From NCBI GenBank assembly GCA_030264375.1, contig JASCQW010000162.1, positions 38,349,430 through 38,407,108 on the forward strand: a stretch of 57,679 bases of DNA, given 5' to 3'. Under the pieces are notes generated by a model. That model was not told the DNA's origin. It worked only from the letters and a program-made list of their open reading frames with translations, and searched no databases. The position numbers and the translations under genes are program-made. Positions 1 through 57,679 of the stretch are shown piece after piece. Numbering within the stretch: position 1 is the stretch's first letter; each line of letters begins with the position of its first letter. This DNA is from Carcharhinus longimanus. Taxonomy: Eukaryota.

Positions 1-195
1 CTCGGCAGATCTGACAACATCTGTAAGGAGAGAAATGAGCTGATAGTTCGAGTCCAGATAACCTTTTGTCAAAGCCTTCTGGTTCTAGACTCAATGTCAA
101 CTCTTTTCTCTCCTTACAGATGCTGCCAGACCAGCTGAGATTTTCCAGCATTTTCTCTCTTGGTTTCAGATTCCAGCATCTGCAGTAATTTGCTC
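1..195. mobile_element. Palindromic Penelope-type terminal repeat relic
   Basis: Inverted arms catctgtaaggagagaaa / tttctctccttacagatg followed by a ttttccagcattttct...cagcatctgcagtaatttgct tail; related half copies near 2825-2870, 18465-18556, 38715-38810 and 41490-41555. Confidence 0.6.
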
Positions 196-407
196 TTAAT
201 AGAATTCATGATGTCTTTGATCATTTTTGCACAGTTGAATAGGTTCTAGCTACCCATTTTTCAGTAATGAATGGAACACAATGAGAAAAAATATAAAATT
301 AGAGTAGAAAAGGAAAAGAGGAACTTACGACATTAAAAATAAAGCATTGAAGAAACTTGTACTTCAGTTTGTAATCACAGCCAGGAACATAATAAATCTT
401 GCAAACC

Positions 408-592
408 GTAGAATCCCTACAGTGCAGAAGGAGGCCATTCAGCCCATTGAGTCTGCATTGACTCAGAATTTTACCCAGGCCCACCCCTCTGCCCTGCCCA
501 ATCCCCGTAACCCTTAATCCACTTTATCTACTCAACTTGGGACACCTAAGGGCAATTTAGCAAGTCAATCCACCTAACTTTCACATCTTTGG
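408..592 (-). mobile_element. HE1-like shark V-SINE, partial
   Basis: tagaatccctacagtgcagaaggaggccattcagccc...atccacctaac...cacatctttgg, shared with the other SINE copies. Confidence 0.75.
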
Positions 593-1324
593 CATATATT
601 ATCTGCCATTGATGTTTTTAAATGCTTTGTGAGCCAATTGTTTGTAGGTGTGTTTAGCTTTTTCCCGTTTGCAAAAGAAAAATCCCAGGGGACAATTTGT
701 ACATGAACAGATGTTCCACTCTTAGTAAATCACACTAAGAGTGTTAGATATGTAAGGATGAGTTGGGCTGTTTAATTTGTCCTTCCTCCAAGAAATTCTG
801 TTCTCTTGACCCCGGAGTGAAAATTCAGACCTTACTTGCATCTACTGCTGGTGTAGGCCCAACTCTGACACGCCAGATGAAAGCCCTGGAACTCTCTTCC
901 TAACAGTACTTACTTATCTTGATCACACAATCTGGAACTAAGATACTTTATCAGAAATCATCTTTCAGAGCAACATAGTTCTTAGGGAGACCATCGCCGC
1001 ACTATAAAACATAGTTTTTCGTTAAAACCCCATGGACTGTTTCTGCTCCAAATCAGGAGGTTGTGTGGCTTGTGGGGAACATGAGGCGATGGTATTCTCA
1101 TTTATCTTTCAGATGAAACATAAAACAGAGAGCAGATGGTGCCTCTATGTGCAAATTGGCTACTGCGCTTGGTAAATCACAACAGTGATGACACTTCTAA
1201 AGAATTTCATTAGCTGTGAAGTCCTTTGAGACATTTGGTAGCTGTGAAAAACACTACATAATGTAGTCTTTCTTTCAATTTGGAAAGTAAAAAGAGGAGA
1301 GGAGATTCCCAAGCCGGGAATCTG

Positions 1325-1555
1325 TGTTCGATTCCCGGCTTGGGACACTGTCTGTGCTGAGTCTGCACATTCTTCCCATGTCTGCGTGGGTTTCCTCCCA
1401 CAGTCCGAAAGATGTGCTGGTTAGGTGCATTGACCATGCTAAATTCTCCCTCAGTGAACCCAAACAGGTGCCAGAGTGTGGCAGCTGGAGGATTTTCACT
1501 GTAACTTCTTTGCAGTGTTAATGTAAGCCTATTTATGACATTAATAAACTTTAAG
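1325..1555 (+). mobile_element. tRNA-derived V-SINE, 5'-truncated, alternative 3' tail
   Basis: B box gttcgattcc, core tctgcgtgggtttcctcccacagtccgaaagatgtg, tail ...gtaagcctatttatgacattaataaacttt. Confidence 0.8.
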
Positions 1556-2045
1556 AGTAGTATTGCATGTTATCTATGAAACAGCTTTCCCGAAGTTCCT
1601 TTCCATTTATTTCCAGGAGAGAAGTTTTATTAGCTGAGTAGGTGGGAGATTCAGAATTGATGGAATAGAGTGAGGTGAAATTTCATCATCTTTAAAATTT
1701 TTCAACATCTGGATCAAAAGCATGTCTTGACCCAATGGTGATAGCATGGCAATGCTAATGTACAATAAGCGGCTCATTTGGAGGCTGCTTCTGCGGTTGC
1801 CATCAAATTAAGGATGGTGGGCGGGTTCCTGAGGTAGGAGGCCCAAGCAGAGAGCCTGAAGCTTTGAAGGTCTGGCAAACCCACAGTAAGAGGTGGGCAG
1901 TGCTGATGCATGTCGGGCACCTTGAGGATGCCTCATAATGGAGGAACTCTCTGAAGCATTCAGAAAGCATTTTTCAGGGCCACAGCTATTAGGCCATCAA
2001 CATAATGGGAGAACTGTGTTGGTGCCCCCCCTGACAAGATTCCTT

Positions 2046-2350
2046 AGTAAGAAGTCCCACAACACCAGGTTGAAGTCCAACAGGTTTATTTGGTAGTAAA
2101 CACCACTAGCTTTTGGAGCGCTGCTCCTTTGTCAGGTGAGTGGGGGGTTTTGATCACAAACAGGGCATATAAAGGTGCACACAGTTTATAGAATACTTGT
2201 TTGTGATCAGAACTCCCCACTCACCTGACGAAGGAGCAGCGGTCCGAAAGCTAGTGGCATTTACTACTAAATAAACCTGTTGGACTTTAACCTGGTGTTG
2301 TGAGACTTCTTACTGTGATTATCCCAGTACAATGCTGGCATCTCCACAAG
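2046..2350 (+). mobile_element. Penelope-like element terminus as inverted pair (antisense + sense pLTR) with TSD
   Basis: ~117-bp inverted arms 2046-2162 / 2198-2314, ~35-bp unpaired 3' tail, flanking direct repeat aagattccttag (2036-2047) / aagattcctcag (2351-2362). Confidence 0.8.
2221..2257 (+). ncRNA. Minimal type-I hammerhead ribozyme motif
   Basis: tcac-CTGACGA-a-ggagc agc ggtcc-GAAA-gc-TA-gtgg: intact CUGANGA and GAAA boxes, stem II with one mismatch, AGCU palindrome instead of helix III, UH site, short stem I. Confidence 0.65.
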
Positions 2351-3123
2351 AAGATTCCTCAGAGCAGCAAATGTATTGTCCAGTTGACGCAATGCACTAA
2401 TTTTCAGGTTTCCTTCTGGTCCTGCGTGAGGATTCCGTCCCTTGCAAGAGGGCTTAATTCTAGGTGACAGGTTACGTAGGCAGTTGTCATTACAAATGTT
2501 AAGATAGGAGTTTACACTGAAAATTGATGCAAAAATTGTAACAGAACTTGGCAAGGAAGTAGGTATGTGGACCAGAAGTGTTCCCAGCTAAAGATTTTTT
2601 ATATATTACCATGATCACTGGCTAGTTAGCTGAGATGGCAAGTGTTTGGTTCCGAATAACACCAATAGTGCAGTGCTTGGTCCCCATTCTGACCAAGGTA
2701 GTCTTGAGGCCTGCCATTTTGCCTGGCCCTGCTTGTAAAATCATGGCGTACATCATAGTTTGTTGACCCTTGAATAACCTACAAGAGAAGAACCACATTC
2801 AAATGAAACCAAACATATAAATATTTTAAATAGAATATGCTGGAAATATTCAGCAGATCAGGCAACAAATGTGAAGTTAGCAGCCTAAGTCTGGAATCTT
2901 ATCATCGTTCACACCGGTGGGATTGTCCCATTCTGCTGCAGGGAAAAGAGATTTGGCTGGCTGCCAAATTCTCCAATCGCCCTGCAGCAGCGGTGTAGCA
3001 TGATCGGCCGGTAAGCTCGTGCCTATATAGACCTTCTTCAGCCTGTACCTAGCATTCTCGTCTGTTTTACACTGGAGTGTGACCTGATCTGCAACAACAT
3101 TTCCAATATTTGAAGCTTGAAGG

Positions 3124-3400
3124 GTGGATTCTCTAGATGAGGAAGTGGAGGGATGGGTTAGTAAGTTCGCCGATGACACGAAGGTCGGTGGTGTTGTGGA
3201 TGGTCTGGANNNNNNNNNNNNNNNNNNNNNNNNNNNNNNNNNNNNNNNNNNNNNNNNNNNNNNNNNNNNNNNNNNNNNNNNNNNNNNNNNNNNNNNNNNN
3301 NNNNNNNNNATGGATTGGTAGGTGTTGATGTGATCGGCGCAACTTGTGGGCCGAAGGGCCTGTTTGTGCTGTAGTGTTCTATGTTCCATGTTCATATTCT
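3124..3400 (+). mobile_element. CR1 (HER1-like) LINE 3' fragment spanning a gap
   Basis: LDEEVEGWVSKFADDTKVGGVV (RT FADD motif), then 3' UTR gggccgaagggcctgtttgtgctgta and gttctat repeats. Confidence 0.9.
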
Positions 3401-6400
3401 CAGCATCTAAAACATTTTTCTTTTTGTTCATGTGAACACTTTGCCTCACTTTATCTAGTGTTTTACTTTAACTTGAGATCTAACTTACAATTATCACACA
3501 TCTTTTGAAAATTTTTCATTAAGTTTCGTGCAATATATCTTTCCCTCATCCTATAGTGCCATCTCTAATTTTACAGAACATAATACCATTAGCAGTCCGT
3601 TGATTGTAATGCACCACCTTTTGATGGTGTTATAATCAAAAAGCATAATCTGAAATCTATTTTTAAAAGAATGGCTGAAAAATAATTACCACTATTCTTT
3701 TCAACCAGAAATGTCCGAAGTCTAAATATTAAAGTTGCTTCCAATGAATATAGCACGATTAATATTTGAAACAAATTTTAGGCTTCAAGCATGAAGTCAC
3801 TGCTATCAATTACATTTAGTGCCAGGGATCTTACAGATCCCAGAGAAGATAATTTGTCACCTTGGAATTAAAATTCCAAAAGATCCTCGGTTTATTGGAA
3901 TCCAAATGTGTTCTGGACAGATGAGATCCTGAATTCGTTGCATGCTGAGGATCCCACTCTCAGTGCTGGCTGCCCTGATCCGAGGCAGAGCATTTTCCCC
4001 ACAGCAAGTGAGATAAAACTGGAAAGTCTGTCAAACTGAACTGCAATTGTATACCAAATCTCTGACTATTATAGAGTTAGAGATTTGGAGGCAGGAAAGA
4101 GGGATGTGTGTTGGTAGTAGGTAAGAAGACTCTATACAACACAGAATTCCTTCTTTAAAGATAAATGTAAAGTTTATCTGAGGCAAATGATGGGGAAAAT
4201 AGAAGCATTTTGGATGTTTCCTTGCTCTAAGTTGAGCAAATGGTAGGAGTTTGCCAACAGTAGTAAAATCAGTTTATATTACTGCAAATCTTCCATGATT
4301 ATCTCCATTTGGAAGGGCTGATTTTCACAAATTTGCTCCCAATAAGCACTGCTTTTTCCCAGCTATTAAGGTCAGGAAAGCTGGGAATAGGCTTGTTTCC
4401 CTTAGTTTCTGCCCTTTTTATGTAATACCAAGAATTCTGCTCTCTTAAAATTTGTTCATAGGATGTTGCCATCACTGGCCAGCATTTGCTACCCATCCCT
4501 ACATGTCCATGAGAAGGTGATAGTGCAACCCCAGAACAAGGATGGAAGCTGCTGGGTGTGGAGGCAGGCTGGGCAGAAGGTCTGTGTACCAGCACTTTGT
4601 TGAAGATTTTAAAAGCATTAAAATAAAAAACAGCTCTCTAGCCCTCACTCTCCATGGCCATTCCATACCCTCCTGTGTGACTTAATGCCCTGCATATCCT
4701 TCATGCTAACTTATGTTCCTCCACCTAACCTACATGGCCTTTATGTCAACTAATGCCCACCATCCTTTGCACCTGACAATTCACCCAGTATTGACGGGCA
4801 AACTTCAAGAGCCATGCTGAGATTAAAATAAGCTCCTTTGTTTATAGCAGACTTTTAAAAAAATAATATTAACCCATTTACATGCCTGCAACTATATTAT
4901 CCCTTATAGGAACAGACATCTGATTTCTAAAAACAAGCATTAGAATTCATACTCCTGCTTAAAAATATTTATGAACCATTTGGAGCAGTGAAATGGAAGA
5001 CACCACACTGTGATAATGGAAGGTTGTGAAATCAATCATGCAGCATAAATCCAGTAATGATAATCCTCTGGTTTACTTCAACAGGGAGTGAAATAACAAA
5101 ACAGTGTTTGTTACAATTCCGGAGTTTTTTTCAACATTTAAAAGGGAATAAATTTTAAATGCCTTGATAGCTTGACAGTTGGTTTTTATAGTTCTTCTTG
5201 ACAGGTGTTCTGACAGCTCTTTTGATAGTTCTAATAAATTTGTGTACTTTAATGCACATTCAGGACCATGTTTATCAGTTCCAAAGTCACCTTACTTCTC
5301 CTAAAAGTGTCCTGGGGCCATATCCAAAGGCATATCTTATCTCTCCAGCTCAGAACTTATTTGAAGATTTAAAATCCATTAAAAACAGCCCTCACTTCAC
5401 ATCCAATCCCACACCGCCCCATTGTCTTGCATACCCCACGTGCCAACCTGTGTCCCTCCACCCAACCCCGATGGTACCCAGCCTTGCCAAAGAACTCCCC
5501 AAAGGTTAGACCTGCTTCTACAAGATCTAATCTGCACAAATGTGTTTCACACTGCTGGCTAACGAAAGTCAGAAATGACTAGAAGCAGCTGCTGTTTTAT
5601 ATGCAAAGCTGCCCCCATGAAACATGCATATGCCAATCCTGACCTAGGCCCATTCTTGCCACAGTGAAAATGATAGGTGCCATGTTTGGAGGCGAACTTC
5701 TGTATTTCAGCCTCATCCACAATTTTAGCCAAGAAGAAGCAGCTTACCATCTTTGTGAAAATTTAGGCCTATGTGCCCCAATTTCCTGTCTCATTATCTT
5801 TGAAAAATACCAGTGAAACATGGCAATGTGGTGTACCCCATATTATTGGTAACAGTCTAAGTGCCAGGTTGAAGACCATTTGGAAAATTATTAATTTTAT
5901 TTACTTCATCCCAAAGATTTTTGAAAATAAATGCTGGTAGAATATCAGCTGGGGCAAGATTTTACCTCGTTCAAAACCCATTCCCTTACACAAAGTTAAA
6001 ATCAAGCACCTTGAATCTGAGGATCCCAGTCTGAGGTTAATGTGCACCTGTCCCATCAACATGTGCTGAAGTTGCTTCAGGAAATCTTAGACTTAGATAA
6101 GAACAGGAGACTTTGAACACATTGTTTCTGCCTAGTTATTGGGAAGAATGGGATAGGAAAGTGTTTTCTTAATTACTATAATGCTGGTAAATGTGACTAT
6201 TTTGAGAATTCCACTGTTCAGAGGAAACAATTGGGCTATCTGGAGTTGTTTTTTATATATTTATTCAGAAAGCTATAAGACACCTTTTGGTATCACTGGT
6301 ATTGGATCTTGATATAGCCATCTTCATTGTTATCTTAAAATGGATAGAAAAGCACTAATTGTTTTTTTGTAATATGTAACCTTGGGCTTGATAACATCTT

Positions 6401-6899
6401 TTCTACATGAACCAGTCTTCCCCATCTCTAAGAGATAAAGTAGTTAATGCAAATCATCTAGCAAAAGTGATTTTATTTATTTTGTTGCATGTAACATTAT
6501 CTTTAAATCTAATAAACTTCCTTTTTCTTTGAACCTTTAAAAGCAAACTTTAGCTTACTAAAGGAGAACAGGAACTTTTGAGGTTTAGTTCATTAAATTC
6601 ATTAACCATGCTGTTTAGATCTAGTAGATTTTTCAGTACAACTGCATTCCTAGTATTTCATCGTGTATATACTTTGGTCCAGATCTAGCCTATAGAGAAA
6701 TAGTGAAGTGTTTTATTGCTCATTTGTCTTCATATGGGGAAGAAGTGTAGCTATAGTTCTGTAAACTACAGGAGCTAAAGTAGTTTACTGTTTTATCTTG
6801 GCTACTGCTTAACTGTTTATTCTTAATGAAACAGTGTAGATATAATTTCAGGCACACATCTTGCAGAAATCCAGACACTCTTGGTTAAAGAAGAAATGA

Positions 6900-7204
6900 T
6901 AAAATCCCTACAGTACAGGAGGCCACCATTTTATCCACTGAGTCTGTACCAATACAATTCCACCCAGGCCCTACTCCAGCAACCCCACACATTTATCCTG
7001 TTAATCCCCTGTTACTAGGGTCAACTTAGCATGGCTAATTAACCTAATATGCACATCTCTAGACTGTGGAAGGAAACCGGAGTACCCGGAGGAAACCCAC
7101 GCAGTCTTGGGGAGAAAGTGCCAACTCCACACAATGACCCAAGCTGGGAATCGAACTAGGTCCCTGGTGCTGTGAGGCAGCAGTGCTAATCACTGTGCCA
7201 GCCC
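6900..7204 (-). mobile_element. HE1-like V-SINE
   Basis: tRNA-like head (tggcacagtgattagcactgctgcctcacag) and V-domain core ggtttcctccgggtactccggtttcc on the minus strand. Confidence 0.85.
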
Positions 7205-7934
7205 ATGATGAACTCTTTTTAAATTACATGCCAGTTATACATCTGTTGACCTTGAAATGATATTGTTGTAAGTTGTATGCCTGGATGTGATATATTTATT
7301 CATTCAGTGCATGCAAGCTGGATATGATGTTAAACTGTTTGGGCTTTCTAGATTGAACAATTAAATAAATTATACAGTGCAAAAATGAGAAGGAGGTGAA
7401 ATTGGTCAATGCCTCCTGGACTAAAATGGGCTGATAACAAAATGGTAAACCACTTTACAGAACTTCCAATTTTCTTTCCCTGTGATTTGGGAATGTGTAA
7501 CTCATTTATTAACACGACACCAATATTGGGTATTGTAGCAAGCCTGGTGCTTGTACCGCTGGGACTGTTTAGTTTTCTGGATATGCGTTGAGCCCTTTTC
7601 TGAGAATAAAGATATTATCAAATAATGGCTTATGGTCTGGAAAACAAATGTTTCATTAAGGATAAACAGTTAAGTAGTAGCCAAAATTAAACAGTAGATT
7701 AATCTAGCTCCCTATGGGTTACAGAACTGTATCTACACTTCTTCCCCATATGAAGACAAACAAGCAATAAAGCACTTCACTATTTCTCTGTAGGCTAGAT
7801 CTGGATCAAAGTATATATACGATGAAATACTAGAAATGCCGTTATATCCAAAAATCTACGTATCAATCATTACAGCAATAACTGTGTCACAATTCAAACA
7901 AATCCTTTCAGGCACACCATCAATGTTCAATTGA

Positions 7935-8650
7935 ATATTATTGAAAAGAAAAAACAGTTGCTGAAGCTTTTCATTTTGCAGTCATTAGGACAAATGTGAG
8001 AAAACCAAATTTCAAACAATCATAAGAATTTATAATACAGGAGAAAAGAGTATGAATTTGTTGGCAAATCAACTCTGGCCATGGCATTGCTATGGAGGTC
8101 CAAAAGTGGCAACCTTTGGCTTACTTATGGGTTTGTGCAATACACATCAAACAATGATCTAATCTGGATATCCATTGACCTGCAGGATAACTTTGATATG
8201 CCCTATTTCTGAGTCAAGCTTGCAAGGTGAGCAAATGGCTATGGGCCCTATTTACAGGATTGATTTTACAATTTGCATGTCGAGGAAAGGGAGTATGTTA
8301 GATACTCCATCTCAAATTTACATTTACAACCAATTTGAGACAATAAGTTATGCTTGTACGTGGCTCATTTACGTTTGCTGGAAGTGACCTGGTCTCAAAA
8401 AATAAGAACATATTCAAGCCTTGTGCCTATTTTGAATTCCAGGGAGCTTGGGGAGCTGAGAGTTCTCCTTTGGCTGGGGTGTTGCCATGGAGAAAGCAAT
8501 CAGAATTGGCTTAGAAACAAATCAGCACAGCTTTTCTCCTGAAGTATTGTGATCATTTGAAATTTGGTGTTCTTGTGCTTGCAAGGTGAAAAGCTTTGGT
8601 GACAGGTTTCTCTCTTTACAGAAATAATCTGTATTACCAAGCAATTATTG
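7935..8650. mobile_element. Old Penelope-like element relic with inverted termini and GIY-YIG C-terminal remnant
   Basis: Degenerate inverted arms (~7935-8100 vs ~8470-8640); frameshifted VAHLRLLEVT...KEHIQALCLF* at 8354-8435; decayed hammerhead on the minus strand at ~7957-7995. Confidence 0.6.
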
Positions 8651-8728
8651 TACTGCCTAATTCCTATTTGCAGTCATTCATTGTTGAAAAAATGCATTAT
8701 GGGCCTGACTTGCACCTCTGTACTAATT

Positions 8729-8994
8729 ATAGAATTCCTGTAGTATAGAAGGAGGCCATTCAGCCCATCAAGTTTGTACTGAGCACAATTCCACCTAGAC
8801 CCTATTCCCACAACCCCACACATTTAGCACGGCCAATCAACCAGTCAATCGACTGTGGAAGGAAACCGGAGTACCCAGAGGAAACTTGCACAGACACGGC
8901 GAGAATGGGCAAACTCCACACAGACAATGACCCGAGGCCAGAATTGAACTCAGGACCCTCGCACTGTGAGGCAGCAGTACTAAACTGTACGCCC
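8729..8994 (-). mobile_element. HE1-like V-SINE
   Basis: Same head, core and tail as the other copies. Confidence 0.85.
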
Positions 8995-10289
8995 TTGGAC
9001 TTTTGGTGGGACATCATTCTGCCTGTCTGTGTTTCTGTTTTTATTGGAATTTTGGATCATGAGTAAAAGGAGTGACAACTTGGTGAAACCAAATACTTCC
9101 TTCATCATACAGATTGCCTAATCTTTATGCTTTTAAAAAGCAATTTCAGGGTTCATTTTTCAATAGTATATGTGAGCAAAACTTCTTTAGGGTCTGGTTG
9201 AGCCAATGTCATTTATTAATGCACCAGTATAACACTGTTTGACCTAGATGCTGGACTGCCAGGAAATATAATTAGATTAAGATTTTAATTAATAAAATTT
9301 CAATTTATAACTGTACCACAGCCTAATTAATTAACTGAAGAATTAGCAAATTAATAGTTTTAATAAGAAGATTTCTACTTTTATACAAATCTGATGAATT
9401 GTTAAGAAAGCATTGCTCTTCTGAATGGGGTTTGATCATTATTTTCATGTGGTGGAGAAAACATATTTTAGTAAAGTTCTAACCGTAATGGATGTGAGTT
9501 TAGATATTTGTAATTTGCTTTCTACATTTGTTATTTAGAATGGAAAGGGAGTTGGCTGACCTTTTATCTACATCCTTGTGTAATCTTGCTAAGCAGTTTC
9601 GTAGCTTTGAGGTTACAAATAGCACATCGGTGAACTTTCCTCTATATTCAGCAGTGGTCAGCTGACTTCTATACTTTGTGGCAGCTAAACAATTGCATGG
9701 GGACTGACTGTTCACCCACTGAGGAAGGAAACATTTAGAATTGGTTGCACATTTAATGTATGTTTGCAGTATAATGTTACTTATGATAAAGCATGGCACA
9801 ATGTGTTGAATATAAACATAGTCCCAAACACTTATTGGAAGATCATTCACTGTGGAAAGAAAATTTGTCTAATGAAAACAAAATGGACTTGAGCAATATT
9901 AAGGACCCACTTTCCCTCTGTGGGGCAAATATGCCTCAAACAATACATTTACATTATAAACCTGAATTGCATGAGTTGGTGTGACTATCTGCCCAATTAC
10001 CTAAAAAAAAAGCAAATTATTTTTTATGCAAGTGCTATTCAACAGAATGGTGTAAAATTTCTACAAAAGGATGCCTGCAAAAAAACAGACACTTGCTGAC
10101 CAACCCTTATATTGTAATAGATGCAATTAATTATAATAGACACATTTTGAAAGCACAGATGCTCACAAATTATGACAGTCAATCTTCAATGTACCAAAAC
10201 AGAATGGCATTGATTTCTTTGCCTAGGATCACTTCTCTATCTCTGGAATTAAATGCTTTTTAAAAAACATATATTCATTCACAGGGTGT

Positions 10290-12000
10290 GAGTGTCACCA
10301 GCTAGGCCAGCATTTTTACCCAACCCGAACTGCCTTTGAGAAAGTGTCTTTTTTTTTAAGTAAGTACACCCATGGTGCTGTTAGTAAAGGAGTTCTAGGA
10401 ATTTGACCTAGTGACAGTGAAGGATCAACAATGGAGTTCCAAGTCAGAATGGTGTGTGGCTTGGAGGGGAACTGGCACGTGGAGGTGTTCACGTGCATCT
10501 ATTGCCTTTTTCCTTCTAACTGGTAGAAGTTGCAGGTTTCAAACGTGTTGTTTAAGCAGCCTTGATGAGTTGCTGCTGTGCATTTTATATGCAGTACATG
10601 TTGCTGCCACTGTATATTGGTGGTGGTGGGAGTGAATGCTTAAGGTGGTGGACGGGATGCCAGTCATGCAGGCTGTGTTGTCCTGCATGGTATCCAACTT
10701 CTTAGGTGTTGTTGGAGCTGCAGTCATCCAGGCAAATGGAGAGTATTCCATCACACTCTAACTTGTGCCTTGTAGATAGGCTTTGGGGAATCAGGTGGTG
10801 AGTTACTTACTGCAGAATTCTAGCCTCTGACCTGCTCTTGCAATCACAGTTTTGATTTGGCTGGTTCTGTTCGGTTTCTGGTCAATGATAATCCCTGGGA
10901 TTATGATGGTGGGAGATTCAGCATTGGTAATGCCATTGAATGTCAAGGAGAGATGGTTGGGTTCTCTCTTGTTGGAGATGATCATTGCCTAGCTTTTGTG
11001 TGGCATGAATGTTGCTTGCCATTTATCAGCCCCAGCTTGAACATTGTCCAGGTCTTGCCACATACGGACACAGCCTCAGTGTCTGAGTCATGAATGGTGC
11101 TGAGCATTGTGAAATCATCAGCCAACATCTTTAATTCTGACTTTATGATGGAGGGTGATCCTTGATGAAGCAACTGAAGATGGTTATGCCTAGGACACTC
11201 TGAGGAATTCCTGCACTGATGTCTTGGGACTGAGATGATTGACCTCAAAACCACAATTGCCATTGTGCTCCATACGATGCCAATCATAGGAGCGCTTCCC
11301 CCAGATTCCCATTGACTCCAGTTTTGCTAGGGCTCCTTGATGCCATACTTGATCAAATGGCCTTGATGTCCAGGGCTGCCACTCTCACCTCACTTCTGGA
11401 ATTCAGCTCTTTTCTCCATGTTTGAACTAAGGCTGTAATAAGATCAGGAGCTGAATGACCCTGGTAGAACCCAGATTTGAGTGTCATTGAGCAGATTATT
11501 CCTTTGCAACTATAGCTTGACAGCACTGCTGATGACCCATTCCATTGCTTTGCTGACAATCGTGAGTAAACTGCTGGGGCAGCAATTAGCTGGGCTGGAT
11601 TTGTCCTGCTTTTTATCTACAGGACATATCCTGGCAATTTTTCACATTGCTGGGTAGATGCCAGTGTTGTAGTTGTACTGGAAGAGCTTGGCTAGGGGTG
11701 CGGCAAGTTCTGGAGCACGTGTCTTCTGTACTATGGTCAGTTTATCATCAGGTCCCTATGCAGCATCCAGTGCCTTCTGCCATTTCTTGATAACACTTTG
11801 AATTGAATCCAGTGATGAAGACTGGCATGTGTGATGCTGGGGATCTCTGGAAGAATAAATCGGTTAGACTAAAACCTGGCGTTGTCAGACTTTTTACTGT
11901 GTTTACGATCTTTGGAAGAGGCAGAAATGGATCATCCACTGAGCACTTCTGGCTGAAGGTGATTTCAAATGTTTCAGCCTTGTTTGTGCTGATGTGCTTG
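10290..12000 (-). mobile_element. Degenerate non-LTR retrotransposon (CR1-group LINE), RT plus 3' end
   Basis: Frameshifted RT motifs across ORFs: GFYQGHSAPDLITAL, VRVAALDIKA, MLADD, LTFNGITNAESPTI, MEYSPFAWMTAAPTTPKKLDTMQD. Confidence 0.85.
11855..11906 (+). mobile_element. 52-bp Penelope-type 3' tail inserted in the LINE, with 13-bp TSD
   Basis: Similar to 2270-2320; flanked by gatctctggaaga (11842-11854) and gatctttggaaga (11907-11919). Confidence 0.7.
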
Positions 12001-12799
12001 CATAATTCTATCCCAGGGCTAGAGCCTGTGGATTCTGGAAAGAGAACTCTCCGCTTCATAAGAACCCAAGAACTGCATTGGAACGACTGCGCTCTCTCGA
12101 AATTGGGCATGGGTTATTAAACTAAAGATTATTACTGCATGAGATCCTTTGCCACGTGTGACTATTGAAGTTAAGAGTAATATTTAATATGAAAGAGAAG
12201 GGGAGAAAAAGGGGAATATAAGAGGATGTGATAGTGGCAGCATAAATTGCCAGCAGTGGTTGGAACTGCACCCTCCCTTCAGAATTGTAGTGCCTGGCTT
12301 TCTCTCTTTCCCTGCTTATGGTGTGACTTCCTGATATTGGAACTTCTCACACAACAATGCAGGGGGGTCAATGTTGCAGATTCCAGAATCAGAACATCCT
12401 TCCCTCAGCGTAAAACGAATTCAGGATTGTAATAACTGGGAAATTTCAACAACCAGAAAATGAGCTGAAATCACATCCCACTGGTAGGGATTCAGAATTA
12501 GTCATCATCCCAGGTGAGAACAAGAAATAAGAAGGAATGCTGCAAAAGATCCAGCCAGTCCTGGAGTATATACATACAAAGATCATTTTGAAATTCAAGC
12601 TCCTTTGGTATTCAGAATTAATGGGTTTCACAGTTCATAACCTCAGCCTCCCTAACTACTATTCCATAACAAAGCTTCTCATCTTATTCGAATCAAGATA
12701 ATTGTAGGGATGCCAAATTTCAAGCTTATACCAAAAGGAATACATTCAAACTTCACAATTTTTTTTCAAATTCATGGGAAGCCTACAATTTCCCATTGT

Positions 12800-12995
12800 T
12801 ACCTCCATGCAACACCACCAGAGTAAAATTGCCAAATCAGTCAGCAGCCCTTTTTACTCCAATCGTATCAATTGTTGTGATTGTTTAAAATTTGACATTC
12901 TTGCATTTGTCCTGATGACTACAAGACAAAAAGCTTCGGCAACATGTCTCTTTTCTCAGCAATATTAAAGTTGTGTACTACCAAGCAACTATTTA
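12800..12995 (+). mobile_element. Penelope-type terminus with decayed hammerhead
   Basis: Homologous to 8480-8650; ttgtc-CTGATGA-ctacaagac-AAAA-agct-TC-ggcaa at 12907-12942. Confidence 0.6.
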
Positions 12996-13594
12996 TTGCA
13001 TACCAAAGTCAGTGTAAGACCAGTATTAACTTGGGTAAAAGACAAATAGTATTTGAATACAATTACCATTAGTATTACTAGTATTATCCTTTATACCAAA
13101 GTGTGAGAGGAGGAGTTCAAATAGCATTTTTTTTATGGCAGTGTTTTCCAAACAACAGTTATATCATTACAAAAAAAACAGAAGGAACTAATAAGTAGCT
13201 AACTTTCTTTCTTATTAAATCTGATTTGCAGTTGCATTATAGGTTACTTAGGAAATACATTTTCTTATAATTCAAACTATGTACTGTACAACATTAATGT
13301 TTTAACATGGTGTACTGCAGATAATGAGCCAAAGCTCAGAATGTTGGAACTTGAGTTCTCTCCTGTAGTTCTCCACATGGCGAATTCCTGGATCATCTGT
13401 GCTCGGAAATGGATAGGTAATGCAGGGAAGATGGGGACAATACTAGCTTAGCTTGCTCCATGTACACATTTGCCTTTTGGGAATCAGTTCAAACTGTAAT
13501 TGGCTTATACCTAAAAAGAGGCCACTTCCTAATTGGTGAGCTTTGAATCCTAAAAAGTAGTAGTTAAATGTGCCTTTCACACAATCTGTCAGAC

Positions 13595-13730
13595 ATTGGC
13601 GGAGGGAGTTTTCCCAACCAGTCTGCCATGGAAATTGTAGCAGGTGAGAGGCGGATCATGCAAAGGTCCATTCGACCTTGGGCAGGATTTTCCAGTTTTG
13701 GGGTGAGCATGGCTGGAAAATCTTGCCCAT
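13595..13730. repeat. MITE-like repeat with internal hairpin
   Basis: tgggcaggattttccag ... ctggaaaatcttgccca inverted pair at ~13679-13730. Confidence 0.5.
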
Positions 13731-14732
13731 TCTCTTTTAATCCTTATTGGTTAGGTTGTTATCCATCTATAGATTGCCAGTGGAACATTTTGCTTAGTGT
13801 TACATAGATTTGAAAATATCACATGGATACTTGCATTTAATAGGCTATTATGTATGTAAAATTGTACCAAGTAATAATTAAACAGACAGGAAACCAACCA
13901 AATGGAATCATGATTCTTTTTGCTGTTCTCCAGTTCATTTATCAGAAACCACAGTGGATGAAATTGCAGGGAGAGCTCCCATTGAAATCCACCACAATTA
14001 TTACTGTCAATAACAGAATGCCACTAAGTCTTCAGTTACTCTGGCATACTCCTCCAATAGCTCCTGTAGGAAACTAGGCCAGAACCTTTGCTGTGGCCAT
14101 GACTCAGCTGGTACTGTCTTCATCGGCTCCAAACATGGTTGGTTATCAATATAAAGCTGTGGCAGTGACACCACCCCCTCTCCTCCCCTCCCCCCATCAC
14201 CCCAGTGGGTTCCATGGCTATTGTAAAGACCTGTTTGGAGGCTATTAAGACAAGTCTATGTATTGAGCTGGGGACAAACCTGGCTCAGATTCTAAAATTT
14301 ATTACAATCAAGATGGTACCAATCCTGTGAGCAGGCCAGATTAAAGTTTATATGTGGTTATAAATACTTCTCATCACATTGCTGAGGGGTGATAAAAAGG
14401 TGATTTCAGGTATTTGAATTATAAAGAAATAATCAAGTTTTCCATGTAATTTACATAACCATTTCTGCCTTTCAGTTTAGTTCATTGTCAAAAAGAAACT
14501 TATATTTGTATTAAGAAACAGTCTTGTTGAAAGNNNNNAAGAAAGTCTGTACATTTTATTATGAAATAACTGCATAATCCTGTACTGAATTTATAGGCAG
14601 ACATGTAGGTTTATAAATAAATATCTAGTTTTAAGCAAAGTTTTCGATTTTGATTTCACAAATAAACAAAGACCAGAAAGATTAAATTTGAGTGCAGTTA
14701 ATGATCAAAGTCTCATATATCTGTTCCCCCAG

Positions 14733-14961
14733 TGTCATCTGGTGCAACAGTTGGGACTTGGTCACCACCTGAAGACTCTGAATTTTGTTATTACCATGTT
14801 TGAAATGCTTGCTCCTCAATCAAGTGAAACAGTTGAAGTGACAGACACGTCATTTGATGGAGTGCAAGTCAGAGTGTTTGAATCCAAGAAGAAGGTTGAT
14901 GATGAACTAAAGCGAAGCATTATTTACATTCACGGTGGAGGTTGGGCTTTAGGAAGTGCAA
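14733..14961 (+). CDS. NCEH1: Neutral cholesterol ester hydrolase 1-like (AADACL1/KIAA1363 family), exon 2
   Basis: Acceptor ctgttcccccag|, donor A|gtaagt; 229 nt, phase 0 to 1; encodes CHLVQQLGLGHHL...VTDTSFDGVQVRVF...RSIIYIHGGGWALGSA with the HSL-family HGGG oxyanion motif; closely resembles recalled vertebrate NCEH1. Confidence 0.93.
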
Positions 14962-16794
14962 GTAAGTAAACTGCGAAATGAAATGATATATTTCTTAACC
15001 TTCCTGTTAAATACTTGTACAGCAAATGTTTCATTTAATTTATTGGAGTTTGAAGACAAATAGATAAAGAAGTCTATTTTTGCCAAGTATGCCTTTCCAA
15101 AATAAGTCCTGAAGAGAATATTTCCAACTATGCAGTTCAGAGGAAAGGCTCAACTAATAGCTACTGAGCATGTGCATAAGGAGCTACATCACTAAAATGG
15201 CATTCACTGAAGAGGAGATGAATATGAAGTATCTCAGAGAGAAGCTCCAGTTACATCTTGTTCTTATTTAACCTAATCATTAGCACATAAATAAACCTTT
15301 TGAACAAAAGACCACTACCTCCAGCAAGATCTCTCCTGGAGTAAGAACCCAAAGCTCCCAAGTGTTGCTCTCCATAATAGATGGTGGCAACAGTGATTAC
15401 ACTCAGAGGAACAGTAGAAAATGATTAGAAAATCCTCAGATAACACCCAGAAATAGTGCAGAACAGCAGGTGAAGGACTTCAAGGCCAATCGAGCAACTA
15501 CACAAGAGACAACTAAATAATGAGGGCAACCCAGTGTCTGTAAGATGAGTGGCAGAGAAAATGATAACCTTGAAACAACCTCAGGAAATGGCCACTACTT
15601 TGCCCCTACCAGAATCTAAGGGCCCTAGATAGGCTGAACAATAGTAAAATTGGCGAAGACATTTTACCAGCATCATGAATAAAGAAAACAAAGATTAAGT
15701 CAGCACTTTATCTGGTGTTAGGGGCATGTCAGACTCTGTGCTGGCCAGACAGGGAATGAACTGAGACCCAGCTTCCTCCAAGGATGTCATTCAAGCCATG
15801 GACCTGTAGTTCAGTTTTGACAATAATATCATCATAGAGAAGGGGGGTTGGTGGTCAATAACAAGGCAAAGGGATTGACTCACTCATCAACAAATTGTGC
15901 TGCCAAACCAAATGTTGAGAGCGTGGAACACTAAACGATGACCTGATAGAATAATCTTTGGCTTTTTAGATGACAATCTCTCTGACTTCTTACAATCTCA
16001 AAGATTTGAACTTGAGTAAAACCATACAACTGGCCGAGAGGTCTTCAAGCGCAGTTGTAGCATTGGTATCTCTGTGCCAGAACCTCCAGGTTCAAGTCCT
16101 AGCTCAAATTGTCAAGAGATATATTTCATAGACATCAGTGCTGTTCCCTTCAAACCCTTCATTCACTTCCAGAACAAAGAGGGACTCTGGGTCTAATCAA
16201 CAGGGTCCGTGTGGAAATGTGCTCCGTGGACAGTGTTCCTTTGAAGAAATGGCATAATGAAAATTCCATTCAATCACAGGCTTAGGCTTTGAGTCCCATC
16301 CCATTAGCTTCCTGGTGGGTAGGACCAGCAGTGCATTCAGGAACTGATATCTTGCCCTATCCATCAACCATGCTGTTAGTGGACCAGAGACGCAAAAGCC
16401 TTTCTTCCCATGGACAAGTAAGAATGCATACACAGGAATGGCTCAAAAAACATGATTTCCACACTTGCTATCATTTCATATTTCACACTGGTATTCTATG
16501 GAAGACGTTGGATCTTTGGGACTTGGTGAAAGCAGAATCATTGAAGTACTGACCAAGCATGGCCACATCCACTGATTCCATCAACTAAACAAAAGTTTTG
16601 AACTAACGAACACATTGCCACAGGCAGCTCAGTGATTGCCTCTCTCTGAGGCTCGCTGTAGAATCTGTCCCAGAATGTCTAGGCCACAATGGCCTCCACC
16701 AACCCTTCATAAGCATTGACCAGAAAGTTTGATTAGCTTCACAAAAGAACGTCCAGCTGCTAAGAATGTTTTTTGTTTGGCCTTGTTCTTGCAG

Positions 16795-16864
16795 GAATGC
16801 GATCATATGACCACCTTTGCCGGAAGATGGCAGAAGATATGAATGCTGTTCTTGTCTCTATTGA
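16795..16864 (+). CDS. NCEH1: NCEH1-like exon 3
   Basis: Acceptor ccttgttcttgcag|, donor GA|gtaagt; 70 nt, phase 1 to 2; (R)MRSYDHLCRKMAEDMNAVLVSI(E); phases join exons 2 and 4. Not in the ORF track. Confidence 0.92.
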
Positions 16865-17783
16865 GTAAGTAATTGCAAGCCGACTGCATTATTCTCTTGG
16901 TTGATGCATTTTTAAGATAATTTATTAGGTATTTTGTAGAAAACTTGGAGCTGGCTAAATATTGAAGAATAGATACTGTCAGAATTCAAAATTATTTTGT
17001 GATTAGATTCCATCTGGTTTCCACTTCAGTATTTTCACCCTCATGGAAGAAGATCAGTTAATTCTAACAGCTGTGTTTTTTTTCATTATGTAGTTCCAAG
17101 AGGTTTACTTGTGGCTAGATGCAACTTAACATTTAATGAGGTTTATTTGACCTTGGACTGTCTGATCAAGGATCTGACTTATGGGCCCTGAACCTTTGTT
17201 CTTGGCCATATGCCACTTCTGGCTCTGGAAACCAAGACAGATATTTTCATTCCAGAAGAACCTATTTATCTGCAATAATGGGGTATGAGGGAGAAATTTC
17301 CAATTGACTTCTGGTGTATTGTCAGCGAGGAATGGGGCAAATAACATTAACTCTTTAAGGGCCTCTGATTCAGCTGCAGCAAGAACAGGAAACCCCGATG
17401 AAAGCTCCACTGACACATGCTGTACTCAACAGTGTCAATAAGCCTGCCCATTAATTTGGACCTGTTTATACGCATGCCCTTCCTGTAAAATAGGTGCAAC
17501 AAGATCCAATATCTCTCACAGAAACTTATCAATGAGGAAGAAACAAACCAATGGATGCTTAAAGAAGAAAACTTAGATGTTTATGTCCGAAACTGCACAA
17601 TGATCACTATAAACAATTTTATTTTTAAATTGGATGTAACATTTTGAAAATTTGAATTAACTGTGTATTTAATACAGAATTGCAGTTTTCTCAGCACTGC
17701 GTGACTCAAAAGTATTACATCAAGTCAAGCTTTACAAGTTCAATCTTATTGAAATTAATTACATTATGTGTCCTTGAATTTAG

Positions 17784-17955
17784 ATACCGTCTTGTCCCAG
17801 AGGTTCATTTTCCTGAGCAGTTTAATGATGTTTATAGTGCTACCAAGTATTTTCTACAGCCTGAGATTTTGTCCCAGTATTCCGTGGATCCGAATCGAAT
17901 TGCAATTTCTGGAGACAGCGCTGGAGGAAACCTGGCTGCTGCTGTAACTCAGCAG
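17784..17955 (+). CDS. NCEH1: NCEH1-like exon 4 (catalytic Ser)
   Basis: Acceptor gaatttag|, donor CAG|gtaata; 172 nt, phase 2 to 0; [15 protein letters not shown]...[17 protein letters not shown]; GDSAG nucleophile elbow at 17911-17925. Confidence 0.95.
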
Positions 17956-18339
17956 GTAATATCATTTATTAAAGGTTGGACAAACCATGATGACTTTAAC
18001 AAAATATTAGATGATGACCTCTCACTAATTGGCACAATGCCTCCCAAATTTTGAATTAGAACAAATACTGATATTGAAGAGGAAAGCAGCTCAACATACA
18101 TAACAATGAATGCATATTTGAAGAAAGCTGTTTGCATAAGTTAGAGAGCTATTTAAATTGAACAAATGTTAATGTTTATCCCAAATATGCTGCATTGTTA
18201 TTATTATAACAAAATAGAATAATCATTTGCAGCTTTGAAAAGGCAACGCATTTTTTAAAGGAAATTCAAGGCCTGTAGCAGGTGACAACCCCATTATGAC
18301 TTCAGTGTCATCATTTGGTCTTTCAGCCATTTCTTGGTT

Positions 18340-19085
18340 GGTAACCTCTGAGCCAGAAGGTTCTGGATTCAAATCCCACTCCTTGAAGACAAAGATCTCG
18401 GCTGAAACTCCAATGTAGTACTGAGAGATTGCTGCACTGCCAAAGGTGCTAATAAAAGGACAACAAAAATAGAAAATGGTGGAAGTATGCAATGGGTCTG
18501 ACAGCATCTGTAGAGTGAGGAACAGAGTTAAGTTCTCAGGTCTGTGACCTTTCGTCAGTAAGAAGTCTTGCAACACCATGTTAAAGTCAAATCAGTTTAT
18601 TTGATTGTAATCCCACAAGCTTTCGGAAACGGTGTTCCTTTGTCAGGTGTGCAGAAGGTTCTTCCTCATACCTGACGCAGGAACACCGCTTCCAAAAGCT
18701 TGTGGGATGACTATCAAATAAACTGGTTGGACTTTAACCTGATGTTGTGAGACTTCTTACTATGTTTACCCCAGTCCAACGCTGGCATCTCTACATCATG
18801 ACCTTTCATCAAAACAGAACTTTAGATTTTTTTTGCACCATGTACTGAAAAGATTTCACTGGTTACCTTTCAAAGAAGAATGGGAGACTTATCCCTGGCC
18901 AACATTCATCATTCAATCAACATTCCTTAAAAAAAGATCATCTGGCTCTTTTCAAATTGCTGGTTATGGAATCTTGCCATACCACAGTAGTGGCTAAATG
19001 TCAAAAGGTACTTCATTGGCAGTAAAGAGCTTTTGGATGTCCTTAAGTTGTGAAAAGCATTTATATAAATCCAAGTCTTTTTATC
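18340..19085 (+). mobile_element. DeuSINE-like (SacSINE1-type) element interrupted by nested insertions
   Basis: Head ctctgagccagaaggttctggattcaaatcccactcc, body resumes after ~18820, tail gtaaagagcttttggatgtccttaagttgtgaaaagcatttatataaatccaagtc. Confidence 0.6.
18557..18798 (+). mobile_element. Penelope-like inverted-pair element with 13-bp TSD
   Basis: Inverted arms ~18557-18649 / ~18669-18761, same 3' tail as 2046-2350, TSD tgacctttcgtca (18545-18557) / tgacctttcatca (18799-18811). Confidence 0.8.
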
Positions 19086-19420
19086 TTTTCCAGATAAATT
19101 CAGTTCATCTGTCCATTTTCTGTATTGTAACATGATGTTTAGTCAAATGCTGTATAAATTCTATTATCTAACAGTATTGTGTATATTTTTCCAAATTACT
19201 TAAGCAATACTACTATCAAAGCTGTAAAGGTGAATGATCAATAGTTCACAGAATTGTCATGGTACAGAAGGAGGCCATTTGGCCCATTGTGTCTGCACTG
19301 ACATTTCTGAAAAAACCTCTCTGTTGAATACTGCAAATATTGTCATATGGGTGAAAACTGGTAGCGTCAACTCCCTCAGAAATGTTCTAAACACTTCAAT
19401 TTTTGTTTTATGTTTTGTAG

Positions 19421-20038
19421 CTTGTCATCGACAGAAGCATCAACATCCGACTCAAGTTACAAGCTCTCATTTATCCAGCACTTCAGGCTCTTGATTTCAA
19501 TACTCCGTCCTACCAACAGAATATGGCTACACCTATCTTGTACAAACAGGTCATGGCCCGTTTTTGGCTACAGTATCTGAATGGTGACCTTAGCTTTGTT
19601 CAGGCAATGTTGATCAACAACCACACAGCTTCAAATCTAAGTCAGCTGACATCGATCCGCGATCGCTTAGACTGGACAAACCTTCTACCGCAATCACTTA
19701 TAAAAAATTACAAACCTGTCATCCAGGCGATGGGAAGTCCACAGGTTATACAGGAGTTGCCAGCGCTACTGGACCCAAGAGCAGCTCCATTACTTGCAGA
19801 TGAAAAAATCCTGCAGTTATTACCAAGAGCCTACATCCTGACCTGTGAACATGATGTTCTAAGAGATGATGGAATAATGTATGCAAAGCGTTTAGAAGAT
19901 GCTGGAATAGAAGTGACACTTGACCATTACGAAGATGGATTTCACGGCGCCATGATATTTGTACTACCCCCGACCAACTTTGATGTGGGAAGCAAGATCA
20001 TGAACAATTATATAAACTGGCTAGACAACAATTTGTAA
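19421..20038 (+). CDS. NCEH1: NCEH1-like terminal exon 5
   Basis: Acceptor tgttttgtag|; 618 nt to TAA; [34 protein letters not shown]...[12 protein letters not shown] (catalytic Asp)...EDGFHG (catalytic His)...YINWLDNNL*. Confidence 0.95.
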
Positions 20039-20212
20039 ACCTTTCAGTCAGGGATTGGGAAGTTGCAATAGAAAATGTTAATGCAAGCTATTTGTTTGGA
20101 AAAGACCTATGTATTTATGCAATGCAACAATCCAATGCAAATCTGTGCTATAGAATTACTGAAGCTATTTTGTTAGGCTTGATCAAATTTTAACGTGCAT
20201 TGTCTATACTAC

Positions 20213-20218
20213 AATAAA
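20213..20218 (+). terminator. Candidate proximal polyadenylation signal of the NCEH1-like gene
   Basis: First AATAAA after the stop codon; others at 20624-20629 and 23684-23689. Confidence 0.4.
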
Positions 20219-21907
20219 TCTGTATCAAGGCAATTAGGAAGAAATGGCTGTATTAGCTTTTGATTGTTATTCAATCAAAAAGTGGTACTGCTTAGCACCT
20301 CGTTTACATACTAATTTAGCATGTGATGAAATCCTCGTTAGGTCAACAATGTTTTGTAATCTTCACTGTCACTTGATGGAATCAGCCTTTTGGCGTATAT
20401 TAAGCTTATTTGTGATCAATGAGAGTGTAGAAACTTATCATGTGTGCACTTGAAAATGAATCTAAAAGAATTAAACCTGTGTAGCAGTGGAACTCGCACA
20501 GGATCATTTGATGGGAACTATCTTAACACACGCAAGTAATGAAAGTCTACTTAATTATACTTCCAGTAACAGTTTTTGGGTACAAAGAGCACTGGTAACA
20601 ATGAATAATTACTGATGGGTTACAATAAACCTGCATACATTTTCTTTCAATGACCAAAGTAGTTCATCTCAACTGATAATCTGTATAGTCAAATGACCAA
20701 ATTGTCAGTTAGAACATACATTGTCTGTCCAATAAGTTGTCAAGGATTAATGATACTTGTGGAAGCACCACAAATTTGTGGTAAAGTCTGTAGTTTATTT
20801 TTAAAAACTACAGAGTTGGAAGTTTAAAAAAGAACACCTTCCCCCAACAATGGAGTAACTTCAACGTACTAATCTCACTACTGATGTTTTTAAAAACTGC
20901 TGAAAGTCCATTGTTTTGTTCTCGTCACTTAAACCAGAGATTTGTGCCTTGTAATCACTCTCTTGCATGTTCATTATCTTTATTGTTCAGATTTCACAGT
21001 ATATAATTTGATTTTATTATGCTGGCAACATTGAAATTGACCTGATCAGGACTACACCATATTACAGTATTGAGAATCATTTAGTTTGAATGACACAAAA
21101 GGCAATATATTTAGCGGTTTTGCAGGGTTTTGTTTTGCTCATTTTAGTTTGTTTAACCCTTTCCTGATCTAGCTGAAATGCTATCTCTTATGAACAATGA
21201 ATTTGCCATTTTGGATTGCTTTTATATTATCAATTTCTTAGGTAAACACAATTAAATATTCATAAGTGCTTTGGTATGAAAGCTGGCAGCTTCACTGTGG
21301 GGCTGCAAGGGAATGGGAGTCTTCAGAGGGGTGTCCTACGATAGTGGTGCTGCATCTGCCTCACAACCACACATAAAGGATCAGTCAATAACTAACACTG
21401 ATGTTGCAATTAATTATATCTACAAGTGTTCAGCAACAATAATGTTTCTTATTTGCTGCTACTGTGAAAATTCTTTTACCCTGTTTGAAAGTGTTTTTGG
21501 TTGATGGGCAAGAACATTACTATTCCTTCCCGATTTCCTTTTCGCCCTTCCTGAAACTAATGGCTCACATCAGGATGTAGGTTCAATGGCCCTCTTTTAT
21601 ATCCTACTTGAACTTTTCATGTGAGCCTAGACAGCATTGAGAGACAGCACAGGCAAGCTTAATCCTTTCCTCACCTGATGCTCATCAATACCTCGGAGTC
21701 ACTTCAAAGTAAGGATTTCAGACGATTTTATTATTTTTGAAGGTCCAGTGTAGCATCTTCCTTGACTTGTAGAACTCGCCAATGTCAAAACTAACTTTCA
21801 TCATTTTNNNNNNNNNNNNNNNNNNNNNNNNNNNNNNNNNNNNNNNNNNNNNNNNNNNNNNNNNNNNNNNNNNNNNNNNNNNNNNNNNNNNNNNNNNNNN
21901 NNNNNNN

Positions 21908-21981
21908 GTCGGCGCAACATCGTGGGCCGAAGGGCCTGTTCTGCGCTGTAATGTTCTATGTTCTATGTTCTATGTTCTATG
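21908..21981 (+). mobile_element. CR1 LINE 3' end after a gap
   Basis: gggccgaagggcctgttctgcgctgta plus (ttctatg)n tail. Confidence 0.85.
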
Positions 21982-24900
21982 AAGGCCGCCTTGGAGAATA
22001 CTTACCCGAAGATCAGAGGCTGAATGCCTGTGACTGCTGAAGTGTTCCCCAACAGGAAGAGAACACTCTTGCCTGGATAGGCATACCTTTAATAGCCATA
22101 CCAAATGTTCCCTCTATTTCTCACTCAGTGTCTTTTCCTTACTCTTTTAAAACTCCTCATGATCTTTTATTATGTGGAAAGTGCTACATAACTGTAAGTT
22201 GGTGGCAGTGGTTTAGAATAGTGCAGTGTAGTCAGTTGGTATTTTGTGGTATATAATTATGCAAATATAATGTATTACGGCCTATATATACACTATAACC
22301 GATTGCAGAGAGAAGGGTTAGAAAATAAAAGAGAGTAGAACAGTTAAAATGCTAATGATACACATTGAATATAGGTCTGAGGGGGATGCAATTCTCCAAG
22401 TTTCATTCCTTAGAATATGTGAGGGTGAAATGTAATACACTCAACTCCCCTGGGTGTTACAACCCACAAAATTATTATAGTTGCAAATGTAATGTGGATT
22501 CTTGCTGCAGCAATTTAAATTAACACTCAATAAATTATGTAGAATGTAGTTCAGAATTCCTTCACTCGTTTTACTACTGCACACTCCCCTTTTGGTGTGA
22601 TCACATTTTCGGAAACATGATTTATGGACTGGTAAAATAAAAATAGCGATTGGGCAGTGAAACTAAGTGGCCAACAAAATTGCTTGATTGAAAGAAGAAA
22701 AATGTTAGAATCAGTGTGAAAAATGTAAATGCAGTTTTCAAACGTGGAGATTTATTCTACATACATGGTGATTTTTAATCTGTTTTAAGTTATATTGTTT
22801 ACGCCAACCTGTGCCTGTGATGGTAACACTCAGGATCACAGTGCTGAACAGGACTACTCCTGGACAGTCATGAAGCTCTAGCTGTCGTTGGGTATAACTA
22901 GCAGGAAAAGAAATTAAAATCATTGTTTGAAATACACACTGTATAGAAAGGAAATCTGCCAATCCTTGCATAGAATGTTGTCTCAGTTATATATGAACAA
23001 ATATACTGTAATTTACCTACTATTTGAAAATAACATCTAAATTTTGATGTCGCATATAACTACAAATGACAGAAACATTGCTAATAAGTAAGTTAGTAGT
23101 GAATTTTGAAAAATTATCTATGAAACCCCAAGCATTTGTAAGGGATCAGAGAATTGCTAGCTTCACTTTACTAGGATCATGCAAAAATCTATTCTAAATA
23201 TTGGATATGTATCAGAAATTAAAGATCACATGTCATCTTGTGATTTGTGAGCTCCTTAAAAATAAGAAAGGAGGCAGAAACCAACAGTATATTTCCATCT
23301 CCCACAAATAGATCATTTGCACAGATGAAAAATCAGCTGAACCCACACAGGACGCATAATGAGCATTGAACCTTTCAAAATATTGTTTGAAAATGTCACT
23401 CTAATAAAAAGACATCTAAAACATGCTTGTACATTGTAATAGCAACAAACTGCAGAACTCTAATTATTAGTTAGGATAAATGTAGCTGAACAAAGAACAA
23501 AATACACTCTTTCCAAAAAGGGTTTTGTCCCAGAAGAACCAAATGAGTCTTGAAAAGACCTAATTGAGAATACAATGTTTTCTATTTGACTCTAAATTTG
23601 TTGTTTTACTGTATTTAAATTAAACTTTTGCGTTTTTATGTATTGTGATTCTCTACAATGTAAAGTGCACTTTAAACGAGGCAAATAAACTAAAATTGAT
23701 AAATATTTCTTGACTATTTTTATGAAGTTAATTAATAATAACTTTGTTATAAATTATGATTATTTTCTCTGGTAGTGATCAGAAATTTGAAAGCATAGGC
23801 CATTTTTATATTAATTAGTTTTGGCTTCAAAATTTTAAGTGACTTGTTTCTTGCCCAGATCGGTTACAGACGAAAACACAGAGTATCTTTGTTCCCATTA
23901 CAATGATGGAAAGGTGTGTTAAAGTCAGAAGTAAAGATTCTAATCACATTTTTGGAGATTTTAACCATTAAATAAAATTTATTTACACAATACCCCAATT
24001 ACAAAGTTAAAATTGGTCTTACAATATTTCCCAAAAGATTTCTACTTAAACTCACAAAATGAAGCATGCTTTCCCAGACAACAGTACCTTTGGATTCTTA
24101 ATTCATAAAAAATATTCTTCCAGTAATATTACCACAGTGCACCCAACATTGCCATAGAGGAGGTATCTGACAGGGCATTGCTCTCCCTCAACAATGCAAA
24201 TACAAGGCTTATAACAAAGCCTTACTTTTCAAAACAACCAAACACTTCTCTGAAGATAGAGGCTTCACAGGTCTGTCCTCACACAGCACACTCTTCAGGA
24301 TATCACATGGACCCTCTAATATAGCATTCAATCATTCTTTAAACCCATTGTTCATAACTTTTTCTGGAAGTTACCTTTCCCAGAATATATAAGTCTTTCA
24401 TGATTTCTTTATGGCTACATTTGATAAAATAAACTTAATAACATTGGTTTATTCATTTACGATCTTTGCCAGTTTTAACCTTCCTTTTATTTCTCAGAAC
24501 AAATCTTTATCTCCTTGTGCAAATTTCCATCCATTTTTTACTCGTCCCATCACAGCTGAGCTAATTTTCACTCCAAAATGTCTGTTAAACAAACATTCTT
24601 ATGATTTAAATTTTGCAGTCTGACTGTTTCCAGTTTAATAAATACATACAGTCCACACAAACCCGTTTCACAGTATCCCATAGTAATACTGCAAAAAAAT
24701 TGAATTTATTTACACCATCTACAAGGCACAAGGCAGGAGTGTGATAGAATACTCTCTACTTGCCTGAATGTGTACAGCTCCAACAACACGCAAGAAACTC
24801 AACAACACCCACGATAATGCAGCACGTGGGTAGTAATGCATACTATCTACAAGATATACCAGCCTAAACATCTTAACTCTAATGGTCCATTTTAGACTCT

Positions 24901-26869
24901 ATACTTCTGATTCTCTGCTTGCAGGTGCTCTCCATCATGAACACTGCTTATTTCTCTCCTTATCTAAGCCCATCTGCATTTGTTGCCCCCAAACGCAATT
25001 AGGTTGCTGTTCTCCTGGCTGGCCTCTCATCCTTTGCCATTTACTGACTTCAGCTCTTGTGCCTATCCACCAAATTCTACTTGCCTGTGATTACCTTTGC
25101 CCTCACTAACTTATGTTGGTCTCAGTCCCCCAATGCTTCAAATTAAAATCTTCATCCTCATGATTAAATCCTTTCTGGCTCCTTCCATCTCTGTAACCTT
25201 TGTGTTAAAACTTGCTGATAAGATGCTTCCAAGCTCCTGCCTCATCTATTGACAATGGCAATTACTATTCTTAAAGAGCCCATTGAGAGCTTGTTAAGGG
25301 GCATGTTCTGATTTTAATGGGGGCACATAGGCTGTATAGGCAGTCTAGGGCAGACCAGGTGCAGGGGGGCAACACAGCAGTCATGACTGACCCAGGGGAT
25401 TCAATAGTACCCACGAAAGGGTAACCTACACAGAGGGGAACTGAGCCATTGGCACATAGGTGTGACCAGGCCAGCACAGGTTGTGGACAGAGTAGTCAGT
25501 GAGTACTCAAACAGTGCAAGGTGTCATCACCAAGCTTGCATTGGAGGATAAGAGGAGAGGGAAAGGTGCCAAATGCAATTGTGACACCCACAATTGGGCG
25601 TCACCTTAGCATAAAGAAGGTAGTAGCTAACAATAGGGCATGACTCTCAGATTTTGTTCCATTGGCAATGAGGAGATATACCTTTCCCAGGTAGAGCAAA
25701 TACCTGGCTTTCAGAAGGGCAGAAGTGAGGGGGAAGGGATGGGAAGGACATATGCAGCACTGTCCACCTTACCCTTCTGTAGTTGTCAAGGTGACTATGG
25801 CTTTGGACCTCCTCTGGCTCTTTCCAAGGATCAGTTGCAGATTTTCTTGGCATCTCACAAATAGTTCATTGCATCTTGCTGCTCATTGATGCCCTTTTTG
25901 CAAGAGTTAATGGCATTTTCAATTCCAGACAGTCACTGCCTCACAGGCAGAGAAGGCAATGGGGTTTGCTTCCATCATTAGATTCCTCCACATGCAGGAC
26001 ATCATTAGTTACACCCATGTTACACCATTAATTTACCCGTTCACCAGCAAGTCAGATTCATCAATAGGAAGGGCTTCTATTCCTTCAATGTTCAGCTGGT
26101 CTGCAACCACAAGCGCTTCCTCTGTGTGTGCACTCACTTTCCTGACAGCTGCCATGAAACCATCCTTTGGCAGTCCAGGCTTTCATAGCTCCATAGCAAC
26201 TCCCCCCCCAAAAAACTAAGTGGATGGATTCTAGGGGACAATAGGGGAATATCCTTTCAAGGGTTGGCTGTTCACCCCTTCACAAAAGCCAGAGGCAGAG
26301 ATATTGAGGAACTACAATCCAAACCATCTGCTTACAAGGACAACTATTTAGCAAGCCATCAGGTCTCTAAAGTGGTGGCAGAATAAGGCCCTTAATTGGT
26401 CATTAATTCCACACTTAAGGACCTCAGTTGGCAGAATGACAGAAAGCCATCCACATGACTTCCTGTCATGGATTTAATTGAGGTGGAGTCAAGTTAGTGA
26501 CAGAATCCCCACTCCTCACCTTCTAACATGCCATCAGGGAGGGAATTAAATTCTGCCCCCTCTAACCTAGGATGAAGTCATGCCAAAGAGCTCACTCTGA
26601 GTTAATTATGCTAATACTTCCATTGATGATGCATCCTAGAAAATGGAAACTCTTACTGCCATTGAAGAATACACATCTGCTGTCATCATGTATGGAACCT
26701 TGCTCATAATTGACATTTCTCAATGCTTCTTGTCCTGCCACTAATAAAAGGAGGCTCTCGTGTCTGGCTTCTTGTATCAAGACTTACATGGTGCTCATAA
26801 AGTAAAACAGTACAGAGTTTCATGTAGATAACACCCCAGTTATCCACAAAGGACAACACAGAACAGGAT

Positions 26870-28152
26870 AAAACATTGTTGGCCTCAATGATGTTCGGAA
26901 ACTAAAGTTAGTTTTAAGGGATTTATATTTGTAGGGGGTAAACATTAGAAATTAGGTAAAGTCTTAGGTAAGTCTAATGTTCCTGCTCTGGCAAGGAAGC
27001 TGTGACTAGTTTTTTAAGCTGAGCAAACAATGTTTATCTGTGTGGGGATTTCATTTCGATGTTCAGCTGAGACTCTAATGTGTTTCAGAACTTCAAAAAT
27101 GCAGATTCAATAATTGCTTAGCAACCTGTGGGAAGAGCAGACAACTCTCTTTGTCCAGAAAGCTATAGCAAAAACTAGTTAGTTGAGATGGAGACCACAA
27201 TAGAGATAGGATGGATCTCTCAGGTCTGCTCGAAGTTGGAATCTTATGATGGAGTAACTTAGCTAGGGCTAGAGTTCCACAAAGAAAACCAGAAGGGAGC
27301 TTGTAAAAGATCCAGGGATCCAGAGAGCTGTAACAAGAAGATTTCAGAACATCTGAAACCCAGTGATCAGAGACTGCTGGAGAACAGTTTTAAGAAAACC
27401 AAAGACAAGAGATTGACTGATGAGAAGTGCTAGAAAGTATTTTCTAAAAGTAATTCTACTGGATGAAATATTTTATTACTGTCTGTGAACAAATTGTAAT
27501 GCAGTGACTGGGACCTCAAAAAGTGGTGTAACAACATAATTGTTAGGGCAGTGGAAGTCACAAAGAGCTGGTCCAAAATTGTGGCACAGATTCACTGCTA
27601 AAAGTGGATTGGGCCTGTTGGAAAACACAAACCAGGTTTTGAAATGCAGATTGCTAAGTGAATGTTTTGCTACGAGAGATTTTTATCACATATTTCTGGG
27701 AATGGAGTTTAAATCCTTTCATACAACAATCATGTGGGGAATTTGGAATAGAAATCTACAATATTGACTTTATGTGCTGATGTGATGATTGTGGCTTCAA
27801 ATGTATTTTGTCATCAGTATTAATCTTAAATCTATGATTTAAAGGAGCAGTATTGGATTATAATCAACTTTTTAACATTTAATGAATGTTTTTTGATGTT
27901 TAAACTAATTAGCAGTGCCATGACTCTGCTTCCTCCACTTTTGATAAAATAAAAAATAAAAATGACNNNNNNNNNNNNNNNNNNNNNNNNNNNNNNNNNN
28001 NNNNNNNNNNNNNNNNNNNNNNNNNNNNNNNNNNNNNNNNNNNNNNNNNNNNNNNNNNNNNNNNNNAAAAATGACTTTTTAATCAACCTTTTAATTAGGG
28101 TTCCATTCTAGGAGTCTCCTGTCCAGCTATAAAATCATCTAGGATTATAATA
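26870..28152 (+). mobile_element. Degenerate solo-LTR-like repeat
   Basis: Composition and 3' end (gattataata) resemble 35553-36658; boundaries uncertain, contains a gap. Confidence 0.3.
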
Positions 28153-28361
28153 ATGGCCACTGCCATCTGCTCTTGTTGATTATAAACTGCATATTTCAGT
28201 GCTGTCAGGTCCTAAGAAGCATACCGCCTCTAAGTCATAGTGATGCTTACACTCCTCTCATTTAGGGAGCAGCATTTGTCCTCAGTTCCTGATAAATCAT
28301 AAAATATTTTGTACATTGATTAACAGAATCTCTAACTCCCTTTCCATTATATATTAAACGC

Positions 28362-28652
28362 AAGTTTATTTATTAGTCACAAGTAGGCTTAAATTCACAC
28401 CGCAATTAGGTTACTGTGAAAATCCCCTAGTTGCCACACTCCGGCACCTGTTCAAGTATGCTGAAGGAGAATTTAGCATGGCCAATTCACCTAACCAGCA
28501 CATCTTTGGACTGTGGGAGGAAACCGGAGCACCCACAGGAAACACACACAGGCACGTGGAGAAGATGCAAATCCCACACAGACAGTGACCCAAAGACTCG
28601 AACCCAGATCCCTGGCACTGTGAGGCAGCAGTGCTGACCACTGTGCCGCCCC
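28362..28652 (-). mobile_element. V-SINE with alternative tail (same subtype as 1325-1555)
   Basis: Head gggcggcacagtggtcagcactgctgcctcacag; tail actaggggattttcacagtaac...gtgactaataaataaactt. Confidence 0.85.
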
Positions 28653-29894
28653 ATAAAATATACCTCATTTGAACAGACTGCATCGTGTTTTTCTGACATT
28701 GTATGAATAAATGTTCTAGCTTTATATCATTGTCTGAGCCCACAGTTAAATTATTCAAAATATTATTGGTACTAACAATGTCAAAACCTGCTCCTTGTCG
28801 TTACAGACTTAAGTTCAAATCACCCTATTTCAAGAATAATTACTTTGTGACAATGAAATTAAATGAAACGATATATGGAGGGAAACAGCTTCTGATTTGG
28901 CTTAGAGACAAAATGATCTAAACTACTAGTTATGAAATATACAAACAAAAGACCAGTGATGACATTGAATGAACAAATACCTAATATGTTTCAATAATGA
29001 TTTGGAAAGGGTGGAGTAGGACTGGTATTTAACTGCATTATTTTATTGACAAGATTATATTACAAGTTCAGGTTAAAAGTGAACTAGCAACTCAAAAGTT
29101 TAAAATAAAATTCTAAAATAATAAGTAATTTAAGTATATAGGAACAGTAAACAAGCAATTCACTTTCACTTTTTGTAGCTTCTATTTCACAGCTCTTGAC
29201 AATATTCCATGTTTTGTTGATTAATATCATGTTATTAACCATAACATTTATTTGGGGAAATTAGGAGGAAAAAAATCTCTAAACAAGGAATACCAGCATT
29301 AAATAACATATATTGAAAGAAGTGCCAAAAGGTTTAAGTAATCTTATATTAATAGTACAGATTAGCTCCATAGTATTTTTACTCTGCTCTAACAATGTAC
29401 CTTAATCATAACTTCAAACAGCATTACCCATTTCACAACTATATTGTCAATTGTCCATAAGACGCATCCTTATAGTTATTATTCTGATCCAAATTGTAAA
29501 TTTCTAGTTTTATGCCTAATAGTTGTATGAAGCTGAATTACTCAAAGGGAAGAAGTTCATCACAACAGTCTGAACTAGATTTGAACCTGCACTTTAAATA
29601 GGACCATCTATTTTACCCCTTCTAATTCATATTAATATAAACAGCAGTTTTTGGGCATCGGCCATTTATTTCAAGATGATAATTCTATCTAAAATAAAAC
29701 TGGAATTTAAAACAAAAAAGAAACATTTTCTTAATTTTTCATTTGTCTTCCTTTCAAAACCTGTTTCTGTTAAATTATTGAACAGATCCCTAAATATAGC
29801 CAGCTCAGCTTCCATTCACTCTGTTCCTGGTTTCAAATAGATTTTGGGATTTGATCACTCTTTTTACATGCTGCCTTGGAAGCCAAGAATTAGC

Positions 29895-30300
29895 TTGGCT
29901 TAGCTGTTCCCATTCTTGCCTGTGTCAGAAGGTTATAGATTTAATTTCTCCAATGAACCTCAGCTTGTAATCTTAGCTGATAATGCTGCACTGAAGGAGA
30001 ATTGCTTTATTTGGGATGCGGTTTTTGTAGATTAGACTTTCAACTTAGGCCTTATATTTTTGCTTGGGTAGATTTAGAAAATTCAAGCAATGTTATTTGA
30101 AGAGCTCTTCTGGGCAATATTTATTCCTCAACTATTACTATCAAAACAATGATAAATTCATTCATTTGCTGGTTGCGTAATCTTACTGTGAATTAGTTTG
30201 CCCAAGCAGCAATAGTGAAAGCATTTCAAAGAGAGTTCACTGGTTGTAAAGTGCTTTGGAACATTTTGATTAGATTTTATATAAACAACATTTCTTTCTT
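29895..30300 (+). mobile_element. DeuSINE-like element, old
   Basis: Degenerate tRNA head, core ctgggcaatatttattcctcaac and tail tggttgtaaagtgctttggaacat. Confidence 0.55.
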
Positions 30301-32433
30301 TGAAGCTATACATTAACCATTCTCTCAGCCCAACTTGTGGTTGAGGTTGTTGTAAGACCTTTTAAAGTGATTTTTAAACCACAATTGTATTTGGAAGATG
30401 GTTTAAGAGAATTGCAATTATTAGCATTTCTAGTAAGGTTGGATTTTGGGACATAAATTTGTTTAAGGCCCACTTAACACAAATAACTTTGTTGTAGTAA
30501 GTTGTTATTAGTATCTTTACACATAGCATAGTTTACACATAGCTAGGGCAATCACTGTTTTCTATTTATATCAGTACATTCACTAAGAAATTCAGGGTAG
30601 AATTTTTAAGGATGATGAGCGTTGCCAACTCTTGGAAGTCCATTGCCATTTAACACTCACTTCAGCATTGATTGGCAGTTGGTGGTGAGATTTCCATCCA
30701 CCCTTGGAAGTCCAAGTCACGAGAGCTGTCGGTCAATCTGATTGGCTGATTGCACTTTAACCCACCTATGCACACTGCTGCAGTAGCCAGAAGTAGTACT
30801 GCAGCATTCTGCCCGGAACTAAGTCCCAAGATCATTGTAAAGATAAGTCCCAGGGATCCCGGGAGTGGGTACTGAAAGGGTTGGGGGGGGGGGAGGTGAT
30901 TGTGATTAAGCCAGGGGATGAGAAAGGGCCAGTGCTCTGAGGTGCCTGAGGGTGCCCCAACCCTGATTGTGGTCTTCAGATTGTGGTGTCCCCAACTACC
31001 CCGCCTAAGATGGAGGAAAGTTTTTTTCCTGTATTCCACCCCTCTGACACCCTCTTCCACCAGCCTAAAATTTGAGGCTGGGCAGGAAAAGGCTCTTAAA
31101 NNNNNNNNNNNNNNNNNNNNNNNNNNNNNNNNNNNNNNNNNNNNNNNNNNNNNNNNNNNNNNNNNNNNNNNNNNNNNNNNNNNNNNNNNGGGGGGGGGGG
31201 GGGGGGGGGGGCAGGTAGTGCTGATCATGTGCCAAACTCATTAATGAGATTGAAATCAAGTCAATCACATGTTAATCTGCCTCCTGCTCTTTCTGGGTTT
31301 GATTCAGTTTGTGCCAGTAGAAAGGGGCCGGAATGATTGCAAACCATTTGACACCAGGCGCAGAAATGAATTTTAGGCCCATGTGCTATTTTCCAGGACA
31401 GGCACGGCAAAGGTCATAAAATCGCCCCCAATATTTTATTTTGCAATGTTGTGAAGACGAGGTTGATCGATGGCTTATCATAATTATAATACAGCTGCTT
31501 TGCTCAGATTACTGGATATCAGCTAGACAGCATTCTTCATGAGGGACCAGCATTTTAGAACATTACTGGGGGATAGGAACCTCTTAATAAATGACTGGAA
31601 CTAATAAGCTAACACAATAAGGATTGCAAATCTTTTGTTTTACTGAATGCTTGATTATTATGTTTTAAATTACAAGGGTAGAGGTTCAAGGTCCTGAAGA
31701 ACAATCATAACTCACCATTTAGGAGATTTATTTGCCGGAACGTGGCTGTCTGTAGTTTTCTTGATGGAGTATTTTTGGAAGAAAAATTTAAATTAGGGAG
31801 AAAGGTTTTGAGCAATACAACTGGTGGACAAGGAAAGCAGAAAACAATTATTTAAGGAAACTATAGAGACAGAGGATGCAATTTATCCAGATGGGTATAG
31901 GGAGATATAGGCCAAACACGGGCAACTGGGACAAGTTTAGTGGTTAAATAAAAGGATAGGATAGACAAGTTGAGCCAAAGGGACCATTTCCATGCTGTAA
32001 ACCTCTATGACTCTAAGATGTCCAATCTATCTGGATGTCTATCCAGCACATCACTGTCCTCTCAGGCTGCTCATTGCATCACACCCCCAACACTCACCCA
32101 GTAACACTCACGTACACTCAGAACCAATGCCCAACATGCAGATGTTCCATCTTACATACCTGCTAGCCTCAAACCTATCTCTTGCTGCCCACACAAAATT
32201 TCAGCTCTTCAGATATGGCAGGCACATTGCCCAAGCACAGTACCACACAACCACCGATATTCTGCTTTCTCTTTCAATGTAGCACACAAGGAAAAGGTGC
32301 AAAGCAGAACTTGCAGGGAATAAGGATGCTTGTATTTCCCCAGTCCTACAAATAGGTTTGTTCTTTGCATCAACATACCAGCTGCGATGGGTCTGGAGAA
32401 TCCACTATTGCTGAGAAGATTGAGGACAATGAC

Positions 32434-33020
32434 CATAGAACCACAGAGGCCCTTTGGCCCATCGAGTCTGCACCGAACTGCAGCAGGCGACGGTGCAGAG
32501 GGACCTCGGGGTCCTTGCGCATGAGTCGCAAAAACCCAGCCTGCAGGTGCAACAGGTGGTCAGGAAGGCTAATGGGATGCTNNNNNNNNNNNNNNNNNNN
32601 NNNNNNNNNNNNNNNNNNNNNNNNNNNNNNNNNNNNNNNNNNNNNNNNNNNNNNNNNNNNNNNNNNNNNNNNNNNNNNNNNCGGGGCAGGCTCGAAGGTC
32701 TAGATGGCCTACTCCTGCTCCTATTTCTTATGTTCTTATGAACACAATCCCACCCATGCCCTACCCCAATATCCCTACATTTTATACCCACTAATCCCTC
32801 TAACCTATGCATCCCTGGGCACTAAGGGGCAATGTCTTAGCATGGTCAATCAACCTACCCTGCACATCTTTGGACTGTGGGAGGAAACCAGAGTACCCGG
32901 AGGAAACCAACGCAGACACGAGAACGTGCAAACTCCACACAGACAGTGACCCGAGCTGGAAATCAAACCCAGGACCCTGGAGCTGTGAAGCGGCAGTGCT
33001 AACCACTGTGCTACCGTGCT
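32434..33020 (-). mobile_element. HE1-like V-SINE containing a + strand CR1 fragment (~32478-32740)
   Basis: SINE tail interrupted by VQRDLGVLAHESQKPSLQVQQVVRKANGM (CR1 ORF2), a gap, and atggcctactcctgctcctatttcttatgttcttatg; the SINE then resumes. Confidence 0.85.
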
Positions 33021-33098
33021 GTGTCTTGCACACCTCAATTCTGAGCAAACTCTCATCTTGTTTATGGGTCTGATGAGCCAGCTGCTAATTATGTGATT

Positions 33099-33235
33099 GT
33101 GGGCCTCTTCCTTCCAGCTTAGCTCCTTTCCCTCATACTAATTTACCCCTTCCAAATTCCTGCTTTCAGACAAGGAATTTGAAAGGGGGAAATTAGTATG
33201 AGAGAAGGGAGCTGAGATGGAAGAAAGAGGCCCAC
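33099..33235. repeat. Long inverted repeat (63-bp arms, 11-nt loop)
   Basis: 33099-33161 vs 33173-33235, 56/63 complementary by manual alignment. Confidence 0.9.
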
Positions 33236-35552
33236 GCACTGCTGGCTGCCCTGCTGCCACAGGAGGAGTGAAGAGAAAAGCAGAACAGAACTAATGAAGA
33301 GATCCATCACCTGCTCTGATATTCACATCCACCAGCTAAAATTATGGAGCTGCACTTACCTTAGAGGTTAGTATAGAACTGTCATCAGTGTGTGGTGAGT
33401 CATCTGGACACAAGACATCTGGGCTTTCAGTTATTGTTGAGGGGCACAAGCAAGTCTAGCTCTGGCTTGGGAGAGAGCATGGTGCAGAGTCTGCCCTCCC
33501 TCTGTCTTGCTGCTGACCCAGAGGCATTGCAATTGCTACCTGGTGCTTGATGCAGCTTTAGTGTGCATTGTCACCAACTTCCCTGCCATCAGGCATTTGC
33601 TATCTCTGGCAAATGATAGAACTCACTAAAAGCATTTCCCAAAGCACTTCTGAATACTTTCAGACACTTTGCAATAGGAGTCATAAAAATTTCTCAACTT
33701 TAATAAAAGTCACACACTTGTTTAAATTTTACATTCTGGCATCACATCAGATATTTGGGTTGAGTGATGTTATGATAAATGTCTTCCAGCACCGTCAGAA
33801 GATGTAGAACTCCACTGTGTGCCCATATCATCCAGCAAGATCACCTTGGGTGCATAGAAAGCAGTCTCACCCTGGGATGACTGAAGTTTAGTTGGAAGCA
33901 CTGCTACACAATTGAATTTCTCACCCATTGTATTTACAATCAATTATTTATTGAATGCAAGATTATTTACAATTTAACATACACACATTAAAGGTGAAAC
34001 ATTTGTTTCAATATAAAATTGTCACTCAAATAAAGTGATCACAGAAACATTGGTTTATCAAAAAGCTGTTAAAAATGAAACTTTACATGTATACACTGCA
34101 ACAATATATAAAATATATTTTATACAATAATTTACTATACATAATCTTTTATATGATAGATTTAAGATTTTAATTTGTTAACATTGTGTACTAAACTTTA
34201 AAATGTGGATTTCAGAAAGAGCTCACTCAAGAAATTGAAATCCACAAGTTTAATGTCCAAGAGTTTGTGCGTTCAAAATGCAGTATTAAATAACACTTTT
34301 AATTTACAGTTTTAATGGATTTCTTTTATTACTGACTAAAATACATTTATTGTCAAATTAATTTCACCTTTATACAGATTATTTGAATAGAAACAATGTG
34401 CAAGGGTATGGGAAAAAGGCAGGGGAATGACACTATGTCATAAAGCTCATTTGGGAAGCTGGTGCAGATACGATGGGCAAAATGGCCCCCTTTTGCATTG
34501 TAACAATTCTGTGATTACAAGTTAATTCACGTGTTTTACAAAATAAAATTGAAGTGGGCAATTTTTCTGGGTCAGTTCCTAGTTTACTAAAAGACCTAGA
34601 GAACAAATAATTGGAGAGAAAAATAGTGGACAAGTTAAATTTAAAGGGATTGAGACATTTATAGGCAAGGACCATGCTATAAGGAATTTAATCAGCCATT
34701 GAGAGCCTCAGTAGGCATTTCAACACATTAATCTTTTCCAAGGCTGAAAGGCAACTAATAAGTGACAGACAAAAATGAAGGGGAAAGAAACGCTGGGTGT
34801 AGATACAAGTCTGCAAAGAAGCAATAGAGCATCCAACTCTGGGTTCATAAATACTGAAATTGATGTGCATATGATGGGTATGAGAAGAGTTCTCCTTTTT
34901 GTGATTCCACAGCATCATCCTATGAATCAATAAGCACATGCCCGCAAGGAGGTCCAACTAAGTTTCAGCCACAGCTGATAATTACTGTTTCCACTTGTGC
35001 ATGTCCTACATTATGCAACTGCAGTTGGCAAAACACAAGTTCACACTGCTGACTCAGGCCCCGAAAGGACAGATCTTACACTCATTGCTAATATGTCAGG
35101 GGCTACAAAAATGGCTAGTAACACATTAATGAGTGTGGCAATCGGGTTATGTTGATCATCTTTATATGCATCCTTTGATGTATTGTTATTAAAGACGTGA
35201 CATACTGAAGGAGCATATTTAGGAGCTCTTCTACATGAACAGGAGTCATCACCTGCACAGCGTTTGGTAAAGTTAGGTCAATGCATTTCCAATTTAGACG
35301 TGTGGGTTGAGGGCGGATATGGAGCAACATCTGTGCAGCATAACCTACTTGGCATCTGTATTTCAGTTCTCTTCCTCTTCCAGACAAGTCAGAAGAGCAG
35401 ATTCCCATTAGGACACCTGGTGATGTCTGTAGTGACATTGAGAGCAAAGAAATTGACATTGATGGGCTCAACTATGCGAAAATCTAAATGCAAAGAGGAA
35501 AAGAATGGAGAAAAATGGCTCAGAAATAATGGTGCAGATACGGTGGAAGGAT

Positions 35553-36658
35553 TGTGACAAATATCTAATTCGTGGTTCATGTTAAAATTTTAAGGGAACA
35601 TTTTAGTTCTGGGAAGATTATTGCTGTGAAGGTAACTAAACTGTTCAGCTTTAGAGATTGCCAGTAAATCTAAAATAAAATGGGCAGTTCAGAAGGTTCT
35701 CACGTTTGTTTAATAGAGTCACATTATAAAAGATGAAAGCCATAAACTTGGGTTTACTTGAACTGGAGATGTGATATCTACACTGCTTGCAAAGAAGTGA
35801 AGTCCAGAGATATTTTGTTTCGGGAGTTAAGAGCTAAATTAGTTTGAAGGCATTCAGTGAACTCTGAAAGGCTATGTTGTCATGGAAATGGGTGAAGGTT
35901 AAGAAAGTTCTCTGATTTCATGTTGCCCGTGTGTTTTTCTAAGAGTGTTAGGTGCATTTTGATTCTTGTGCAGTTTGTAGCTTATAGAGAAGCTCCAGGA
36001 TCAGTTATAGTTCAGGTTCAGGGAAAGTCCTTTGCGAGCCAGGAAGGCGGAAAGTTGCTGGTTCCATGCCGGAGGCAGTTAAGGCCTGAGAGCATTTCTC
36101 ACTACGCAGTTGGGAGACAGGAGTTTGGAGAAACCAAAGGATTGTGCCAACTTATCAAAGCTAGCAGTCAGCAAGACTTGGAAGTGAGCTGGTAAAGGCA
36201 GGTGTGTACAGTTTTGTAAATCCTGTAAAACGCAGTTTCAGGAAGAAAAACTTAATCTTGGGGGAAAGTAACAAAGTCCAAGTCAGAGAGGCTTTGGAGA
36301 GAATTTAGAGGCTAGATTATCAGAAATCAAGAGCTGAACTCCTTCTTAAGGAGGGTTTTAATGAGATATTGTGGCTCAGAGTGGTCACTGACATCTAGTT
36401 GGCTTGCAAAGAAATCTGTCGGTGCTATCTTGGCTGTATCTGTGTGGTGTGTTCAACCATAGTTTTCTTGTTAATTCATACTTGCCTCTTGTTAATTCTG
36501 AATGTTGAGAAAGATGTTGTGAATTGATTTACTTTACCAATGTTGTAAAGTTTATTTTGTTTGTTTAAACCATGGAATTGTGTGGTTTTACTCTCTTAGT
36601 GGGTAACTGAGATTTCGAACTTTGTCTACTTTAAGCAAAAAGTAACCAGGTTGTAACA
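35553..36658 (+). mobile_element. Putative solo LTR
   Basis: Starts tgtgacaa, ends ttgtaaca (TG...CA, imperfect 8-bp inverted termini), ~1.1 kb; no clean TSD. Confidence 0.5.
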
Positions 36659-39218
36659 TGGTTTATTGAGGAAATCACTGAGAATGCCATGGTAGGACAA
36701 ACAGAAAGGGTTCCATAAGATGCTACATAGCACAGAACAAAAAAAGTGAGGATGAGGAGAAAGAGGGCTAGATGAATTTATAGAGTTAGGGAAGGATAAG
36801 GCTATACAAAATATTTGGCACAAGGATCAGAATTTTTGAATTTGAGGTTAGTGTAAATCATTGAGATCTTGGTTGATAAAAAAGCAGGACTCGAAATGGG
36901 ATAGGAGATAGGCAGCAGAATTTGCATATGCTGAAGCTTGTGGAAGATGGAAGACTGGCCTAGAGATATTAGAACAATCAAGTTTAGAAATAGCAAAGGC
37001 ACAAGATACACAACTTACTCTTTTTCTGTTTTAATAACTGAAAGCTCAGCAAAGTCATTGAAATGTGCAGATATGTTTCTGCAGCCCTTCCATCAAAGAT
37101 TTAGTGGTGGAGTGAGACAGTGCCACTGACATTATGGAATTATTAATCTAATAATTTAATCCTAATTAAAAATCCTAATTAAATTTAATAATTATTAAAA
37201 TGTGAACAGATCTTCCTTTTAACTAGCAGTTAAATAAATCAGTTTAAGCTAGTTACGTATTTTTGATAGTTGACATGAGTCCTTTTGTACCTTTAAATTC
37301 ACAAAAGATGCAGACATTCAATTTGAGCAGTTGAAAAGGCATTTCAATTCTGATTTTAAAACTTCATCCAAAAATGATATGCCTCTTTGGTTTTTCTATA
37401 TACTTATGTAAATCCATTATTCAACACTGGATGATAATAGAACAATGAATGAGGAGAAAGTTAATGGTTAACCGGTAAAACAAATGATTTAGTTTCCAGT
37501 TCTCTTTCATAGCCAACTAGAGGCCTACAAGCCAATCAGGTTGGCCAGCAATTATGTCACCCCAGCAATGCTACTGGGAATTTCAGGTTGGGGTGAATTT
37601 TGATTGGGGGCTGGTTTCAAGAGGCCCATGGGACGGTTAAGGGGGGCAGGTGGTGGTGGGGGGATGACCTTTGGCTGGGGGATGCTTCTGATGGACAAGG
37701 GGGCCACCTAAACACATTCCCGCCCTCTTGCACTGTACCAGGTCTGCTGGTTGTGGGGCTTAAAATCCAGCCCAACTATGCTGATTGCCTTTAAAAGTGT
37801 TAAAGTTAACTTCCATTAAAATGGGTTCTGGAAGGGCTACTGGGCATCCAATAGATATTTAATATTCTTAAGCGTTTAAGTAGCAAACCATGTTTCTCTG
37901 CGTTAAGATAAATTAAACAAGGAGGAGTCTCTCCAAGACCACAATAAAAGTCCATGCACATTGCCTTCAAGGGGGCTAGATATGCCACCCATATTGTTTT
38001 GTGGATATAAGTAGCAGTGAATAATATGTTTGTTATTAATCACACACAATGCCTTCATTGTTTAACTACTATTGAATGTTCCCCCTTAATTAAGTAAAGC
38101 ACTACTTTACCTGACAAGTTTCTTTTTGAATGTGTTTTGCTACATTTTGGTTGTGATAGTCAGAAGGGGAGATGTTATGGCACAGTAGGTAGCATCCATG
38201 CTTCTGAGCCAGAGGCTCTGGGTTCAAGTCTTATCCCAAGACTCAATGGCCAAACAGAATATGAACTTCTAAATCCTACTTTTACATGCCAATGGCAGGC
38301 AGCAAGATGGGAAAGATTTCTGGTCATCCTAGTGATCTAAAGAACATTGTAATCTCTACCATACATAGCTGAACATGCATGTAAATATCCATGTGCCAAA
38401 GGAACTCAAATTTCCTGAGAGAACTGTATAAATCAGTAATGGTGATAAAGATTCATTTCAATAGAACAATCAGTCAGGTTCTAAAACAAGTGAATGATTC
38501 ATTCAGATTACCTCCAATCTGCAGAAAATGAAAATCTAACCTTGTGCATGTCAATGCACCAATGTGTGTCCATTTACAAACTTAAAACATGTATATGCTG
38601 AAAATTGAGATACATAATGCAGTAAGCTGCTTCATCAATATGCTATGTCAGAATTGTTGAATATCCTTCCTTCTTTGCTATGACAATTCCCCGGAAAGGG
38701 TATTTCTTTTCACCGTGCCACTTTTAATGAAGGATCTTACCAGAAAAGTTAACCTGCTTTTCTCACTCAGAGTTTGATTGACAGCTGTGTTCTTTCAGTT
38801 TTATTTGAAATCCTCCACAAGCGACTGGAGTGACTACCGCAATTTTTGTATATGGTCTGTCGTGTGAAGCTTTAAATTTTAATTTCTAGTTGCATTGCAA
38901 ATGAAATGGTAAAAAATTGATGACTTCAGGTCTTCTGTGAATTCCATATAATTGAGCAGTTGGTTCAAAACATCTCATCTTGAAATGGCAGAAACAATAG
39001 CCTCATTCATGAATGTGTAACAAGGTACTTGGTCAAAATGTCCTTTGTTGAGTTATCCTGGCATGTTGCCTACAACCTTGCTTCATTCAACCATGTCTTC
39101 AAAAAGCATGTGATGTAATGACTTGATTTTAAACCATGCAGTTGTATTTAAGCACTTTCAACGGATGGAAAAGTGCACATTGTCTGAATTTCATCTGGAT
39201 TCAATTTACTTTGTTTCA

Positions 39219-39332
39219 TTACTTAGCCACGTTAGCATGGAATTTTCTGGAAAGAAGTTTCAGTTCTTGTTTAGTTTCCCAACGATTGAGACTGGACTGA
39301 CTAGGAATTTTAACAGCTGTCACCTTCGTATC
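39219..39332 (-). CDS. CCDC150: CCDC150 terminal coding exon
   Basis: Acceptor cttttattttttacaaag|; DTKVTAVKIPSQSSLNRWETKQELKLLSRKFHANVAK*, resembling the recalled human C-terminus [29 protein letters not shown]. Confidence 0.85.
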   Translation of the reverse strand, partial: DTKVTAVKIPSQSSLNRWETKQELKLLSRKFHANVAK

Positions 39333-41057
39333 CTTTGTAAAAAATAAAAGAAGCTAGATTTTATTACTAGTTGTATACAATAACTGCTTGAGTGTCCTTT
39401 GGTTTTGAAATACAATGCTCAACTTTTAGCTAGAGATTACAACAAATGCATTAACAATCCAATATTTTTTCAGTCTTAACTCTTTGTAGAATATTTACTG
39501 GGGGAATGGTTAGATAGTGAACAGAGATATAGATTTCTTTGTATTGTTTCATATTCAGCAAGGAAGCAAATTAAACAGTGAGAAAGAAATTAATTCATAT
39601 AGCGTCACTTCTGGTGGTGGTCCACAGACATACCTTGGTTCCCTGATGACAGCAATGCTTCGGACTGTTATCTGCAACTGTATTCTTCAAGGATATAGAT
39701 GCATGTAATTGCATTGCCAGATTATCCTGTCTAACCAAATACCAAAATTGGACAATGTAGGTCCTGGCAATGCCTGACTTGGCAATTCTTGAACACAGAA
39801 GTGTGAAGCAGCAAAATAAGTCATCATGCCTGCATTGACATTATGTAAAGGGACAGACAAGCTGATTTTAAAGTTACATATACAAAACTTTTCCACTGCT
39901 GGGGAGTTTGCCACATCCTCACAGGATGGAGGAGGAGGAGATGACTTGTCCAAACAAAGGCTGTAAGAGGTATGGGGGGAAAACAGCATCAGAGTCTCTG
40001 GGTCTGCAAACCATAGGAAGATGAAACAGATGCCACTGAGAGGGCAAACTCCACATGACGTCCTCTGCCAGTTTGGAACCAGGATTCTCCAAAGCCACAG
40101 CAGGCTATCTGGCAGACCAACCATTTCATCCAGTATCATGGTGTGAATGCAAGCTTACTGTATCACAGGATCAGCAAACAACACTGCTAATGTTACTTGT
40201 TGTGTACAGCCCACAAAGGCAGCACTGAGAATAGAAGAGACAACTGCTGAAAGCACAAGATCTTGTCATGAAATCCTGAAAATCAGGTGGGTAATTCAAT
40301 TTTATGCTTTACCCATTTAGATTTGAATGGACGTATGCACATCGCAAACCATGAACCCCACACCCAAAAACAGTATGACTCAACTCCACTCTTTGAACTA
40401 CTCAGCAGCTCCTTCACATTCTCAACAAATTCTCAGTGCCACTCTGTTGAGTAAGCCACTCCATTTTGCAGAATTTTCCAGCTCTCTGTGCTCATACCTT
40501 TCTGTGATTTAACAGATAGCCCTCTAATATATACTTTTTAGAGACATACTATTTTTAGCGTGCCAGCAAAATGCGAGCTATAATAATTAAGCCCAGTCCA
40601 AGATCCACTTATTGACTTGCATTTTTAAAATAAGAAAATTAGGTTAAATTTCAGTTTGGTAATAGCAGACTAATCTGTACAACTCATACAAGACTTACCA
40701 GTTAATTCCCACTGTCATCAAATTCCTATCATTATTTTGTTTAGCAAGCCATTGCATTCAGCAGATTCACCTAATATTAATGTTCACTAAGCTTTGTGCA
40801 AAGTAGTAATATACTTCAGTCTCTTGTCCAATACAGTATAATATTTTGGAAGAGTAGATTAAAATAAATTAACAATTTTAAGAAAATATTTTTGCTACAA
40901 AAATATAAGATACTGAAGTATATCATTTATTTTATCAGAAATGTAGAATATTGTCTCAATATTTAAAAACGTTGATTAAACCTCATCAGAAATAACAAAG
41001 TCTGGATAGAAATTAAAACTCTCTGCTTTCCCTGACCTCAAGAGAACAATGTCTTAC

Positions 41058-41105
41058 TGCACCGGTGGTTTTCTTCCCCATATCTGCCATTTTTGTATAT
41101 TCTGT
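41058..41105 (-). CDS. CCDC150: Candidate 48-nt CCDC150 exon
   Basis: Acceptor aatttcatag|, donor GCA|gtaaga; phase 0-0, open frame TEYTKMADMGKKTTGA between two phase-0 exons; no homology support. Confidence 0.5.
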
Positions 41106-42249
41106 CTATGAAATTTTCAATTTATCTCAATTAGTGTGAGTATCTGCAACAGAATTGGAACAAGCTAAATTAATTTTGTGGTATCCCAACAGTCAGAGAC
41201 TTCAAGACCACTATTCGATGCTAATCACAAAACTAAGTACAATTTCTTGATCCAGCTAAATAATCAGCATCTACTTCAAATCACAGTATTCCTTTCCTTC
41301 AGCTTTAAAGAGGGTCAAATACAGAGTCACTCAATATATTTGTATCTTTTTTACAGTTCTTCATACAAAAGAGACACAATGTATGTGGTCTATTTGCATA
41401 AATTGCATTAAAACTTGAGCGCTGCATGTTAAATAGAAGAATTTTTTAAAATAATTACTGTTTTGTACAAAACCTAATGAAGAATGAAGTAAAAACACAA
41501 AGTATTGGAAATACTTAGGACAGGCAGCATCTGTGGAGTGAGAAACCAAGTTAGGGAAACTGCTACAAATTGTGTGGAGGTGACTGTTGATAAGTGAGTG
41601 ATGGGAATGTAATGCGCTGAGTAGTGTGAAGCCAGTACTGCAATTGACGAGATATGGCATTTGAGGATCCTTTGACCACTTGTGTGAGGTCATTACGTTT
41701 CTTGCACCACAGCAACCTGGTCACTGGGGCTAGACTACTATCAGTCACTCAACAGTATTAGTCTGGAATGCTTCCTGGTCCTTCTTTTATTGTCCTTCGT
41801 TTATTGTCCTTCGATGCAGTTATGCTGAAACATTTTAGAGTCCCCTTTCTGCTATTTTATACAGTACTTTTCCTGTTCGTCTTTCCCAGGTCAAACTCAA
41901 TTCTAGAATAACTTCCAGCACGTCTTCCAGTCAAAGTTATCTTTTAGAAGTCAAGCCTGACTTGAAATTATGCTAGTCTCACAATTGCTCAGGAATGCCA
42001 GCAATCAACAGCACACTTAACAATGTCTGCACACTGGAATCATGTAAATGAAATGAATCGACAGCTCAAAGTTGGTGTATTGCCTGCATTAGAAACAACC
42101 AACACAAATTAGACGTGTGTCTCAATTCCTGTTCCTTTTTTGGGCCTCATTTAATTCCATAGCCATTAACTTAAAGCAAAATTAATTGGCATTTGATAAA
42201 TATGGAATGATACATTAAAAATGGCACAGATTTGTTACATGCAGATTGT

Positions 42250-43430
42250 TTATCAGTTTTTTTGATAAAGTAATGGAGAGGATGGATGAAAATTGATGTT
42301 GTGCATATGGAATTTCAAAAGGCTTCAGATAAAATCAAAATGTAATTGGCATTAGCAAAATTGACACTGACGGGATTGTAGGACAGGAAAAAAAGCATAG
42401 ATTTGAAATTGACTAAAGGACAGAAAGAGAAAAATGGTGAGTTCTTTTTCAGACTGGTATCCCCATGATTTGCTTTTGGAATTGTTGTTTTTCATAGATA
42501 TTAATGACCTGGACACACAGTATAATTTCAAAGACCACAGATGAAAATAAATGTGGAAATCTCATAGGAATGAGTATAACAGATGTTAAGAGGTCATAGG
42601 CTGGTAAAATGGGCAGCCACATAACAGATGAAATTTAACATGTAACGTGAAAAACTATTTAGCAAGTAGGTGTTATATGTGGCTCAATTGGAAGTTTTCT
42701 TGCCTGAGTCAGAGGATTGTTTGTTCAATCTCACTTCAGGGACTTGAGCACATAATCCAACTTGACAGTCCAATGCAACATCTCCACTTGTGGAGTTGTT
42801 TTTTTCCCACGGCTCTGTTTGCCTTCTCAGGTGCATATAAAAGATCCCATAGTATTATTTTGAAGATTGGATGAGATAGTGTGGTATCCTGGCTAATCAT
42901 TATCTTTCAGAGGAATCATGAAAAAAGCAAAATTATTTGATCATTCTCATATTGCTGTTTGTGGGATCCTTGTGTGTAAACTGACAGCATAAATTTCTAC
43001 ATCCCCACAGTTACCACACTTCAAAACTGTTTCAATGGCTACAAAGTGCAGCATAAATGCAAGTCCTCTTTCCTTTAAACAGGGCAAGTTAAATTCATAA
43101 GGCCATTAAACAGGCAAACCGGATCCTTAATTATAGATTGAGGCATGGAGAACAAAATCGTGCAAGTTACATAAACCTTTGTAAAACACTATGCCCCAGC
43201 TGGAGTTGTGAGGGGAAAAATGTAGCAAGTTATTGTGATCTGGAATGCAATATTAACTAGAAAGAGTTGTGGAAGCTGATTTTATAATAAATTCCACAGT
43301 AGAATTGGATAGATTCATGAAAGTAGAAATATCTGTTGGGCTAAGGGGATAGAGCAGGAACTGGGATCATTGGATAGCTCTCTCAAAAGGGGTGACATGT
43401 CAAATAGCCTGCGGCTGTGCTGCATCATTT
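42250..43430 (+). mobile_element. Old CR1 LINE fragments with a DeuSINE-like insert (~42670-43075)
   Basis: Decayed RT nucleotide motifs (gatgttgtgcatatggaatttcaaaaggcttcagataa; attaatgacctgga) and CR1-like 3' UTR; SINE core between them. Confidence 0.55.
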
Positions 43431-44275
43431 TCCAATACAATCAATTGTGAATATTAATTTGCCTTTTCTCACATTCCATGTATGAGAGAAGATGAATAGA
43501 TACTCACAAATAATGACAAGCAATAACTTAATCAAGTCATATTGAGGGTATATTCTTAAGGTTTCAAATTAATTTTAGAAAACTGTCATAACCAATTAAA
43601 GGCTGCGCTACAAGCTTAAAAGCCTTGTACCTGTTAACATTTTATTTGCAAGAAGTGTTTATCTTATTTTTGTGCCAAGAAACTGTTTGTCTGAATTCTG
43701 AGGGTCAATGTGACTTATGTCCTTGATAAGTGGGTCATTTACATTAAGAGGGTCAACATTGTGACACGAATACAACAGGTTTAAAGTGATTTAATTTCAC
43801 GTTTGTTTTTTGTAACTTCTATTGCCTATCTTGTAATATAAAACAAGTATTTGTTAAGAAGTTAAGCATATTAGGAATCATTGGTCTATACTTTGCTTTT
43901 GTTTGACTTTCTATAAATACTGCATGTAAAAGGGTTTTTTATAAAATTATTTGGTTTAAATTCTATACACTGATAAATCAATTGGGAATGATTAACTGTG
44001 AGGTTGTTATTTTTGAGCAACTGATTTTGGTCCAATGGTCTCTATTTGATGACATGTGAATCTGGAGCATTGTTTGTGAAACATTTTAGCAGTTCTTCCA
44101 TCATGTTTACCATCAGTTTAATGAAGAGAAAAACTTAATCCAGTGCTTCTTATAGTGCAGGAAACACACTTTCTATTGTTGGACTGTATAATTGATATAA
44201 CAAAAAACTATTTCCAATTGCTCCCAAAACTTAACATATTCTTATGGAAAAATGACTGCAAAACATGACTCCAAC

Positions 44276-44452
44276 CTTTGTTCTTTGTTTTGACGCTGAA
44301 CACAGTTCTTCTGTGCCAATCTTCATTAAATTGTCTCCTTCATACAATTTTTCTTTCAATGGATCCATTCCACGCATCTTGATCAATTCTGCTTGCAAAC
44401 CATCAAACTTGGACTTAAACCACCGATGTGCTTCTTCCAGGTTAGCACGGAC
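44276..44452 (-). CDS. CCDC150: CCDC150 internal exon
   Basis: Acceptor tgttacctgcag|, donor AAG|gttgga; 177 nt, phase 0-0; [23 protein letters not shown]..., matching recalled human [21 protein letters not shown]. 3' boundary less certain. Confidence 0.88.
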
Positions 44453-44577
44453 CTGCAGGTAACACAGGCAGTAATATGTGCCTAACTGTTACTGAAAATT
44501 AAGAACATTTTTTCAGGTAATGTGCCTGAAAAAAAAGTTCACATTTCCAGATAACATTCACAACAGGAACTGTTTTT

Positions 44578-44882
44578 ATAAGATTCCCTATGATTCATAG
44601 CGCCGATAGTGCTGATGGAGGACATTTGGCCGATTGAGCCTGCACCATCAACAATCCCACCCAGGCCCTATGTCTTTACCCTGCTAGTCCCCCTTACATT
44701 AATGGAGAGTTTAGCCTGGCCAATGAACCTCACCTACACATCTTTGTACTGTGGAAGGAAACCCACAGAGACATGGGGAGAACATGCAAACTCTACACAG
44801 ACAGTTACCCAAGACTGGAATTGAATCCAGGTTCCTGGCACTGTGAAGCAGAAGTGCTAACTGCTGTCCCACCATGCAGCCC
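44578..44882 (-). mobile_element. HE1-like V-SINE
   Basis: Same head and core as the other copies. Confidence 0.8.
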
Positions 44883-45479
44883 ATAGTGGATTCAGTGGAT
44901 AAATGCATGCCAATACCCACAAACCTAAAGTATCACAGGTTCTATCCCTAGTATATTAAGAGTTGACTGATTGCACCTGGTTAATTGTGGGGACTACTAC
45001 CAGAATCAATATCCCAACTCTCAGTTAGAGTTCCTCCTCTCATTCAGCAACACCCAGTTGAAATGTTACAGATCAACAACTGTTAAATTGAATTGGGCGA
45101 AAGACTGAGGCTTGCCATTAGTCACTACCCTGCCGACACAAATAGGAATGAAGGTAACTTATTTAAATTATTGAACAGCTCACACCTTTGGAGCCATTTC
45201 CTAATATGATTCCATGGTTCCAAGAAAAGTGGAGTACAAACTTTTATTGATAAGAATAGATCATGAGCCCATTTATTTTGTTGTAAATAAAGCCAAGTCT
45301 TCAGTTGCAGTCAGTAATCAATTTTATTCAGGAGTAAAAATAATTGTGAAGTGCTTATTTATCATGTTCACTTTCAATACTTGGATGTGAATAAAAAACT
45401 GAGCAAAAATCTGCCCTCAAAAGATTGGAAAACAAAATGCAAAAATGATTTCTAAATAAATTAAATGCTTAGAAGAGTA

Positions 45480-46330
45480 AAGTCATTGTTTTTGATCCTC
45501 ACACCAAACATCTTTCTTTAGCTACCAACTCCATCTCTCTCTCTGGCAACGGTCAATGCTTGATGTCACATCTGATCCCAAGTTGAATTTCCAACTTCTT
45601 AGACCTATAGAATCCCTAAAACCATAGAATCCCTACAATGAAGGAGGAGGCCATTCAGCCCATCAAGTCTGCGCCAGCTCTTTGAAAGAGCATCTTACCC
45701 AGGTCCACCCCTCCATCCCATCCCCATAACCCTGCACATTTACTACGACTAATCCACCTAACTTACACATCTTTGGACTGTGGGAGGAAACCAAAGCATC
45801 CGGAGGAAACTCACACAGACACGGGGAGAAGATGCAAACTCCACACAGTCACACAAGGCTGGAATCGAATCCGAGTCGCTGGAACTATGAAGCAGCAGTG
45901 CTAACCACTGTGCCATCGTGCAGCCCTTATTCATAACATCGCTAACATCACTTATTTCCAACTCTGTTACATCACCCAACTTTGCCTTATCTTAGCTCAT
46001 TTGCTGCTAAAATATTCATTCAAACCTTTGTTACCATCTCAAGACTTGACTTTTCTAATGCAGTTCTGGCTGGTCTATCACATTCTACCTTCTGTAAACT
46101 TGAGGTCATCCAAAACACATGTATAAAAACATATTTTCAGCATTTTGTAAGTGGTTACACATAAGCAAGAAGAGATGCAGAAGATCAACCTTTTCGATGA
46201 ACACTGATCACCTCTTTGCTTGCAGACTGATATTGGCTAACAGTCAAGCAACACCTTGATTTTACAATTCTCACCCGTGTTTACAAATCTTACCATAGCC
46301 TTGCCCCTTCAACTTCAGGCCCACAATCCT
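45480..46330 (+). mobile_element. L2-type LINE 3' fragment
   Basis: AAKIFIQTFVTISRLDFSNAVLAGLSHSTFCKLEVIQN resembles the L2 ORF2 SRLDYCNSLLAGLP motif; split by a SINE. Confidence 0.7.
45600..45926 (-). mobile_element. HE1-like V-SINE nested in the L2 fragment
   Basis: Full head, core and tail. Confidence 0.85.
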
Positions 46331-46344
46331 CCAAGATATTTGCA

Positions 46345-46665
46345 CCCTTTTACTTTAGGGTGCTGATTGATTTGCAAGCTGACTCTGATTAGCCAAGGCA
46401 TCGCCACGGAAAACTATAGTCTCCCAGGTAATTTGAAAGATGCACAAGACTTGAATGTATTTATTTTGTTTGCAGAGAATGAATCTCTATGTGTGAATGC
46501 ATATCACTTCTAGCAAGCGTAGTGAGCTACATTAAGACCTCGAATGTTTATTTTAAATTGGTCATTAGCGTAGTATTTTCACACACAGGATTATTCAGCA
46601 AGTGCTGTCCAATTGCAGATTCACAACTAACCTTAGATGTTTGAATTTGGATTTTGCAAGCATGG
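46345..46665 (-). mobile_element. Penelope-like GIY-YIG endonuclease C-terminal remnant
   Basis: Minus-strand translation CESAIGQHLLNNPVC, then frameshifted DQFKI...NVAH...LLEV; homologous to 8330-8490. Confidence 0.7.
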
Positions 46666-46727
46666 ATCAATTGAAGACAATTAATTTAGATTAACTTCAG
46701 CAGTTTAAAAGAAAAGGAATTTCTTGT

Positions 46728-47113
46728 CAGACCCCACTTGGAGTACTGTGTGCAGTTCTGGTCGCCTCACTACAGGAAGGATGTGGAAGCTATAGAGAGG
46801 GTGCAGAGGAGATTCACAAGGATGTTGCCTGGATTGGGAGGCATGCCTTATGAAGATAGGTTGAGGGAGCTAGGTCTNNNNNNNNNNNNNNNNNNNNNNN
46901 NNNNNNNNNNNNNNNNNNNNNNNNNNNNNNNNNNNNNNNNNNNNNNNNNNNNNNNNNNNNNNNNNNNNNNNNNNNNNGGGTCTTTTAAAAGACTTCTGGA
47001 TGAGTACATGGGATTGGGAGTTATAGATAGTTCTATGGCCTGGTAGGTATGGATATGATCGGCGCAACTTGTGAGCCGAAGGGCCTGTTTGTGCTGTAGA
47101 GTTCTATGTTCTA
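46728..47113 (+). mobile_element. Young CR1 LINE 3' fragment spanning a gap
   Basis: [36 protein letters not shown] and a 3' UTR like 3310-3390. Confidence 0.92.
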
Positions 47114-47905
47114 CGAATGTAGATTTTTATACTTCCGCCTCTTGAAGATAACCAACACAGACAGGAACAGCCAAATAGCCTCCTCCTGGGCTATAATCAT
47201 TCTATCATTCTGTGTGTTTTTGAAAGACATATCTTTCGCTATAGTAACTTTCCCTCCTTTGAATGACTACAACTTGGGTCTCCACTTTTTGTCATGATAA
47301 CATAAACTTGAACAGCAGTTCAAGTGATTTACTGAGTGATTCTGAACTTTGGGGTAAAGATAGCAAATCTGTGATACAATGTTCATAAAATAAACAAGGA
47401 CCAGCATTTTCAGGATGGCAGGGGCTCAGTTCCTTGCCATCCAGAGTCAGCAGGCAATGCATTCCCACTGATTCCAGCATGTCCAATGTCATTTTGCGCT
47501 CTAACACATATTGATTTGGCAAAGACGGGACTTCTACTCATCACCAGGAGGAAGTCCTGCCTCGGAAATCTGCTGATTTTAGTTCAACTTTTGTGTTATC
47601 CCCCTCGATGTACTGTTCGCCTGTCTAAAAATTGAGGCTGGATGAGAATGGGCCTTTATGTGATCTGAAGTAGCGATTTAAGGGCTTTGACTGGGGCAAG
47701 GATGGGCTTCCCCCTCTGAGGCCCTACCCTTCCAGGTATGATATCATGACTAGGTCAGGGCAGGCAGGATCCTGGAGGGAATTTTATGCTCCCCCTCTTC
47801 CTCAGAACCTGCTGGAAGAGGAGCAGAAACTTCTGGTCAAGGTATCATATTCATGTAGGACATAAAAGATTCAAGCCAAGTATCTCATAGATCACGTTCT
47901 CCTAC

Positions 47906-47992
47906 CTGCTGTGACTCCAAACTAGCTTCCTTCAGTTTCTGCTCAGTTAATTCTTTGCAAGTTTGCAGACTTTTTACCTTCATCTCAAGAAA
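47906..47992 (-). CDS. CCDC150: CCDC150 internal exon
   Basis: Acceptor ttcttgctgctag|, donor CAG|gtagga; 87 nt, phase 0-0; FLEMKVKSLQTCKELTEQKLKEASLESQQ. Confidence 0.88.
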
Positions 47993-48119
47993 CTAGCAGC
48001 AAGAAAAAACAGAGTTTGTTAAAATTCAACATTTTATAATCATTCCATGTGAATCAATTTTAACAAATGTACTGCAGTCCGATTCTCTAAAACTGAGTCC
48101 ACATCCTTCATATTGTATG

Positions 48120-48595
48120 AGCCACCATCAACATCCTGGGGCTACCACTGATCAGAAACTGAACTGGACTGGCCATATGTATATTGTGACTCCAAGAGCA
48201 TGTCAGAAGCTAGGAATTTCACCTCCCAACTCCCCAAAGCTTGTCCACCATATACTAGGCACAAGTCAGGAGTGTGATGGAATATTCACCTGGCTGGCTG
48301 CAACTCCAACAACACTCGGGAAGCTCAACACCATACAGGACAAAGCATTGTGGACTGATTAGCACCCCATCTACAAACATTCGCTCCCCTCCACAATGAA
48401 CACACAGCAGCAACAGGTGTACCATTTACAAGATGCACTGTAAGAACACCAAGGCTTCTTAGACAGCACCTTCTAAACCCATGATTTCCACCATCCAGAA
48501 GGACAAGGACAGTACTACCTGCAAATTCCCGTCCAAGTTATTCACCACCCTGACTTGGAAATATATCACTGTTCCTTCACTGTTACTGTGTAAAT
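48120..48595 (+). mobile_element. LINE 3' fragment, same family as 10290-12000
   Basis: DQKLNWTGH and WLAATPTTLGKLNTIQDKA; another piece at ~24710-24860. Confidence 0.75.
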
Positions 48596-48862
48596 TTATA
48601 TCTTAGAAGTGCAGTTTTGTGTGAATCAGCAATTTCAACATTACAGCAGGGGAAAATTCAGTGTCAGCCGTACAAAACAACATACAGTGTATTGGTCACC
48701 CATTATGCACCCCAGCCAATTTTCTTCACCTTTCAATGTAGTCCACTGCATAAATGCTATTCTTTTTTTTAAACAACCCAAATAATGACTGGCGGAAAAA
48801 AATCCAACCTTGCTAAAACATTCGTCTACTTAATAAAAGCATGAATACAGAAGATATCTGAC

Positions 48863-49024
48863 CTGACATTTATTCCTCAGCTCTTGACTTAACTTGTGTT
48901 CCTTCTTCAACTGGAGTTCCTGCTGTTTGTAGAGAGATGCTGCCTCATACTGACTCTTTGCCACATTTTGAAGTTCTTCTTGTAGACTCTGCATCTCTGT
49001 CATAAACTTCTGAATCATCTCAGC
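48863..49024 (-). CDS. CCDC150: CCDC150 internal exon
   Basis: Acceptor tttctttttctgcag|, donor CAG|gtcaga; 162 nt, phase 0-0; AEMIQKFMTEMQSLQEELQNVAKSQYEAASLYKQQELQL...ELRNKCQ. Confidence 0.9.
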
Positions 49025-49899
49025 CTGCAGAAAAAGAAACAACAAAAATAACAGAACAGTAAACAGCAACAAAATAAAAAAATTCAGTCTACAGTAAAAA
49101 TGAAAAGTTACATATTATCCAACAATTTATGTCTGAAATTGGAATATGTAGTATACACTCATCACTTCCCTGCTTCCCAGATGAAACTACAATAATGTTC
49201 AAGTAGCTTGATGTTTTTGAGGACAGAGCACTTACCATCCTACCCTGTCACAATTTTACAGGAGGCAGGTGAGGCATTAGGTGGGCCACCCATCTGTGAC
49301 CCATTTGAGGTCCATAAGTTGGCAATTAACAGGAGAAGCCCGAACCCAAAGTGCAGCAAGCAGATCTAAGTAACCCTGTGGGCTGCTGATCAGTGAAAGC
49401 GCAGGGTTGGATGGGGGTGCCTCCTTTCCAGGCTACCACAAGCCCCATCAGCAACAGACCTCACTCCTCTTCTTTTATCCTTTCCCACCTCCCCTCTCCA
49501 ACATGCTTCCCCACCTCCATCACTGGGGTTTGTCAACCTGGCTTTAGCAAGATCCTGGACTTAACTGGGTTGGGATGGTCATTCCTCCCAGACCTCCTGC
49601 AATAGTGACAGCAGCCACCAATCCTCGTGTGGTACAAAGTGGCTGACTTCTAATTTGCTGACAGCTCTCAGAGTTGGGTCTTCCTCCTGGAAATGGATAG
49701 AAGCCCCTTACGTCATCCAAATATTTAGAGTCGGGTGTGTTGACCAAATAGAGGGAGGCTCATCCTTAAAATTTAAACGGATTTCAGGGAGTCCTCTCTT
49801 AGTGTATAATCCAGCTCAGAATTTTATGTATAAATAAATTATAAGGCAAATATCATTTAATGCAGATAAACGACATTCATATTTTGTCCATATACAGAC

Positions 49900-49968
49900 C
49901 TGCTCATAATTCTTTTTCTGATACATTTCTTTCATTGTCTCCATCTGTTTTAAGTCTGTTTCAAATTC
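49900..49968 (-). CDS. CCDC150: CCDC150 internal exon
   Basis: Acceptor tttataacttag|, donor CAG|gtctgt; 69 nt, phase 0-0; EFETDLKQMETMKEMYQKKNYEQ (YQKKNYEQ recalled in CCDC150). Confidence 0.88.
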
Positions 49969-51849
49969 CTAAGTTATAAACACAATTTGTCAAACATAGT
50001 ACATTGAAATTGCCATTTTTTTTCTATTTTCAGTATTGTCTAATCTCTTTAAAATGAGATACATTCAATTTAATTAAATTTTGTAAACTAATTAGCAGGT
50101 AGCTTGCAACCTATAACAAAAAAAATCTTAGTTACTTTAATGATTTAAATAAAATGTGATTTATGGAGTGATGTAATGCAAACATGTGGCAACAATTCAT
50201 TCACAGCCAAATAGGTACTTACTTTGCAATTTGAGATGTAGTTTCAAATAGTAATTGTGAGCAAATAATGGGGTAGTAAAGTATCAAAAATCAAAGGGGT
50301 CTTAGGAAAAGTTGTCCATGCAATTCATTTTTTGTGGTGACCAAACATAGAGTAGCCACATTATAACTAACATAATATGTATTCATTATATTAATTAGGA
50401 AAGGCTGAGTAGCTTTAATGTTTAACACTTTTAGCACCAACTTATTTAGAAGTAGGAATATACATAACATAAAAGGCTTTTCAATGTGTTGCAGAAAATA
50501 CGTAATTTAAAGAGTCATTGAAGGCAGGCTGATGACAGTACAGAAACCAGCTGACACAGAGAATGCTCTCACAATCCTTTTAAACAGCTGAGTAAAAATT
50601 GCACATGATAAGTTGAGCAGTAGGAGAAAAGCAAGCTTTCTTACCACATTAGAACACAAAATGCTAATTACTGCTATAATAACTAATTATATATTTACTG
50701 TCACCTTCAGTTTCACAGAAAGGAAATAGATGCACCTACTTATAATTGCTTAATGGAATTACAGCAAAATTAACACTGTCACATTTTTGTGCAAACGCAA
50801 ATCTAAGTATCTGTGTGATGTGAATTCCTTTGGCCCCAGGTTAGCATACATTTTGAGTTTTAAGAATATATTGGGTGGTTATTCATAAGATTGTAATCAA
50901 CACCTGCACTCTATTACGCAGTGGTCATGGAGGTCAACTCCATCGTGGAAAAGAAAGCTGGAAATGGTGTGATATGTTGGTGTTGGGGAAGAGGGGGCCC
51001 AGTTTGGTGGTGGCGTGTGGGGGCTCAGTCAAAGAGAGAAAAAGGGTGTCTTTGAGTATGATGGAGATTGGTTTGCCTAAATCAATTACTACATTCAATT
51101 TTTTAATGCAAGTTCACACTTTGAAAAATTCTCTCAAACTTAAACTTAGTTCTCAATTTTGGACACATCAGACCAACTCAGCGGCTCATTAAAAATGGTG
51201 AGCATGACCCAATTCCAAAATTCCCATTTCTGCTCATTTTTGCCAACTTGGGATGAGACAGCCAGTCTACACACAACATTCCATTTTTGTAGCTCTATTA
51301 TGGGGGGAGAGTGGGTGAGTTCAAAACTCCCCATAATTTATTATGGAGTCAAGCCCCTTCTTTAAATATGTGTGGCTCACAGCACCTCAGAAAAGTCATT
51401 AGTAACAAAGGAGCTCCGCTCTCAAGTGGGAAAACCTTAAAAAAAAAGCCAGCTGCTCTTTGGTTGACAGGGTATGTGCTTCGAAATACAAAAAGTGTTC
51501 TTTCAGTTTCAATCGCTAACGTTATACTATAAGTTAGATGTATTTGTACTGCAGTGATTAATCATTGGGCTTGGTCCTGCAAAGGGTATGGTGACCATTA
51601 CATTGACCAGCATTGTGTTGCAAAGCATTTAGAGTACTTTTCCCATTGGGTAAAGGGCTATGCATTTGAAAATGAAGGAACTCTAATGCCATAATCTAAA
51701 GTAATTTAAATGAATGTCCATACTACTTTAATTTTTATAAAAATTGGTGGGCAACTTTGAGATAGAGAAAACAAATAATCACCTGCTTCTGAACTACCCT
51801 GACTGACAGGCCATTTAGTGCAGCTTAGAAAAAACCTATCCATTTGCTT

Positions 51850-53115
51850 TTTTTCTAGTTTCCAAAGGCTTCACTATCTTTAATTGTAAGAGTTTGTCTC
51901 GACAGCTGAGCCCATCATGAATGCTCGGCTAAGTTTCAAATGCTTAGGGAACCACTTAATCTTGGTAGGAGGTTGTATAAGCATTTTGGTTGAAAGCTCT
52001 GAAGGGTTATTAAAGGATTATTTGTTCTTGATATGGTTACTGAATAGATGTTTGTTTTTATCATTAAAATGTCCACTTGAGGGGACTGAACTTTTTCCTT
52101 GGGTCTAGAGTTTTATTTCTCAGTATGAAGTGTGTTTGAGTGACAGTTCTATTACTTTGTCAGTCTAGTCTTTTTTCAAGTACATTTCAAAACCTTACCG
52201 TTGCTAATGCATGATTTGGTAATTACTCATAGTGGGTGCTGGATGAGTGGCTATGGAGGGTACAACCAAAATCATGGGGGCTGAGGGACAAAAATCAGAA
52301 ATTTGTGATGAATGGCCATTTTATGGACTGAAGGGAGGTATACAGTGGAGTTTGATAAGGGATTACTGTTGTTTTTGATAAACTTTAATGAACTAGGCTT
52401 AAAAAACTTAGAAGTGCAGTAAACAGTGAGGATGATAATCGTTGATCTCAACAGGAACATAAGAACATAAGAAATAGGAGCAGGAGTCGGCCATCCAGCC
52501 CTTCGAGCCTGCCCCGCCATTCAATAAGATCNNNNNNNNNNNNNNNNNNNNNNNNNNNNNNNNNNNNNNNNNNNNNNNNNNNNNNNNNNNNNNNNNNNNN
52601 NNNNNNNNNNNNNNNNNNNNNNNNNNNNNNNACACAGACAATGACCCAAGCCAGGAATCGAACCCAGGTCCCTGGAGCTGTGAAGCAGCAGTGCTAACCA
52701 CTGTGCTACTGTGCCGTTCATGATCCATCCCCACATATCCCCTCCCCATAGCCCCTGTAATAACCCCCCCTCCCCAATGGCATGGCCTCTAGCACACTGG
52801 CAATGCCAACTGGGAGTGCCCAAATGGCCACTGCTGGGATGCCCGGTAGCCACCTGGGGGCTTTAGTGGCCTCTGATCGCCCAGCGTGTCACACCTGATC
52901 TTGAGACCAGTTTTTCCAGTTTCCAAAGGCTCCACTGTCTTCAGTTGTAATAGTTTGTCTCAACAGCTGAGCCCATCATGAATGCTTCGCTAAGTTTCAA
53001 ATGTTTAAGGAACTACTTAATCTCAGTAGGAGGTTGTATAAACACCTAAAAGGTTGACAGTTCCAAAGGGTTATTAAAGGATTTGTCTTTGATATGGTTC
53101 CTGAATAGATGTTTG
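51850..53115 (+). repeat. 205-bp direct duplication (51850-52054 and 52911-53115)
   Basis: Shared blocks cagctgagcccatcatgaatgct, ctaagtttcaaatg, gtaggaggttgtataa, gggttattaaaggat, ctgaatagatgtttg. Confidence 0.9.
52456..52717 (-). mobile_element. CR1 3' end, gap, then V-SINE head
   Basis: (aagaacat)n tail and aggagcaggagtcggccat before the gap; SINE tRNA head after it. Confidence 0.8.
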
Positions 53116-53380
53116 GAGACAAGTACTGATTCTCGTGCCTGAAGGTTGGAAGATTCCATGAACTGGGAGTCAAACTGGCTATGCATATTTAAATACTACT
53201 TTAAATATGCCAATTGGCATTGCACCTTTTCAAGATGTGATCCAGTTTGGGCATTGGAATGGGACCTAAAATATTGCAAACTGTTTGGTATTGAGTGCGA
53301 AGCCGATTTTTAGGCTTGCGTGCTATTTTCCAGGATCAGCGCAATCTGCACCAGGCGCAGCAAGGGCGGAAAATCGCCCG
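52735..53380. repeat. GC-rich shark MITE-like repeat
   Basis: Ends tgctattttccagga...aaaatcgccc, also seen at ~31330-31430; internal palindrome gcatatttaaa...tttaaatatgc. Confidence 0.45.
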
Positions 53381-53931
53381 AGGTGTTTAAATCATGCAGG
53401 GTTTAGATAGGGTAAATAAAGAGAAGTTGTTTCCAATAGCTGAGTATTAATAACTGGAGAGCAGAGATTTAAGTAACAGAGGCGACACAAGGAAACCCTC
53501 TTTATTTAATAAATCATTAGAATTCAGACTGACTGCCCAGTAGGATGGTGAATACAGACACAATAGTAGCCTTCAAAAGAGAAACAGCATTACTGGGTTT
53601 CTCTTTGAAAAATTCACTGCAAATTCAATGGTGCAGGTGGCCTCCTGTGCTGTACTACTTTCTGACTCTCCAGCTGATCTGTTTTACTTCATATTCTTTA
53701 ATGCACATATCTAACAAAAGATAAGTTGATGCAATCATTTGTCCCATCACCTGCTTTTCCTATCATGTCATACGTAAAGTGTAAACTTAAGATTAAAGAA
53801 GGTGAATCTGATTATAGAAATGGCATTTCTGCTGTAAGATGCATTCAGGGTTAGCAAGAGTGCCTAAATTGTAACAATCTGGTATTTCAAAAATGAGTTT
53901 ACAAATAACAAAGAAATTGTACTATACACAC

Positions 53932-54126
53932 CTTAATTCTTTCTGTATTTTGTGCATTGGTTGTTTTGGCCTCCATATGATACTTCAATTGTGTCTTTTG
54001 ATCTTTGATCCTTGCTTTCTGAGTTTTTATAATCTTCTCAAATTCAGCAACTTTTAGTCGCAATTCTCTATTGGCTCGTGACACTTCTGCAGATTTGGAT
54101 GTGGCATCAGAAAGGCTTTTTCTAAG
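53932..54126 (-). CDS. CCDC150: CCDC150 internal exon
   Basis: Acceptor ttctaatttcatag|, donor AAG|gtgtgt; 195 nt, phase 0-0; LRKSLSDATSKSAEVSRANRELRLKVAEFEK...NAQNTERIK. Confidence 0.9.
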
Positions 54127-54699
54127 CTATGAAATTAGAAAATTTTTATATATATGTTAATGAGAACGATGGTGGCTCTTTGCAAATATGACTTTCTGAA
54201 AGCAATACATAACTTTCCTATTCAAATAGAATTAAACTCCTGGAGAGGGTGGATTATAATATAAAATGGCTGGATGGGTTGGATGAGGGGAGTTAATGTT
54301 AAGAGAAATCTGTTTCACAATTCAAGCCCACTTCCAACCAGCTCATTTCCACTTTACCTGAGGCCAAAATTTGGGTGGGCAGCCAAGCCTCTCCAAGCTG
54401 GTGATCTGGACCTTCAAATATTTTAATGAAGTTATTATCATTTTATCTTAACAACACAAGAACATTAGAAATAGAAGAAGTTGTTTCCCAAAGTACCTTC
54501 TAAATGCCCGTCTTACAATGAACTTTGTAATAAGTTTAAGTATACCTGCTCCATAGTCTAGCAATTTGTTAATCACTTCACTAAGGTCACTAATTACCAA
54601 TAGAAATTATAAATGTTCCAAGTTATAAAAAAAAGCGCACATAATGATGGCACCTTATTACTCTCAAATTTCTCGTTAAAGATTTTGTACACTGACTAG

Positions 54700-55080
54700 T
54701 GTCAGCTGTGTCTCAGTTGGCAGCATTCTGAGTCAAAGTGCCAGGTTCAAGTCCCACTTCAGTACTTGAACACAAAAATCAAAGCTAACGCTCTAATGCA
54801 TTGTCAGAATTGTCAATTTTCAAATGAAATGTAAAACCAGGGCCTCATTTTCACATGTGAGTAGATGCAAAAGATCCCATAGCACTATCTCAAAGGCAAG
54901 CGCGGATGCTATCCGCTGTGTCCTGATCAATATTTATTCAGTCAACATCATCAACATCACAAAAAACATCTGGTCACTGTCACTCCCATTGCAGTTTGAG
55001 AGAGTTTGGTGTGCAGAAATTAGCTGCTATGTTTTCTACATTCTAACAAGTACTACACTTCAAATATACAATAACTCCTT
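54700..55080 (+). mobile_element. DeuSINE-like element
   Basis: Head ctgagtcaaag...ggttcaagtcccact, core aaaagatcccatagcactat...caatatttattc; tail displaced to ~55365-55440. Confidence 0.6.
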
Positions 55081-55528
55081 GCTTAAAGTTGTGGTTGCAT
55101 CCCTGAAATCACGACTTTAAGTGAATTATGGGTTCCCATAGGAATCAATGTGAAAGTTAGAATTAGGGTCCTTCGGACACTTCTCGCCCAGAAAAAAAAA
55201 TCTACAAATTTAAAAACTGGAATGCATATACGCAATGTTCATGGAGTAACTTTCAAAATAAATCTGGAGGAGGGGTGGGGCCTCAGACAAACGGGCCCTA
55301 AAGAACAAACAATGTTAAATGAAACAGCATTAAGCAGGCGATTTCAAGTGAGGACTTACTGTAATTCACTGGCTGTAAAGGGCTTTAAGACACCTGATAT
55401 TTGAGAAAAGCACTATAAAAATGTAAGCTTTTCTTTATCTTACACAAATTACTTCACTGTCAGTTTTGTCCAGTTCATGTACTTTGGTAGCTTTATTCTA
55501 TTTTGGGAAGATTGCAAACTAGACTTAC

Positions 55529-55655
55529 TTCTGCAATTTCTTTCTGACTGGCCTTCCTCGCAACCTCTCTCTCACATTGGAACTGTTTTTTTAAGGCTTC
55601 AATCCGCTCAGTGAAAACCTTTGACTCAATTTTAGCACTCTCAAGTTCTTGTTCC
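55529..55655 (-). CDS. CCDC150: Coiled-coil domain-containing protein 150, internal exon
   Basis: Acceptor ttctgcag|, donor GAA|gtaagt; 127 nt, phase 2 to 0; EQELESAKIESKVFTERIEALKKQFQCEREVARKASQKEIAE, like recalled human ERIEALRKQFQTERE. Confidence 0.88.
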
Positions 55656-55811
55656 CTGCAGAATTATTATGATAATCAGAATGAACAGGAAAGCAACAAG
55701 ATGCAGTTAATTTAATTTATACAGTCATTACCATGAAATGTAAGTTAAAGGATAATAGGTTACAAAATTATAGCAGCTGTGCCCAATATAGACCCTGTTC
55801 TAGACATGGAT

Positions 55812-56106
55812 AAAGTCCTACCAGTTTATTTGATAGTAAGCTCACAAGCTTTCGGGGTTTGCCTCTTTGTCAGGTGAGTAGAGAGTTCTGGTCTCAAACA
55901 GAGCATATAAAAGGCACACATAATTTACAGAATACCGATTAGAATGAGTCTTTACAGCTAACCTGCTATTCAAGTCTTAAAGATGCAGACAATGTGCGTG
56001 GAAATAGCATTAGGCATAGGTTAAAGAGATGTGTATTGTCAGGACAGTAAGTGAAATGTGAGACTTCTTACTGTGTTTACCCCAGTCCAGTGCTGGCATC
56101 TCCACA
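55812..56106. mobile_element. Penelope-like element: long antisense terminus plus short sense tail
   Basis: Homologous to 2070-2195, then switches to tgtgagacttcttactgtgtttaccccagtccagtgctggcatctccaca; hammerhead-like motif on the minus strand at 55841-55878. Confidence 0.75.
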
Positions 56107-57622
56107 TTTTGCAACTTCAACAGCTCAGCAAGCTTTCTGAAAAGTTCCAAATTGGATTACTACGCACAGGTGCCTTCCTTGAACTGACATGCCTAAACAG
56201 CATTCTTCTGTGGAATTTTACACCTGCTCTTCTCAAGTCCAAAATACCGGGATAATAAACTCCCAGAGTCTCTGACTCTGAGACTGCCATGTAACAAAGG
56301 AGGGCTATTGAGATTGAATATGCACAATGAAGTGCGAAAGCCATTCTTCCCTTCTATTGTATATCAATGGTTTTTGGAACTCCTTCACAGTGAAAAACCA
56401 TCATTTGCCTTCCATTGTGTATCAATGGCCATTCATCATATTCTTGAAACTGCCCTTGATTTTGAAACCCTTTACTCTGAAAGTGGAAAGAAGGCAGAAC
56501 TTCAGCAACAACATCACAACTGCAACAAAAAGCTATATCATCTTGCCTTCTCAAGGCTTGGGAGGCTTAAAGTTTTTTTAAAGCCTCCTCCAACCTGTTT
56601 TGAACAGCTCTGAGTTCACCTGTAAGAACTTGGACCTCAGTTACAACAACCATAAAGATCTGTCTACATGACTTGTTGATGTGAAGAAAAATAAGATTTT
56701 CCAATTTTCTTTCAATATCATTGTCATGTACTATGAAACAGCTTGTGTGCGTGAGTAGAGGTGTGACTGGTTCAATTAAACAGAGGAAAGTTAGACTGCA
56801 AGGATCACAATGTCAACAAAAGGTGGTATGAAAGCAAATGCGGTTGAAACAAAAATGAACAAAGCTAAGGTGAAGTGCAGTTGGGAAGCATGAATCGGAA
56901 TTTATATTAGACAGATAAGGGAAGTGAGTTAAAATAACATGTTGTATTACAAAAGGAACATATACAATTGGGAGATTGTAAATGGGTGAGGTCAAGTAGT
57001 AAGTTTATTTTTTAAATATAGTAGCCATAATGGAACATGAAAGATTGGCAAATTCTGGGAAAATGAATTTCTAAAGGAAAGTAGAAATAATAATGGAATA
57101 TTAAAGATTAATAAATATATTTAAAGGCAGTTGGTGTATTGCTATGAGAAACACATGAACTGCTAACTATTTTGTTTAGTTTTAATACTTGTAGATGTTT
57201 TTAATTGTGTCTTTCTTGAGTGTATGTTGTGTGATTAACATGGTGTAGACTTTCCAAAATTAACGTGTGAATAAATGATATTTCTTGTTTAATTCCATGA
57301 AAGTCTGCTGTTGGTGACTTCTAAATTGACGACACACTAATGGTGGTTAGAGAACACACATCAGCCTTATCACAATTAAGGATAGAAGGGAAAGGGAATT
57401 GGGGGTATCAATCTACCTTTCTCCCCTGTCCGTAATAAAAGTGCTTTTTTAGATTATTTCCTTTTTTCAGTTGTTAATTCCTTTTGGTTAGTTAATCTAT
57501 AATTTCCTGATTCATTCCTCAATTCCGTAATGTTTCAGATCTGACACACAGCATTGGCATTTGAGAAATTTTTAATATTAATTAGACTCCCAATTACTTC
57601 TCTGCCTGCTTCCTTGAAGGTT

Positions 57623-57679
57623 AGAACATAGAACACTACAGCACAAACAGGCCCTTCAGCCCACGAGTTGCGCCGATCA
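57623..57679 (-). mobile_element. CR1 LINE 3' end (runs off the window)
   Basis: tagaacatagaacactacagcacaaacaggcccttcagccc, reverse complement of the tail at 3340-3390. Confidence 0.85.

Follow-up and report, generated by a model that had tools for sequence, protein, structure and literature searches.

Insertions of endonuclease-bearing (EN+) Penelope-like elements (PLEs), as described in the available parts of PMC3846280 and PMC8557442, consist of an inverted, 5'-truncated pLTR beside a tailed pLTR; one end carries a tail of 30–40 bp, the target-site duplication (TSD) is 8–10 bp long, and the pLTRs contain a TATA box plus an initiator (Inr)-like motif. For minimal hammerhead ribozymes, the available portion of PMC4209133 describes a conserved core, a bulged base between positions 9 and 10.1, a G10.1-C11.1 pair, a palindromic 15.2-16.2 segment and covarying families, and already notes opposite-strand pairs of such motifs 100–700 bp apart. 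For the Anolis Poseidon element PAc, the accessible part of Frangieh et al. 2024 (PMC11167929) reports two adjacent internal reverse-transcription start sites defining the tail, nicking and extension of both strands, and an absence of RNA reads that end where the ribozyme cuts. Non-LTR retrozymes, in the accessible part of bioRxiv 10.64898/2026.07.22.740005, are head-to-tail tandems with a type I hammerhead from PLE pLTRs, and are reported in the one chondrichthyan sampled there.

The fold-back copy considered here lies at 2036–2359 of the window, a stretch of 57,679 nt of Carcharhinus longimanus (GCA_030264375.1, contig JASCQW010000162.1, forward strand), and its layout of inverted pLTR, tail and TSD is the published Penelope-like insertion layout, down to the TATA plus Inr-like motif. 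It differs from the published units in that both pLTR copies are cut to ~150 nt, and from A. vaga Pen2a, the ORF of which starts inside the pLTR, in that the ORF of the present family starts right after the tail end. The hammerhead shares the features listed above for PMC4209133, although stem II is shorter (4–5 bp) and firm pairing in stem I is limited to three pairs; the available portion of that source names no cartilaginous fishes among its cases, and its supplementary alignments could hold the window family. The three features of PAc named above were all counted as likenesses, whereas PAc belongs to the Poseidon clade without the Cys linker that the window family has, and its ORF starts at stem II rather than, as here, with an ATG ~95 nt below the cut site. 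With the retrozymes the window copy shares a type I hammerhead from a PLE pLTR, but assignment to them was rejected, because they are head-to-tail tandem units each with a hammerhead, whereas the window copy has a head-to-head layout that puts its two motifs on opposite strands. A MITE or fold-back DNA transposon, with TIRs at both ends and a fixed structure, was also rejected, because the tail lies outside the repeat and the spans of the fold-backs are not fixed.

The inverted arms (2046–2162 and 2198–2314) are 117 nt each with 91% complementarity, and the unpaired PLE tail (2315–2348, + strand, 34 nt) lies outside them, much as the earlier note had described. The untailed inverted pLTR arm (2046–2197, - strand, 152 nt) has 12 differences from the subfamily majority; its 5' end is at -91 relative to the cut site and its 3' end is 34 nt short of the tail end. 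Since this left arm is element-derived through 2197, the 35-nt 'loop' is simply the longer 5' reach of the - copy. The tailed pLTR arm (2198–2348, + strand, 151 nt) starts at -56 and has 6 differences from the subfamily majority. The arms meet at 2197/2198, where obvious microhomology is absent. Their nearly equal lengths (151/152) were considered as a possible signal and dismissed as chance, since such equality occurs in 4/42 fold-backs against 3.0 in shuffled pairs. The claimed 12-bp TSD proved to be a real duplication with an exact length of 9 bp (2036–2044 and 2351–2359, unstranded); the left copy extends to 2047 with one mismatch, and 11/12 is reached only with the first two bases of the arm counted. 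A TATA-like box of the pLTR (2166–2173, - strand), for which a promoter role is inferred, is reached by the left arm only and stands 32 nt above the Inr-like A at 2141. Both elements are intact in that arm, antisense, and face the first exon of the host gene.

The tailed arm contains a minimal type I hammerhead (2222–2256, + strand) with a 3-bp stem I, bulged A2232, the G2233-C2245 pair and palindromic AGCU. Its core (CTGACGA 2225–2231, GAAA 2246–2249, GC-TA 2250–2253; predicted cut after 2253) is the sole strict-core match in the window with both strands scanned. The core is intact, as the earlier note had it, but the fourth pair of stem II is broken (G2236 opposite G2242, where the family has C or T), and the motif folds no better than its shuffles. 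The counterpart in the - arm (2104–2138, - strand) has a fully paired stem II and a core decayed by two G>A changes, at 2130 and 2114, both at CpG, as had been proposed. A scan of the window with Rfam gave no hammerhead match at E ≤ 1, and only unrelated hairpins below the gathering score.

Three further family copies are present in the window. A second fold-back (18557–18795, unstranded), of subfamily C, spans 239 bp with a 13-bp TSD containing one mismatch, and both its cores are decayed. A third (55808–56106, unstranded) has a - arm of ~250 nt, in which the core is decayed, and a tailed + arm of 50 nt that lacks a hammerhead. An untailed 53-nt fragment without a hammerhead (11854–11906, + strand) was absent from the earlier note. 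The stem II pairings previously listed for the related motifs (18613–18705, 55841–55878) require correction: 'ggagc/gctcc' belongs to the decayed - arm, and 'gagg/cccc' at 55841–55878 includes an A-C mismatch. With this mismatch and with all three cores of these copies decayed, covariation is not demonstrated by the window copies alone. Elsewhere in the window, a hairpin with 63-bp arms (33099–33235; 89%) is unmatched by the PLE models and has Rfam matches below the gathering score, and inverted repeats of ~210 bp around 815 bp (6624–6833 and 7649–7859) resemble a non-autonomous DNA transposon.

The identity of the family was derived from longer genomic copies. A genome search with the + arm, in which the best 40 of 2515 candidates were scored, led to 30 fetched loci, two of which read upstream into coding sequence (L003 into reverse transcriptase (RT), L020 into the endonuclease region). 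A search with the RT piece scored at least 150 matches among 5162 candidates. The 21 RT loci used here are L031 plus 20 picked mostly for long listed frames or top scores. The terminal unit (pLTR end) follows RT on the same strand in 14 of them, which bears out the claimed Penelope-type origin and its link to an RT/GIY-YIG-type ORF; the other seven lack a downstream end, and all 21 contain N-runs. An inverted untailed arm is found upstream in 6/21. One locus (L095) reads pLTR-ORF-pLTR and another (L083) has a 5' pLTR running into the ORF; in both, the first ATG of the ORF directly follows the tail end, 2 nt past the matching position. In three other copies (L239, L127, L104), sense pieces of the N-terminal part of the ORF immediately precede the 5' side of truncated pLTR arms, a junction suggestive of template jumping.

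The Pfam match of the ORF to RVT_1 (E 1.9e-6, 28.2 bits) is just below the cut-off of 29.6. No Pfam match to GIY-YIG was found in the ORF, and the endonuclease call comes from inspection of motifs: V-V-Y..C..C..YIG, with two Cys between the GIY- and YIG-like motifs, in L020, L091 and L095, and a C-x4-C-x2-C linker between RT and EN in L003, L020 and L095. In the available part of PMC8557442, a CX2-5CxxC linker marks Neptune/Nematis PLEs and is absent in Penelope/Poseidon, and a Cys pair between the GIY- and YIG-like motifs is likewise a Neptune/Nematis mark. By these motifs, rather than by an RT tree, the family is classed as a Neptune-type EN+ PLE. The separate non-coding, ribozyme-bearing family that had been proposed is thus not upheld, because a protein-coding PLE has these arms as its 3' end (pLTR), and to annotate the window copy as a new ribozyme family would be a mistake. 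A sample of 80 stretches, placed at round coordinates on large contigs (697,204 non-N bases), contained 58 matches; an earlier run over 40 of these stretches gave 26 matches against 0 in reversed sequence. Scaled up, there are roughly 2x10^5 end segments per genome, with arms counted singly.

The majority sequences of all four subfamilies contain the full CUGANGA/GAAA core, the bulged A, G10.1-C11.1 and AGCU, so that both the minimal type I assignment and the expectation of such a core in a consensus are confirmed. Intact cores number 22, 20, 14 and 11 among the top 30 copies of subfamilies A, B, D and C, respectively, and because they are so common in the family, the intact + core shows no selection on the window copy. 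For the stem statistics, 174 motifs were picked by a pattern tolerating CpG decay. In these, stem II pairs 2–4 are 85–87% Watson-Crick, against 52–62% in shuffled pairs. The test for double changes used 60 of the 174 motifs together with the + arm (61 sequences): the three stem II pairs gave 38 double-changed cells against 13.3 expected (0/500 shuffles), and slid controls were lower. In stem I, on the other hand, no double change was found in the three proximal pairs of the 61 sequences, and the fourth is unpaired in 33/61. Stem covariation as claimed therefore stands at the family level for stem II pairs 2–4 and fails for stem I. Behind the covariation counts stand about three stem types across the four subfamilies, and so only a few master-lineage events. 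It appears that the ribozyme fold is kept in master elements, while genomic copies decay at CpG.

An extended helix I beyond the 4-nt bulge seemed to covary in the subfamily majorities; it was rejected over the 174 motifs, in which the pair is mixed (CG 63, CA 25, TA 22, GC 21, TC 10) and the next pairs fail. In subfamily D (L103–L131), stem II has 4 bp and closes a short loop that is rich in purines and ends in AA; in L110 and L112, a variant has G-C in place of A-U.

An inverted arm lies upstream in 49 of the 120 top copies of the four subfamilies, and these fold-backs span 183–1473 bp. After three were dropped for N or edge, 46 fold-backs were scored for TSDs; scores of at least 9 were found in 24, against 0.3% of 2070 mismatched flank pairs, and the other 22 have no clear TSD. 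Together with the 34-nt tail, these figures agree with the 30–40-bp tail, inverted truncated neighbour and variable TSD of EN+ PLEs. We assign a probability of about 0.92 to the reading that the window copy is a 5'-truncated insertion of a Neptune-type PLE, with two pLTR ends head to head and a TSD of ~10 bp, in which both target strands likely primed reverse transcription and the hammerhead is predicted to be silent. In such an insertion, the element's endonuclease would make staggered nicks ~10 bp apart. One nick would prime cDNA at the tail end, just before the ATG of the ORF, and the other ~33 nt further 5', by analogy with the two adjacent internal start sites of PAc; untailed arms stop ~33 nt short of the tail end. 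The two short cDNAs would stop at -91 and -56 relative to the cut site and then be joined at 2197/2198. The idea of two primings comes from in vitro work on another clade, in the available part of PMC11167929, and is proposed here by analogy.

Two other origins of the fold-backs may be weighed against this one. They could be a non-autonomous family resembling MITEs or retrozymes, with a hairpin RNA that the PLE protein itself mobilises, as the TSDs flanking whole fold-backs, the large excess of short copies over long ones and the correlation of arm ends (rho 0.60) would allow. A mobile unit should not, however, vary in span and junction offset from copy to copy as these do, and a by-product of integration is therefore the best reading of the fold-back. 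Moreover, none of the 29 other top copies shares the arm geometry of the window copy, pieces of the ORF are enclosed in many fold-backs, and head-to-tail tandems of ribozyme units are not seen in the copies examined, all of which makes such a family very improbable. The same correlation bears on snap-back self-priming of one cDNA in place of two primings, a route proposed in the available part of PMC3846280. Arm ends lie within 10 nt of each other in 20/42 directly joined fold-backs against 9.2 in shuffled pairs, and within 5 nt in 15/42 against 4.8. The 20/42 agreement is more than two independently stopping cDNAs would give, and the two stops are therefore often coupled, by a shared RNA end or by snap-back. 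In 12/42, however, including the window copy, the untailed arm extends beyond the 5' end of the tailed arm by more than 10 nt, and because of this longer reach it cannot be a copy of the tail-primed cDNA. In two subfamily A fold-backs (L026, L028), in addition, the arms carry different compensatory stem II variants (pair 4 G-C versus A-U), which speaks against snap-back and suggests two RNA templates or later conversion. Self-priming is thus rather unlikely as a substitute for two primings, and a two-primed PLE insertion is preferred.

The insertion lies within a gene for an alpha/beta-hydrolase (Pfam Abhydrolase_3, E 8e-20), which we take to be NCEH1, an NCEH1/AADAC-type esterase. Its exon 1 is ~6.5 kb before the window (L261:3393–3534, + strand) and exon 2 starts near 14732, also on the + strand; the copy is therefore in intron 1 with the tailed + arm in sense, which agrees with the position suggested earlier. 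The esterase exons within the window extend over 14732–20035, and intron 1 is ~21 kb long. In the host pre-mRNA, transcription would reach the antisense arm before the + arm, and the two would pair. The fold of the copy in its context is a single long hairpin (-226 kcal/mol, z -23) in which the whole motif is paired and, by this prediction, buried. The two motifs are on opposite strands, so that each transcript has one. A search of the + strand between exon 1 and window position 20100 yielded no further strict core. Single minimal hammerheads gave no cleavage as monomers in the available portion of PMC4209133, and the anole motif, in the accessible part of PMC11167929, requires protein for cleavage and is dispensable for insertion in vitro. 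The hammerhead of the window copy, as modelled, is likely silent.

That the esterase gene has co-opted the copy, as an active ribozyme in its intron or as a regulatory hairpin, might be argued from its intact core, its sense position in intron 1 and the occurrence of the 3' junction of the insertion also in sequence run X23, labelled as another organism, with 3 differences in 325 nt. It is hardly to be believed, however, in view of the frequency of intact cores (22/30 top copies), the broken stem II pair, a fold no better than that of shuffles, the lack of a same-strand partner in the interval scanned, the predicted masking and the inactive monomers. No empty site was found among the joints listed in four sequence runs, the contigs of which break at repeats.

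The 5' ends of the copies were surveyed by searches with only the part 3' of the cut site, in four subfamilies. The 115 loci without the query copies were reduced to 88 copies by dropping 26 that abut N or an edge and one duplicate. Only 4/88 have their 5' end no more than 3 nt from the cut site (0.007 per nt at risk), while 25 end at -25..-4 (0.018), 35 at -47..-26 (0.044), and 7 at -120..-48 (0.007). None of 300 constant-rate simulations matched the peak at -47..-26. It is shared by solo copies (11/26), and because untailed arms pile up at the same place, the pile-up depends on position and not on cDNA length. The window copy itself is outside this class, since both its arms reach above -35.

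TATA boxes and BBCABW initiators are established promoter consensus motifs. In all four subfamily majorities, a TATA-like box at -67/-66 precedes a BBCABW initiator-like A at -34 to -36 by 31–32 nt. Several points weigh against reading the pile-up as a transcription start: the peak is 20 nt wide, ends from local alignment are accurate to a few bases, and subfamily C peaks at -47..-43, above its Inr. A TSD abuts the tailed arm in only 11 of the 221 copies checked for a cap-derived extra G, and no cap-G was shown. In 12 of the 26 dropped loci (L233–L356), the N-run is met at -2..+10 of the cut site, and cut-site ends could therefore be hidden in gaps; such N-runs could be an artefact of the search or of the assembly, or could conceal perfect hairpins with the AGCT palindrome at their centre. 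If the eight dropped copies within 3 nt are counted as true ends, a rough hand estimate puts the rate at ~0.017 per nt, which does not reach that of the peak. The pile-up may instead be caused at the edge of the ribozyme by stalling of the reverse transcriptase or by a microhomology hot spot. Within the titles and abstract openings covered, no link is reported between PLE truncation and TATA/initiator motifs or the transcription start; in the available parts of the sources, the D. virilis promoter is TATA-less (PMC2377424) and A. vaga pLTRs carry TATA and Inr (PMC3846280).

The window copy is an ordinary fossil of a very abundant retrotransposon, with a layout and a ribozyme motif already known. 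The ends that avoid the cut site and pile up at the predicted start bear on the role of the PLE hammerhead and on which RNA is the template. A tentative proposal, which we regard as somewhat more doubtful than not, is that the hammerhead lies at the very 5' end of the PLE mRNA, that many stubs are run-off cDNAs, internally primed in the 5' pLTR and ending at the transcription start, and that ribozyme-cut RNA is hardly ever a template. If so, the ~2x10^5 stubs would map the promoter of the element, and cleavage would be opposed to transposition or separate from it, for instance through loss of the cap when the mRNA is cut 35 nt from its start.
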